Shown here in pieces: positions 1 to 64,000 of a DNA stretch of 64,000 bases (positions are counted from its first letter, which is position 1; each line of letters begins with the position of its first letter). Position numbers and translations under genes: made by a program. Location of the stretch: positions 32,001-96,000 of the forward strand of contig CAWJKZ010000010.1 in the NCBI GenBank assembly GCA_963843575.1, given 5' to 3'. The notes under the pieces were generated by a model that was given only the letters and a program-made list of their open reading frames with translations, did not search any database and had not been told where the DNA came from. This stretch comes from an uncultured Acidobacteriota bacterium (GTDB lineage Bacteria > Acidobacteriota > UBA6911).

Positions 1-1301
<1,301 letters not shown>

Positions 1302-1391
1302 TTATTTAATATCTGCGCGCCTGTGTGTCAAGTGTCAAAAACCGGAAGCGGAAGCCGGAAGGCGGCTCCCGGCTCCCGGCTTCCGTTTGTG

Positions 1392-2828
1392 CTAGCCCTT
1401 GATGACGCCGACGGGTCGGAGTCGCGCGACTTTCCGGCTGATCCCCGCGGAGACGACGGCGTCCACCACGTCGTGGATGTCTTTGTAGGCTTCGGGCATT
1501 TCTTCCGCGACGGTCCGGCGGCCCGATGCCATCAGGGTCACCCCTCGTTCTTTCATTTCGCCAAACAGGTCTCGTCCGCGTGCGTGCTTCAGCGCCTGGG
1601 TGCGGCTCTGGACGCGCCCGGCGCCGTGGCAGCTGCTGCCGAAAGTCTCCTGCATGGCGCGTGCGGTTCCGGCGAGGACATAGGAACCGGTTCCCATGTC
1701 GCCCGGGATGAGCACGGGTTGGCCCGTTTCGCGGTACGCTGCCGGGATCTGGGGAGATCCGGGCCCGAATGCTCGGGTCGCCCCCTTGCGGTGGACGCAC
1801 ACGAGCTGCTCGGTCCCGTCGATCGTGTGCCGTTCGAATTTCGCGATGTTGTGGCACACGTCGTAGACCAGCCCGAATCCCAACGTGCGCGGGTTTGTGT
1901 CGAGCGCCTCGAGCATGGCGCGCTCGGCCAGCCCCATCATGACCTGACGGTTGGCCCATGCGTAATTTGCGGCGCAGGACATCGCGGCGAGATAGCGGCG
2001 TCCCTCGTCGGAGTCGAGGGGGGCACATGCGAGCTGACGGTCGGGGACTTCGATGCCATACTTGCGCATGGCCTGCGCCACGACGCCGAGGTAATCGTCG
2101 CACACCTGGTACCCGAGCCCGCGGGAGCCGGAGTGGATGAAAACGGCAACCTGGCCTTCGCGCAGCCCGAACGCGTCCGCCACCGCGGGGTCGAAAATTT
2201 CCTCTACGACGTCTATTTCCAGGAAGTGATTGCCACTGCCCAGGGTGCCGACTTGTGTAGAACCGCGCTCCCTGGCCCGATCGCTCACCTGATCGCAGTC
2301 CGCACCCTCGAGGCAGCCCCCTTCTTCGGTATTCTCGAGGTCCTGGGCATTTCCGAACCCGCGTCCGACCGCCCATCGGGCGCCGTTTTCGAGCACGTCG
2401 CGCTGCTCAGAGCGCGACAGCCTGCTCACCGCCCCGGATGAGCCGACGCCAGCCGGAACGGCCCGGTACAGCGCCGTGACGATTTCTTTCATCTTCGGCT
2501 GTATATCGTGGAGGACCAGACCGGTCCTGATCAGTCGGACCCCTCAATTAATGTCGTAGCCGACCCCTCCCGGAGAGATGACGCCGTCTTGCGCGCTCAT
2601 GGCGGCCACGCCGCCGATGGGAAAGCCATATCCCCAGTGGATATCGGGCATCGCGATGGAGTACTTCACGATGCCGGGGAGGTGGGCAACATTGCGGACC
2701 TGCTGCACGCTCTCGTCGCTCTTTGGGTCGGCAAGCAGCTTCCGGGTGGCGTAGATCCTCCCGGGAACGCGCATGCCGCCGGTCTTGGGAATCTCCCAGA
2801 GGTAATCATGTATCTTCCGAATATCCAT
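1392..2828 (-). CDS. rtcB: RtcB RNA ligase (archease-dependent type), 478 aa if read through the in-frame TGA at 2544-2546 (putative Sec)
   Basis: ORFs 2544..2828 and 1392..2492 are in the same frame with no other stop between them. Motifs [60 protein letters not shown] and a terminal KG. AGGAG RBS upstream. Confidence 0.95.
2512..2528 (-). promoter_or_regulatory. Putative bacterial SECIS hairpin AGGACC-GGUCU-GGUCCU
   Basis: Perfect 6-bp stem begins 15 nt after the in-frame UGA. The loop starts with GG, 21 nt after UGA, and GGUCU matches the apical sequence of the E. coli fdhF SECIS. Confidence 0.7.
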
Positions 2829-2906
2829 GGTTCGACTCCTGACAGGGAGTGGGCCGCGGCGGCCCTCGCATCCTGCCTCTCCCGGCCGCTCATCCCGCCC
2901 ACCTGT

Positions 2907-3335
2907 TCAAATGTCCAGTATAACGGTCGCCCGCCATTCCCCGTCCACTTCCCCGACCTGGAGCTTGTGGTAGGTTACCGCCTTGACCTCTTGATATTCG
3001 CAGCCGGAGGCTTCCTCCCACGTCACGGCGAGCGGGACCGCGCGCAGCAAAGCGGGGCCGATCTCCATGGGTGAGGCGTCGACGAAGTACGCGTGCCGGA
3101 GGTGGAAGAGGCAGAGCAGTTCCTGGAGCCAGCGTACGAGGAGTTCCTCCCGGTCGGCGGCCTCGATGAACACGGGAGCGCAGGCGCAAGGGGCCCCGGC
3201 GGGGACGGGCCCGATCCACTCCATAAGGGCGCGGCCGGCCGCGGTGAAGAGCGCCTCGAGCGAGCATGCCCGGACCCGGATCCCCACGTCGGCGGCGTGA
3301 TCGAAGAAAGAGTAAGTGGCGGCGCCGTCTCCCAT
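2907..3335 (-). CDS. Archease
   Basis: N-terminal YSFFDHAADVG, C-terminal EVKAVTYH..ATVILDI; lies directly upstream of rtcB. Confidence 0.93.
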   Translation of the reverse strand: MGDGAATYSFFDHAADVGIRVRACSLEALFTAAGRALMEWIGPVPAGAPCACAPVFIEAADREELLVRWLQELLCLFHLRHAYFVDASPMEIGPALLRAVPLAVTWEEASGCEYQEVKAVTYHKLQVGEVDGEWRATVILDI

Positions 3336-3443
3336 GCAGGCATTGTACATTTCCGCGGGCGGGAGACCACGTCCAGATATCGTTTTATCGCCGGCCCGTC
3401 TGCTGGTACCTTAAGGGCCGTGACTACTCGCGCAATCACAGCC

Positions 3444-5651
3444 ATGCTCCTGGTTTTTGCCGCTGCGGCGGCATCCGGTCGCGTGGGGCAGGCGCAACAG
3501 GACCCGCTAAAGCTCAAGACGGTGCCGCCGGCAGAGCGCGTTCGAACTGAAATCCCGTACCGCGACGGCACAGTCGTACTGGTGTCCGACTTCCAGGAGC
3601 GGACCTCCAAGACGCGCTACCGCGCGCAGGGGAGCGTCGAGATTGCGTTCCAGGACATACGCATCACCTGCGACGAGGCGGAGTACGACGAGGAGACGCA
3701 GCAGGGGGAAACCCACGGGCAGACACGCTTCAGCCAGAACGCCCAGTGGCTCACCTGTTCTCGGGCGGAATTCGATTTCGGCAAGCAGACGGGGGTCTTT
3801 TACGACGCCAGCGGCTTCACGGACCGGGAGTTCCTCGTGCGTGGCAGCACTGTCCTGAAGACGGGCAAGGACAGGTACGTCGTGCGGGATGGTGCGATTA
3901 CGGCCTGCCCGGAGCGGCGTCCGAAGTGGTCGTTCGGCACCTCCAGCGCACGCGTGCGGGTCGACCACACGGCGAGACTCAGGAACATGGTGTTCAGGAT
4001 CAAAGGCGTTCCGGTCCTGTACCTGCCTTACCTGATCGTCCCTATGGAGGAGAAGAAGCGCAGTTCGGGGTTCATCCCCTTCCACACGGGCACCTCCACG
4101 TCGAAAGGGCGGCTCTTCAGCCAGGGGTATTACCAGACGCTGGGGCGCAGCGCCGACGCCACCCTGTATGCGGACTACTTCACGCTGCGGGGACTGGCCG
4201 TCGGGGGCATCCTGCGGGCACGGCCCAATCCCCGGACCCGGCTGTTTCTGCAGGCGTATGGTATCCGCGACCGGCTGGATCAGGGTGGCGCGCTGGTGAT
4301 CGCCGACGGCGAGAGCCAGTTCGAGAACGGGTTCCGCGCCGTGGCCCGGGTGAACATCACGACGAATTTCCGCTTCCGCCAGGCCTTCGCCGACACCTTC
4401 CGGTCCGCGACGATCCCGCAGGAGAACTCGGTCCTGTTTCTGACACGCAATCACGGCAGCCTTTCCACCAACTTCCTGTTTCAGCGGCACGAGGTGCTGT
4501 TCCCGGGCCGTTCGCTCGTGATGCGCAAGTCTCCTTCCATCGAGTTCTTCTCGCTCGGGACACCCGCCGGGAAGCTGCCGCTGTTGTTCTTCCTCCGGGC
4601 ATCGGCCGACGCCGTCTCGAGAATCGACAGCCGGATGGAGACACCGAAGATGGTGCAGCGGCTCGACCTGCACCCGCGGCTGGAAGTACGGCTGCCGGCG
4701 TTTGCCGGGTTCTCGCTCGTCCCCACGGCCGGGGTGCGGGAAACCTTCTACAGCGCCAGGATCGCGGACGAGGTCTCGTCCGAAGTTATCCCGCGCAGGC
4801 TGGAGCGCCGCTATGCGGAATTCGAGCTCGACCTGCGCACCCCGACAATCGAAAGGGACTTCGGCACCGGCGAAGGACGCCTGCGGCACGTCCTGGAACC
4901 GATGGTGACCTACCGCCGTATCTCCGGCATCGACAACCTCAGGGAGATCGTGCGGTTCGACGAGGAAGACGCGTTTGCCGACACCAACGAGGTGGAGTAC
5001 GGCGTCGTAAACCGCATCTTCCGGAAACGCGACCTCAAGCAGGGCGGCAGCCAGGATTACGAGCTGCTGTCGTTTGCCCTGGCCCAGAAGTATTTCTTCG
5101 ATCCCTCCTTCGGCGGGGCGTTCCGTCAGGGGGACTCCAACCAGTTCTACCCGCTGAATACCCTCACCGGTTTCTCGCTGACGGGGATCCAGAGAAACCT
5201 CGCGCCAACGAGCATGATACTCAGGGTCAACCCACTGAGAGGCATTTCCTACGACGTGCGTTCCGACTTCGACAGCCGGCTGCAGAGTTTTCGCGACGCC
5301 AGCGTCTCGGCGCTGTGGCAGCAGGAAAAGGTGTTCGTGGCGGGCACCTACTTCCTCACCCGCGCTCTGGAGCCCGGGATGCTGGAGAGCAACCACGTCC
5401 AGGGGCAGGCGGGATACGGGTCGATGTTGCGGGGTTTTTCGGGAAGCGTAACCCTCAGCTATAATATCCAGTCCAAGCAACTGCTGAACAGTCACACCCG
5501 GATGAGCTACATGTGGGACTGTTGCGGCCTCGCCATGGAATTCCAGCAGTTCGATCTGGGGCTCCGGACCGAGAGCCGGTTCAGCTTTTCCTTCACGCTC
5601 AAAGGCATCGGGAGTTTCGGCAACCTGAAGCGACCCGAGAGCCTGTTCTGA
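3444..5651 (+). CDS. lptD: LPS assembly outer-membrane protein LptD
   Basis: Signal peptide, OstA-like N-domain (ITCDEAEYD, ITAC..PKW, LYLPYL, SGFIP), beta-barrel body, C-terminal WDCCG..FSFSFTLKGIG. Start is uncertain (GTG 3420 possible). Confidence 0.88.
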   Translation: MLLVFAAAAASGRVGQAQQDPLKLKTVPPAERVRTEIPYRDGTVVLVSDFQERTSKTRYRAQGSVEIAFQDIRITCDEAEYDEETQQGETHGQTRFSQNAQWLTCSRAEFDFGKQTGVFYDASGFTDREFLVRGSTVLKTGKDRYVVRDGAITACPERRPKWSFGTSSARVRVDHTARLRNMVFRIKGVPVLYLPYLIVPMEEKKRSSGFIPFHTGTSTSKGRLFSQGYYQTLGRSADATLYADYFTLRGLAVGGILRARPNPRTRLFLQAYGIRDRLDQGGALVIADGESQFENGFRAVARVNITTNFRFRQAFADTFRSATIPQENSVLFLTRNHGSLSTNFLFQRHEVLFPGRSLVMRKSPSIEFFSLGTPAGKLPLLFFLRASADAVSRIDSRMETPKMVQRLDLHPRLEVRLPAFAGFSLVPTAGVRETFYSARIADEVSSEVIPRRLERRYAEFELDLRTPTIERDFGTGEGRLRHVLEPMVTYRRISGIDNLREIVRFDEEDAFADTNEVEYGVVNRIFRKRDLKQGGSQDYELLSFALAQKYFFDPSFGGAFRQGDSNQFYPLNTLTGFSLTGIQRNLAPTSMILRVNPLRGISYDVRSDFDSRLQSFRDASVSALWQQEKVFVAGTYFLTRALEPGMLESNHVQGQAGYGSMLRGFSGSVTLSYNIQSKQLLNSHTRMSYMWDCCGLAMEFQQFDLGLRTESRFSFSFTLKGIGSFGNLKRPESLF

Positions 5652-5680
5652 AGAAGCGCCAGCGAGTGAGTGTCGCGACC

Positions 5681-6178
5681 ATGGTTACGGTCTACCTGTC
5701 GGCGGGATCAAACCTCGGGGACCGGAAAGCCTATCTCCGGCGTGGTCTCGAGTTCCTGAGCGCCTCGGACGTCGTGCCATCCCGGCGCTCGTCCACATTC
5801 GAAACGGAACCTGTCGGCTACCTCGACCAGCCGTGGTTCCTGAACCTTGTGGTCGAGGCCCGCACCGACCTCCCGCCGGAAGCAGTGCTGCGTGCCTGCC
5901 TCTCGGCCGAGCGTGCCGAAGGGCGGACGCGTGATTTCCGCAACGCGCCACGAACGCTCGACCTGGACATCCTGCTGTACGGGGATGTCGTGCTCGACAC
6001 CCCAGGCCTGACCCTCCCGCACAAAAGGCTCCCTGAGCGCCGGTTCGTTCTGGAGCCGCTGGCGCAGCTGGCGCCCGAGTTGATACACCCAGTCTTGAAA
6101 CTCAGCATCCGGTCCCTGCTGGCGTGTTGCCCCGACCGGTCCACGGTACGCCCCTATCACCCCGGAGAGCGCCGCTGA
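5681..6178 (+). CDS. folK: 2-amino-4-hydroxy-6-hydroxymethyldihydropteridine diphosphokinase
   Basis: YLSAGSNLGDR, ETEPVG..QPWFLN, PRTLDLDIL, LPH..ERRFVLEPL. Confidence 0.95.
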   Translation: MVTVYLSAGSNLGDRKAYLRRGLEFLSASDVVPSRRSSTFETEPVGYLDQPWFLNLVVEARTDLPPEAVLRACLSAERAEGRTRDFRNAPRTLDLDILLYGDVVLDTPGLTLPHKRLPERRFVLEPLAQLAPELIHPVLKLSIRSLLACCPDRSTVRPYHPGERR

Positions 6179-6822
6179 TGCAATCGTACATCGCCATCGA
6201 AGGCCCCATAGGGGTCGGCAAGACGTCCCTCGCCGAGTCGTTCCGCAGGGACATGAGCGCCGAAGTCGTGCTGGATGTCTTCGACAACCCTTTTCTGGCG
6301 GATTTCTACCGCGACCGACCGGCGGCGGCCTTCAAAACCCAGATGTTTTTCCTGGCAACCCGCTTCCAGCAGCAGGACGCCCTGCGCAAAGCGGCGCCCA
6401 GCGGGCCGATCCGGGTGAGCGACTACTTGTTCGCACGTGACAAGATATTCGCGTACCTGAACCTCGACGACCACGAGATCCTGGTGTACGACAGGCTGTT
6501 CGCGGCCCTCAGCCCTTACGCTCCCGTGCCGGATCTCGTGGTTTACCTGAACGCCCCGCGCGAAGTCCTGCTCGAACGCGTGCGGCGCCGGAATGTGCAG
6601 TTCGAAGCGAAGATCTCCGAAGATTACGTCGATGACCTGATCCGCGCCTACGACCACTTCTTCTTCCACTACCGGGACACACCCCTGTTGATCGTTAACA
6701 CCACCGAGATAGACTTCGTGGAAAACGCCGAAGACCTGCGCGCCCTCCAGCAACGCATCACCGCGGGCACCGTGAGGGGCGTCGAGTATTACCACCCCAT
6801 CCGCAAACGTCGCCGCGGCTGA
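6178..6822 (+). CDS. Deoxynucleoside kinase
   Basis: YIAIEGPIGVGKT P-loop, TQMFFL..RFQQ, PDLVVYL; TGATG overlap with folK. Confidence 0.9.
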   Translation: MQSYIAIEGPIGVGKTSLAESFRRDMSAEVVLDVFDNPFLADFYRDRPAAAFKTQMFFLATRFQQQDALRKAAPSGPIRVSDYLFARDKIFAYLNLDDHEILVYDRLFAALSPYAPVPDLVVYLNAPREVLLERVRRRNVQFEAKISEDYVDDLIRAYDHFFFHYRDTPLLIVNTTEIDFVENAEDLRALQQRITAGTVRGVEYYHPIRKRRRG

Positions 6823-6893
6823 TGGGGAGCGCAAGCCGGGATCCCGCCTAGTTACTTTAAAATCAGTGGCTTTTCCGCTATGATGTTTCACTC

Positions 6894-7748
6894 ATGGAGA
6901 TAGTCAATCGCGTCTCGCGGATGTCTTCGATAGCCACGAAGGTCATCGCTGGAGATGTCAAGATCGGGCTCGTCTCCACTATGGGGGCCATCCACCCCGG
7001 CCACCTCAGCCTGATCCAGACCGCGCGCAAGATGACCGACCTGGTGGTGGTCTCCATCTTCGTCAACCGCCTCCAGTTTCTCGGCAGCGAGGAATACCAG
7101 AACTACCCCCGGGACATAACCAAGGACGTGGACCTGCTGCGGCAGGAAGAGGTGGACTACATCTTCACACCGCCCGAAGAGGAAATGTACCCGGAGGATT
7201 TCTCGTCTTACGTCGAGGTCGAGAACTTCGGCACGAAGCTGCCGATCCTGCACCGCAGCACCTATTTTCGCGGCATGACGACCAGCGTGCTCAAGATGAT
7301 CAACATTGTGAAGCCGGCGTTTATCTTCTTCGGGCAGAAGGATGGACTGCAAGGCGCAATCCTGAGGAAGATGATCCGGGATTTAAACATCAACACCGAG
7401 GTGGTGGTCACGCCGGTGGTCCGCGACGCCTCAGGTCTGGCGTATGCCGCGCGCAACTATTTCCTGATGCCGAATCAGAGGATGTCGGCGGCGATAATTC
7501 ACCGGGCGTTGCAGGCCGCCGACGCGGTCATCAGCGCGGGCGAGACCCAGGTCAAGAAGATCGTGCGGGAGATTGCGGCTGTCATCGAGTCCGAACCCGA
7601 AGCAACGCTGGAATATGCCGTCGTTGCCGACCCGGAAACGCTGGAACCCCTCAACAAGCTCGAGGGGGGAGCCCTGATCGCGGTGGGGGCGAAGATCGGC
7701 AACACCTCGCTGAACGACTCCCTCCTGCTCGAAAAACCTGCCAAGTAG
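6894..7748 (+). CDS. panC: Pantoate-beta-alanine ligase-like protein (divergent motifs)
   Basis: TMGAIHPGHLSL, SIFVN.LQF, YPRD...D, FGQKD, VRDASGLA. Confidence 0.8.
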   Translation: MEIVNRVSRMSSIATKVIAGDVKIGLVSTMGAIHPGHLSLIQTARKMTDLVVVSIFVNRLQFLGSEEYQNYPRDITKDVDLLRQEEVDYIFTPPEEEMYPEDFSSYVEVENFGTKLPILHRSTYFRGMTTSVLKMINIVKPAFIFFGQKDGLQGAILRKMIRDLNINTEVVVTPVVRDASGLAYAARNYFLMPNQRMSAAIIHRALQAADAVISAGETQVKKIVREIAAVIESEPEATLEYAVVADPETLEPLNKLEGGALIAVGAKIGNTSLNDSLLLEKPAK

Positions 7749-7874
7749 CTGATTTGCGGATGGTTACCCCGTTGCATGCGAGCGGAACTGTGATATCTTG
7801 ATGAGAAGAAAATTTCAGTCCTTGAGCTTCCGCACTAAAGTGGGGCAGCTCGGGGGCGATAAGTACAGAGGAGG

Positions 7875-9372
7875 ATGAAGCTTGTTGTCCCGCCGCCTGC
7901 GAACGTCGCTTGCACTTGTTATTACCTTTTCGGCTTTCCTGCTCCCCGATCTTCACCGTTCAGCTACACGCGGGTTCGCTCGAGACAATCCAAACAAAGG
8001 TTGCCCAGTTTTCAAGGCGGCCCGGCGTCCGCTCGGCCGACTGGGGCATTGAAATCATCGATCCTGCGAGCAAGGACGTTCTGTTGTCCGTAAATGCGGA
8101 CAAGACCTTCCTGCCGGCTTCGGTTCTGAAGGTGGTGACGACGGCGGCGGCGCTCGAAAAGCTCGGACCCGACTTCCGTTTTCGGACCGGGGTCTACACC
8201 AACGGGAGCGTATCACCCGACGGGACCGTTAATGGCGACATCATCCTCGTCGGGAAGAGGGGATCCGAATCTCGTGGACCCCTACGGCGACCTGCTCGAG
8301 AAGCCGGCCATGCAGGAACTGGCGGAGAAACTGCAGGGCCTGGGCATCCGCAAAGTGACCGGCAACGTCATCGGGGACGACAGTTACTTCGAGTTCACCA
8401 CCCACGGCAAGGGATGGACGGCCCAGGACCTGAAAACGGTGTACGGGGCTCCTATCAACGCGCTGAGCATCAACAACAACGTGTTTTGGGTGCACGCGCG
8501 TCCCACGCGGTCCCGCCAGCTCGTCGCGGTCTCGGTGGAGCCGCGGACGTCGTATCTTCGGATTCGCAACCTTGCGACGACCGGCGGCCGGCGCAGCCGG
8601 CGCACGTTGTTTGCCCGGGTGATCCCGGGGACCCGAACGCTGGTGGTTACCGGTGTGCTCCCGGCGTCTTCGGGGTACAGCCAGTACCTCCTGCTCGAAA
8701 AACCAGCCGAAGCGACCGCCTGTCCTGCTTAAGGAAGACCTTGAGCGCCAAGGGATACGCGTCGAGGGCTCGATCGACACCCTTCACCACGGGGAAATCG
8801 CCCCCTCGGCACGACTCGGCTGGAAGCTGCTGGCGGAGCACCAGTCGCCGCCGCTCGTGCGGGCGCTCGAGATCATCAACAAGCGCAGCCAGAACCTGCA
8901 CGCCGAGATGCTGCTGCGCACCCTCGGGGCCGAGTTCGGGCACGCCGGCACCGACGGGGCGGGCCTCCAGGTGGTCAGGGCTTTTCTGGTCGAGTCCGGC
9001 ATACACAGCGGGCAGCTGAGCCTGAACGACGGCTGCGGTCTGTCGCGCGACAACCTTGTGACGCCGCGCTTCCAGACGTCCCTCCTGCTGTACCTGTCGA
9101 CGCGTCCCTACTTCGACCTGTTCCTGAACACGCTGGCCGTGAGCGGAACCGACGGCACGCTGCGCCACCGTCTCGGTTCGCCGCAGATGCGTGGGGTAAT
9201 CCATGCCAAGACCGGGACTTTGAACGGCGTGTCGAACCTGTCCGGCTACATGACGACCAAGTCGGGCCGCAGCCTTGTGTTCAGCATTTTTGCGAACAAC
9301 GTCCGCGCCTCGATGGCCCGCGTGCGCAAGACCATCGACGAAATCTGTTCGCTCTTCGTCAACCTCTACTGA
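7875..9372 (+). CDS. dacB: D-Ala-D-Ala carboxypeptidase/endopeptidase (PBP4, peptidase S13), about 3 frameshifts
   Basis: PASVLK (SxxK), GDPNL, SQN (SxN), DGCGLSR and KTGTL are spread across frames; shifts near 7915, 8257 and 8722. Confidence 0.85.
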
Positions 9373-9373
9373 G

Positions 9374-9619
9374 ATGAGTATCCGGGTTCTTTTTTTTGCC
9401 ACCCTCGCGGATGCTGCCGGCCGGGCCGAGTTGGACCTCGACGGCTCCGGGTGCGCCAACGTCGGCGCATTGTTCGCGCGGCTGGCCAGGGAGTTTCCCC
9501 GCCTTGAAACCCATCGTCACACGGCACTGTGCGCGCTCAACTCGGAGTTTGCGCGACCCGAATCTCCCGTGAGCGACGGCGACGAGGTGGCCTTCTTCCC
9601 CCCGGTGAGCGGAGGGTAG
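9374..9619 (+). CDS. moaD: Molybdopterin synthase sulfur carrier
   Basis: VLFFA..DGDEVAFFPPVSGG C-terminus. Confidence 0.93.
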   Translation: MSIRVLFFATLADAAGRAELDLDGSGCANVGALFARLAREFPRLETHRHTALCALNSEFARPESPVSDGDEVAFFPPVSGG

Positions 9620-10030
9620 ATGTTTCGCCTGGTGCGGGAACCTGTGGACGTCGCGGCGCTCCGCGATAGCCTGCTCCGCCCGGAAGACGGTGCCGTGACC
9701 GTGTTCGAGGGGGTAGTCCGGAACCACGCGCGCGGGAAACAGGTGCTGTATCTCGAGTACCACGCTTACGAATCGATGGCGCTGCGGCAGATGGAGCAGA
9801 TCGCCTGCGAGGCTAGAAAGCGCTTCGATATCCGCGACATCGGAGTGGTGCACCGCTTGGGCAGGCTGGAGCACGGCGAGTGCAGCGTGGCGATCGTCGT
9901 GGTCTCGGCACATCGCGGGCCGGCGTTCGAAGCGTGCCGATTCGCCATCGACACCCTCAAAAAAACGGTTCCGATCTGGAAAAAGGAGTTCTACGAGGAC
10001 GGCGAGGTCTGGATCGAGGGCTCTGCTTAA
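9620..10030 (+). CDS. moaE: Molybdopterin synthase catalytic subunit
   Basis: GVVRNH, LEYHAY, HRLG, HR..AF, LKKTVPIWKKE. Confidence 0.95.
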   Translation: MFRLVREPVDVAALRDSLLRPEDGAVTVFEGVVRNHARGKQVLYLEYHAYESMALRQMEQIACEARKRFDIRDIGVVHRLGRLEHGECSVAIVVVSAHRGPAFEACRFAIDTLKKTVPIWKKEFYEDGEVWIEGSA

Positions 10031-10069
10031 GAGGCCGCGAAAAGCAACAGCAACAACTCGCCACGGAAT

Positions 10070-10121
10070 CCCAATCCTTCCTTCCGTGTCCTCCGGTCTT
10101 CTTCCGTGTCTTCCGTGTCGA
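10070..10121. repeat. Short tandem CTTCCGTGTC repeats between convergent moaE and recR
   Basis: TTCCGTGTC occurs three times, with a complementary CACGGAA just upstream (about 10062). Confidence 0.5.
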
Positions 10122-10158
10122 GTTTTTTTGCCTGTGCCCCCCTCAAAAACCACTCCCC

Positions 10159-10758
10159 CTACAACTCGTGCCGGTGTTCGAGCGCCTTGGACATGGTCAC
10201 CTCGTCGGCAAACTCGAGGTCGCTTCCCACCGGGACTCCCAGGGCGATCCGGCTCACCTTCACCCCGATCGGTTTAAGCAGGCGGGCAAGATAAATCGCG
10301 GTCGCCTCCCCTTCGACGTTCGGGTTCGTGGCCAGGATGATCTCCCGCACGTTTCCTTCCCGCAGTCTCTCCAGCAGGTTCTTCAGCCTGAGTTCCTCGG
10401 GGCCAATGCCGTTGATCGGGGAAAGGGCGCCGTGCAGCACGTGATACTGCCCGCGGTATTCCCGGGTCCTTTCGATCGAGAGGATGTCGTGCGGCTCTTC
10501 GACAACGCAAATCGTCTCCGGGGAGCGTGATGGACTGCTGCAATAGCCGCAGGGATCTCGATCGGCGAAGTTGTTGCAGCGTGAGCAGTACCGGATCTTG
10601 TCCTTGACCTCGATGATGGCGCGGCTCAGGCTTTCGGCATCCTCCCTGGGCCGGCGCAGGATCGAGTAGGCGAGACGCTGGGCAGTCTTCGAGCCGATCC
10701 CGGGGAGCTTGCGAAACTGCTCGATGAGCCTTTCGATCGGCTCGGCGTAGTCGCTCAT
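10159..10758 (-). CDS. recR: Recombination mediator RecR
   Basis: [12 protein letters not shown]4 zinc finger, [29 protein letters not shown]. Confidence 0.97.
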
Positions 10759-12473
10759 TGATCGATTTTTTCAGCCTTGACGGGTCCGGGGAACACTTCG
10801 AGAAACGACTGGACGACGGGTTCCCGCCTGGCCCGCTCCAGCGGATCGTCGGAGACCCTGGCGGAAGTTTCGGCGGGCGTTGAAGGTAGTGGCGCCTGCC
10901 CGGGGTCGGCGGGCTCCGCCTGGAATACGATGCGGACCGGGCGGCCGGCGACCGCCGACGCGGCTTGCGACAGCAGGAGTTCGTTGTCCCGAATCTGCCT
11001 CCGCAGGAATTCGTTCAGCCCCTGGAGGTCGAGGGTGACCTCGGCGTCGCGCAGTTCCGCGCCGGGGAGCAACTGCAGGGTGGTCTCCAGGGCGGGCCGC
11101 TGGACTGCGGCTGCGATCTTCAGGAGAAGGTCGCGCCCGGACCCCGGCCCAGCCGGCCGCTCGTTATTGAGTGGAGCAGGCTCCCTGACCGGCTCCGGCG
11201 TCTCGCGGAGCGGGGCGGCGGCGGGGGTGTGCGGGTGCACAGCTGCGGGAGGAGCGCCCTGTGTGCGTTCCGGCTCCCGCCGGGGCGCGGGTGGGGGCTG
11301 CGGGCCGGGGTTGCCGGCACCCTGCGGCGGCTCGCCCCTCACGAGGCGGCTGAAGTCGGCGATGAGGTCCTCTAGGGACTTCAGCTTCGGGAGCTGCGCG
11401 ACCTCCATCAAACCCATTTCGAGCTGGAACCTCGCCTGGGTCGCGTACTTGAGCTCCGTCTCGACCTTGAGCAGCGCGTCGAAGGTTCGGAGGAGTTCTT
11501 CGCGGGAGAAGAGCTCCGACTGCGCCCTGGCGTCCGCGATTTGTCCCTCCGGCATCCCGATTATGGAAGGCTCGGTGACGCCGCTCCGCAAGACCATCAG
11601 GTTGCGAAAATGCGACAGCAGGCGGCGGCAGAAGTTCTGCAAGTCCTGGCCGTTCTCCACGAGCGATGCGATCAGGTCGAGGATCGCCCCGGCGTCGCTG
11701 GCCGCGACTGCGCGCGCGGCCTTGCCCAGCACGGCCGGCTCTACGAGACCCAGCAGCATGGTGGCGTCCTCGTCGCGCACCGTGTCGCCGCTGAAGGCGA
11801 TCACCTGGTCGAGGGCCGACATGGCGTCGCGCATGCTGCCGCCCGAGGCGTAGGCCACCTGTTCGAGCGCGGCGCTGCTGATCCTGATGTTCTCGGCCGC
11901 GGCGATGGTTCGCAGCCGCTCGAGTATCAGGGGGATCGGGATGAGCTTGAAACTGTACTGCTGGCAGCGCGAGATGATCGTCGCGGGAATCTTGTGGTAT
12001 TCGGTGGTAGCCAGGATGAAAACGACGCGCGGCGGCGGCTCTTCGAGCGTCTTCAGCAGTGCATTGAACGCCGCGTTGCTGAGCATGTGCACTTCGTCGA
12101 TGATGAAAATCTTGTTGCGGTCGCGAGCGGGGTTGTACTGCACCTGTTCGATGAGGTTCCGGACGTTCTCGACGCCGGTGTTGGACGCCGCGTCGATCTC
12201 GAGCACGTCGAGACAGTTGCCGGCCGCGATCTCGGTGCAGGCGACGCACTCCCCACACGGTTCGGCCGGCTTGCCGGCGTGACAGTTCAATGCCTTGGCG
12301 AGAACCCGGGCGCTCGTCGTCTTGCCGCTCCCGCGCGGGCCCGAGAAGAGAAACGCGTGCGCGAGACGCCCTCCCTCCAGGGCGTTCATCAACGTGCGCG
12401 AGACGTGGTCCTGACCCACCAACTCATGGAAATTCTGCGGCCGGTATTTGCGGGCAAGTACTTGATATTGCAT
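10755..12473 (-). CDS. dnaX: DNA polymerase III subunit gamma/tau
   Basis: [45 protein letters not shown]. Confidence 0.97.
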
Positions 12474-12485
12474 ATAAAAATAGAT

Positions 12486-12588
12486 CGGGCCTCGGGAAAC
12501 CTGCGGCACATATAACATGCCTCTTAATGCTGCTTCCTTCCGGACCTGACATGGTTCGAGGGTTATATTGCACAGGGCCCGAGGCCCG
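12486..12588 (-). ncRNA. ffs: Signal recognition particle RNA (small bacterial type)
   Basis: Minus strand contains TCAGGTCCGGAAGGAAGCAGC, with terminal pairing CGGGCCTCGGG/CCCGAGGCCCG; typical position upstream of dnaX. Confidence 0.93.
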
Positions 12589-12640
12589 CAATCATCTTAC
12601 GGCATCCCCTCCGGCGACACAAGGGCTATGGAATGCGGCG

Positions 12641-12663
12641 GCGGCGCCGAGGCGCCGCGCTCC
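12641..12663. repeat. REP-like palindrome GCGGCGCCGAGGCGCCGC(A/G)CTCC
   Basis: Family copy 1 nt from the stop of the minus-strand GH gene. Confidence 0.7.
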
Positions 12664-12664
12664 G

Positions 12665-14857
12665 TCAGAGGTCGATGGCCACGACTTCGTGAACGAGCAC
12701 CGAAGGAACCGTCAACTCCAGATAGCCGCCTGTCTCCCTGGCAGCAGGGGTTCCCCCGGCGACGAGCAACTGCACCCTGGTCGGCTTGCGCCCCTCCGGC
12801 AGCCGCACCCGCACGCGCTGCTCTCCGACCGGAATGAACTCGCGGAACGGCCCCTTCATCATCATGGGGTTTGTCAGGTTCACCAGGTGAACGGTCATCG
12901 AGTTTTTTTGACGCCATGCGGTTACATCGAGGACCCCGGGGCCGGAAACGGTCACGGGCGGTTGCTCGCGGGCCGCCCACCGGACTGCGTTGCACAGGAT
13001 CTTGCCGTGATCGACGCACATCACCTCCCAGAACGTCCTGTCGACGTCCCACGGGAAGTACACCACTCGACCGTTCCCGCTGTCATTGAGGAAAACCCCA
13101 GGTATGTCAGTCTGTTCCGTGCGCGGGTAGACTTCCTCCATGGGGAGATCGGGGTATGAAGGGATCAGGGTCAATGGCGGGTTGGGTGGCGTCTGCAAGG
13201 GCTCGACATCCACCCGATAGACGCCGTTTATGATGCGCTCGGCATCCTCGAGGCCCGCGAGCACGGGGTGGTGCTGTCCGCCCACCGGATCTCTCTCCAA
13301 ACGAAGATAGGAATTCTGCATCGGGCCTTCCACCCGGCCGCCGAAGCGCACCCCGAAGAGACTGGCCAGCCCGAAATCGCCCCGGCGGTTCCCCCACTCG
13401 TCGTAGAGCGACGTCTCGTAGGTCGCCACTATGTTTCCACCCGCGTCGACATAGGCACGCAGCTGGTCGCATTGCGCGTCGGAGAGGGCGGCGATGTTGG
13501 GGAGGACGAGAGCCTTGAACCTGCCGACGTGCTCTGGATCCAGTAGCCGGTCGTGAACCATCTCAAACGGGATCCGCCCTTCCACCAGGGCGTGGTAGTA
13601 ACCGAGCGTGTGGTCTTCGACCTTCGCTCCGGCGCGGGTGCCGCCGTAAAACGTTGCGGTCTGTTGCGAATACACGAGCGCGACCGTCGCCATCGGTTCT
13701 TCGTTGCGCAGGTAGCGCTCGGAGCGGTAATGCCAGCCATAGATGTCTTCGACGACTTTCAGCCACCGCCGGTCGTGCAGGGTGCCGGAGAACTTGGTGA
13801 ACCAGGGGCGCAAGCCGTTTGCGATGCCGTCGGCAACCCAGATCCGGATCTCCGCTTCGCTTTGGACCGAGTCCTTCCAGCGGTACGGCTCTTCCACCCC
13901 AATGCTGAAAATGCCCACCACGGGTTTCCGCCCCAGGGCGGCGCGGTATTCCTTGCCGTTTTTGCCGTTCGCCCAGGGGGGCGCCACGCCCGCGCCGCGC
14001 CTGCCTGTCGGCGAAAAGGGTCGGGGCCAGTGCGCCGATGGTCTTCATGTCGAGCGGGCTGAGGGCGCCGCCGCCGGCGTTGGCGATGAAGCATGCGCCC
14101 GGTTTGATTTTGCGGATCTCGGCGTCCCAGAGCCGCCACAGTTCGAACAGCCGCTGCTCACTCCACAGGATGTACGCCCGCCGGGCGGGATCCCGGGGAT
14201 CGGATGTGCGGGGCAGCTCGAGGCCCGCAGCGGCGCGGAAGTTGGCTCGGCAGTGTTCGCAGTAGCACATGCCCGAACCGCTCCAGCGATTGCTGAAGAT
14301 GCCATCGACGCCGTAGCGTGCCACGATCTCGCGGGTGACGCGGGTCATGAAATCGAAGTTGTAGGGCCCGAGCGCGCAGGTCACCCACAGGCCGGGGGTT
14401 GCCCAGTGCCGCCGCCGGTTCCCGTCGGCGTCCACGGCGATCCAGTCCGGGTGGGCATCGCACACGTCCTGGTGCGCGGCATGGGGATCGGTCCGCGCCA
14501 CCACGACCATACCCATCCTGCGGCATCCCGAGACCAGGTCGCCGAACGGGTCGCTCCCCTTCATCCAGAGGCTGCGGTGGTGCAGCGGCACCTCGGTCGG
14601 GTAATAGGCAACGCAGCCGCCCGCGCTGAGGCAGGCAGCGTCCGCATGCACTCGCTTGAAGTAATCGAGCCACCACTGGAGATCGTAACGCCCCGGGTCG
14701 TTTTCGACCAGGGTGAGCTGCGCCCAACGCATGGGCCGGTCAAACCATGGATCGGTCTGCACGGCGGCGGCACCCGATCGACCGGCCTCGCACCAACGAA
14801 TGCGGCTGCGGTCGAAGAACGCAGAAAATCCCTGCGGGAAAAAGGGCTTGGGGACAT
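12665..14857 (-). CDS. Tat-exported putative glycoside hydrolase (GHL6/alpha-amylase-like plus beta-galactosidase trimerisation domain), 2 frameshifts
   Basis: SRRDFL signal, MRWAQLTLVENDPG, DGIFSNRW, LVLPNIAALSD; shifts near 14765 and 14000. Confidence 0.75.
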
Positions 14858-15056
14858 GGCGACTCCTGGCCGGGTAGCATCCCGGGCGATCGCATACTAC
14901 ACTGCCGGCTGCGAACTCCTGAACGCCTGTCGACCGACGGCCCGGACTTTTGTCGAAACCTAACGATTTTTACCGTAAGAAACCGAAGGGGTCAGGCGTA
15001 GTATATTTTGGCGTCGTTTGACCGCTACTAATAATGCTGTATTCAAAATGGGAATC

Positions 15057-16397
15057 ATGAGAACACGATCGAGTTCCAGGGCGAGCCAGCGCCTAACCTG
15101 GTGGATAATGGCCACTTCCCTGCTATTCGTCCTGCTGGCGGGAGGGTGTTCCCAGGGTGAGGCTCCCGGCAAGAAGAGCAAGGGGAGGCCGGGGGCGCCG
15201 GGCGCACCAGGCGCGGGGCGGCCGCCCGTCCAGGTGCAGGTGGCCACGGTGCAACGGATCTCCATGCAGCGGCAGGTCGATCTCGCGGGTACCCTGATCT
15301 CTCCCGACAGCGCCAGGGTCAGCAGCGAGGTCGCGGGCGTCGTGCGTGAAATCCTGGTCGAGATGGGCCAGGACGTCCGGCCGGGACAGGTCCTGGTCCG
15401 GCTGGACCCGAGGGAACTGCAACTCGCGCTGACCCAGGCGGAGGGGAACCTCCACCAGACGGAGGCGCAGCTCGGGATCGACGGCGTGAACGTCAAGGAG
15501 CCCCCCGCCGGACGAGCAGATCGCGGTGGTGCGGACGGCGGCGGCCAACCGCGACGACGCAAGGGCCCAGCTGGCGCGCGCCGAACGCCTGATCAAACAG
15601 CACCTCCTGGCGCAAGCCGACCTGGAAACGGCGGTCACCCGTGTCAAGGTCACGGAGGCCGCCTACCAGACCGCCCTGGAGACCGTGCAGAGTCTGAAAG
15701 CCACCCTGAAGCAGCGCCGCGCCGCGGTGGAGCTGGCTCAGAAGAAACTGGCCGACGCAGCGATCCGGGCGCCGGTGGCCGGTTCGATATCGGAGCGGCT
15801 GGTGCAGCCCGGCGAGTTCATTCGCGAGAACACCCCGGTCATCAACATGGTCCAGATGCACCCGCTCAAGCTCAAGACTGCGGTGCAGGAACGGTATGCC
15901 GCGCCTCATCCGGCCGGGTCTGGCGGTCAAGTTCCAGGTCGAGTCTTTCCCGGGCGAAACCTTCACCGGCAAGGTGGGATTCGTCAGCCCGGCCGTGGAC
16001 CAGGCGACGCGGACGTTCACGGTCGAAGTGCTCGTCGAAAACCTGCAGCGACGGCTGAAACCGGGATTCTTCGCCAAAGGCGCGATCGACACCATACTCG
16101 ACCAGAATGTAATGGCGGTCCCGGAAGACGCGGTGTCGGTCCTGGCCGGCGTCTCGACCGTTTACGTCATCGAAGCAGGCAAGGTCCGGCAGCAGATCGT
16201 GGGAATCGGCGCCCGCCAGGGGAACCTGCTCGAGATCACGAGTGGCCTCAAGGGAGACGAGCAAACTGGCGGCCAGCAATCTCTCGCAGCTGGCCACCGG
16301 GGTGCAGGTGAGCACCGGGGCCGTCGATGCCACGGCCTCGCCCGGTCCCGGGCGGCAGGGGCGCGAGCGGCGCGCCGATGAAGGAGTCCGGCCATGA
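15057..16397 (+). CDS. RND efflux periplasmic adaptor (MFP), about 3 frameshifts
   Basis: Lipoprotein-like LAGGC, VSSEVAGVV..GQVLVRLD, IRAPVAG, PAVDQATRTF, LKPGFF; shifts near 15505, 15900 and 16265. Confidence 0.85.
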
Positions 16398-19300
16398 GTC
16401 TGGCAGACATCAGCATAAGACGACCCGTATTCGCCTTCATGATGACCGCGGCACTGGTCGTGCTCGGCCTGTTCTCGTACCGGGAGCTTGGACTCGACCT
16501 GATGCCCAAGACCGACTACCCGGTCGTGACCGTGCGCACTAGCCTGCCCGGGGCCAGCGCCGAAGAAATCGAAACGCAGATCACCAAGCCGGTCGAGGAA
16601 GCCGTCAATACCATCGCCGGCATCGACGAACTGCGGGCGAGTTCGGACCAGGGGCAGTCGCACTGCTTCATCACGTTCGTCCTCGAAAAGAGACATCGAA
16701 ACCGCAGTCCAGGACGTGCGCGACAAGGTAGCGACCATCGTCGCCCGCTTCCCGCGGGACACGTTGCCCCCGGTCATCCAGAAGATCGACCCCGACGCCG
16801 CCCCGATTCTGACCATCGTGATCTCCGGCGAGCGTTCGCAGAAGGAAATCACCACCATCGTCGACAAGCAGATCAAGCAGGTCCTCGAGACCGTAAAGGA
16901 CGTGGGCGAGGTGTTGTTCCTGGGCGAGCGCCGGCGGGAGATCCAGCTCCTGCTGAACGCGGATCGGCTGAACGCCTACGGGTTGACGGTCGACCAGGTC
17001 CGGCAGGCGGTGCAGAGGCAGAACGTCGAAGTCCCAGGCGGTTCGTTCATCGCCGGGCCGACCGAGATCGCCCTGCGGACAATGGGACGCATCCACGACA
17101 CCGTCGATTTCAATCGCATCATAATCGCCTACCGGGACGGTTCGACGATCACGTTCGGCGACATCGGGCGCGTGCTCGACACGGTCGAGGAGGTCCGCGG
17201 CCTTTCAAGACTCGATGGCAATCCCGCCGTCTCTCTGATGATCCGAAAACAGTCGGGCACCAACACCGTCACCGTCGTCGACGCCGTTATGGCCCGACTC
17301 GATCGGTTGAAAGACAACGCCTGCCGTCGGACATCCGAATACAGACCACCCGCGACCAGTCCCGCTTTATCCGCCGTTCGGTTCAGGATATCCAGCACCA
17401 CTTGGTGCTGGGTGGACTCCTGGCCAGCCTCGTGGTCTTCCTTTTCATGCGGAACCTCCGGACCACGATCATCGCCGCACTGGCCATCCCGGCGTCGATT
17501 ATCGGGACCTTCACATTTATGAAGGCGTTCGGTTTCACGCTCAACAACATGACCATGCTGGCGTTATCGCTGGCGACGGGGATCGTGATCGACGACGCCA
17601 TCGTGGTGCTGGAAAACATATTCCGTTACATCGAGGAGAAGGGCGTTGCTCCCAGGGAGGCGGCCGGAAAGGCGACAAACGAAATCGGCCTCGCGGTGAT
17701 GGCGACGACGTTTTCGCTCGTCGTCATCTTCCTTCCGGTCGCGTTCATGACCGGCCAGGTGGGTCGCTATTTCTTCAGCTTCGGCATTGCCTCCGCGGCC
17801 GCGATCCTGATCTCGATGTTCATCTCGTTTACCCTGACGCCCGCACTCTGCTCGATCTGGCTGCGTCCCTCCGATGCGGGAGGGCACAAGAAGTCCTCAA
17901 AATCGCGCGGCTTCTACGCGTTTATCGACCGCACCTACGGCCACATGCTGGTGTGGAGCCTGCGCCACAGGCTTGTCATGGTCATTGTCGCCCTGGCGGT
18001 CGTCCTTTCCGCCTGGGTGCTTTTCCCGCGCGTCGGCAGGGAACTGGTGCCAGACGACGACCAGAGTGAGTTCAGCGTGAACGTCCGGCTTCCGAAAGGG
18101 ACCAGCTTTCAGCGCACGGAGGAGTACTGCGCCGACATCGAGAAAGACCTGCGCAGTCTGCCCGAGGTCCAGACCGTCCTGGCCAGTGTCTATGCCGGGT
18201 CGGCCAATTACTACCTGGGTCTGACGCCGCTCGAGAATCGCAAGATTTCACAGCAGGAGTTGATGCGGCGCGCCCGAGTCTTCCTGCGGAAGTACCCCGG
18301 CGCGCGGATCGGCGTCTCCGGCGGCACGGACATATCCGGCGCTTCGACCGCAGGAGGGGGGCGTGGCGGCGGGGGCGGCGGTGCAGGGTCCAACCGGTTG
18401 CAGCTGCTGATCCAGGGTCCGGAAATCGAGCAGCTGCAGAAGTACATAACGGAACTGATGACGACAGTCCGCACAATCCCGGGACTCGTCGATGTCGACA
18501 CGAACTTCGAGCCGACCCAGCAGGAACTGCGGGTCAACATAGACCGGCCCCGGGCCGCCGATCTCGGCGTGGCCATCGACTCGCTCGCCTCCAGCCTGCG
18601 CGTCCTGGTCGGTGGGCAGGAGGTCTCCAAGTACAAGGACGGGGATGAACAGTACGTGGTCAGGCTCCGGCTGGACGAGCAGTTCCGAAACGACCCCACG
18701 AAAATGGGCGAACTGCTGGTGCCGTCGAGCACCCAGAAGGTAGTGCGCGTCAGCGATGTCGCCCAGCTCGGGCTCGAGTTCGGCCCCGCGGCGATCGACC
18801 GGTACAACCGCCAGCGGCAGATATCGCTGAGCGCGAACCTGGACGGGATTCCACTCGCCGAGGCCGTCGCCGCCACGCGGATCAAGGTGGAAGAGCTGCA
18901 CTTGAAACCGGGCTACCAGGCGGTGTTCGGCGGGTCGGCGCGCACCCTGGACGAGGCCTCCAGCGACTTCGTCCTGGCCATCGTCCTGGCCGTCGCCTTC
19001 ATCTACATGGTGCTGGCCTCCCAGTTCAACAGCTTCGTTCACCCGCTTACCATCATGACCGCGCTCCCGCTGAGCCTTCCGGCCGGGTTGCTCGCCCTGA
19101 TGGCCTTCGGGATGACCCTGAACGTCTACAGCGCGATCGGGATGATGATGCTGTTCGGCATCGTGAAGAAGAACTCGATCCTGCAGGTGGATTACACCAA
19201 CACGCTCCGCGCCCAGGGCATGGAGCGGCACGAGGCACTCATCGCCGCGAACCACGTCCGCCTGAGGCCCATCCTGATGACCACGATCTCCATCATCGCG

Positions 19301-19534
19301 GGCATGCTGCCGATCGCGTTCGGGCGCGGCGCGGGGGCGGGCTCGCGCGCGTCGATGGCGGTGACGATCATCGGCGGCCAGGTGCTCTGCCTGCTGCTGA
19401 CCCTGCTCATCACGCCGGTCGTTTATTCCTACTTCGACGACCTGCGCGAGTGGAGCCCCTCGCGGCTGTTTGGCTGGGCCCGCCGCGCAGTGCGGCCCGC
19501 CACGCGGGCCGCTTCGGAAGAAAGCGGCTCCTGA
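16394..19534 (+). CDS. RND efflux permease (AcrB/MdtB-like), two compensating frameshifts
   Basis: SIRRPVFA, GIVIDDAIVVLENI, GIVKKNSIL.VD, RLRPILMTT; region 16690-17315 is encoded in an alternate frame. Confidence 0.92.
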   Translation: MSLADISIRRPVFAFMMTAALVVLGLFSYRELGLDLMPKTDYPVVTVRTSLPGASAEEIETQITKPVEEAVNTIAGIDELRASSDQGQSHCFITFVLEKRHRNRSPGRARQGSDHRRPLPAGHVAPGHPEDRPRRRPDSDHRDLRRAFAEGNHHHRRQADQAGPRDRKGRGRGVVPGRAPAGDPAPAERGSAERLRVDGRPGPAGGAEAERRSPRRFVHRRADRDRPADNGTHPRHRRFQSHHNRLPGRFDDHVRRHRARARHGRGGPRPFKTRWQSRRLSDDPKTVGHQHRHRRRRRYGPTRSVERQRLPSDIRIQTTRDQSRFIRRSVQDIQHHLVLGGLLASLVVFLFMRNLRTTIIAALAIPASIIGTFTFMKAFGFTLNNMTMLALSLATGIVIDDAIVVLENIFRYIEEKGVAPREAAGKATNEIGLAVMATTFSLVVIFLPVAFMTGQVGRYFFSFGIASAAAILISMFISFTLTPALCSIWLRPSDAGGHKKSSKSRGFYAFIDRTYGHMLVWSLRHRLVMVIVALAVVLSAWVLFPRVGRELVPDDDQSEFSVNVRLPKGTSFQRTEEYCADIEKDLRSLPEVQTVLASVYAGSANYYLGLTPLENRKISQQELMRRARVFLRKYPGARIGVSGGTDISGASTAGGGRGGGGGGAGSNRLQLLIQGPEIEQLQKYITELMTTVRTIPGLVDVDTNFEPTQQELRVNIDRPRAADLGVAIDSLASSLRVLVGGQEVSKYKDGDEQYVVRLRLDEQFRNDPTKMGELLVPSSTQKVVRVSDVAQLGLEFGPAAIDRYNRQRQISLSANLDGIPLAEAVAATRIKVEELHLKPGYQAVFGGSARTLDEASSDFVLAIVLAVAFIYMVLASQFNSFVHPLTIMTALPLSLPAGLLALMAFGMTLNVYSAIGMMMLFGIVKKNSILQVDYTNTLRAQGMERHEALIAANHVRLRPILMTTISIIAGMLPIAFGRGAGAGSRASMAVTIIGGQVLCLLLTLLITPVVYSYFDDLREWSPSRLFGWARRAVRPATRAASEESGS

Positions 19535-19657
19535 CCCTGCAAGGACGCCGGTGCTCCCGCACCGGCGTCCGCCGCCTGCTCGTCCAGCCACACGATCACA
19601 CTGGGTCCCGCACGCGCATTGTGGTAAATCTAGATCTTCACAATCCCGGCGCGCACG

Positions 19658-20659
19658 ATGCGAGACAAGATCTACCTGGTCGGATTCCTGCTGATTGCCG
19701 GCTTGCTGCTCTTCCTCGGGCGCGACCTGATCCAGAGATCGGTCATGGTCGCCTGGGCCGTGACCTTCGGTGGCACGACCGCGGTCGCGTTCTTGCTGGT
19801 CGCGCTGTATCGCTTCCGGCTCGAGCTTCAGGCGAGCCGTCATGAGCTGGCCCGCAAGGAAGCCGAGCTCAGCTTCGCGCTCAAGGTGCAGCAGGCCCTG
19901 TTCCCTCGCCGGTTCCCGGAAGGTTACGGACTCGAGTTTTCGGCCACCTGCATACCGGCGCGCGGCATCAGCGGCGACTATTACGACGTGCTGGAAATGG
20001 CCGACGGCCGCCTTGTGTTTGCCATTGCCGACATCAGCGGCAAAGGCATCTCCGCCGCGATCCTGATGGCGAACCTGCAGGCGCTGCTGCGCGTCGTCGT
20101 CTCGGACACGTTGTCGCCGAGCGAAATCTGCCGGAGGCTCAACTTCCACTTTCACCAGGTCACCGACTCCTCGCGGTTCGCGACGTTTTTCTACGCGGAG
20201 TGGACACCCTCGACGCGGAGCCTGCGCTACGTCAACGCGGGCCACAATCCGCCGGTTGTCATGGGTTCGCTCAAAGGCCGGACCCTGGATGAAGGCGGGA
20301 TCCCCCTCGGGGTCATGCCGGAGTACAGATACGAGACGGGCGAGGCGATCTTGGAGGCCGGCGACCTCCTGGTGCTGTACTCGGACGGGATCACGGAAGC
20401 CGGCCTCAACTCCGGACACGAGTTCGGCGAGGAACGGTTGAAGACGCTCGTTTCGGAACTATCCGAGAAACCGGTCGCGGAAATCCAGCAGCGGTTGATC
20501 GAGGCGGTCCGTGCCTGGACGCGCCGTGAATTGGAAGACGACGTCACCCTGGTAATCGTACGGGCCATACCGCAGCCGGGGAACGCGATCGCAGCCTATG
20601 CCTCGAGCCTTAGTTCCGGCCACCCCGCCTCGCGGGCGGCAGGACGGGAGACGTTATGA
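19658..20659 (+). CDS. Membrane-anchored PP2C/SpoIIE-family phosphatase
   Basis: Two N-terminal TM segments; SGDYYD, IADISGKG, NAGHNPP, YSDGITE, DDVT. Confidence 0.92.
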   Translation: MRDKIYLVGFLLIAGLLLFLGRDLIQRSVMVAWAVTFGGTTAVAFLLVALYRFRLELQASRHELARKEAELSFALKVQQALFPRRFPEGYGLEFSATCIPARGISGDYYDVLEMADGRLVFAIADISGKGISAAILMANLQALLRVVVSDTLSPSEICRRLNFHFHQVTDSSRFATFFYAEWTPSTRSLRYVNAGHNPPVVMGSLKGRTLDEGGIPLGVMPEYRYETGEAILEAGDLLVLYSDGITEAGLNSGHEFGEERLKTLVSELSEKPVAEIQQRLIEAVRAWTRRELEDDVTLVIVRAIPQPGNAIAAYASSLSSGHPASRAAGRETL

Positions 20660-21183
20660 AGATAGGCGGCCACCGGATGCGGGAGCACCTCAGGCTGCTC
20701 GCACCCGAGTTTGCCCTCATATTCGCTGTGTGGGCGCTGCGCTGGCTCCTGTCGCTGGCCGGAGCCGCAGGCTGGGTCGTGCGGCTGAGCAGCGTGACCG
20801 CCGCGACGGCGCTCGCGATCGTGCTGGCCACGGTTCGGATGCACTGGCGGGCGTTCGGCGGCTATGCCAACGTGGTCGTCGTCAGTTTCCTTCTCAACGT
20901 CTGGTCGGAAGTGCTGATCGTGGTGGCTGTCGCCTTCTCCGTGCTCGCCGGCATCGAGAACATCTACACTGCCCCGGAGTATTCCGTGCCGGGCGAAGAC
21001 ATAATGCACTACGTCCACATTCGGGCCCACCTCACCTTCGGAATTGGGGTAGGGACCCTCGAGGGCGCTGCCATGGGTTGCCTGTTGTTGTGGCTGATAA
21101 GGGCATGGATCCCGGCCCCTTCCGGTCGGGCGACGGGCGCCGCGGCCGGCGAGACGACCTCGAAGCGTCAGGGAGGCGAATGA
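20656..21183 (+). CDS. Hypothetical membrane protein (about 4 TM)
   Basis: Hydrophobic segments; ATGA overlaps at both ends. Confidence 0.7.
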   Translation: MKIGGHRMREHLRLLAPEFALIFAVWALRWLLSLAGAAGWVVRLSSVTAATALAIVLATVRMHWRAFGGYANVVVVSFLLNVWSEVLIVVAVAFSVLAGIENIYTAPEYSVPGEDIMHYVHIRAHLTFGIGVGTLEGAAMGCLLLWLIRAWIPAPSGRATGAAAGETTSKRQGGE

Positions 21184-22586
21184 CCAAAAAGCCGGTCGGC
21201 CTGCTGCAAGTGTTCGGTCCCTGGCTGGCAGCAGCGCTCATTGCGGCCGCCTGCTGCGCCGTGGCGCTGGCGCTGGAACCGCGCTGGCTCTCGGGCTACC
21301 GCACGTACCCGATCGCCGTGGTGACGGTTGCCGTCGGTGCCGCGGTCGTCCGCGTCACGGGCTACCTTCTCTTCGATGTCCTCTTCCGCAAGCGCAAAGG
21401 GCGGGAGGCACCCGACATACTGCGCTTTGTCGTGTCGGTCGTCGGTTATTCGGCGCTGTTCGTCATTGTCTTCAGCTTCGTCTTCAACCGGCACCTCACC
21501 GGGGTGCTGGCGACCTCCGCGGTCGTCAGCGTGATCATAGGGCTGGCTCTGCAGGACACCCTCGGCAACTTCTTCGCGGGCCTTTCCCTGCACATCGAGC
21601 AGCCGTACCACATCGGCGACGCTATCCGTATGGGAGACATGCTCGGCCGCGTCGAGTCGGTAACGTGGCGGACGACGGCATTCCGCACCACGAACAACAG
21701 TCTGATCATCGTCCCCAACAGCCGCATTGCGCGTGAGCCGATAGAGATTTACGCGTTCGAGAGCGAAACGCGCCGGGTCCTGCGCATCCCCGCCCCCTAT
21801 TCCGCGAGCCCGCAGAGGGTGATCTCGGTTGTGCGCGACGCGCTCAAGGCGGTTCCGGGCATGGCGCCCGCGCGGGCGCCGACGATCCGCGTCGGCGACT
21901 TCGCGGATTCCAGCGTCACCTACGAAGTGCTCTACTGGGTAACAGACCACATGGTTGCCTCCGAGATCGACGCCGTGGTACGCGAGCGCCTCTGGTACGC
22001 CTTCCGCCGTGCGGGTCTGGACATTCCCTTCCCCACGCGGCACGTCTCGATTCAACGGGTTCCTCCCCGGACGGCGCAGGCGGGGCAAGCCCCCGAGGGG
22101 GTCATCGCCGCAGTCCCGATCTTCGCGCCCCTCAGCGCGCAGGAGCGGCAGCAACTGGCCGACTCGGCCGTTAGAGTTGTCTACGCCCCCGGCGAACAGG
22201 TCCTGCGGCGCGGCGACGAAGGCGACTCGATGTTTGTCATCCTCAGGGGACGCGCAGAGATAGTCCTGCCGGGAACCGGAGGGCAGACGCAGCCCATGGC
22301 CCTTCTCGAACCCGGCGACTTTTTCGGGGAGATGGCGCTGCTCACGGGGGAGACCCGGACCGCGGATGTCCGAGCGCGGGATGAGCTGGAGCTGCTGGAA
22401 ATAAGCAAGGCCGCCCTGGAACCGCTGTTGCGCGCAAACCAGCAGCTGGCCGGCGGATTCAGCCAGATCCTCGCCGAACGGCAGGCGCGTCTGACGGAGT
22501 TCGCCCAAGCCATGCCCGAACAAGAGGCGCACGCGGAAAGCAACACCATCCTGAACCGGATCAGGCGTTTCTTCAGCCTGCGCTGA
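21180..22586 (+). CDS. MscS-family channel with C-terminal cyclic-nucleotide-binding domain
   Basis: IGLALQDTLGNFFAG, IVPNS, IPFP, then GDEGDSMF..GDFFGEMALL..RTADV. Confidence 0.92.
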   Translation: MTKKPVGLLQVFGPWLAAALIAAACCAVALALEPRWLSGYRTYPIAVVTVAVGAAVVRVTGYLLFDVLFRKRKGREAPDILRFVVSVVGYSALFVIVFSFVFNRHLTGVLATSAVVSVIIGLALQDTLGNFFAGLSLHIEQPYHIGDAIRMGDMLGRVESVTWRTTAFRTTNNSLIIVPNSRIAREPIEIYAFESETRRVLRIPAPYSASPQRVISVVRDALKAVPGMAPARAPTIRVGDFADSSVTYEVLYWVTDHMVASEIDAVVRERLWYAFRRAGLDIPFPTRHVSIQRVPPRTAQAGQAPEGVIAAVPIFAPLSAQERQQLADSAVRVVYAPGEQVLRRGDEGDSMFVILRGRAEIVLPGTGGQTQPMALLEPGDFFGEMALLTGETRTADVRARDELELLEISKAALEPLLRANQQLAGGFSQILAERQARLTEFAQAMPEQEAHAESNTILNRIRRFFSLR

Positions 22587-22639
22587 CCTCGCCCGGGCTT
22601 TCGCTGAATATCGAGCCGGCGGCGGCCGATGAGGACAGC

Positions 22640-22864
22640 ATGGAGTCGAATCCTCTCCGGGCGGGACACGTCGCCTGCTGCCGATGCCAGTATTACAGGG
22701 TCACCTGGGACCCGGCACATCCCTTCGGTTGTGCGGCCCATCGGTTCAAGTCGGCGCGCAACCCCGCCCTCACCGTATATCAGAGCTCGGGACTACAGTG
22801 CCAGCTGTTCCGGCACCGCGCGGAGGGCGCCCCCCCTCCACCGCACCGCCAGAGTGTGCGGTAA
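22640..22864 (+). CDS. Small Cys-rich putative metal-binding protein
   Basis: CCRCQYYRVTWD..PFGC..FKS..P..V..SSG..C..F; GAGGA RBS. Confidence 0.7.
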   Translation: MESNPLRAGHVACCRCQYYRVTWDPAHPFGCAAHRFKSARNPALTVYQSSGLQCQLFRHRAEGAPPPPHRQSVR

Positions 22865-23288
22865 GTCCACCGCAACGTCGCGATTCGCTCGGGAGATTGA
22901 CTTGGCGCAACGTCCCGAGCCGAGCGGTGATTGGGCGACTGGAAGGCCTGTCGATTTCTCCGACACCGGCCGCCTGGGAGTCAGGCTAATTGGGCGAGCT
23001 TTTTTTCAGGACGCGGATGCTCGCAGATCTCCACAGATCGACCTAGCGACAGGCCGCGTCGGGCGTTTTCCGGCGGGGCCCGGAAAGCCCTGTGTGCCCA
23101 AGGCAGTCCTCCCTGTGGCATGCCGGACGCGGCCGATCCGCGTGAATCCGTTGGATCCGCGGAATCGGCGTACTGTTTTGGCTGTTATCTTTCATCGCCC
23201 GTGCTGTTCACAAATGCGCTGGCAAACCCATGCAACAGGCTGGTCCTCGGCTCGATAGGCGCGGTCGAGCGTGCGCGGCCAGCATCGA

Positions 23289-23312
23289 GGCGCCGAGGCG
23301 TCGCCGCACTCC
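23289..23312. repeat. REP-like palindrome (degenerate copy)
   Basis: GGCGCCGAGGCGTCGCCGCACTCC, 3 nt from the epimerase stop. Confidence 0.6.
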
Positions 23313-23315
23313 GGG

Positions 23316-24215
23316 TCAGCCCAGGGCGGTGCGGACTTCGTCGAGGAAGCGGGGGAGCCTCTCCCGCGCATCCCCTTCGAGGATCTCCAGGGGGATGTAA
23401 CCACGGTATTTCGCTTCCCGCAGTATGGCGACGATCTTCTTGAGATCGGTCCGCGTCTGCCTGCCGTTGATGACGAGTTGCTCCTTGACTTGCCAGGTGA
23501 TCGCATAGGGCGCGACCCGGGCGATATCCTGGTAGGGATCGGCCGTGCGGAAGCTGCCGATGTCCAGGTCGACGCCGAACCATTCGGAGTCGACGTCGCG
23601 CAGCACCCGAAGCACGTCGTCAGCCTTCTGGATCAGGTCGGCGTGGTTCTGCAGCGCGATCATCACCCCGTGCTGCTTTCCCGCCTCGGCGCAGCGGCGG
23701 GTGCACTCGGCGACCCAGCCGTACGTCTCCTTTTCGGAATGCCCTTCGGGCACACCCTTCCCGGAGAAGACCCGCAGCACGGGGGCACCCATCCGTGCTG
23801 CGCAGCGCACCCAGTCGGTCACGAGGTCGACGTCGGCGGCGCGGCGCGCGGCCTCAGGCTGGGTAAAATCGTTCCTCACGCCGGTGCCGCTGATGTCGAG
23901 TCCCAGCAGGAACGCCTTTTTCTTGATGTGGTAGACATAGTCGTCGGCCGGAGTGCGCGGGTAGGTGCCGAAGTAATACCCGGTCGGGTCAACCGCGGCA
24001 AAGCCCACCCGTGCGCAGAATTCCAGCACTTGGTCCAGAGTCATCTCCCCGCGGGTAAGCGGGCCGTTGAACGAAAAGACGTTGCAGCTCAGCTTGATGT
24101 TCGGGCCCCCCGTCCGGGGCACCTTCGACTGGGGCGAGGACGGACCGGCAGCAAACCCGAAGGCAGCCGGGACGACGGTGTACCGCAGAAAGCCTCTTCG
24201 GTGCAGTGCAGTCAT
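23316..24215 (-). CDS. Tat-exported sugar-phosphate isomerase/epimerase (TIM barrel)
   Basis: HRRGFL signal, LQNH, LDIG, YRGYIPLE. Confidence 0.85.
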   Translation of the reverse strand: MTALHRRGFLRYTVVPAAFGFAAGPSSPQSKVPRTGGPNIKLSCNVFSFNGPLTRGEMTLDQVLEFCARVGFAAVDPTGYYFGTYPRTPADDYVYHIKKKAFLLGLDISGTGVRNDFTQPEAARRAADVDLVTDWVRCAARMGAPVLRVFSGKGVPEGHSEKETYGWVAECTRRCAEAGKQHGVMIALQNHADLIQKADDVLRVLRDVDSEWFGVDLDIGSFRTADPYQDIARVAPYAITWQVKEQLVINGRQTRTDLKKIVAILREAKYRGYIPLEILEGDARERLPRFLDEVRTALG

Positions 24216-24236
24216 GGGATTCGTCTCCGATAGTGG

Positions 24237-25742
24237 TTACTCGTCCAGGCGCGACGCGAGAATGTTCTCGAGGCGTTTCGGGTTGCGCCGCAGGTGGACG
24301 GTCTTCCCTTTGAGAACGTAGACCAGCCCGGCTTTCGCCCCTTTGGGCTTCTTCACGTCCTTTATCTGGGCGACGTGCACGTCGGCGCGTCCCGCGTTTT
24401 TCATCTTGGAGAAATGCACGGCAAGCTCGCACGCGTCCAGCACGGAATCTGGGGGCGGGTCCGAGCGGCCTTCGGTGCGCAAGACGACGTGGCTGCCCGG
24501 GTAACCTTCGAGGTGGAAGAACAGGTCGTTGCCCCGTGCCAGCCTGGTCGTGAGATAGTCGTTCCCCTCGTCGCTGCGTCCCACCCAGATTTCCAGCCCC
24601 TGTTCGGTCCTGTACCTCTTGGGCAGCAGGCGGCCGGGCACATCACTGCGTGTTTCGAGTCTCCCCCGCTTCTTTGGGGCGGGACCGGGCCGCCGGGAGG
24701 ATGGGTAGTACCGGGAAATCAGCCTATGTAATAGCGGATGAGCAGCGAGGGTCTCCAGTTCCTGCAGGTCCGGCACGCCGGGACCGCCAGCCCGGCGGAC
24801 CCTGTCGCGCAGCGCCTCCACTTTGCCGAGGGCGGCCTGGACGCTCGCCAACTGCTGCTCGATGGCCGACTCCCCGCGCAGCTCCTTCTGATACTTGCCG
24901 AAATATCGTTCGAGATTCGCCGACGGGGACAACGTGGGATCGAGTGGAATCGTGACCGTTTCGCCACTCTCGAAATCGGCAGCCGACACACTCGCGGCCC
25001 CGGGCTTGATCTCGTGCAAGACACTCTTGAGCAGCTCGCCCTGGCGCCGGTATTCCAGCGCCCTGCGCGCCTCCAGGAGGTCTTCCTGCAGGTGAACCGC
25101 CTTCTTCTCCAGGAAGGCCTGCTCCCTGGCAAGCGCGTTGTCCATCTGCCGGGACAGCGTCTCGCACCGGCGCACCGTTTCCAGCCGGCGATACGCGTCC
25201 TCGATCGACTCGAGGTAGGCGCCGTCCGGGACGTCCGCCCATCGGTCCGTCCCGGCGTCCCGGGCACGCGGCTCCGGATCGAGCCAGGGCGCGCCCAGCT
25301 GCAGTTCCCGTCGCGTCTCCTCGAGCGGACGCATGGCGTGGATTATCATCCCGCCTTCGTCCAGCAGGTAGGTGTTGCTCCTGGTCCCGAGCATCGACAG
25401 CAGCAGGGTGTAGCCCGCCCCTTCACGCCCCCTCAGCACGATGGCGGCCTGCCGTTCCTGGTCGGCAACGCGCACGTCCTCGACGACGCTGCGAAGCAGG
25501 TGGGCCCGCAAGTACTGGCCGAAGGAGAGCGGGACCGGGAGCTGTTCGGGGAATTCGGCGGCCGCGCTGACCCGGGCGAACTCGGGGCGGCAGGAGATCA
25601 GGATCGAGTAGCCTTCCGATGCGCCGCGGAAGGCCAGGTAGAGGCGGAATTCGTCCGCCTGGACCGCCCGGTGAAGCCGGGCGCCGGCGAGCCTGGACCT
25701 GAGGATGCCGGCTGCGCGCCTGAGCTCGGTGAGGCTCAGCAT
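24237..25742 (-). CDS. NFACT family protein (RqcH/FbpA-like)
   Basis: NFACT-N, coiled coil, IPLDP..SPSAN..YF, C-terminal NFACT-R VGRS..ND.LT..FH..PGSHVV..KKPKGAKAGLV. Confidence 0.85.
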   Translation of the reverse strand: MLSLTELRRAAGILRSRLAGARLHRAVQADEFRLYLAFRGASEGYSILISCRPEFARVSAAAEFPEQLPVPLSFGQYLRAHLLRSVVEDVRVADQERQAAIVLRGREGAGYTLLLSMLGTRSNTYLLDEGGMIIHAMRPLEETRRELQLGAPWLDPEPRARDAGTDRWADVPDGAYLESIEDAYRRLETVRRCETLSRQMDNALAREQAFLEKKAVHLQEDLLEARRALEYRRQGELLKSVLHEIKPGAASVSAADFESGETVTIPLDPTLSPSANLERYFGKYQKELRGESAIEQQLASVQAALGKVEALRDRVRRAGGPGVPDLQELETLAAHPLLHRLISRYYPSSRRPGPAPKKRGRLETRSDVPGRLLPKRYRTEQGLEIWVGRSDEGNDYLTTRLARGNDLFFHLEGYPGSHVVLRTEGRSDPPPDSVLDACELAVHFSKMKNAGRADVHVAQIKDVKKPKGAKAGLVYVLKGKTVHLRRNPKRLENILASRLDE

Positions 25743-25768
25743 GGGTGGCTCCACTCCCCGCTTTGGCA

Positions 25769-25870
25769 GCGGCGCCTCGGCGCCGCCTGCAGCAATCCTG
25801 GCGCCCAGGCGCCGGGCATTCCGGCCTTTGGACGTCGGTCAAAGCGGCGCCCAGGCGCCGCACTCCAGAT
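25769..25870. repeat. REP cluster (REPIN-like)
   Basis: Three GGCGCC-N2-GGCGCC palindromes ending AAAGCGGCGCCCAGGCGCCGCACTCCAGAT; near-identical to 61186-61256. Confidence 0.8.
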
Positions 25871-27740
25871 TCACTTGAGCAGCACCTGTTTCCTGACGGT
25901 GCCGCCCTTCAGGCTGGCGTAGGTAATCTCCAGTTCACCCGAACCGCGCACGATATACTCGATGACGCGCGTAGTCCGGCCCGGGTGGCCGTTCCTGACG
26001 AGGATGCGTCTTAGATCGCTCTGATCGATCAACTGAGTCGCGCCCGGGCGGAATCGGTCTTTCACCCAGCCCACCGAGACTACTTCGGCATTCTTCGCCT
26101 GTAGGGAAAGGATGTCCGGACGTACGGTCTGGTTGCCAGCAGCCTTGGCGAGGATGGTCGGGGTGAGTTTGGAATTGACGAGTTCCACCCGAACCCGGTA
26201 CAGACCGTCGCCGAGCGGTTCGACGACGGCATCGCCCACGCGCATCTGGGGCATCTGGTCGGCCTGGTAGAGCGCAAAGGCCATGTTCCGGTGGCAGAGT
26301 TCCTCGTTCATGAAGCGGGGAGGCAACCTGCCCTGGGTCTTCTTCCAGCCGCCGATCTCGACCTTGCCGAACTGGGGGTGTTCGAACTCTTTCCACTCGA
26401 CATACTCGTCGCCGAACTCGAGGTAGTCGTCGAAGAAATAGCTGCTGACCCGCGGGGCGATGGGGCTGTTCGGATTCTTCTGCTGGTCCTTCAGTTCCGG
26501 GCTCGTGAAATACTGCCCGCCGTTCCAGAGTTCGTTGGAGAAGGAGAGTATGCCGAGTCCGTCGTTGGTCCAGTCGATGAATCCGCCGTGCACGGTGTAC
26601 AAGCCGCTCCAGATGACGATATAACGATAGAACGGCAGGATCCGCTCACCGTTGCGTCCGAGCTCGTCGTAGACCTGCACGTCGGACCTGGGGTACTCGC
26701 CCTGCGACTCGGCGCCGGGCCCGCGCAGGATCATGCCTCCGTTGTTGTGGAAAGACTGCACGCCGGCGATGTTGGGGTGGGCAAGCAGGAAGTCGTTCAC
26801 GGCGCGCGCTTCGGGCAACTGGAAGGGGTAGTCCATCGAACCGCCCTGGACGTAGTTCGGCTGCCAGTCGGAAGCCCAGTTGCGGTTGGGGTCGTATCCA
26901 CCCGGGGGATCCTCGTTCACCCGGCCGTCCCCGTCGTTGTCGATCCCTTCGACCCCAAGCAGCACGTAGTCTCCGGGGACGCCCGGCAGCGCGGGTTCGA
27001 GCAGGCGCGGGTCGAGGGCGCTCTTGCGCAGGTTCCCCTGCCCGGGCACGTATTTGCGTATCTGTTCGATCACGCCGTTGTTGTTGAGGTCGTCGGGAGC
27101 GTCTTCGTCAAACAGGCCGTCGTTGTCGTCGTCGACCGGCATGTGTCCGCCGCGCGCGCCGGCCCCCGTTCCCTCCATGAAGTACTGGCGTCCGTCCGGG
27201 TTCACGCTGGGCGCGATGTAGAACACGCGCTCGTCGACCAGGCGGGTGACATTTTCGTTCCTGCCGTAGTTTTCCATCAGATACCAGACCGTGTAGAGGC
27301 AGACCTCGCCGCCCTGGATTTCGTTGCCGTGGACGTTGGCCTCGATGTACATGGCCGGCTTGCCCGATTCTGGGCCGGTATCCGGGTTGTTGATGGTCAT
27401 CAGCATCATCTCGCGCCCGTCGTAGCTCTTTCCCATGGACGAGTACTTCAGGAACTTCGGGAAGGCCTTTTCCAGGCGCAGCAGGTCGGCTTTCAACTCA
27501 CCGCAGTCGTGCCAGCGGTTGAAGTCCAGTTTGACTTTGAACTGAGGGTCCGACCCCGCCTGTCCCGAGGCGGCGGGCGTGAAGGCGGACGTCAGGCACA
27601 GTGCCGAGCGCCAGGCCGAGGGCCGAGCTTTGTACGGATCTCGAGGCGAGGAACGCGAGTGTCAGGCTGGGCACGACGGTTCGCATCAGATCGCGGACAA
27701 GGTTCATGGTGAGCGTCGGCATCCGGTGTTGCATTCGCAT
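25871..27740 (-). CDS. Secreted M14 zinc carboxypeptidase with DxDxDG inserts (active-type); frameshift in signal region
   Basis: ANVHGNE, VNPDG, DPNRNW, SFHN, NELW; shift near 27605. Confidence 0.85.
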
Positions 27741-27752
27741 GGTCTCTCCGAT

Positions 27753-29696
27753 TTACTGCAGCGTCAGCGATACCGTCTCGGTGCCGCCCTTCTGCGACAT
27801 GACTTTGAGCTGGACCGGAGTCCCGGGCTTTCCCTTCACGATCCACTGGTACTTCTGTCTGTTCCCGGAGCCTGCCAGTGACTGGAAGAAGCTTGTCTTG
27901 GCGTCGCCCGATACGAGGTCGGCCGGATCGACCCCCAACTGCACCATGGTCGGCTTGACGGAGCGCGCCAGGACGCCCTGGGCGGTAGCCGTCGGCAGGA
28001 AACCCGAGTTCTGCACCTCCGCCTCGATCCGAAAGAGGCCTCCGCCCAGCCGGGTCACGGTCGTGCCGGCGACCGAGACCCGGGGGAGCAATGAAGCCAG
28101 GTAGAGGACGAAATCCACATCCTTCCGCCCGAGGTCGGCGATCTGCGCGGCCGGGGGGTTGGTCGCGGCATAAGGCCGGAACCCGCCGATGTCCACGTTT
28201 CCGAGCTTGGGGTGACGGAAGGGAGTCCAGTTCACGAAACCGTCGATTTTTTCGCTGTCCAGCCAGCGCAGCAGACGCAGGTCGAATGCCGCCGTCCCGC
28301 CGGGCGGCGGTGGCTGGGAAGGCGGGCCGGAGGAACCGTCTGGAGTCTCCTCGGCAGGCCGGCCCGGGCCACGATCGGAGCCTTGCGGCGCTCCGGCCGG
28401 CGCAGGCAATCCCCAGCCCGGCGTGGAAAACGCCGGGACGCCGAGCTGGTAGTACGCATACTCGAAGAAGGCCCCGGCGGGCGCACGGGTTGCGGATGTG
28501 CTGCGTATCCCGGTCAGCGCCCGGTACTTCTCGCTTATGGTGCGGAAGTATTCCAGGTCCGCGGCGTTGACCGTCTGTGCGGGCTGCCGGACCCGCATAC
28601 GCCCCCGTTGCGATTGAGCCGGATCCGCCTCAGGGCGATCGTCGTCGTCGAACATGAACGGGAACGGTGTGGCGGGGCCGAGCTGGAACATTCCGACCTT
28701 TCGGGCGTCCGCCACTGCCTGTTGCCCGAAGGCGAACAGGTCGACGACGGAAGGGGGTGCGAGTTCGCCCCGGCGGTTTGGGGCGGTCACGAGGTTGTCG
28801 CTCTCCCCGAATGCCAAGACCGCAGCGATGTTTCTCCTCTTGAGCACGTACTCCATCAGGGCGCGGGCCTCCGGTTCGCTCACCATGTGGCGCCCCGCGT
28901 CGGGTGCGTAGTCGGGATAACGGTGCTGGAAGTTGCGGTTGAGGTCCGTCCCCCCGGCGGGGTCCTCGTTGATGAAGCCGTCGCCGTCGTTGTCGATCCC
29001 CTCCGTGTAGAGGGAGTACGCACCGGCCTCCCCCTTCTGCGGGTCTGCCCGGCGCATGAGGCGGGGTTCGTCGGGGTGCGGTATGTAGGCGCCGTGCGGG
29101 TCCTTCACGCGCATCATCGTGATCACCCCGTCGCCGTTCAAGTCCTCTGGCCCGTCCTCGTCCACACGACCGTCGTTGTCGTCGTCGAAAGGCGTCAGAT
29201 TCGTCTTGCGGCCGCTCTTCGGCGCGGCGAACATGCCTTCGGCCGCGTCGGCGTTGACGCGCGGGATTATGTAGAACGCCTGCGTGTCGACGAACCGTTT
29301 CACTGCGGGATCGGAGTCGTACGCCGACAGCAGATGGTCGGCGGCGTAGAGCGCCAGTTCGCTGCCCAGGAGTTGGTCGCCTTCGAAGTTGCCGGCGACC
29401 AGGAGCGCGGGGCGTGTGTCGGAGGGTGCGCCGTTCCGGCCGGCGATTTCAATTGCCCAGAGCGAGCGGCCTTCCCGGGTTTTCCCCACCTCGACGAGCG
29501 TCGCGATGCCGGCGTGCGCCTTGACGAGCGCGCGCAGTTGCGCGGTCATCTCGTCGTATGCGTGATACCGGGTGAAGTCTGCGGCTGGACCACGTCCAGC
29601 CGCCAGGCAGGAAAACAACAGCGGGAGCGCCAGGACCGAACGGGCGAGTCGTCTGCTCACGGGGGAACCAGGCACACTTCCTCCTTGGTCATCCAT
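27753..29696 (-). CDS. M14 peptidase paralogue lacking zinc ligands
   Basis: Same architecture (DDDNDG, GIDNDGDG, DLNRNF) but HxxE is replaced by NFEGDQ and the third His is absent. Confidence 0.82.
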   Translation of the reverse strand: MDDQGGSVPGSPVSRRLARSVLALPLLFSCLAAGRGPAADFTRYHAYDEMTAQLRALVKAHAGIATLVEVGKTREGRSLWAIEIAGRNGAPSDTRPALLVAGNFEGDQLLGSELALYAADHLLSAYDSDPAVKRFVDTQAFYIIPRVNADAAEGMFAAPKSGRKTNLTPFDDDNDGRVDEDGPEDLNGDGVITMMRVKDPHGAYIPHPDEPRLMRRADPQKGEAGAYSLYTEGIDNDGDGFINEDPAGGTDLNRNFQHRYPDYAPDAGRHMVSEPEARALMEYVLKRRNIAAVLAFGESDNLVTAPNRRGELAPPSVVDLFAFGQQAVADARKVGMFQLGPATPFPFMFDDDDRPEADPAQSQRGRMRVRQPAQTVNAADLEYFRTISEKYRALTGIRSTSATRAPAGAFFEYAYYQLGVPAFSTPGWGLPAPAGAPQGSDRGPGRPAEETPDGSSGPPSQPPPPGGTAAFDLRLLRWLDSEKIDGFVNWTPFRHPKLGNVDIGGFRPYAATNPPAAQIADLGRKDVDFVLYLASLLPRVSVAGTTVTRLGGGLFRIEAEVQNSGFLPTATAQGVLARSVKPTMVQLGVDPADLVSGDAKTSFFQSLAGSGNRQKYQWIVKGKPGTPVQLKVMSQKGGTETVSLTLQ

Positions 29697-29874
29697 ACTG
29701 CACTCGTGGCGCGCACGGCGCGCGGCGATTCAAAGCAGGATTGGAGCCGAAGCATAAGGGTTTGCGCCCCGCGCGCGCAACACAAAATCAGGATAGAACA
29801 GGGCGTCGCGGCGTGACTGCGTAGTGGTAAGATTTGCCGCGAGTCGGGCACGAATTCTCTCGAAGGGGGGCACA

Positions 29875-31575
29875 ATGGGACCGCAGCTTTCACTGGGCAA
29901 ATTCCGGGACAGGTTCGACGAAGAGCTTCGCCGGGCCGCGGCTCAGTCCTATGTAGACCGGATCTGGGCGAGGGACACCCGCCTGTGGAAAACCGAGCCG
30001 GAGCATGCCAGGATCATCAGTCGGTCGTTGGGCTGGCTCGATGTCGTGCAGGACATGAAAAGCCGGGCGGACGACATCGCGAGCCTCGCCGACGAGGTGC
30101 GCCGCAGGGGTTACACCACCGCCTGCCTGCTCGGCATGGGCGGGAGCAGCCTGTGCCCGGAAGTCTGCGCGCTGACCTTCGGCACCAGGCCAGGTTACCT
30201 GTCGCTGGTGGTTCTCGACACGACCGACCCCGCCACCATCCTCGATGCCGGGAAGCGCATGGATTTGGCGCACACGCTGTTCCTGGTTTCGAGCAAATCC
30301 GGCGGCACCATCGAGAGCTCGTCGCTACAGAAATATTTCTACCAGAAGGTGCGCGATTTGAAGGGCGCCTCCGCCGGCCAGAATTTTGCAGCCATAACCG
30401 ATCCAGGGACTTCGCTCGAGAAGCTGGCCCGCGAACTCGGGTTCCTACGCGTGTTCCTCAATCCCTCAGACATCGGCGGCCGCTACTCGGCGCTGTCGTT
30501 TTTCGGGCTGGTACCGATGGGGCTGCTCGGGCTCGACCTCGCGGAGGTGCTGAGGCGGGCCGAGTCTATGGCCGCACAGTGCAGGAACACCGACCCGGAA
30601 GAAAACCCAGGGCTGCGCCTGGGCGTGGCCCTGGGGACACTGGCCCGCGAGGGGCGCGACAAGGCCACGTTCGTGTTCGACCCGGGAATCGCGGCGTTCG
30701 GCTCCTGGGTGGAGCAACTGGTGGCCGAAAGCACCGGGAAGGACGGGGTCGGAATCGTGCCGGTGGAAGGCGAAACTCTGGGGGAGCCGGCGCTCTACGG
30801 GCAGGACCGGGTATTCGTCCACACCGGACTGAAAGGCAGGAACGACCCCGCGGTTCACGCCAGACTACGGGCCTTGGAGGACGCCGGCCATCCGGTCCTG
30901 CACTGGGAACTGTCCGACACCATGGACCTCGCGGGTGAGTTCCTCCTGTGGGAGTTCGCCACCGCCGTCGCCGGCGCCGTGATGGGAATCGACCCGTTTG
31001 ACCAGCCCAACGTGCAGGAGAGCAAGGACAACACCGCGCGGTTGATACAGCGATACGAGCAGACAGGGATAATCGATGACGGTCGCCCCGTCCTGACGGA
31101 ATCCACGCTGTCGCTTTACGCCCCCCCGCAGATCACCGCGGGCAAGTCGCTGCGTGGCGCGCTCGACGCGTTTCTCGGGAGTGCAGGGCCGTGCGACTAC
31201 GTCGCGCTGATGGCCTACATCGGCAGGTCGATCGACGCGACCGCATCGTTGCAGGCGATGCGCGACGCCATCCGGGAAAAAACTCGCCGCGCCACGACCC
31301 TCGGGTTCGGCCCGCGCTTCCTCCACTCCACCGGCCAGTTGCACAAGGGGGGCGCCAACAAGGGGGTTTTCCTCCAGATCACCGCGGCGGATCCCGAAGA
31401 CGTCGCGATACCGGGGGAGAAGTACTCCTTCGGAGTTCTGAAAAGAGCGCAGTCCTCGGGAGACCTCCAGGCGCTGGCGGAACATGGTCGCCGTGCGGTC
31501 CGGATCCACATCGACGGAGATCTGCACGAGGGGCTCGAACTCCTCGGCCGGGCTTTGGGACAGGGCCGGCGTTAG
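29875..31575 (+). CDS. pgi: Glucose-6-phosphate isomerase (type seen in Tal-Pgi fusions)
   Basis: LGWL, GMGGSSL, SSKSGGTIE, TDPG, GGRYSALS, EQLVAESTGK, PFDQPNVQESK, GPRFLHSTGQ. Confidence 0.9.
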   Translation: MGPQLSLGKFRDRFDEELRRAAAQSYVDRIWARDTRLWKTEPEHARIISRSLGWLDVVQDMKSRADDIASLADEVRRRGYTTACLLGMGGSSLCPEVCALTFGTRPGYLSLVVLDTTDPATILDAGKRMDLAHTLFLVSSKSGGTIESSSLQKYFYQKVRDLKGASAGQNFAAITDPGTSLEKLARELGFLRVFLNPSDIGGRYSALSFFGLVPMGLLGLDLAEVLRRAESMAAQCRNTDPEENPGLRLGVALGTLAREGRDKATFVFDPGIAAFGSWVEQLVAESTGKDGVGIVPVEGETLGEPALYGQDRVFVHTGLKGRNDPAVHARLRALEDAGHPVLHWELSDTMDLAGEFLLWEFATAVAGAVMGIDPFDQPNVQESKDNTARLIQRYEQTGIIDDGRPVLTESTLSLYAPPQITAGKSLRGALDAFLGSAGPCDYVALMAYIGRSIDATASLQAMRDAIREKTRRATTLGFGPRFLHSTGQLHKGGANKGVFLQITAADPEDVAIPGEKYSFGVLKRAQSSGDLQALAEHGRRAVRIHIDGDLHEGLELLGRALGQGRR

Positions 31576-31590
31576 GCAGGCGGGGGCAGG

Positions 31591-32725
31591 ATGTTGCCGC
31601 GTTCCCCTATCAGAAAATGGTTGTCGATCGCGGCGCTCGCCGCCATAGCGCTGGTGCTTTACCGCGAGGCGTCGGACGTGGTGTTCGCGGCTCGCCTGGT
31701 GCTCGGGATTCAGCGCGTGGCGACCGGCGACACGGGGAGGGCCGGGCGGGTGGCCGAAAGCCGGGTACGCAGGAGCGACGGCGTGCGCTCCCTGGAGGCG
31801 ATCGTCTACCTCCCCGAGTACCAAAAGCCGCGCTGCGCGGTAGTCCTCGTCCCGGGAATCAGCGAACTCGGCTGCTACCATCCCCGACTGCAGGCGTTGT
31901 CACGAACGCTCGCCGGGCTGGGGTTCCTGGTCCTGACGCCCGACATCGTCAGGTTCCGCGATTTCGACATCTCGCCGTCCGCTATGGACGAAATCTCCTT
32001 CTGGCACAGGCAGGTCAACACCGTGGAAGGAGCCGGGCCGGCGCTCAAGGCGGGGCTCGCCGGGATTTCCTTCTCGGCGACCCTGGCGCTGATCACCGCC
32101 GCACGCCCCGAGATCCGGGACACCGTCTCCTTCGTATTCGGCATCGGCGCCTACGACGACCCGTTGCGCTGCAGTTCCACGTGGTTCGAGGCCGGACGGG
32201 AATCGCCGCAGTACTACCCGACGCGCTTTTACGCCAAGTGGGTCGTGATGCTCGCCGCGCTCGACATGATCCGAGACGATGGGGAGCGGCGTTTCCTCGA
32301 CTCGGTGCTCCGGGCGCTATTGCTCCAGAAAGCCATCCCGCCAGAACCCGCGGGACTGTCGGCGGAAGGTGCGCGCTGGTATCGGCTGGCCGTGATGCAC
32401 GCGGGGGAAGCGGATCCCGAACTGGCGCACCGGATCGAGGAGCACGTGGCAACCCGGTTGTACGCCCCGATCACGCCGGACCGGGCGGCGCGGGAGTTGC
32501 GCTGCCCCGTGTTCCTCGTGCACGGTGCGCATGACGACCTCATTCCGCCCTCCGAGAGCCTGCGGCTGCGCGACCGTCTCTTCGGGATTCAATCGTCCAT
32601 CCTGATCAGTCCGTTTCTGACCCACACGCATCCTTTCGCCACGCCCATGGGGTGGAGGGAGAAGGCTTCCGCCGCGCTCGACGCATTCCTGTTTTTCCGC
32701 GACTTTCGTCCGGACGGTCGGGTGA
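31591..32725 (+). CDS. Membrane-anchored alpha/beta-hydrolase-fold protein
   Basis: VVLVPG, GISFS nucleophile-elbow-like motif, LVHGAHDDLIP, terminal H; an extra T near 32705 hides the TGA at 32723. Confidence 0.65.
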
Positions 32726-32751
32726 GGACGGCACAATTGCCGGGGGATCCT

Positions 32752-33541
32752 ATGCTGCTGGCCATAGATATCGGCAACACCAACATAACACTGGGACTGT
32801 ACGTCGGGGAGAAGCTCGGGCCCTGCTGGCGGCTCGCCACGGACCACGAACGCATGCCGGACGAGTACGGCATCCTGCTGATCAACCTCTTTAGCCACGT
32901 GCGGGCCCGCGTCGAAGACATCACAGGCGTGGCCATCGCCTCCGTGGTCCCGCCCCTGACCGGCAAGTTTGATCACCTTTGCCGCAGCTATCTCGGCCGG
33001 GAACCGCTCGTCGTGGACTCCGACACCCGCACCGGCGTTCGGCTCCGCTACGAGGATCCCGAAGCAGGTCGGAGCGGACCGGGTCGTCGACGCTGTCGCG
33101 GCGCATCAGCTCTACGGCGGTCCGGCGTGTGTCGTGGACTTCGGGACGGCAACGACATTCGACGCGATCTCCGGCGAGGGCGATTATCTTGGCGGCGCGA
33201 TCGCGCCGGGCATCGGGATTGCCGCCGACGCCCTGTTTCACCGCACCGCCAAGCTGCCCCGGGTCGAACTCCAGCGTCCGCCTGTCGCCATAGGGAGAAA
33301 CACGGTCCACTCGCTCCAGTCGGGGTTGTTGTTCGGGTACGTCGGACTCGTGGAGGGGATGGTCGCCCGCTTTCGCACCGAGCTCGGGCCGGCGACCAAG
33401 GTGATCGCGACCGGTGGCCTCGCGGAACTCCTGGCGGCGCAGACCACCTGCATAGACGTCCTCGCGCCCTGGCTGACGCTCGACGGCCTCAAGATCATCT
33501 ACGACATGAACTGCGGGGCCCAGGCGGAGCAGGGAACGTAG
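32752..33541 (+). CDS. coaX: Type III pantothenate kinase, frameshift near 33060
   Basis: [42 protein letters not shown]. Confidence 0.93.
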
Positions 33542-33547
33542 CCCGGG

Positions 33548-33862
33548 TCACTCCGATCCGGAGAGGCGCACCACCTTCCCGGCGAACTCGACGGCGCGCA
33601 TCCAGGCCTTCCTTGTCTCCCCGGTCTCCGGGTCCTTGTACCAGGACCTCCGGCCACTGCCTCTTGAAATTGATGTCCCACTGAACGATCTCTCCCGCAC
33701 GATAGTTCTTCAGCGCGGGCATGCACTCGATCGGGTGATGCCGCTGTACCGGGTCTTCGCTGCGCAGGATCATCAGGTGCGCATCCGCCACCCGCACCCG
33801 ACATTCGGGGTCGGCATAGAAAGGAGGCCGGCGTGAAGGATGAGGTATGGGCGCGCGGGCAT
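33548..33862 (-). CDS. Small hypothetical protein (about 105 aa), reconstructed across 2 frameshifts
   Basis: MPARPYLILHAGLPFYADPECR..WDINFKRQWPESWYKDPETGETRKAWMRAVEFAGK reads as protein-like across frames. Confidence 0.5.
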
Positions 33863-34179
33863 CACCGGCGTGGTTTCGGGATTCGGGTCGAAACTCTCCT
33901 GGGGCCGCCGTCGTCGAAGCAGTGCGGACAACAAAGACATCTCCTCTCCCACTCTGAGTGCGTCGCCTCGGCGCCGCCCCGAAATCGCGACATTGGGCGC
34001 CTCGCCTGGTTGCGTCGCCCGGCCGCACCGGTCCCCACGACGACGCCGGAGGATGATTCTAGTGACAGCGCAAAAACCTTGTCAACCCCACGCCGGGCCA
34101 AAAATCCTGTGTAGTGCTGCGACAATTTATCCGATAAGTGAAACAAGCGGGCTCCCCGGACAGCCAAGGAGATGACAAT

Positions 34180-34898
34180 TTGGGCGTCGTAATTTGTCCG
34201 AAGTGTGGGCGGGTGCAGGATACCGGACCGGAGTGCAGGTGGTGCGGGCTTGTCTTCGAACGCTACCATCCGCCGCGCCAGCGTCCCCGACCGCAGAAGC
34301 TTCCCGTCCGCCCTGCTGCACCGCACCTACCGCGCGTCGTGCTGGGCATCTCTGGGTCTGGGTGTACTGGCCATGCTGCTGGTTCTGCACCAGTCGCCTG
34401 CCCCACAGGTGGACAGCACCCCGGAGGCGGGCAGCCGCGCCCTGGCCAAGATCGCCCAGTTTCGCAGCGCGTCCGGCGGCCAAATCCGCACGCTGCGAAT
34501 GAACGAGGCCGAACTAAACAGTTGGATCATTGCCAACCTGGCCCTGGAGTCCGAGACTCCGGGCCGCGAGAACGCGAGCAGGATCCCGGACCGGCCGTCG
34601 AACTTCGGGACTTCGCGTGCAACCTGCTGGAGGATCGGCTGCGCGCCTACGTCGGGTTCGATTTCCACGGGAAAGAGCTCTCGCTCGAGTTGGAAGGGGC
34701 GTGTCGAAGCACGCGACGGCTACCTGCGCCTTCAGCCGAGCGCCGGCAGACTCGGAACTCTGCCGTTGCCGACCTCGGCCTGGAGAGTGCAGTGGACGCA
34801 TCTTCTGACTCCCGGAGAACCGGGAGAAGTTCCGGATTCCCGACGAGATCCGAAACATCCGCGTCGAGCGACGAGAACTGGTCATCGAGGCTCGCTGA
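34180..34898 (+). CDS. Zn-ribbon plus TM hypothetical protein, multiple frameshifts
   Basis: [14 protein letters not shown], a TM helix, then NEAELNSWI and ..[11 protein letters not shown] segments in different frames. Confidence 0.5.
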
Positions 34899-35530
34899 AC
34901 CGACGGGTGATGGCGCATATCACGCCGACCCAGGCCAGGCCCGCAAGGTAGCCGGCCAGGACGTCGCTCGGGTAGTGCACGCCGAGGTAGATCCTCGAAT
35001 AACCTACGACCAGGACGATCAACGCACATACGCCCCAGATGAGGGTCCGGCGCAGGGGGCTCCCGCGCGGCAGGCGCCAGAATCAGCGCAAGGCTCCCGT
35101 AGAAACAGACCGAATCCAGGGCGTGGCCGCTCGGAAAACTGTAGGAGCTCGGGGCCGCTATCCCGAAAAACGGAACCGGGCGCACCCGGTGAAAGAGCGC
35201 CTTGAGGGCGAGTTGCAGGGGAAAGGAGCCTGCCATGGCCGCCGCAAACAGCAGGGCGGCATTCAACCGCCCGCGACGGACCAGGACAACGACGGCGAGG
35301 ATCGTCCCGGGAAGCCACACGGAGCTCGCACCGAGGTGAGTGGCGGCGTGCAATAACGCTGTGAGTGGCGGACAGGCGTGGCGATGCAGCCCGAACCGCA
35401 GGGCGTCGTCGAGGCCCGTCACGATCCCGAATTGCACCGACGCCGCAACCAGCGCAAAGAGCAGCAGCGTGACCGTAACCACCGCGAAGGCCGCATCTGG
35501 GCTCGCCGCACGGCGATCTGGCTCCGACAT
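34882..35530 (-). CDS. PAP2-family membrane phosphatase, frameshift near 35050
   Basis: [30 protein letters not shown]. Confidence 0.88.
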
Positions 35531-35896
35531 TCAGGAGGGCCTCGGGTAACGGCCCAGAAACACCTGGTCGGTCTTGGCCGCCATGATGAAGTCGTTGTAA
35601 TGCAGACCCCCGATCTTGTGGGTCCACCAGCGCACCGTGGCTCGTCCCCATTCGGTCAGGATCGCCGGGTGGTGGCCTTCCTCCTCGGCCAGATCCCCAA
35701 TCTTCACCGTGAAGGCCAGCGCCTCGGCGAAATCATCGAAAATGTATTCCCGCTCCAGCTGGTCGGTACCGTCCCGGTTGATCAGCTTCCACTCCGGGAT
35801 CTGCGGCTTCAACTCGGCAACCTCAGCCTCGGTCACCCGCGGGGCGCCGATACGGCACGCGGTACACTTCTGCCCGGTCAACTCGGCCATTTCCAT
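35531..35896 (-). CDS. Pterin-4-alpha-carbinolamine dehydratase
   Basis: [25 protein letters not shown]. Confidence 0.93.
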
Positions 35897-35977
35897 CCCC
35901 TCCGTTGAAAATTCTACCAGAGCCGTCCCCGCATCCCAGGGTTTGCGGCATCCGACGGTTGACGGCCTCCCGCGCGG

Positions 35978-36724
35978 TTAGAAGTAATCGCACAGCGAAA
36001 AACCCGGTGTGAGCAGCAACGCGTGGCCGGCTTCGGGATACACGTGAAGCGTCGCCCCGGGAATCCGGGCGGCCATGAACCTGCCTTCCTCGAGCGAAGG
36101 GACGATCTTGTCGCGCCCCGACGCGAAGATGTGGGTGGGGACGGAGATCTCCTGGAGCCTGTGGCGCAACTCCACGTCGCGCACCAGTTCCAGGCGGCGG
36201 AGGTAAGCAGCGGGATACACGAGCCGTATGATCTCCCGGTAGCGGCGCCGGTCTTCTGCCGGGATTCCCTCGGCCTTCAGGGTGCGGTCTGCGACAAAAT
36301 CTTTCACCTGTCGGACGGCGGGCGCGGCGAGGAGGGGAGCGAGGCGGCACGCGAGCCGAATACGGACACGGCGGCGGTAGGAGGGAAAAGTGTTCACCAG
36401 CGCGAGCCCCCGAATCCTCTCCGGACAGGCCAGGACGTAGTGAATGGCGACGGGGCCGCCGAACGACTCCCCGACGACCAGGATGGAATGAGGCTCCTCG
36501 CCGGCGGTCCCTTCTGCCAGTTCCTGGACCAGGTCCTGGAAATCGAACGCAGCCCGTCGCCGAAAGGCCCACGGGCGCACGCGGTATCGGGCCTCGAGCG
36601 CACCCGTCTGCCGGTAAAACAGCCTTCCCGTGCCGTCCAGGCCGGGAATCAGCAGCGCCAAGGGCTTCTTTGGCTCCGGTCCCCTCTCGTTCATTCCGCC
36701 GGCTTTCCTGACCGCGCCGCTCAT
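35978..36724 (-). CDS. Alpha/beta hydrolase
   Basis: IPGLDG, GESFGG, D.IVP, AGH. Confidence 0.88.
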   Translation of the reverse strand: MSGAVRKAGGMNERGPEPKKPLALLIPGLDGTGRLFYRQTGALEARYRVRPWAFRRRAAFDFQDLVQELAEGTAGEEPHSILVVGESFGGPVAIHYVLACPERIRGLALVNTFPSYRRRVRIRLACRLAPLLAAPAVRQVKDFVADRTLKAEGIPAEDRRRYREIIRLVYPAAYLRRLELVRDVELRHRLQEISVPTHIFASGRDKIVPSLEEGRFMAARIPGATLHVYPEAGHALLLTPGFSLCDYF

Positions 36725-36799
36725 GCTACCGCGGCCGTAATTTGATTATGCAAACCGCTGAGTCTTTATTAAAATCATTTTTTTCCCGGACAACACCTG

Positions 36800-37864
36800 A
36801 TGGCGAACGTCTATGCGGTGGTGATGGCAGGCGGGCGGGGCGAACGGTTTTGGCCCCTGAGCACGGAGAGCGTGCCCAAACCTTTCGTCCCGCTGCTGGG
36901 CGCAAGAACGCTCCTGCAGGAAACCGTCGCGCGGTTGACGGGCCTGATCCCGCCGGAACGGATACTTCTCTCCATCGGCGAGGCTCATCGGGAACTCGCG
37001 CGCCGGCAGCTGCCCGGGCTCCCTCCCGAGAACCTGATCGTCGAACCCGAGGGCCGGGACACGGCCGCGTGCCTGGGATATTGCGCCCTGCACCTGGAGC
37101 GGCGCGACCGTGATGCGCTCATGCTGGCCGTACCCGCCGACCACTACGTGTCGGACGCGTCCGCGTATCGGCGCACGATCGAGAAAGGGATACGCAGTCT
37201 GCCCGGTGCCGCCGCGATCGTCTTCGGTATTGTGCCGACGCGCCCCGAAACCGGTTACGGGTACGTCCGGGCGGAAAAGCCCTCCGTGCCCGCCGAAGCG
37301 TGGCCGGTGATGCGCTTTGTCGAGAAGCCCGACGCTGCCCGCGCCTTGGCCTATCTCCGGGCGGGCGATTATTTCTGGAACAGCGGTATCTTCCTGTGGA
37401 GCAACGGCACGCTCCTCGAACTCTTCAGACACCACCTGCCGGGAACCTACGAGGGTCTGCGGAAGTTGCAGCCCTACCTGGTCCGGCAGGACGCGACCCG
37501 CGAGCTGCGGGCTGCATTCTGCGCGCTGCAGAGGATATCGGTCGACTTCGGGATCCTCGAGAAAACCGCCGGGTTGCGCCTGGTCCCGGCGGAGTTCGCG
37601 TGGGACGACATCGGCAACTGGGCCGCCCTGGACAGGGCGCTCCCGCGCGACGCGGCCGGCAATGTCTCGTGTGGCGCCCACACGACACTCCAGGCGGAAC
37701 GGTGCATCGTCTATTCGGATGCCGGCACGGTCGCGGTTTTCGGGGTATCGGACCTCGTCGTCGTGCAGGCCAACGGGAAGGTTCTGGTCTGCCCGAAAGA
37801 GAGGGCCCCGGAGCTGAAGCGCCTCGTCGGGGAGCTTGGCCCGGAACAACGCGGACACCGCTGA
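36800..37864 (+). CDS. manC: Mannose-1-phosphate guanylyltransferase
   Basis: [49 protein letters not shown]. Confidence 0.93.
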
Positions 37865-37934
37865 ACACCCTGGGAGAGGCGCGGCAGGGCCGCGGGCCGT
37901 TTCCCCGCATCATTTTTTCAGGAGACACTCGGCA

Positions 37935-39179
37935 ATGAAGGCAAAGGTGGACAAGGTGGTGCTCGCCTACAGCGGCGGGCTGGACACATCGATAATCATT
38001 CCCTGGCTGAAGGAGAACTACGGGGCTGAGGTCATCGCCTTCGCGGCCGATATCGGGCAGGGGGCGGAGCTGATGGGCCTGGAAGAGAAGGCGATACGCA
38101 CGGGGGCCTCCAAGTGCATCATCGAGGATCTGCGCGAGGAGTTTCTGCGCGAGTTCGTCTTCCCCACCCTGCGGGCCGGTGCAGTGTATGAGAGAAAGTA
38201 CCTGCTCGGCACCTCCTTCGCGCGGCCCCTGATCGCGCGCAGGCAGGTGGAAATCGCCGAACGGGAGCAGGCCGATGCCGTCGCGCACGGCTGCACGGGC
38301 AAAGGGAACGACCAGGTCCGTTTCGAACTGGCCTACAAGGCCCTTAACCCGAAGCTGCGGATCATCGCGCCATGGCGCGAGTGGGACATCAAGTCCCGCG
38401 AGGACGAGATCGACTACGCGCAGGACCGGAAAGTGCCCATCAGCGCGACTCGGGACAAGATCTACAGCGAGGACCGCAACCTCTGGCACATCAGCCACGA
38501 GGGAGGCATCCTCGAGGATCCCTGGGCGGAGCCCGAGGAGAAGATGTACAGCATCTCGACTTCGCCCGAGAAGGCGCCCGAAAGGCCGCAGTACGTAGAG
38601 ATCTCTTTCGAGCGGGGAACGCCGGTGGCCGTCGACGGCACGAGCCTCGGCCCCGTCGCCCTGCTGGAGTGCCTCAACCGCATCGGCGGCACCCACGGCA
38701 TCGGAAGGGTCGACCTGGTGGAGAACCGCCTGGTCGGCATGAAGTCGCGCGGCGTGTACGAAACGCCCGGCGGTACCCTCCTGCTGGCCGCGCACAGGGA
38801 ACTGGAGTCGCTCACGCTCGATCGCATGACGCTTCACTACAAGGACATCCTCGCGGGCAAGTACGCCGAAATCGTGTACAACGGGCAATGGTTCACGCCC
38901 CTGCGCGACGCGATGGACGCCTTCATCGACTCGACGCAGAACCGGGTCACCGGCACCGTCCGGCTGAAGCTCTACAAGGGGAACGTCATCGTGGCGGGGC
39001 GCAAGTCGCCCTTCTCGCTCTACCGCGAAGACCTGGCCACTTTCGGGGAAGACATGGTCTACGATCAGAGGGAGGCCGAAGGATTTGTCAATCTGTTCGG
39101 GCTTCCCAGCAAGGTCGAAGCTCTCTTGGACCTGTCCGGGGTGCGCAAAACCACCTACCGCATGAGGACCCGGCGCTGA
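37935..39179 (+). CDS. argG: Argininosuccinate synthase
   Basis: [42 protein letters not shown]. Confidence 0.98.
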
Positions 39180-39253
39180 TAAACTTAAACGCCCGGGACA
39201 CGTCGTCGCGCTCCCTTACCCTTACCTGGGCTTTTTGAGGGGCCCGGGCGCTG

Positions 39254-39520
39254 AGAGTCTGTCACAGAATAACAGGTCCACTTTGCTGCAGGCCCTCAGG
39301 CCCGTTGACAAGGCGCGAGCGACGAGCATACGCGGGGGTGGTATGTAAGGAGCGAGCAATGCAGTCTGCGGGCCGCAGCCCCGAGGAGCGCGGCGGCGGG
39401 CGGGCATCTGCGGCGTTGCCGCTCCTCGACGATGTCCCCACATCGCCTGCGTCGCGGCGCCTTGCATCTGCCCGCCCGGCGCTCGCGCCAAAGTGGGCCT
39501 GTTATTCTGTGACAGACTCT
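39254..39520. mobile_element. MITE-like non-autonomous element with 32-bp terminal inverted repeats
   Basis: AGAGTCTGTCACAGAATAACAGGTCCACTTTG (39254-39285) against CAAAGTGGGCCTGTTATTCTGTGACAGACTCT (39489-39520), 31/32 match; no transposase inside. Confidence 0.8.
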
Positions 39521-39530
39521 AAGGTGGATT

Positions 39531-39983
39531 ATGTTCAAAAAGCTTGCCCTGCCGGTCCTCGCCGTTCTGGTTTTGGCGGCCGGCGCCTACTATTTCTTCG
39601 CCCCCGCGCGTAAAACGCTGCCGCCGCCGGAGGCCGGGATACCGATCTACCCGGGGGCGCAATCCGACAGCGACTCGTTTTCGGCGCGGCTGTCGCCCAA
39701 GGACCGGGCGCGCCTGATCAAGGCCGTCATCCTGCAGACCGAGGATCCGCCCGGCAAGGTTATCGAATACTACAAGCGCAACCTGGGCGGGAAAGCCCGA
39801 ATCCTGGAGATGAAAAACCAGGGGACGCCCACCGCGATATTCCAGGTCAACGCCGAAGGCACCCAAAAAGTGGTTTCTGTCCGGCTCAACGACGACACCG
39901 GTAAGACCGAGATTTTCATCGGCTACGGAGACCCCAATAGCATCGTTTTCAAATCCAATCGCGAGACACAGCAGAAGAAATAA
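39531..39983 (+). CDS. Hypothetical exported or membrane-anchored protein
   Basis: N-terminal hydrophobic helix, IPIYPGA, VIEYYK. Confidence 0.75.
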   Translation: MFKKLALPVLAVLVLAAGAYYFFAPARKTLPPPEAGIPIYPGAQSDSDSFSARLSPKDRARLIKAVILQTEDPPGKVIEYYKRNLGGKARILEMKNQGTPTAIFQVNAEGTQKVVSVRLNDDTGKTEIFIGYGDPNSIVFKSNRETQQKK

Positions 39984-39987
39984 GGGC

Positions 39988-41640
39988 ATGCCCCTCGTCG
40001 AGCAGATTCCTTTCCGCAAGATACCGAATCAGTCCAGGCTGTTCCTGGACTACGTCGCTTTGGCCCCTGCCGGCCTCCCCTTTTACCAACGGCCTCCGAC
40101 GATCGGCGACCTCGAGGGATCGGCCCGCGAGCTGACCCCGGCCCTGTCGTTCAGACGCGAGGAGCTCGCCTTGGTCCTGCACCGACAGAACGCGGCATTC
40201 GGCGGAGGGCCGGCCTCCGCCGCCCACATAGAAGAGCTGCGGGAACCCGATGGGGTCGCCGTGGTGACGGGCCAGCAGGTGGGTCTCTTCACCGGGCCCC
40301 TTTACACCGTCTACAAGGCGGTCACCGCGATCCGCCTCGCCGCGGAGTTGCGCGCGCGCGGAGTGCGGGCGATTCCGGTCTTTTGGATGGACAGCGAGGA
40401 CCACGACCTGGCGGAGATCATGCACGCCACGCTCCTGCCGGCCGGAGCGCAGGCACGGAGGGTCGATTTCCGCACCAAGCTCTATGCCGGTGCGCCCGAG
40501 CACCCTCAACCGGTCGGGCGCATGAAGATCCCCGCCACCATCGGCGCGGCTGTCCTGGAGTTTCTTGCAGGCCTCCCGGAGGGCCCCTACAAGCCGACCG
40601 TGGCCGAGGTCCTCGATCGCGCCTACCGACCCGGCTCCACGTTCGCCGAGGCGTTCGCGCGCGTGCTGACCTGGCTTCTCGGTGACCGCGGGCTGGTGCT
40701 GTTTGACCCGAGCGACCCCGAGGCGAAACGACTGGCGGGGAGCGTCTTCCTCACCTCGGTACGACGCGCCGACGAGGCGTACGCCAGGTTGCTGCAGCGC
40801 AATGGCGAACTCGAGCGGCAAGGCTATCATGCCCAGGTGGCGCTGCAGGATCGTTCGACCCTGCTGTTTCTGAACCACGAGGGGGAGCGGCGGGCCGTGA
40901 CACGCGACGCGGAGGGATTCGGCCTGAAAAACACCGAGGTCGTTTTCAGCCCCGACACACTTGCGCGCATGGCGGAGCGCGAACCCGAGTGCTTCAGCCC
41001 AAACGTGCTCCTCAGGCCCATTGTCCAGGACTCGCTCTTCCCCACCGCCGCCTATGTCGCAGGCCCGGCCGAGGTGGCATATTTCGCTCAGGCCCATGCC
41101 CTGTACCCTATGTTCGGCCGGCCCATGCCGGTGATATGGCCGCGGTCAAGCTTCACGCTGCTGGAACCGGAGGTTTCGTCCGCCATGGCGGCCCACCACC
41201 TCGTCGTGGAAGACTGCTTCGGCGACAGGGAGCACGTGGTCCGGAAAATGCTGACGGCCCGTGGAGACACCGATGCCTTGTCCATCCTGAACGACTTGCG
41301 CCTGACGCTGGAGCGCGAGGTCGGGCAACTGCGCCCGGCCCTCGTCGCGACGGATCCGTCGCTCGGGCCAGCACTCGATACGGCCGGCCGCAAGGTGTCG
41401 TCTCACGTCGACGCGCTGAAGGCCAGGTTCGTGCACCTGGAGGCGAAGCGCAACGGAGCGCTGGAAAGCGTGGCCGACTACCTGCTGGCTCACTGCCGCC
41501 CCCGGGGAAACCTGCAGGAGCGGGAGTTGAACGTGAACCACTTTTTTGCCCGGTTCGGTCCCGCCTTCGTCGAGGACATCGTCCGGCTCGCCGGCAATGG
41601 GAGCTTCGGGCACGGCATCGTGCGCCTGGGGCCGGAGTAG
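39988..41640 (+). CDS. bshC: Bacillithiol biosynthesis cysteine-adding enzyme
   Basis: VVTGQQVGLFTGPLYTVYK, FWMDSEDHD, FSPNVLLRP..QD, GPAEVAYFAQ, PR, LQERE. Confidence 0.93.
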   Translation: MPLVEQIPFRKIPNQSRLFLDYVALAPAGLPFYQRPPTIGDLEGSARELTPALSFRREELALVLHRQNAAFGGGPASAAHIEELREPDGVAVVTGQQVGLFTGPLYTVYKAVTAIRLAAELRARGVRAIPVFWMDSEDHDLAEIMHATLLPAGAQARRVDFRTKLYAGAPEHPQPVGRMKIPATIGAAVLEFLAGLPEGPYKPTVAEVLDRAYRPGSTFAEAFARVLTWLLGDRGLVLFDPSDPEAKRLAGSVFLTSVRRADEAYARLLQRNGELERQGYHAQVALQDRSTLLFLNHEGERRAVTRDAEGFGLKNTEVVFSPDTLARMAEREPECFSPNVLLRPIVQDSLFPTAAYVAGPAEVAYFAQAHALYPMFGRPMPVIWPRSSFTLLEPEVSSAMAAHHLVVEDCFGDREHVVRKMLTARGDTDALSILNDLRLTLEREVGQLRPALVATDPSLGPALDTAGRKVSSHVDALKARFVHLEAKRNGALESVADYLLAHCRPRGNLQERELNVNHFFARFGPAFVEDIVRLAGNGSFGHGIVRLGPE

Positions 41641-41679
41641 CCCGCGTCCGCAAGGCCTCGCCTTGAGAGAAAGGGGAGC

Positions 41680-44289
41680 ATGAGACTGCGAATTCCCTGC
41701 GCTATCCTGCTGACCGTCCTGATGTCCGTCTCGTCACGGGCGGACAATCGAAACGTCTACCCCATCCCGGAAGAGCGCGGCACGGCCGGAACGCTCGCAG
41801 CCCTGCAGGCGCTTCCGGTGCACGCCCGAGTGCTTTACATCATCGCTCACCCGGACGACGAGGGCGCCGGCACCCTGACGTGGCTGGCGCGAAAGGCGCA
41901 CGTCCAGACGGCGCTGTTCTGCCTGACACGTGGCGACGGGGGGCAGAATGTCCTGGGCACCGAGAAGTACGAGGCCATGGGACTGGTGCGCACCGGGGAG
42001 TTGCTGGAAGCCTGCAGGCTCTACGGCGTGGAACCGTATTTCTCGACCGTCTTCGAGTTCGGCTTCTCGAAGAGCGCGCAGGAAACGCTGGAGAAGTGGG
42101 GGCACGAGGCCACTCTCGAGGAGGTGGTCCGGTTCATCCGGCGGTGGCGCCCTCATGTCGTCATCTCCCGATTCGCCGGGGCCGGAGGCGACGGACACGG
42201 CCACCACCAGGCGGCTGGAATCCTGTCCGTCGAGGCCTATCGTGCGGCAGGCGACCCCAAACGTTTTCCTCAGCACATCGCCGCGGGTCTTCCAGCCTGG
42301 CAGCCGCGGAAGCTCTACGAGAGCGCCAGGGGTGGCGGCGGACTGCGCATTCCCGTGGGCGACTACGACCCCGTGCTGGGCCGGTCCTATCGCCAGATCG
42401 GAGCCGAGGGTTACAGCAAGCACCGTTCCCAGGGCAACGGCGCCGGGTTTGCCCTTCCCGTCCAGTCCTACGAGGGGCTGAGGCTTGTTGAATCGGTGCC
42501 CCCGGGCGGGAACGAGGCACAGCTGTTCGACGCCGTGGACACCTCCCTGTCGTCCATCCTGGAAATCGGTGCCGAGCACCGGCGGGCCCTGGTTTCCCTC
42601 GAGCCCGACATCCGGGAAGCGCAGGAAGCGGCTGACGAGGCATGGCGCTTGTTCGATCCGCAGCACCCGGAAAAGAGCGCCCCGGCGGCCGCCCGGGGGA
42701 TCGTCAGCCTCGCGCAGGCCCTCAACCGGCTCGAGCAGGCCCCTCTGCCCAAGGACGCCCGCAATGTCGTGGCCGACGCTCTGCGCCGCAAACTGCACGA
42801 CTTCCGCGAAGCCGTGAACGCCACCCTCGGGATTTACCTCGTGGCGGCGGCAGAGGAAGCTACGGCGTTCCCCGGAGAGACGGTGGCCGTAAACGCGACG
42901 CTGTTCGACAGGGGAACCGCACCGGTGCCGCTGAAGCGACTGCGCATCGTGGCACCGAACGGGTGGACCGCGCCTACCGAACAGCATGCGCCTTCGACGG
43001 TGGAGGCGGCTGGGAGCGTGCAGCGGCGCTTCCCGGTCGAAATCCCTCCGGATGCGAAGCCCACGGAACCGTTCTGGTATCGCGAGAACCGAAACGAGAC
43101 GCGCTATCACGTGCGGCCGACCCCGGATGTGTTCGCCCCGTTCGATCCCCCGGTGCTCACCGCGACGGCGGTCTACGAGTTCCGCGGGGCGGAAGTCGAG
43201 ATCGCGGTCCCAGTCCGCGCCCAAGCCAGCGACCCGATCCGCGGAGCCGATTTTGTGGATTTCCAGGTCGTTCCCCTGCTCTCGGTAGCCTTCAGGCCTG
43301 AAATCGCCATCGTGCCGTCCTCGCCCGCCACCGGGACGCGCGAAGTCCAGGTATCGATCCTCGGCAATGCCGCCGCCGGGGTGATGGGCAACGCGCGGCT
43401 CGAGGTCCCGAAGGGTTGGAGCGTCGAACCCCGGTCGGCGCCGTTTAAGACCTCGAGGAAAGGCGAGTCGATCACCCTGAGGTTCAACGTGCGCGTCCCG
43501 GCGGCAACCAGCCCCGGCAATTACCCAGTATCCGCGGTCGCCACCGCCCGGGGGCAGGAGTTCCGGCGTGGCTACCGCGTGATTTCCTACCCCGAAAACT
43601 GGACGCGGCACCTCTATACGCCCGCGGCCGGCTCCGTCGAGATCTTCGACCTGAAGGTGGCGCCGCGGCTGACGGTGGGGTACGTCGCGGGAGCAGGGGA
43701 CGAAGTGGCGCAGGCGCTCTCCCAGATGGTCCGTGTCCAGGTGCTCTCCGCAGATGACCTTGCCTACGGCGATCTGAGCCGGTTCTCGGCCGTCGTTGTC
43801 GGGATTCGCGCCTACAACGTCAACGAGGACCTCCAGACCCACTACCAGCGGCTGCTGAGGTATGTCGAACAGGGGGGCACCCTGATCGTACAATATAACA
43901 CCCCCCGCGGCGCCTCATCGCCCTTCCCCTACGGGCCCTACCCCATGACCATGTCGGCCGCCGACCGCATAACCGTCGAGGACTCGCCGGTCAGGATCCT
44001 CGAGCACCAAAATCCCATTTTCAACGTCCCGAACAAAATCACCGACGCCGACTTCCAGGGGTGGGTGCAAGAGCGGGGCCTGTATTTCATGAGCCAGTGG
44101 GACCCGAGGTACACGCCATTGCTGTCGGGTAACGACCCGGGTGAGACACCGAAAAATGGTGGCACTCTGTTTGCGCGCTACGGCAAGGGGTGTTACATCT
44201 ACACGGCGTACGCCTGGTTTCGCGAGCTTCCCGCGGGCGTTCCGGGAGCGTTCCGGCTTTTCGCGAACATCCTGAGCTTCGGCCGGTAG
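41680..44289 (+). CDS. Secreted PIG-L/LmbE deacetylase with NEW3-like and C-terminal glutamine-amidotransferase-like domains
   Basis: Signal peptide, AHPDDE, TRGDGGQN, GHGHH, HRSQG, GIRAY, WVQERGLYF. Confidence 0.88.
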   Translation: MRLRIPCAILLTVLMSVSSRADNRNVYPIPEERGTAGTLAALQALPVHARVLYIIAHPDDEGAGTLTWLARKAHVQTALFCLTRGDGGQNVLGTEKYEAMGLVRTGELLEACRLYGVEPYFSTVFEFGFSKSAQETLEKWGHEATLEEVVRFIRRWRPHVVISRFAGAGGDGHGHHQAAGILSVEAYRAAGDPKRFPQHIAAGLPAWQPRKLYESARGGGGLRIPVGDYDPVLGRSYRQIGAEGYSKHRSQGNGAGFALPVQSYEGLRLVESVPPGGNEAQLFDAVDTSLSSILEIGAEHRRALVSLEPDIREAQEAADEAWRLFDPQHPEKSAPAAARGIVSLAQALNRLEQAPLPKDARNVVADALRRKLHDFREAVNATLGIYLVAAAEEATAFPGETVAVNATLFDRGTAPVPLKRLRIVAPNGWTAPTEQHAPSTVEAAGSVQRRFPVEIPPDAKPTEPFWYRENRNETRYHVRPTPDVFAPFDPPVLTATAVYEFRGAEVEIAVPVRAQASDPIRGADFVDFQVVPLLSVAFRPEIAIVPSSPATGTREVQVSILGNAAAGVMGNARLEVPKGWSVEPRSAPFKTSRKGESITLRFNVRVPAATSPGNYPVSAVATARGQEFRRGYRVISYPENWTRHLYTPAAGSVEIFDLKVAPRLTVGYVAGAGDEVAQALSQMVRVQVLSADDLAYGDLSRFSAVVVGIRAYNVNEDLQTHYQRLLRYVEQGGTLIVQYNTPRGASSPFPYGPYPMTMSAADRITVEDSPVRILEHQNPIFNVPNKITDADFQGWVQERGLYFMSQWDPRYTPLLSGNDPGETPKNGGTLFARYGKGCYIYTAYAWFRELPAGVPGAFRLFANILSFGR

Positions 44290-44333
44290 GAGGAGTCCAG
44301 CGGTCGATACCGGGGTAGGCGGGATCGCAGTTC

Positions 44334-44357
44334 GGTGCGGCGCCGAGGCGCCGCACC
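44334..44357. repeat. REP-like palindrome
   Basis: GGTGCGGCGCCGAGGCGCCGCACC between convergent genes. Confidence 0.75.
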
Positions 44358-44365
44358 CCATAGGG

Positions 44366-46051
44366 TCAGGCTTTGGCGCGGGCGACAAGGCTGATGAGGC
44401 TTCCTGCGGCCAGCACCACGGCCGAGCCGACGACGTTGTAGTACAACCACGAGATGCTGGAATAGTAGGCCACCGCGAGCACGGCCGCTTCGCCGATGAG
44501 CAAACCCCAGAAGGCGCCTGAGGCGCTGGAGCGCCGCACCAGGAAAGCCAGCAGAAACACCCCGAGGATCGGGCCGTAGAAGTACGAACCCACCTTGTTG
44601 ACTGCCTCGATCAGCGATCCCAGGCGCCCGGCGAAAACCGCGGCGGTCGTCGCGAACAGCCCCCAGAATACGGTCGCGACGCGCGACGCCCGCAGATAGT
44701 GACGATCACTCCCTTGCCGGCGGAAGTAGCGCTGGTAAAAATCGATGATGGTGGCGCTGGCCAGCGAGTTTATCTCCGACGAAAACGTGGACATGGCGGC
44801 TGCAAAGATCACCGCCATCATCAGCCCAAGCACGCCGGCCGGCGCGTATTTGAGCAGAAAGGACGGGAAAATGTAGTTGACCTCGGCGGAGGGCTCCTGC
44901 CCGAGCGCGCGGCCGAGCAGCGCCCGGTTCTCGGCGCGCACCTGGTTGAAGGCAGCGTTCGACACGGCATAACGCCGTTCCGCCGCCAGCACCCCGACGC
45001 GGTCCCCCGTTTCCCGTGCGCGCGCGAGCTCCAGCGCAGCGGCGCGCCGCTCCTCGAACACCCCGTCGTGGCGCGCTTCCAGGGCGGCATACTCGGCGCC
45101 CACCCGGCTGGTCAGCAGGTGTCGATAGGACTCGTTGAAGTTCAGGGGCGGTTTCTCGAAGTGGTAGAACACGAACATGAGCACCCCGATCGCGAGGATC
45201 AGGAATTGCATCGGGACCTTCAGGAAGGCATTGAAGATCAGGCTGAGACGGCTCTCGGTCAGCGACCTGCCGGTTAGGTAGCGTTGTACCTGGCTCTGAT
45301 CGCACCCGAAATACGAAAGGGCCAGAAAAAATCCCCCCAACATGCCGGAGAGCAAAGTGTAAGAATTGCTCAGATCCGTCGAGAGATCGATGTTGTTCCA
45401 CTTCCCCGTGGCTCCGGCCAGGTGGACGGCAGAGGAAAAACCGAATCCGGACGGAAAGCCGGAGACGATAACGGCGATCGCGACGAAGATCCCCGCAAAC
45501 ATGAGGATCATCTGCTTGGCGTCGATCATGATGACGGCCTTGTTTCCGCCGATCGCCGTGTAGACGATCGTCGTCAGCCCCATCACGAGGATGGTGGAGA
45601 CCTCGCTCCAGCCGAAGATGACACCCAGCACGATGGCCGGGGCGTACAGGACGATGCTCACCGCGAGCCCGCGCGACATGAGGAAAAGAAAACTGGTCAG
45701 GCTGCGGGTGCGCGCGTCGAAGCGCCTTTCCAGGAACTCGTAAGCAGTGAATACGTTGGCACGATAGAAGAACGGCACGAAGGTCGCGCAGAGCACCACC
45801 ATGACCAGAGGCTGCGGCAAGTAGACCTGGATGAAGGACATGCCCGAGCCATAGGCTTGCCCAGTGGTCCCGATATAGGTGATGGCGCTCGCCTGGGTGG
45901 CCATTACCGAGAGGCCGACGGTCCACCAGCGCAGGGAGCGCTGGCCGCGAAAATAGTCGTTCAGGTTGACATTCTGACGGCCGTGGCGAATCCCTTCCCA
46001 TGTCACGTATATGAAATACGCGGCAAGTACGGCCCAGTCGACGAGGCGCAT
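44366..46051 (-). CDS. Sodium:solute symporter
   Basis: SVMATQASAIT, YEFLERRF, DQSQVQRYL, AAAMST; about 13 TM. Confidence 0.93.
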   Translation of the reverse strand: MRLVDWAVLAAYFIYVTWEGIRHGRQNVNLNDYFRGQRSLRWWTVGLSVMATQASAITYIGTTGQAYGSGMSFIQVYLPQPLVMVVLCATFVPFFYRANVFTAYEFLERRFDARTRSLTSFLFLMSRGLAVSIVLYAPAIVLGVIFGWSEVSTILVMGLTTIVYTAIGGNKAVIMIDAKQMILMFAGIFVAIAVIVSGFPSGFGFSSAVHLAGATGKWNNIDLSTDLSNSYTLLSGMLGGFFLALSYFGCDQSQVQRYLTGRSLTESRLSLIFNAFLKVPMQFLILAIGVLMFVFYHFEKPPLNFNESYRHLLTSRVGAEYAALEARHDGVFEERRAAALELARARETGDRVGVLAAERRYAVSNAAFNQVRAENRALLGRALGQEPSAEVNYIFPSFLLKYAPAGVLGLMMAVIFAAAMSTFSSEINSLASATIIDFYQRYFRRQGSDRHYLRASRVATVFWGLFATTAAVFAGRLGSLIEAVNKVGSYFYGPILGVFLLAFLVRRSSASGAFWGLLIGEAAVLAVAYYSSISWLYYNVVGSAVVLAAGSLISLVARAKA

Positions 46052-46058
46052 CGAGTCC

Positions 46059-46178
46059 CTAGCGGTTGAGGGCGACGGTCATCCAGTACAGCAGCAGCAC
46101 GAGAACGCAGGTGTACATCACGACGACGACATAGATCCGCCGCCAGCTTTTCAGGAACGGAGGCTTTTCGTCGTCCAT
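46059..46178 (-). CDS. 39-aa single-TM protein upstream of the SSS gene
   Basis: MDDEKPPFLKSWRRIYVVVVMYTCVLVLLLYWMTVALNR*, ending 7 nt before the SSS start; below the ORF-track cutoff. Confidence 0.7.
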   Translation of the reverse strand: MDDEKPPFLKSWRRIYVVVVMYTCVLVLLLYWMTVALNR

Positions 46179-46303
46179 GGCCAGTTCTCGAATGTGCTTT
46201 TGAATGATAGCCTTTCCGGCAGCGCGATGCGAGCTTCGAGATTCTCCGCCTCGCGGGACTCGAAGGATTTCGCAGAGCGGCCGGCTTTCCTGCTGGGGGA
46301 GGG

Positions 46304-46555
46304 ATGGTGCACGAACTGGTGCCGGTGGTCAGGACTTCGGACCTGACGGAGCTTGTGGTGCTCAAATCACTGCTGGAGGCTGCGGGCATTCCATTCTCGG
46401 TACAGGGAGAGGAAGGACTGCGGCTGTTTCCGGCGGGTGGCGGCTTTTTTGCGGCGAACGCGCATGCTGCGGTGGTGCGCGTACGGAGCGAGGATCTGGA
46501 GGCAGTCCGGAAGCTGCTGGATGCCGCTGATGGCGGCATCCGGGAAGAAGACTGA
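46304..46555 (+). CDS. DUF2007-like small protein
   Basis: KSLLEAAGIPF.VQGE..VRVRSED..A..LL; GGAGG RBS. Confidence 0.75.
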   Translation: MVHELVPVVRTSDLTELVVLKSLLEAAGIPFSVQGEEGLRLFPAGGGFFAANAHAAVVRVRSEDLEAVRKLLDAADGGIREED

Positions 46556-46563
46556 GTTCGCTT

Positions 46564-47601
46564 TTACGGGCGCTGCAGTTCCATCAGGACCTTTATGGCG
46601 TTGTCGCGCTTCTGGCTGACGAGGTCGAAAGCTTCGTTCGCCCGTGCCGGCTCGAAGCGGTGCGTGAGCAAAACGGGGGCGGCGTCCCTCCTGCGTTCGA
46701 GCAAGGCGAGCGCCCGGTGCGTGGCGTTGTTTTGCCGCCGCACGTGCACGACCGACGCCTCACGGCGACGCAGCAGGTGCGGATCGTGGCTGATGCGGTC
46801 GACTTCGGGAATCCCGATCTGGGCGAGCACGCCTCCGGGACCAAGCATACGCGCCGCGTCGTCGATGGACTCCTGGGTGCCGGCGCATTCGAACACCACA
46901 TCGGCCCCGGCTCCGTTCGTGGCGTCGATGACCCACCGGGCCGCCCCGCCCTCGCCCGGATCACAAGTGGCGTCCGCGCCGAGGGTTTCGGCTGCACGGC
47001 GGCGGGCGTCAACGGGCTCCGACACGAGCACCTGCGCCGGCCGCAGATCGCCGAGGGCGAGAAGCACGACCAGCCCGATCGGGCCGGCCCCGACGATTGC
47101 CACCCGGCAGCCGCTGCGGGCGCGCGACAGCGCGACCGCGTGCACACCGATCGAGAGCGGCTCCAACAGGACGGCTTCCTCCAGCCCCATCCACTCGGGG
47201 AGCTGAACGACGCACTCGGGGGGCAGAGCAACCTCGTCGCGCATGCAGCCGGCCAGTTCCTGGGGGTTGCCGAGGAACTTCAGGTTGCGACAGGTGTTCT
47301 CACGCCCCGCGCGGCACTGGTCGCACGAGTGGCAGACGACCGCAGGCTCGATATATACCCGCGCGCCATCCGGCACCTGCCCAGACCCGTCGCTCACCTC
47401 GCCGCTCCCTTCGTGCCCCAGGACGAACGGGTAATGAACCACCTGATCGCCGATGCGCCCCTCGGTGTAGTAGTGGACGTCCGACCCGCAGATCCCCGCG
47501 TACCGCATGCGCACCCGCACCCACCCGGCAGGGACAGGGGCAGGGGCCGCCATCTGCCCGTAGTCAAATCTCCGCAGACCCGTCAACATCAGTGCTCGCA
47601 T
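46564..47601 (-). CDS. Zn-dependent (MDR) sugar-alcohol dehydrogenase
   Basis: GICGSD, LGHE, C..C..C....C, GAGPIG. Confidence 0.92.
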   Translation of the reverse strand: MRALMLTGLRRFDYGQMAAPAPVPAGWVRVRMRYAGICGSDVHYYTEGRIGDQVVHYPFVLGHEGSGEVSDGSGQVPDGARVYIEPAVVCHSCDQCRAGRENTCRNLKFLGNPQELAGCMRDEVALPPECVVQLPEWMGLEEAVLLEPLSIGVHAVALSRARSGCRVAIVGAGPIGLVVLLALGDLRPAQVLVSEPVDARRRAAETLGADATCDPGEGGAARWVIDATNGAGADVVFECAGTQESIDDAARMLGPGGVLAQIGIPEVDRISHDPHLLRRREASVVHVRRQNNATHRALALLERRRDAAPVLLTHRFEPARANEAFDLVSQKRDNAIKVLMELQRP

Positions 47602-47792
47602 ATCTGTCGCCTCCCGCTTGACGAGCTTACCGCAAAGGCAAGACAAATCCTGCGAAAAATCACGGGCGAGCCGCAGGTGGGTCCAGGCCTTCAGCCCCGG
47701 ACCCAATCGCCAGATTTTCCTATCCGCGGAGGAGCGAATTGAGGTAAATGGAGTGGGTTCGCAAGGACATTCTTCGATGAGGCTCGCGCGCC

Positions 47793-49505
47793 ATGAGCGA
47801 GAAAAGCGTCGCCATACAACACCTGCACACCTATTTCATTTTCCCGTTCTCGATAGACAAGCACACGGTGTTGCAGAACCATCCCGAATTGTGGTCCAAC
47901 ACGCCGCACTGGATCGACGGCCTCGACAAATGGATTGCAGCGCATCCGCGCTCCTCTCTTATCGGGGAGCGAATCGGGCCGTGGCGTCGGTCCACCTACT
48001 CCCGATTCGACATGGATTCGCCGGCGTATCAGGACATGGCCTTCTTCCACCCGTTCGTGCGGCGTGTGTTCTTCGACACGGGGGACTCCTCGCGCTCCAG
48101 CGGAACGGAAGCCCTGTTGCGCTGCTACACGATCCCGCTGGACGGGAAAAAGAAGCTGTGGTTTCAGGCCCAGGACCTGAAGGGGCGCAGCGCCCAGGTC
48201 GAGGTCACCGACATCCGGATGTTCCTGTTCGCCAACGGCATCGGCATCCTGTCGCTCGGTGTCGAGGCGTGGGGGATACCCGCCGCGGAGGCGCTCTGGA
48301 TCAACGAGGCGTTCCGCAAAGTCTACGCGTCCTCGGGACGTCAGGTGCGGGAGGGGCGCGTCCCGAACCGGATGGCCCTCATCCTCGAAGAGGCCGACGG
48401 GACGAAGATCGTCGCCGAAGAGAGCTTCACCAAGGGGGAGATGGTCAGCTTCCTGCCCCCGCTCGCCAAGACGATCACGGCGCTGATCTATTTCGCCGAC
48501 TACGGCAAGCAGGAATTCGAGCCGATGCTGGACGAACGGATGCTCGTCTACAGCTACGCCGCCGTAGACCCGGCGTCCGTCGCGCCCGATTACATGACCT
48601 CCGAGGAATACCAGATCCTCCTGAGCCGCTTTCTCTACGTCGATACGGAGGGGCGATCGTACCGCTACGATCCGGAATTCATCCGCGAACAGATGAAACA
48701 ACAGCTGTACCGGCGCTGGGCACACCAAGGAACGTATTACGGATTCACGAGCTATAGCAACATCACCATCACGTTCGGCACCTTCGACTGCGACGAACAC
48801 GTCCTGCGCGAAGGCTTCCTCGTGCACCGGATGTTCAACACCCGTTATTACCTGATGGTGCTGGTGGCGATGTTCTACCGCGCCACCCTGCTGGACTTCG
48901 CGGAGCGCACCGCGCTTGTCTCAAAACGCCTGTTCCTCGACCAGGAGGACGGCAGACTCACGCCGGAGAACATCCGGCTGGCCCGTGACATCAGGGCCGA
49001 GTTCCTGCACTTCTCCAACTACTGGTATTTCGACGAACTCGCCAACAAGGACGAGGAGATCGAGCACTTCGCGCTGCAGTGCGCGCAATGCCGCATTGAA
49101 CCGGTCAAGCGGGAGATCGAGGAGGAGATCGAGAAGCTGAACTCGTCGCTGCACGACTACTCGGCGTTCCGAAACACCGAGGCGGTGAACCGGCTGGCCA
49201 TGCTGAGCCTGATCGTCGGCGCCGGCGCGGTTCTCACGGGGTTTTTCGGCATGAACTTCGGTCACCAGTTCGCCAAGACGTTTTTCGAACCGGAACCCGG
49301 TTCCCTGCTGATCCACTACGCCGCGGTGACCCTGGTGGCCGTCCTGGCCTTCGGCGCGCTCGCGTTCGGCTTTTACGTCGTCGCCGCGAACTGGGCGGAC
49401 TACCGGGACGTGCTGGTTCCCCGCCGGTGGAAGCCCCGCAAACGGGACGAATCGCTGAGTCTCAAGAACGCGCCGTGGTGGGCGGAAGGCGTGGACGAGG
49501 AGTGA
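47793..49505 (+). CDS. Long CorA-superfamily membrane protein
   Basis: About 465-aa soluble N-region, then TM-GFFGMNF-TM (CorA GMN signature). Confidence 0.75.
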   Translation: MSEKSVAIQHLHTYFIFPFSIDKHTVLQNHPELWSNTPHWIDGLDKWIAAHPRSSLIGERIGPWRRSTYSRFDMDSPAYQDMAFFHPFVRRVFFDTGDSSRSSGTEALLRCYTIPLDGKKKLWFQAQDLKGRSAQVEVTDIRMFLFANGIGILSLGVEAWGIPAAEALWINEAFRKVYASSGRQVREGRVPNRMALILEEADGTKIVAEESFTKGEMVSFLPPLAKTITALIYFADYGKQEFEPMLDERMLVYSYAAVDPASVAPDYMTSEEYQILLSRFLYVDTEGRSYRYDPEFIREQMKQQLYRRWAHQGTYYGFTSYSNITITFGTFDCDEHVLREGFLVHRMFNTRYYLMVLVAMFYRATLLDFAERTALVSKRLFLDQEDGRLTPENIRLARDIRAEFLHFSNYWYFDELANKDEEIEHFALQCAQCRIEPVKREIEEEIEKLNSSLHDYSAFRNTEAVNRLAMLSLIVGAGAVLTGFFGMNFGHQFAKTFFEPEPGSLLIHYAAVTLVAVLAFGALAFGFYVVAANWADYRDVLVPRRWKPRKRDESLSLKNAPWWAEGVDEE

Positions 49506-49561
49506 CGCATCATTTCGCCGGCGCCAATGCGCCGGGTGTTTCGGCTTATGCCGCAAATCGT

Positions 49562-49590
49562 AAGCGGCGCCGAGGCGCCGCACTCCAAAT
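49562..49590. repeat. REP-like palindrome
   Basis: AAGCGGCGCCGAGGCGCCGCACTCCAAAT, with an inverted TGGAGTGCGGCGG near 49612. Confidence 0.75.
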
Positions 49591-49663
49591 GACCGGTCCT
49601 TTGTGGAGTTGTGGAGTGCGGCGGCTCGACGTACGAGGGACGCCGAGGGGGCGGGCGCCGGGG

Positions 49664-50366
49664 TCACGATTGTTTTTTTTGCCCGTAATAGGCGGCCGGG
49701 CCGTGTTTGCGCAGGAAGTGCCTGTCCTGCAACGCCCGGGAGATCGGGCCGGCCGAAGGATCCAGCAAGCGTCGTGTACAGCGCGATGCGCGCGATCTCC
49801 TCTAGGAGCGACGCCGTGTGTGCGGCGTCGCGCGCGGAGGCGCCCCAGCAGAAGGGACCGTGTCCCGCCACCAGCACTGCCGGCACCCGTGCGGGGTCCA
49901 ATTCGGCAAACCGCCGGGCGATCACCACGCCGGTGTTGACCTCGTAGTCGCCCTGGATTTCCCCCGGCAGCATCGGCATTGTGACGGGCACCGACCCGTG
50001 AAAGTAGTCGGCGTGAGTTGTGCCAAAGCAGGGGAGATCGCGGCCAGCCTGCGCCCAGGCGGTGGCATAGGTGGAGTGCGTGTGGACGATCCCGCCGATG
50101 GATGGGAAAGACCGATACAGGACGAGGTGTGTCGGCAGGTCCGAGGAGGGCCTCAGCCCTCCTTCGACCCTGTTCCCCTCCAGGTCCGTGACGACCATGT
50201 CGGCGGCCGCGAGCGAGTCGTACGCCACCCCGCTGGGTTTGATGACGACAAGGCCATCCTGGCGCGAGATCCCGCTCGCGTTGCCGAAGGTGTGGATCAC
50301 GAGGCCCCGGCGGACCAATTCCAGGTTCGTTTCGAGCACTTCCAGCTTCAGGTCTTCTAGGGTCAT
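49664..50366 (-). CDS. araD: L-ribulose-5-phosphate 4-epimerase, frameshift near 49760
   Basis: TFGNAS, IKPSG, PSSD.PTH, HTHS, GTTHADYF, HGPF, KHF.RKHG..AYYGQ. Confidence 0.92.
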
Positions 50367-51982
50367 GTCGTAGGAACCTTCTCGTCCGCCCGAGCCGCCG
50401 CCGCCGGGCCACGCGCACATGCCGCGATGCGCCTGAGTGAGGGCAGGACGTCGCCCACGAGTGCGGGCTCGGAATCCGGGAGTCCGAAAGAGAAATACAG
50501 CTTCCGGTACAGCTCGTACAACTCGGCGTAGACAGACGCCTGGTGCGCATCGGGCTCGACGACACGGTAATTCGGGCAGAGCGCTTCCTGCGCCTCCTCT
50601 ACCGTGCGGAAAACGCCCGCAGCGAGGAAGGCGAAGATCGCGGAACCGAGGCTCGTGACTTCCTGCTGCGGCACCAGGACCGGCTTGTTGAGAACGTTCG
50701 CATACACGCGGTTCAGAACCTCGTTCTTTTGAGGGATGCCGCCGCCGTTGATCACACGCCGGATTTCCACACCGTGGCCCGCCATGCGGTCGAGGATCAC
50801 ACGGGTGTGAAAAGCGGTCCCTTCGATGGCGGCAAACAACTCGTCCTGGGCGGTGTGGGTTAGGTTCCAGCCGAGCGTCACCCCGCCCAGTTCCGGGTTG
50901 ACCAGGACCGTGCGGTCGCCGTTGTCCCACGTCAGGCGCAGCAAGCCTGTCTGCCCGGCGGTGTAGCCGTCCAGCGCGTTCGAGAGTGCGGCAACCGTGG
51001 TCCCGGACCTGCGGGCGATGGCGTCGAAGATATCTCCGGATGCCGAGAGGCCCGCCTCAATGCCGTAGTAACCCGGATGTATGGAGCCCTTGACCACGCC
51101 GCACACCCCCGGGATGAGATCGACCTGCCGGGCTATGGCCATGGTGCACGTGGAGGTCCCCACGACGTTGACGACGTCTCCTTCGCGCACGCCGGCACCG
51201 ATTGCATCCCAATGGGCGTCGAATGCCCCGACGGGAATCGGTATGCCCGGCCGGAGCCCCAAACGGGCAGCCCACTCGCCGCTCAGCCGGCCGGCGAGCA
51301 TGTCCGAGGTGGCGTAGCGCCCCCGCAGCCGCTCGCGCACTCCCTGCAGGAGCGGGTCCACCCGCACCAGGAATTCCTCCGGGGGGAGCCCGCCCAGGGC
51401 CTCGTTCCACATCCACTTGTGCCCCATGGCGCAGACGCTCCGAGGCACCTCGGAAACATCGGTGATGCCGCACAGGACCGCCGCCACCATGTCGCAGTGC
51501 TCCAGGGCGGAGACCATGGAGCCTCGGGTCTGGGGATGGTGCCGCAACCAGTGCAGGAGCTTGGCGAAGCCCCATTCGGAGGAGTACACCCCGCCGTACC
51601 AGTCGATTGCCAGCAAATGCTCCCGGCGGGCGGTGGCCGTGATCAGTGCAGCTTCTTTGCTGGCCCGGTGATCGCACCAGAGATAGTAGTCGTCCAGCGG
51701 CTCTAGACCCGCCGCCACCGGCACCACCGTCGATCCGGTCGTGTCGAGGGCCAGGGCCTCAACCCGCTCTCCGTCCACCGACGCGGCGCCGAGCGCCTGC
51801 CGCGTGGCGGCGACCAGCGCCTCCATATGGTCGGCATGTTTCTGGGCCGCGTAGTCGGGATCCTCCCGCCTCCGGTAGAGCGGGTATGGGGCCGTGGCCG
51901 AGCCGAGCCTCCCTTTCGCACTGTCGACGACAGACACGCGGACGCTCAGAGTCCCGAAATCGACACCAGCTGCGATGGCCAT
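50363..51982 (-). CDS. araB: Ribulokinase
   Basis: GVDFGTLSVR, DTTGST, LWCDH, YSSEW, GHK, FDAH, GTSTC. Confidence 0.9.
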   Translation of the reverse strand: MAIAAGVDFGTLSVRVSVVDSAKGRLGSATAPYPLYRRREDPDYAAQKHADHMEALVAATRQALGAASVDGERVEALALDTTGSTVVPVAAGLEPLDDYYLWCDHRASKEAALITATARREHLLAIDWYGGVYSSEWGFAKLLHWLRHHPQTRGSMVSALEHCDMVAAVLCGITDVSEVPRSVCAMGHKWMWNEALGGLPPEEFLVRVDPLLQGVRERLRGRYATSDMLAGRLSGEWAARLGLRPGIPIPVGAFDAHWDAIGAGVREGDVVNVVGTSTCTMAIARQVDLIPGVCGVVKGSIHPGYYGIEAGLSASGDIFDAIARRSGTTVAALSNALDGYTAGQTGLLRLTWDNGDRTVLVNPELGGVTLGWNLTHTAQDELFAAIEGTAFHTRVILDRMAGHGVEIRRVINGGGIPQKNEVLNRVYANVLNKPVLVPQQEVTSLGSAIFAFLAAGVFRTVEEAQEALCPNYRVVEPDAHQASVYAELYELYRKLYFSFGLPDSEPALVGDVLPSLRRIAACARGPAAAARADEKVPTT

Positions 51983-52018
51983 TGTCCTTGTCCCCCACGG
52001 CGCGGCCGGCCCGTGCCG

Positions 52019-53428
52019 TCACTTGTGCCAGTAAACGTTCCAGCCGAGATAGCGGGACGCGGCCTCGTGGACCGCCGCGGCAACCGAAGAGAGGTTGGTC
52101 GCCACGTGGTGTTCGAACCCCCGCTCGCAAATGAAGTGCAGCAAGTCCTGCATCCGAGGGACCTCGGCCACGGCGTAGCCGCCGAACGTGTCGATCGGGT
52201 CTTCGGTGAACCGGCCCTCCCCCACATACGCGGCGATGGAGCCTTCCGTGTCGCGTGTCGAGAGCCGGAGGTAGCTCATCGGGCCTGCCTTGACGCGTCC
52301 CACGCAGGTGCCGAACGTGCTGTCCCTCCCAAGTGTGCCAGCGATGATGTCCTGGAAGTCCATCCTGACTTCTTCAAAAAAATGCTTCGGCAGGTTGCTG
52401 CAATGGAAACAAACGGCCTTGTCGGGGTCGTCCCCGTAGTTGTTGTTCCAGTCCATCAGGGCACTGGGCGACTCCGAGGCCAGCTGCAGAGCGTACATCC
52501 CCAGGAGGCCGCACACATCCAGTTCGCACGCGCTCGGCATGAGGCTGTTGCTCATCATGCTCATCACCGTGCAGGGTACGACGCCATAGAACTCCTCGAT
52601 CGCCGTCCAGCACTGGATCGTGCTGATCGTTACTTCCACCTCCCTCATCCACCCTTCCATTACCACCGCCAGCTTAGCCATCTTCACCAGCGCCTGCTGC
52701 GGAACGCCTTGGGTCGGGACATAGTCCTGGATGTCTCGCAACTTCTGGACGACCGCGTCGTCGACGTCTTTGAGCCGTTGAATTCGGCCCAGGACCTCCG
52801 ACAGGTCCAGCGGTTCGACCGATATCCCGTGGGATTCCAGGATCTTCTCGCTGTAGCGGACCGTGTTGAAGGCGGCCGGTCGGGCGCCGACGGCGCCCAC
52901 CCGGACTTTTCTCAGCCCGTTGGTTACCCGGCAGACGGCGGCAAACCACTCCAAGTCCTTTTTGAAGGCGTCCGAGCCCGGCGCCTCCGTGTGCCGCGAG
53001 GTTAGGGAGTAACGGATCCCATACTGGCCCAAGTTGTTACAGGCCGACATCTTGCCGCAGAAGCTGTCGCGTCGATCGCGGATGGACATGGAACCGGAAC
53101 TATCGGGGGTCGCCTGCACCAGCACCGGCACGCTCAGGCGCGACATCCGGATGGCGTCGGCTATGGCGCGCTCTTCGCCGAAGTTGGGGAGGGTCACGAT
53201 GATGCCGTCGATCTTGTCACGGTTTGCGTCGAACAGCGCGGCGCACTTCCGTGATTCTTCTCGGGTCTCCACCGCTCCGTACTTCGAGTCCTCCGGCGTG
53301 AGTGCCACCACGCAGATCCCGGCGTTTCGGAGTGCTTGAATCATCTCCTCGCGCCCGCTTTTCGCCAGGTGATCGGGAAAGAAGCCCCGGTTGCCGACAA
53401 TCAGCCCCATAGTCATCTGTTTAGCCAT
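52019..53428 (-). CDS. L-fucose/L-arabinose isomerase family protein
   Basis: NFGEE, RRDSFCG, QCW, ACELD, FHC, GFEHH; upstream of araB and araD. Confidence 0.85.
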   Translation of the reverse strand: MAKQMTMGLIVGNRGFFPDHLAKSGREEMIQALRNAGICVVALTPEDSKYGAVETREESRKCAALFDANRDKIDGIIVTLPNFGEERAIADAIRMSRLSVPVLVQATPDSSGSMSIRDRRDSFCGKMSACNNLGQYGIRYSLTSRHTEAPGSDAFKKDLEWFAAVCRVTNGLRKVRVGAVGARPAAFNTVRYSEKILESHGISVEPLDLSEVLGRIQRLKDVDDAVVQKLRDIQDYVPTQGVPQQALVKMAKLAVVMEGWMREVEVTISTIQCWTAIEEFYGVVPCTVMSMMSNSLMPSACELDVCGLLGMYALQLASESPSALMDWNNNYGDDPDKAVCFHCSNLPKHFFEEVRMDFQDIIAGTLGRDSTFGTCVGRVKAGPMSYLRLSTRDTEGSIAAYVGEGRFTEDPIDTFGGYAVAEVPRMQDLLHFICERGFEHHVATNLSSVAAAVHEAASRYLGWNVYWHK

Positions 53429-54050
53429 AGCACCCCCAGGTTGTGGGTCCCATGTTACGCATTTTCGCTCCGTTTTCATCAGCTATCTGGGGGGACGGCG
53501 CCTCGCCGCCGCCACGCTTCGGGATTGCGGCGTGCGTGCCGAAATGTCGCGATTCCCGGTGGCGCCGAGGCACCGGGGATTTCCTCTTCACGGCAAGAGG
53601 AAAGCGCCGCACTCCAGGGCGCTTTTCGCTCACGTGCGCGGCGGGCCACTCCGATATCTAAATAGACTGCAAGTAACTTATCCCCCCGGGGCGCAGGGTA
53701 CCGGATTTGACTTGTGTCACGCCAGATTCTATATTTTGTACGGCCTTATCTCGGGGAGGCTGCTCCAGAAGCTTCAATGATCCCTGCCGCCACCATTTGC
53801 TGGGCTCGCGGGAGAGAAAAGCTAAAACCTTTTGCGGTTTCGAGCATCTAAGTACGTTGAAGGACTCGGGGTGTAGTGTGAACGGCGTCCAGAGGCGCCC
53901 GATAGTGTATTGCGGGTGGGAATCTTCAACTTCGCGCGGCGGCAGCCGCGCCCCCTTGCTGCAACCCATGGACAGCGTGGACCCAGGGCAGGCGGGGGGA
54001 GGGGTGTGTTCGAGCGCTTGCGATGTCTTGGTCTCGAACGAACTGGAAAT

Positions 54051-57000
54051 ATGGAAGTGCCTGGTTGGTCGCGTGCGTGGGCAAGCTTGAGCAGCAACGG
54101 CGGGCTATTGGCATGGAGGCGATTCCCGGTACTGAGCGGTCCCCGAATTCGATTTCAACGGAAACTCCCGCCCTTGAGGTGGGTTGCGTTCGGGTTGTTG
54201 CTGCTGGTTGCGGCGACGTATGAAATCAGGACCTCGGCGGTGCAGTCCTGGGTCTTTTCCCAGTTTTCGCGGCGCTTGACCTACACCGTGGCCCCCGGTC
54301 CGAGCGATCGGATCGTCTTTCCGCGCGAGGGGCCTTTCAACGAGCGGCTCGGTTATACGCGGCTGCCAGATTTCCAGCGCATGCTGGAATCGGCCGGTTA
54401 CCGTGTCACGCTGCAGTCGCGCTTCTCGCCCGCACTGCTCCGGCTCTCACGCTGGGGAATCAGCCCGCCGTACCGGGAACCTTCGGTCACCGGCCTGGTG
54501 ATCCGGAGCGCACAGCAGGCTCCCATATTCAGTTCGGCGGAATCGGTGCTGCAGTTTCAGAGGCTGGAGGATGTGCCGCCGATTGTGGTAAACGCACTCC
54601 TGGCCATCGAGAATCGCGAACTCGCCGACCCGGCCGACATCCGAAGAAATCCCGTAGTCGAGTGGGACCGCCTGGCAAAAGCAGGCCTTTCCTATGCGGG
54701 CTCCAAGATCGGCCTGCCGTTGAGGGTCGAAGGCGGGAGCACCCTGGCCACCCAGATCGAGAAGTATCGAAACTCGGCCAACGGGCGCACGGACTCGCCG
54801 GTCGACAAACTGCAGCAGATCCTCGGCGCCAGTCTCAAGGTGTACCGCACGGGTGTCGACACCCGTGCCCAGCGCCACGAGATCATTCTCGAGTACCTGA
54901 ACACGATGCCGCTCTCGGCGGCGCCCGCTTTCGGCGAGGTCCATGGGTTGGGCCCGGGACTGCTCGCATGGTATGGGCTACGGCTGAGCGACGTCCGTCG
55001 CAACCTGGCCGTTACCGCCCCGGCCGCAGAGAGGGCCCGAGCGGTCAAGCACGTCGTCAGCCTGCTGGCGTCGGTGCGGGCACCGAGCACATACCTCCTT
55101 TACAACCGTGCGGCGCTTGCGGAGCGCACGAATTTCTATGTCCGGCTCATGGCAAGGTCGGGAATCATCGACGATGGTTTCGCGTCGTTGGTTGAGGCGA
55201 CACCCCTGGCGTTCACATCGTCCGCCGGCCGGTCGCCGAGGATTCCAACCCCAGGACAAAAGACCTCGAACGCCATCCGGACAAACCTCGGCCGGCTCAT
55301 CGGCGTACCCGGTTTCTATGACCTCGACCGGCTCCACCTCACCGTCTCCAGCACGATCGACGCCGATCTGCAGGACCGGGTGCTCGACGTCTTCCAGAAC
55401 CTCAAAGACCCTGCGTTTCTCAAGGCCAACGGGTTAAAGGGGGAGCGCCTCCTTGGCGAAGGCGATCCCGGGCATGTGCTCTACAGCCTTCTGCTTTTCG
55501 AACGAACCCCCGAGGGAAACGCGCTGCGCGTGCAACTCGACAGCCTTGACCGCCTGTTTGATATCAACGAGGGGATGAAGCTCGAACTGGGGAGCACCGC
55601 CAAGCTCCGCACCCTCGCCCACTACCTCGACCTGGTGGCGTCGCTTCACGGCGAACTATCCGGCCTGGACCGCCGGGCCTTGACAGAGCGGGAACGCGAC
55701 GCCCGCGACCCGATCACCCGGTGGGCTGCCGCGACCCTCGTCCATGCGGGCCCCCTCACGCTGGATCAGTTCATCGGGAAGGCGCTCGAGCGCAAGTACT
55801 CGGCCAGCCCTTCCGAGGTTTTCTTTACGGGCGGAGGGGTCCACGTGTTCCACAATTTCGATCGGAAGGACAACGGCCAGACGCTCACCCTCCGCGAGGC
55901 GACCCAGCGCTCGACCAACCTGGTGTTCATCCGTCTCATGAGGGATCTCGTGCGCTTTCACCAGGCCAGGCTGCCCTACGATCCGGAGACCGTCCTGGCA
56001 GACGCGCAGAACTCGACCAGAATGAGCCTCCTTTCGGAGATCGCCGCAAAAGAAGGAAGATACTTCCTGCTGCGCTCCTACCAGGCCTACCGCGGCAGGA
56101 CGCCTGAGGAGATCGTGACCCGCCTGCTCGGTCGGCGCTCCGGCGACCCGCGCCGTCTTGCGATCCTGTACTATGCCTGGCAGAAGCCGGGCATGACGGC
56201 AGGGGACGCGCCGGGGCTCGCAACCTGGATCGGGCGCTTCGGCTCCACGGCGCCCGCCGCGGTCCCAAGCCTGATCAAGGCCTACAGCAATCCGCGCCTG
56301 ACGCTGGCCGACTACGCGTACCTGCTTGGAACCCACCCATTGGAACTGTGGTGTGCCGGTCAGATGATCGGGAACCGGTCGCTCTCCTGGCAGGATGCGC
56401 TTGCCCGCAGCGCCGACGCCCAGAAGGTTGCCTCGCAGTGGCTGTTCAAGACGCGGAACAGGCGGGCGCAGGATCTGCGGCTGCGGATACGCTTCGAGCA
56501 GGACGCTTTCGAGAGAATGACCCCGGGCTGGAAGCGGTTCGGCTTCCCGTTCGAGCACCTGGTCCCGTCTCTGGCCACCGCCCTGGGCAATTCGTCCGAC
56601 AGGCCTTCCGCGCTAGCCGAACTCATGGGGATCATCGTCAACGACGGCGCCAGGATGCCGACCGCGCGGATGACTGCACTGGATTTCGCAAGCGGGACCC
56701 CTTATCAGACGCGATTTGAACTGCGCGAAGCCAGCGGCGAACCCGCCATGCGGCCCGAGATCGCCCGTGCCCTCAAAACGGTGCTGGCCGACGTGGTGGA
56801 ACGCGGGACCGCCCGGAGACTCTCCGGGGCGTTTGCGCTCCCGGACGGGTCACCTGTGACGGCAGGAGGCAAGACCGGTTCCGGGGACAATGAATTCAAG
56901 TCGTTCGGGCACGGGGGGGGAGTCATTTCCTCGCGTCAGGTGAACCGCACGGCGACATTCGTGTTCTACGTGGGCGACCGCTACTTCGGCGTCTTGACCG

Positions 57001-57200
57001 CCTTCGTCGACGGGGCGCAGGCGGCACACTACAGCTTTACCAGCGCGCTCCCCGTGAGCATCCTCAAGCTGCTGGCCCCGCCGTTGAACGCGCGTCTCGG
57101 GGACGCCACCTCGTCGGCGGTTGCGGGGAAAAACCCGCCACCGCGGCGCGGCGGCGCGGAGGTTCGCAGGGAGCGCAGTCTTGGGGGATCGTCTCTGTAG
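54051..57200 (+). CDS. Large class A PBP-like protein (GT51 plus transpeptidase-like)
   Basis: IENRE, GGSTLATQIEK, EYLN; STAK (SxxK), STN, KTG. Start is uncertain. Confidence 0.85.
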   Translation: MEVPGWSRAWASLSSNGGLLAWRRFPVLSGPRIRFQRKLPPLRWVAFGLLLLVAATYEIRTSAVQSWVFSQFSRRLTYTVAPGPSDRIVFPREGPFNERLGYTRLPDFQRMLESAGYRVTLQSRFSPALLRLSRWGISPPYREPSVTGLVIRSAQQAPIFSSAESVLQFQRLEDVPPIVVNALLAIENRELADPADIRRNPVVEWDRLAKAGLSYAGSKIGLPLRVEGGSTLATQIEKYRNSANGRTDSPVDKLQQILGASLKVYRTGVDTRAQRHEIILEYLNTMPLSAAPAFGEVHGLGPGLLAWYGLRLSDVRRNLAVTAPAAERARAVKHVVSLLASVRAPSTYLLYNRAALAERTNFYVRLMARSGIIDDGFASLVEATPLAFTSSAGRSPRIPTPGQKTSNAIRTNLGRLIGVPGFYDLDRLHLTVSSTIDADLQDRVLDVFQNLKDPAFLKANGLKGERLLGEGDPGHVLYSLLLFERTPEGNALRVQLDSLDRLFDINEGMKLELGSTAKLRTLAHYLDLVASLHGELSGLDRRALTERERDARDPITRWAAATLVHAGPLTLDQFIGKALERKYSASPSEVFFTGGGVHVFHNFDRKDNGQTLTLREATQRSTNLVFIRLMRDLVRFHQARLPYDPETVLADAQNSTRMSLLSEIAAKEGRYFLLRSYQAYRGRTPEEIVTRLLGRRSGDPRRLAILYYAWQKPGMTAGDAPGLATWIGRFGSTAPAAVPSLIKAYSNPRLTLADYAYLLGTHPLELWCAGQMIGNRSLSWQDALARSADAQKVASQWLFKTRNRRAQDLRLRIRFEQDAFERMTPGWKRFGFPFEHLVPSLATALGNSSDRPSALAELMGIIVNDGARMPTARMTALDFASGTPYQTRFELREASGEPAMRPEIARALKTVLADVVERGTARRLSGAFALPDGSPVTAGGKTGSGDNEFKSFGHGGGVISSRQVNRTATFVFYVGDRYFGVLTAFVDGAQAAHYSFTSALPVSILKLLAPPLNARLGDATSSAVAGKNPPPRRGGAEVRRERSLGGSSL

Positions 57201-57289
57201 TGGCCTTCCGTCGAAGTTCCTGCACTTCCGCCGGCCGGACGTGGTAATTTGTGCGTCAGGAGATTCATGGAAGGCGCACGGTCCGGCCT

Positions 57290-57832
57290 ATGAAAGCACT
57301 GCTCTTCCCTGTGTGGCTGCCCCTGCTTGTTCTTCTCGGTGCAGGCGTCCAGGAATCCGAGATTCCCCCAGAAACCAAGGGGGTGTATTACTGGAAGGGC
57401 ACGTCCGACTGGATCATGCTCGACCCGGCCACCCTGTCGGATTCTGAAAGCCGGGGCCTGAGCCGGTTCATCGAGACCGACGGCCTGTCCGGCCTGAACG
57501 TGAACCTCACCTTCGACGGCTCCAGCTCCCCGGTCCAGATTGACGACCGCAGGCCGGTTCTCTACGTGCGCGGAATTGTCCCCGGCGACGACACACTCAT
57601 CGTCCAGCTGGCGGTGAAAAGAGACAGCCGGGAAGTTCAGACCTCACTATCGTTTGCGGGGGTCAACAACAAGGTAGGCTTCAGGAACGCGGACATCCGG
57701 CGCGTGACCATCCGGCCCTCAGACGCGCAGGACCTTTTCGTCATCGCACCGCAGGAAGCCCTCAAGCCCGGCGAGTACCTCGTCGTCTTCGGACACATCG
57801 ACAACGCCTTCAACTTCGGCATCCCCAAGTGA
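57290..57832 (+). CDS. Hypothetical exported protein
   Basis: Signal peptide; C-terminal P..LKPGEY..F.FGI. Confidence 0.7.
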   Translation: MKALLFPVWLPLLVLLGAGVQESEIPPETKGVYYWKGTSDWIMLDPATLSDSESRGLSRFIETDGLSGLNVNLTFDGSSSPVQIDDRRPVLYVRGIVPGDDTLIVQLAVKRDSREVQTSLSFAGVNNKVGFRNADIRRVTIRPSDAQDLFVIAPQEALKPGEYLVVFGHIDNAFNFGIPK

Positions 57833-57986
57833 CAGGACGGCAAACAGAACAACACGAAATCGTCCCGGGCCGGGCGGACGCGCAGATGAGAGTTGTCGAT
57901 TCCGAAGTTTCGCCTGCTCGGTAGATTTTCCCTGGCTTTGCCCTTTCCTATAACCTATCCGCGGCATCGTCGGGCCGAGTACCCTT

Positions 57987-58820
57987 TCACTTTACATTCG
58001 CGGCAAGCCGTTCCGTTTCGGGTCGGGCGTCGCGGCCGCCTTTGAGGTTTGCGAATCCACCGATGTAGCGGCCTTTGCGAAAGACGCACAATCCGTCGAG
58101 GTACTTATCGCTGGCGGTGAACGCCTCGTCGCCGATGGAGAGTGCCTGCGCCTGGCCAAACCTCGCCTTTAGTTTGGTCATGAGTTGGGCGGCCGACTCA
58201 GCCGTGTCCTCCGGGACCAGGAACCCTTTCCCGAAGTCGTACTGGCCCACGTACCCGCGTTTCATCAGCCGGATGCCCAGTACACTCTCCGGGACGAGGC
58301 GCAGCGATTCCTTGACCAGTCCTTCCTGGGGGAACCACGAGAGGGCGTCGGGCGGGGTTGAGCGGCCGTCGAATTTCTTCTCGAGCGCGACGACGAATTC
58401 CTTCAGGACGGCCGAGTGGTCCTTGGCCGGGTTGGCGGCCAACTCCACGAAGTACTTGTCTTTGGCAAATATCGCGCGGCGCGGCAGGATCTGGCCGCGC
58501 ATGCCGATATCCTGCACCGGCTGGCGGGGGTCGCGGTTAGCCGAGAAAAGGCCGAATGCAAACTCCGGGTCGGCCATCTCCGAAACATCGATGAGGATAG
58601 TGTCGTCGCCCTTTTTGCAGGTGACCCCGTGCATCTGGACGAACCGGTAGATGAGGTAGCCCTCGGCATTGCCGTTCATGTATTCGAACAGGTTGTCGGC
58701 TGCATACGTCCGGGCCGGCCCCTGCTGCTGCCAACCCGCGACGACGCTGCAATCCGGGGCCTGCGCCGGCGTGGCGGGAACGAATGCGGCGAGGCTCAGC
58801 GCCAGGAGCGTACGTCTCAT
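57987..58820 (-). CDS. Exported DUF6599-like protein
   Basis: Signal peptide MRRTLLALSLA; NLFEYMNGNAEGY, AFGLFS; ATGA overlap with the upstream gene. Confidence 0.7.
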   Translation of the reverse strand: MRRTLLALSLAAFVPATPAQAPDCSVVAGWQQQGPARTYAADNLFEYMNGNAEGYLIYRFVQMHGVTCKKGDDTILIDVSEMADPEFAFGLFSANRDPRQPVQDIGMRGQILPRRAIFAKDKYFVELAANPAKDHSAVLKEFVVALEKKFDGRSTPPDALSWFPQEGLVKESLRLVPESVLGIRLMKRGYVGQYDFGKGFLVPEDTAESAAQLMTKLKARFGQAQALSIGDEAFTASDKYLDGLCVFRKGRYIGGFANLKGGRDARPETERLAANVK

Positions 58821-59989
58821 GCGAACACCTCCTGCGCCCGGCTGAGCCGTTCCGCCACCCTGACGCCGTTCGGGCACGTCACGCTGCAGGTCGGGCAGAG
58901 ATCGCACCGCACGCGGCGCACATTTTCCGGCAGCGCCAGGAAGCTCTCGCGGCCCAACCGGAATTCGCCGTACCCCTCGGCATAGACGAGGTAGCGCAGC
59001 ATGTCGGCGACGGGGAGACCTTTGGGGCACGTTCCGCCGCACTCGCCGCACATTCTGCAGTAGAGCGGACGAAGGTACTCGAGCTGCTCGGCGAGCAGCT
59101 TCTCATCGGCGTCGGTGAACGGCTCCGTCATGGCCCGCATGTTCTCGTCCAGCTGGTCCATGTCGGTGATGCTGGGGATGGTCGTCGACACGTTCGGGTT
59201 TCTCAGAACCCACTTCAGGGCGGCGTACAAGGCACCTTCCCGCTTGAACGTTTCGTAGTTCTTGTCCCCTGGCTTGGCGCGGCGCAGGCCGCCGGCCATC
59301 ACCTTCATAGCCACGACGGCGAGGCCCGCCTTGGCCGCCGCCTCGAGCAGACCCTGGGTCGACGGGTCCATGGTGAAGTTGTAGGAGACCAGTGCGACGT
59401 CGAAGTGGTCCTTGCGCGCGATCATCGCCGGAATCACCTCGGCGTGGCCGCCGTGCATGCTGACACCGGCAAACCGGATTTTGCCCGCTTTCCTGGCAAT
59501 CTGCTGCGCCTCGATCAGGTCGTCGGTGAGATCGGCCGCCTTCCCCTTGCCGTGCAGATACCAGATGTCGAGGTGGTCGGTACCGAGCTCCTTCAGGCTG
59601 GTGTCCAGGTGTTCGAGCGCGCCCTGCTTGTTCGGGGCCCCGGTCTTGCTCGACAGGGTGATGCTGTTGCGCTTGGCCTTGAGAGCGGTCCCCACCATGC
59701 GCTCGTTGTTGCCCCCCTGGTAGCCGCGCGCGGTGTCGAAGTAGCTGATCCCGAGGTCGGCGGCCTTTTCGATCACGCTCGCATCGGATGTGATCATGCA
59801 GCCGAAACCGACGCTTGTGACCTTGACGCCCGTCTTGCCCAGGGTGCGGTAGGTGAGTCCGCCTTGCGCGGCCATGCCGGGCGGAGCCGGAGAATCCGCG
59901 ACCGGCCCGCGCCTTGTAGAACCCAGCACCACGGCCGGGGCGGCGAGCCCGGCAGCCAGAAATGTGCGGCGAGAAGAATTATGTTTCAT
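58817..59989 (-). CDS. Tat-signal aldo/keto reductase with C-terminal Fe-S motifs
   Basis: SRRTFL, RTLGKTG, FDTARGY, CRMCGECGGTCP and CDLCPTCSVTCP. Confidence 0.9.
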   Translation of the reverse strand: MKHNSSRRTFLAAGLAAPAVVLGSTRRGPVADSPAPPGMAAQGGLTYRTLGKTGVKVTSVGFGCMITSDASVIEKAADLGISYFDTARGYQGGNNERMVGTALKAKRNSITLSSKTGAPNKQGALEHLDTSLKELGTDHLDIWYLHGKGKAADLTDDLIEAQQIARKAGKIRFAGVSMHGGHAEVIPAMIARKDHFDVALVSYNFTMDPSTQGLLEAAAKAGLAVVAMKVMAGGLRRAKPGDKNYETFKREGALYAALKWVLRNPNVSTTIPSITDMDQLDENMRAMTEPFTDADEKLLAEQLEYLRPLYCRMCGECGGTCPKGLPVADMLRYLVYAEGYGEFRLGRESFLALPENVRRVRCDLCPTCSVTCPNGVRVAERLSRAQEVFA

Positions 59990-60047
59990 AACGCCCCCAA
60001 ATGTTTATAACTTATGCATATCAGTTTATAGGATGAGAGGGTTGGGA

Positions 60048-61115
60048 ATGGAATACAAAGTTACACGCCGCGGCTTTATGCGGGCGGCAGCCGCGGTAGC
60101 GGCCACCCCGCTCCTGAATGCCCGATCGCGCAGCGCGCAGGCCCAGGCGCCCGCCGCCGGGCGCCGGTCGGTCGTGGCGCTGGTCGAGGGTCCAAACCGC
60201 CGCAAGAACATCCGCGACGCACTCGCCGCAATCGAGGAGCAGATCCTCCCGGTCCTGAAGCGCAAGAAGTACGTGGTGATCAAGCCGAATCTCGTCTCCA
60301 CCGTGAACCAGCTGGCTGCGACGCACGCCGACGCGCTGTGCGGCATCCTCGACTTCCTGGCGCCGCGGTTCAAGGGCCCGGTGGTGATCGCGGAATCGTC
60401 GGCCGGCAACACGCTCGAGGGCTACGACAACTTTGGATACCCCGGGGTGGTCAGGGAATTCAAATCGCGGCGGGTCAGCTTGGTCGATCTGAACGAGGAG
60501 GCCCGGTACGAACTCTCTTCGGTGATAGATGCCGACCTCCACGTCGTGCCGGTGCGGCTGGCGGCCAGGCTGCTGGACCCGGAGGCCTTCATTCTCTGTG
60601 CTGCGGTGATGAAAACCCACAACGTCGTGGTGGCGACGCTGTCGATCAAGAACATGACCCTGGGAGCCCCGCTGCACAACCCGCGCAAGGAAAGCAAGCG
60701 GTGGAACGACAAGCGGCTTTATCACGGCGGGGTGCGGCAGACACACGCCGACATGCTGCTTACCGCCCAGAAGATGCAACCGTTCTGGGGGGCGACGGTC
60801 ATCGACGGGTACGAGGGGATGGAAGGAAACGGCCCGTCTTCGGGGCTGCCGGTGCCCTCGCACATCGCCATCGCCTCCACCGATTTCGTGGCCGCCGACA
60901 GGGTCGGGATCGAGGCCATGGGAATCGACCCCGCCTGGATCGGGTATCTGAACTACTGCGGCCTCAGCGGACTGGGGCAGTCTGATCTCGGGAGCATCGA
61001 CATCCGGGGCGTAAGTGTCGGGTCGGTCGCCCGGAAATATCAGCTTCACCCGGACCTCGAGCGGCAGCTGCAGTGGATGGGCCCCATGACCGAGCTGCCT
61101 CCAAAGCTCGGCTGA
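60048..61115 (+). CDS. Tat-signal DUF362 domain protein
   Basis: TRRGFM, IKPN, KTH...TLSIKN, IDG..GMEGNGP, D.VAAD. Confidence 0.88.
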   Translation: MEYKVTRRGFMRAAAAVAATPLLNARSRSAQAQAPAAGRRSVVALVEGPNRRKNIRDALAAIEEQILPVLKRKKYVVIKPNLVSTVNQLAATHADALCGILDFLAPRFKGPVVIAESSAGNTLEGYDNFGYPGVVREFKSRRVSLVDLNEEARYELSSVIDADLHVVPVRLAARLLDPEAFILCAAVMKTHNVVVATLSIKNMTLGAPLHNPRKESKRWNDKRLYHGGVRQTHADMLLTAQKMQPFWGATVIDGYEGMEGNGPSSGLPVPSHIAIASTDFVAADRVGIEAMGIDPAWIGYLNYCGLSGLGQSDLGSIDIRGVSVGSVARKYQLHPDLERQLQWMGPMTELPPKLG

Positions 61116-61185
61116 GTATCGCAGGGTAGCACGCGGATCGACACCGGCCCAGGGGAGGCGTTGCGGTCGAATTTCGCAATGGCTT

Positions 61186-61256
61186 GGCGCCGAGGCGCCG
61201 AGTATTCCGGGCGCAGGACCCACCCAAAAGCGGCGCCGAGGCGCCGCACTCCAGAT
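61186..61256. repeat. REP cluster (REPIN-like)
   Basis: GGCGCCGAGGCGCCGAGTATTCCGG...AAAGCGGCGCCGAGGCGCCGCACTCCAGAT abutting the kinase stop. Confidence 0.8.
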
Positions 61257-64000
61257 TCAGCGTGCGGCCTTCTCTAGCCTGGACCAGGCTTGTTGCAGCG
61301 CTTCCCCGTCGGCGGCGGCGCGAGCCTTGAAGGAGTGGAACGGAGCGCTGTCGGAGGCGAAACGCAGTTCGACGGTGCGTCCCTGGACTTTGAGCTTAAG
61401 CCTGGGAAACGGCACGTTAAACCCGTGCGATCCCGACGCGGGCTCGTAACGCACTTCGAGGCCGCTCACCAGTAGTGCCCCGCTGCAGCTCCCGCGCAAG
61501 AGGCCGTGGGAGTGCTCGACGGCGAGGCGGTACACCTGCTCACGCGCCCTTCGGCTGGCCAGCGCCGCCGCGTCGGAGCCGGACGCCGGACGCAGGGCGC
61601 GGGCGTCATAGACAAACACCGCCTTCTCGCCGTCCGAGAAATCGTGGATCAGGCTCAGGGCAGCGCCCGTCGTGGTTTTCACCGAGACGGAGTGTTCCCC
61701 GATGGACACGGGGGCCGCGTCGATCTCCCCGGCGCTTCCGATGGGGAACCCGTCAAACAGGACCACGCCGGGCTCCGCCAGGCGGTGCACGGACAGGAAG
61801 GCGCGGGCCGCGGTCTTCCTGGCCTCCAGCACCCGGCGCTGCGCCGCCAGCGCGGGATCGGAAGGGTTAAGCGACTCGAGCCGGGCGAGAGCCACGGTGG
61901 CGTCGGGATATCGCCTGTCGGCGATGGCGGGCTCCACGACTGCGATCAGCTGTTGGCACTCGGCAGCCCGGGTGCGCACGGACTCCGCCTGGGTGCTGCC
62001 CGGGTTTGCCGTCAACCACTCGTTCACCGCACGCTGGACCTCGGCGTACTTGCCAGCGCGGAAGAGGTCGCCCGTGCGGCGCGTCCAGGCCTCCTCGACC
62101 GAGGCCAATCTGGCTGCTTCCGCCTGCTCGGTCTTCTTGCGCTCGGATTCCCGGGAAAGCTCCGCGTTTTTGGCGTCCCAGCTGCGCCGGAGGCTGGTCA
62201 GGGCAGGGTGATCGGGGTTTGAGGCCGCGATCCTATTGATCTCCACGCGGGCCTTGCGCAGCTGACCGGCCGTTATCAAAGTGGTGGCGGCGGTAATCTG
62301 CTTTCCAAGCGCTTCGGCGTCTCCCTGGCGCGCGGATTCCGTGGCCTCCAGCCGGTCGCGGAGCGCTCTGGCCGTTGCGTACTCGGGCTCCAGTTCGAGA
62401 GCGCGGTTCAGGAACAGCCGTGCTTCGGCCGATCTCCCCTGCACCGCCATCGTCTCGGCCTGCCGCACCAGCAGATCGGCGGTGGCGGCGGGATTGTCGG
62501 AGTCCGCAACCGCGGCAGGGACGGGGGCAGGCGGTGCGACAGGGGCGCCGCCGAGGTGGCCCGGAGACGACGCATCCAGCCCCGACATGGCCCGCGCCAC
62601 GAATCCGGAGCGCAATACCCAGACCGAGGCGGCGGCGAGCGCCAGGAAGGCGAGCACGGCAGCCCAGACGGCGGGCCGGGCGAACCAGGAATGCCGCGAA
62701 AGCACCGGTCCGTGGAGCTCGGCCTGGATCTCCCTCTCCACGGGGACACGCGTTTCGCCCGGGAGGCGCCCGTCCGCGACTGCAGGTTGAGGTCGCGGCG
62801 TTCCGTCGCCTGGCACGGAGGACTCCAGGAACGCCAGTTCCTGGAGGTCAAGGGACAGGGGAGCACCCGGTTCGAGCTCCGGCCCGGTATTCGTGTTCGG
62901 CGGAACGGAGGCCCGCATGACAGGCTGATCGATGGCCTGCGGCGGCAACAGGGGGGCAGCCTCGGCCCCCCCCCTGTCGTCGAGCCGGCCTGCCAGGGAA
63001 GGGCCGGCCTTTTCGGAGGGGGCCTCGCGCCGCTCCGGGGCTGTTGATTCTGGTGGGGGCTTCGTCCCGCGGCGTCGCCCCAAAATCGAGTAGATGACGG
63101 CGTTCTGGGCGGCCAGCCTGGACATGAGACCGTCGAGCGTCGCGTAGTCCCTCCCCTGCTCCCCCGCCACGACCTTCTGAATCTCCCCGAGCAGCACCGA
63201 CAATTCGCCGGGGGCCTCGCGACGGCCGGCAGCCCTCCTCAGACGGGGCACCGCGACCTGCAGTTCGACGAGCATTGCGTGGCACTCGCGGGCGATGTCG
63301 TCCAGCAGATCGACGCATTCCGCGGCAACCTCGTCCATGCGCTGGAATCTCTCGTCAGGTTCCTTGGCGAGGCACTTCTCGACGATGTGGCCCAGGCCCG
63401 GAGGTGCATCCTCGAAGGGCTCAAACCCGGGCAGGCACTCCTCCGAGAGGATGTTGTCGAGCACCCGGTTGCTGTTGCCGTCCTGGAACGGGTGTGTACC
63501 GGTGAGGAGCTCGTAGAAGATCATGCCCGCGACGAAGATCTCGGACCGGGTGTCGTAGTGTTTCTCGCCGATTTGCTCCGGGGCCAGGTACAGGGGAGTA
63601 CCCCAGCGCAGGGCCGGGCGCGTGAGTGCCCGGGCCAAAACCTGCGACAGGCTGAGGTCGACGATCTTGATAGTCCCGTCGGGGCATACGAAGATGTCCT
63701 CCGGCCTCAGGTCCCTGTGCAGGATGCCGTTGTCGTGCGCATGGCCGAGTCCCGCCGCCAATTGCTGCATCAGGGCGATCCTCTTCTCCACGGGAAGCGA
63801 CGCATCCGCGGCGACGCGCCGGAGGTTCTCCCCTTCGACAAACTCGGTCGCAACGAAGGTCGAGCCGGCCTCCTCGCCGAATTCGTACAACTGCGCGATG
63901 TTGGGATGACGCAGACCGGAGAGGGTCTCGCAGACGCGGTGGACTTCGCCCCGGAGTTCCGCATCCCACCGGATGTCGCCGCTCAGGATCCGCAGGGCCA
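61257..64000 (-). CDS. Hanks-type Ser/Thr kinase-like membrane protein with extracellular TPR-like region (5' end off window); probable pseudokinase
   Basis: LRHPNI, EFVEG, HRDLRPEDI, GTPLYLAPEQ, YELLTG.HPF; TM segment, then helical repeats. Confidence 0.88.
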   Translation of the reverse strand, partial: ALRILSGDIRWDAELRGEVHRVCETLSGLRHPNIAQLYEFGEEAGSTFVATEFVEGENLRRVAADASLPVEKRIALMQQLAAGLGHAHDNGILHRDLRPEDIFVCPDGTIKIVDLSLSQVLARALTRPALRWGTPLYLAPEQIGEKHYDTRSEIFVAGMIFYELLTGTHPFQDGNSNRVLDNILSEECLPGFEPFEDAPPGLGHIVEKCLAKEPDERFQRMDEVAAECVDLLDDIARECHAMLVELQVAVPRLRRAAGRREAPGELSVLLGEIQKVVAGEQGRDYATLDGLMSRLAAQNAVIYSILGRRRGTKPPPESTAPERREAPSEKAGPSLAGRLDDRGGAEAAPLLPPQAIDQPVMRASVPPNTNTGPELEPGAPLSLDLQELAFLESSVPGDGTPRPQPAVADGRLPGETRVPVEREIQAELHGPVLSRHSWFARPAVWAAVLAFLALAAASVWVLRSGFVARAMSGLDASSPGHLGGAPVAPPAPVPAAVADSDNPAATADLLVRQAETMAVQGRSAEARLFLNRALELEPEYATARALRDRLEATESARQGDAEALGKQITAATTLITAGQLRKARVEINRIAASNPDHPALTSLRRSWDAKNAELSRESERKKTEQAEAARLASVEEAWTRRTGDLFRAGKYAEVQRAVNEWLTANPGSTQAESVRTRAAECQQLIAVVEPAIADRRYPDATVALARLESLNPSDPALAAQRRVLEARKTAARAFLSVHRLAEPGVVLFDGFPIGSAGEIDAAPVSIGEHSVSVKTTTGAALSLIHDFSDGEKAVFVYDARALRPASGSDAAALASRRAREQVYRLAVEHSHGLLRGSCSGALLVSGLEVRYEPASGSHGFNVPFPRLKLKVQGRTVELRFASDSAPFHSFKARAAADGEALQQAWSRLEKAAR

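Follow-up and report, generated by a model that had tools for sequence, protein, structure and literature searches.

RtcB, the universal ligase for RNA with 3'-phosphate ends, acts in tRNA splicing, in RNA repair and in the unfolded protein response. Its vulnerability lies in one cysteine, by which both Mn ions are held; to our knowledge, a cysteine occupies this bridging position in all the RtcB enzymes studied so far. In the enzyme from Pyrococcus horikoshii (PhoRtcB), the M1 ion is ligated by His234, His329 and Cys98 and the M2 ion by Cys98, Asp95 and His203, with Cys98 bridging the two Mn ions and His404 acting as the guanylylated nucleophile (Jacewicz et al. 2022, PMC9745838). Replacement of Cys98 by alanine abolishes all ligation steps, and this same residue has been observed as a sulfonic acid in a crystal structure (PMC9745838). 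In human RTCB, C122 is an oxidation-sensitive point, which is protected in Metazoa by a partner oxidoreductase, PYROXD1 (PMC12263435, PMC13247085), and guanylylation of the human enzyme is promoted by archease (PMC10944509).

Protection from irreversible over-oxidation is also the benefit proposed for selenocysteine (Sec) in formate dehydrogenase and in [NiFeSe] hydrogenase (PMC13188914). The review in which this is discussed (Zhang et al., May 2026), self-described as the most comprehensive inventory, lists 119 prokaryotic selenoprotein families and subfamilies, GenBank-annotated ones included, and in its main article (Table 1 and text, as distinct from the supplements) RtcB, ligase and archease are absent (PMC13188914). 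Likewise, the accessible text of a 2026 review on the tRNA ligase complex makes no mention of selenocysteine, and NCBIfam holds only ordinary and intein-type RtcB models. The only paper found linking RtcB with Sec concerns an engineered PhoRtcB with Sec at position 98 (U98), not described there as a natural form, which underwent spontaneous self-cleavage and for which the accessible part of the article reports no activity (Haruna et al. 2014, PMC4150793). Because this engineered enzyme cleaved itself, Sec at the RtcB bridging site would not be automatically benign, judging from that analogue. A natural Sec-RtcB is not described in the literature that we searched in full text, although the supplementary tables of selenoproteome surveys may list one. 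The gene analysed in the present work is very probably a full-length RtcB of the archaeal/eukaryal type in which Sec, whose insertion we infer, replaces the Mn-bridging cysteine.

The rtcB gene of the window and its active site

The window (the whole stretch of DNA that was analysed, 64,000 nt) carries on its minus strand an rtcB coding sequence at 1392..2828, with 478 codons running from an ATG at 2828-2826 to a TAG stop at 1394-1392, and with a single in-frame TGA, which is codon 95 (2544..2546, minus strand) and is read here as Sec. The minus strand around this codon is GGC TAC GAC ATT AAT TGA GGG GTC CGA CTG, and the in-frame TGA within a GYDIN*GVRL motif, which an earlier note on this DNA had claimed, is present at 2546-2544. 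Also as claimed there, the two open reading frame pieces that flank it, 2544-2828 (94 aa) and 1392-2492 (366 aa), lie in one common frame, and the joined translation of 1392-2828 with TGA taken as U yields 478 residues without a second stop. The product matches the Pfam profile PF01139 (RtcB) with 591 bits along the entire profile (positions 1-426 of 426), and in a genome search it was the sole RtcB match of this soil bacterium. Unlike other genes of the same assembly, rtcB itself is free of frame breaks.

An AGGAG at 2836..2840 (minus strand), 7 nt 5' of the ATG, resembles a ribosome binding site by its letters and may be one. An archease gene (2907..3350, minus strand, 147 codons) precedes rtcB in the same orientation, 78 nt away, and its product matches Pfam PF01951 with 105 bits; since this gene ends in TGA, the codon serves as an ordinary stop in this organism. 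On the 3' side of the rtcB stop, a GC-rich inverted repeat with 10-bp arms followed by TTTTT (1337..1385, minus strand) is a possible, weak terminator; it was not listed by the consensus scan, and the terminator and promoter scan gave nothing attributable to the rtcB operon.

The catalytic motifs are found at residues 90-92 (GYD), 197-201 (GSGNH), 232 (HSGSRG), 325 (CHNI) and 399-405 (SCHGAGR), in agreement with the earlier statement that every RtcB motif other than the one interrupted by the TGA is intact. The window RtcB aligns end-to-end with the PhoRtcB chains (PDB 1uc2, 4dwq, 4isz, 7lfq and others; 583 bits). In this alignment, U95 corresponds to Cys98, and D92, H201, H232, H326 and H401 correspond to Asp95, His203, His234, His329 and His404, respectively. 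The UGA had been assigned to the metal-ligand site of Pyrococcus Cys98, and the alignment places it there, on the residue that bridges M1 and M2 (PMC9745838); the guanylylated histidine is likewise present, as H401 in SCHGAGR. By this correspondence, the predicted M1/M2 ligand set of the window RtcB is complete only if Sec counts as a thiolate analogue.

Distribution of Sec and Cys forms

In a search of 61 related genomes, ten of the 30 full-length homologues were found to have exactly one in-frame TGA, in the identical alignment column, while the remaining 20 have TGC or TGT there (partial matches with one TGA, in G011 and G009, were kept outside these column counts). The aligned TGA homologues share 62-90% protein identity with the window RtcB. 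A UGA aligned to a conserved cysteine is what had been claimed for the window gene, and its relatives do share the UGA, forming Cys/UGA pairs at this same column. Outside this set, a degenerate DNA pattern for GYDIN-TGA-GV(R) returned at least 118 further stretches in species-representative genomes. The 80 loci fetched from these at least 118 stretches cover, by their record titles, at least seven phyla: Thermodesulfobacteriota (22 loci), Nitrospirota (19), Acidobacteriota (14), Myxococcota (7), Binatota (2) and Eiseniibacteriota, Gemmatimonadota and Pseudomonadota (1 each), the other 13 titles being without a phylum. An archease match was found in 57 of the 80 Sec-rtcB loci scanned, many of the others being without upstream sequence.

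An even sample of 401 Acidobacteriota genomes gave an RtcB match at E<=1e-100 in 144, and 14 of these 144 show one TGA, with the column confirmed for 13. The fourteenth, G175, tried as a Sec-RtcB carrier, was counted out, since Cys occupies the site there and the TGA is codon 182. Protein collections give a different picture from the DNA: in a large collection, the full-length proteins bearing the motif have Cys in 112 of 112 cases (the query, with C for U, included), and the window protein and three close relatives are held only as truncations of 366-380 residues, as expected from the earlier prediction that annotators would split the gene.

The downstream hairpin and the decoding of the UGA

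According to the published model, a bacterial SECIS element has a loop of 3-9 nt, a stem of at least 4 bp, a G in the first two loop positions, a spacing of 16-37 nt and an energy of -7.5 kcal/mol or lower, and some bacterial SECIS elements fall outside this model (PMC13188914). The window gene has a SECIS-like hairpin within all these constraints at 2512..2528 (minus strand; AGGACC-GGUCU-GGUCCU), with a 6-bp stem and the 5-nt loop GGUCU, starting 15 nt after the UGA; the UGA-to-loop spacing is 21 nt and the energy is -8.6 kcal/mol for the hairpin alone and -9.2 kcal/mol in context. Taken by itself, the fold of the window is not significant, either against dinucleotide shuffles (z -0.14, in a test that is uninformative for a 17-nt hairpin) or against synonymous recodings (z -0.78), and the case for the hairpin is therefore a comparative one.

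Using our own implementation of the published model, a fitting hairpin was found in 75 of 86 distinct Sec forms; the Cys forms have one in 2 of 20 cases, and when the Sec forms were recoded synonymously, one was found in 502 of 1720 recodings. The 11 Sec forms left out fail the loop rule, and are mostly from Nitrospirota, with loops that lack the G. In an extended set, with 18 genes added from the phylum sample, such a hairpin was found in 58 of the 66 Sec forms, compared with four of the 29 Cys forms. An earlier contrast test had only three Sec/Cys pairs, too few for significance, but after the addition of the 18 genes there were eight independent Sec/Cys contrasts on a FastTree phylogeny; on average, the hairpin accompanies Sec in 5.8 of them, and none points in the opposite direction (sign test over the eight contrasts, median p 0.031).

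The hairpins fall in more than one sequence class. The class of the window is kept in 15 of 15 distinct sequences, with 87.6% of the cells paired (sliding the partner lowers this to 25.7-53.3%) and with compensatory change, on both sides, in three of seven pairs. A second class, GCGCUC-AGGUCU-GAGC(C)GC, is dominant in Thermodesulfobacteriota and present in many Acidobacteriota, and a third, longer one occurs in Nitrospirota, with 97% of the cells paired and both sides changed in three of five pairs. The tip of the SelD hairpin is likewise GGUC. Among the Cys forms, G174 (TGC at the site) still has, in intact form, the hairpin seen in G429, its Sec relative, and looks like a recent Sec-to-Cys replacement.

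The history of the exchange was followed in unrooted quick trees, with a biased sampling (the pattern scan returns TGA forms only, the Cys forms being the best hits to the window, and the large all-Sec clade may contain unsampled Cys forms). With these limits, a tree built from 134 proteins, of which 57 are Sec and 77 are Cys forms, requires at least eight Sec/Cys changes, seven of them forced by well-supported branches, and a 95-row tree requires ten; in the 19-row clade of the window, seven Sec forms are intermingled with 12 Cys forms. Given that separated Sec lineages have the same hairpin sequence, and given the fossil hairpin of G174, the comparison suggests that Sec is old at this site and was lost repeatedly to Cys.

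As for the machinery, the four genes whose presence the earlier note had proposed to verify (selA, selB, selC and selD) are all in this genome, two of them frame-broken. The tRNA-Sec is intact (74.6 bits, anticodon UCA), and so is SelB, a 667-codon open reading frame with a winged-helix domain. SelA is spread over five frame pieces, which together match residues 1-459 of a relative with 475 residues, and SelD has one frame break and a TGA of its own in CAG-U-ASK, the Sec motif of the SelD family being UxxK (PMC13188914). The selA gene is fragmented also in G001, a genome of the same genus, and is intact (471-475 codons) in G004, G006 and G007, which belong to the same family and are Sec-RtcB carriers. 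In the assembly of the window, rpoB comes in no fewer than six frame pieces; since this essential gene is equally broken, the frame breaks of selA and selD are attributed to assembly indels, the type of error that had been noticed before in this assembly. SelB was found in 58 of the 61 related genomes and in four of five carriers of other phyla and, being in nearly all the related genomes, its presence does not separate Sec from Cys forms.

Three other explanations of the TGA have to be weighed, and two of them take the gene for a dead one. It could be a cysteine codon (TGC or TGT) that was mutated or misread as TGA, in a gene that is dead or mis-assembled. The assembly is indeed error-rich, with frame shifts that break rpoB and selA, and public reads provide no contigs over the codon against which the TGA could be checked: the best public read runs, with no RNA run listed among them, contain at most 0.24 of the words sampled from the window, and among the contigs from four of these runs none is near-identical over 2544-2546, a single 51-nt piece with six differences touching 2538-2588. 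Nevertheless, the assembly errors observed are indels and not substitutions, the gene in question is the only RtcB that the genome has, and the same TGA recurs in many independent assemblies (the ten related homologues and the at least 118 further stretches), which makes a base-call error untenable. Neither does the sequence that follows the TGA look like that of a dead gene. Of the 60 loci whose downstream frame ends inside the locus, 57 have 378-383 open codons after the TGA (the frames are shorter in L090, L115 and L117), and for the 383 codons after the TGA, the comparison of the window genome (G000) with G001 gave a dN of 0.062, a dS of 0.758 and a dN/dS of 0.082. Over all Sec-Sec pairs, dN/dS downstream of the TGA is 0.06-0.22, with dS saturated in several of them. 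Relaxed selection downstream, which the earlier note had named as the mark of a pseudogene, is the opposite of what these ratios indicate: on the codon comparisons, the region downstream of the UGA is under purifying selection. Both an error and a pseudogene are rejected for the window rtcB, the probability of either being practically negligible. In the other dead-gene explanation, Sec-RtcB is real elsewhere, but decay of the Sec pathway in this particular genus has left the UGA as a remnant and has put an end to the production of RtcB. The five pieces of selA in G000, its fragmentation in G001 and the frame break in selD point in this direction; however, frame breaks are no sign of decay in an assembly where the essential rpoB is broken alike, tRNA-Sec and SelB are intact, selA is intact in the three family members mentioned above, and the excess of dS (0.76) over dN (0.062) between G000 and G001 implies that the region after the UGA was translated during their divergence. 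We consider this decay very improbable.

The third alternative concerns a living gene whose UGA is not decoded as Sec, but either read through by a near-cognate tRNA (as Trp, Cys or Arg) or used as a stop followed by re-initiation, giving a split enzyme of 94 aa plus about 366 aa. Gene callers do predict a C-terminal protein of 366-380 aa from an internal ATG (P0017, P0024, P0086, P0103), and Sec at the UGA is a prediction from the sequence. On the other hand, a split enzyme would lack codons 96-112, the stretch from the UGA to the first internal ATG, which shows conservation at the protein level, and the stop is invariably found at the very codon where other forms have Cys. Moreover, the SECIS-type hairpin accompanies the TGA and is mostly absent from the Cys forms, in the presence of the whole Sec machinery, and any residue other than Cys or Sec would remove the bridging ligand, at a position where alanine abolishes ligation (PMC9745838). 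This alternative keeps a small probability. The reading put forward in the earlier note, a Sec-RtcB with selenium as a predicted metal ligand, is in turn favoured by the UGA/Cys column, by the selection on the downstream region and by the machinery, Sec insertion itself being deduced from these.

If Sec is inserted at codon 95, the hairpin 21 nt downstream of the UGA would recruit the SelB-GTP-Sec-tRNA(Sec) complex and the UGA would be decoded as Sec95, whereas without selenium translation would end after 94 residues, in such a way that the selenium supply would gate RtcB synthesis. The archease encoded upstream would activate the enzyme by promoting the guanylylation of His401. In the active site, a selenolate would take the place of the thiolate as the ligand common to M1 and M2, and the remaining chemistry would proceed as in Cys RtcB, with guanylylation of His401, formation of RNA 3'-pp5'G and ligation of the 3'-phosphate and 5'-OH ends. 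The most speculative step is the benefit, which may be resistance to irreversible over-oxidation and/or an altered metal affinity or selectivity; oxidation tolerance is proposed because over-oxidation of the bridging residue inactivates RtcB, and it has parallels in formate dehydrogenase and [NiFeSe] hydrogenase.

Significance and comparison with known systems

From the genomic comparisons, we take Sec-RtcB to be a real selenoprotein family, of wide distribution and apparently not yet catalogued. In its fullest version, the proposal comprises an uncatalogued family spread over at least 118 stretches and at least seven phyla and routinely cut short by gene callers, with selenium bridging a binuclear Mn centre, with at least 8-10 Sec/Cys interconversions, and with a role as an alternative to PYROXD1-type protection; to this version, taken as a whole, we give even chances. 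If true, it would mean a non-redox nucleic-acid enzyme with Sec as a metal ligand, and the current 119-family catalogue should gain one family. The truncated gene calls would also imply that RtcB is under-called in the selenium-using Acidobacteriota, Thermodesulfobacteriota, Nitrospirota and others. A natural Sec at the bridging site would be a ready-made experiment on the effect of selenium on oxidation resistance, metal preference and rate, in contrast with the self-cleaving engineered U98 enzyme.

The window RtcB resembles P. horikoshii RtcB and other archaeal/eukaryal-type RtcB ligases accompanied by archease in its M1/M2 ligand positions, in its histidine nucleophile and in the GYDINxGVR motif, and archease adjoins its gene; it differs from P. 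horikoshii RtcB in having a UGA-encoded bridging ligand and an in-frame SECIS-type hairpin, and in having no intein. The engineered U98 enzyme has Sec at exactly the homologous position, but it is man-made, and was obtained with a UAG codon and an EF-Tu-dependent tRNA, without a SECIS (PMC4150793), whereas the substitution in the window is natural, conserved and presumably dependent on SelB and SECIS. The likeness to formate dehydrogenase (Mo/W) and [NiFeSe] hydrogenase (Ni) is that Sec replaces a Cys metal ligand in these enzymes, which also exist as Sec/Cys pairs (PMC13188914). They are, however, redox enzymes, while RtcB is a nucleotidyl-transfer RNA ligase with binuclear Mn. We know of no redox step in the RtcB cycle. 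Finally, human RTCB has the same cysteine guarded by a partner protein, PYROXD1, whereas the window RtcB would change the residue itself to Sec, and from this analogy we infer that Sec-RtcB may solve the same oxidation problem as PYROXD1.

Frame breaks, assembly quality and gene neighbours

The selD gene of the genome containing the window (locus L018, contig C13, 704799-705723) carries an in-frame TGA within ...VSCAG-U-ASKLS..., with a hairpin on the 3' side of this codon whose tip reads GGUC, as in the rtcB hairpin; from its sequence, selD is itself a predicted selenoprotein gene. A single frame break is found in it, near profile position 155. In the same genome, selA (L009, contig C8, 2714-3463) lies in 5 frame pieces and rpoB (contig C24, 252860-257103) in at least 6, and selA is likewise fragmented in a genome of the same genus (G001). 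The small number of contigs, taken with a completeness of 81-88%, suggests an indel-rich assembly, so that frame shifts in the genome containing the window should not be taken for pseudogenes.

Directly downstream of rtcB in the window, and on the same (minus) strand, lies a GroEL-like chaperonin gene (3-1271, 423 codons), which runs off the window start. On the strand opposite to rtcB, a long ORF of 852 codons (3093-5651) overlaps the archease gene region.

Irregular RtcB frames in other genomes

Three Sec-RtcB loci have shortened frames past the TGA (133 codons in L090, 86 in L115 and 324 in L117), and these are broken genes or assembly errors. Another RtcB (L175, genome G175, contig C1, 96108-97541) has Cys at the site and one in-frame TGA at codon 182; an error, a pseudogene or some other cause may account for this stop, which is absent from the RtcB of three genomes of the same genus.

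Hairpins of a Cys form and of Nitrospirota

A Cys-form RtcB with the codon TGC (L192, genome G174, contig C32, 27448-28881) has kept in full the SECIS-type hairpin that its Sec-form relative L182 (G429) carries, GCGCUCAGGUCUGAGCCGC, and looks like the fossil of a recent Sec-to-Cys replacement. The Sec-RtcB genes of Nitrospirota (L062-L128, alignment A2) have a different, longer hairpin, starting about 23 nt past the UGA and with clear compensatory changes. Its loops, though, are often without the G demanded by the published bacterial SECIS model. It may represent a distinct SECIS class.
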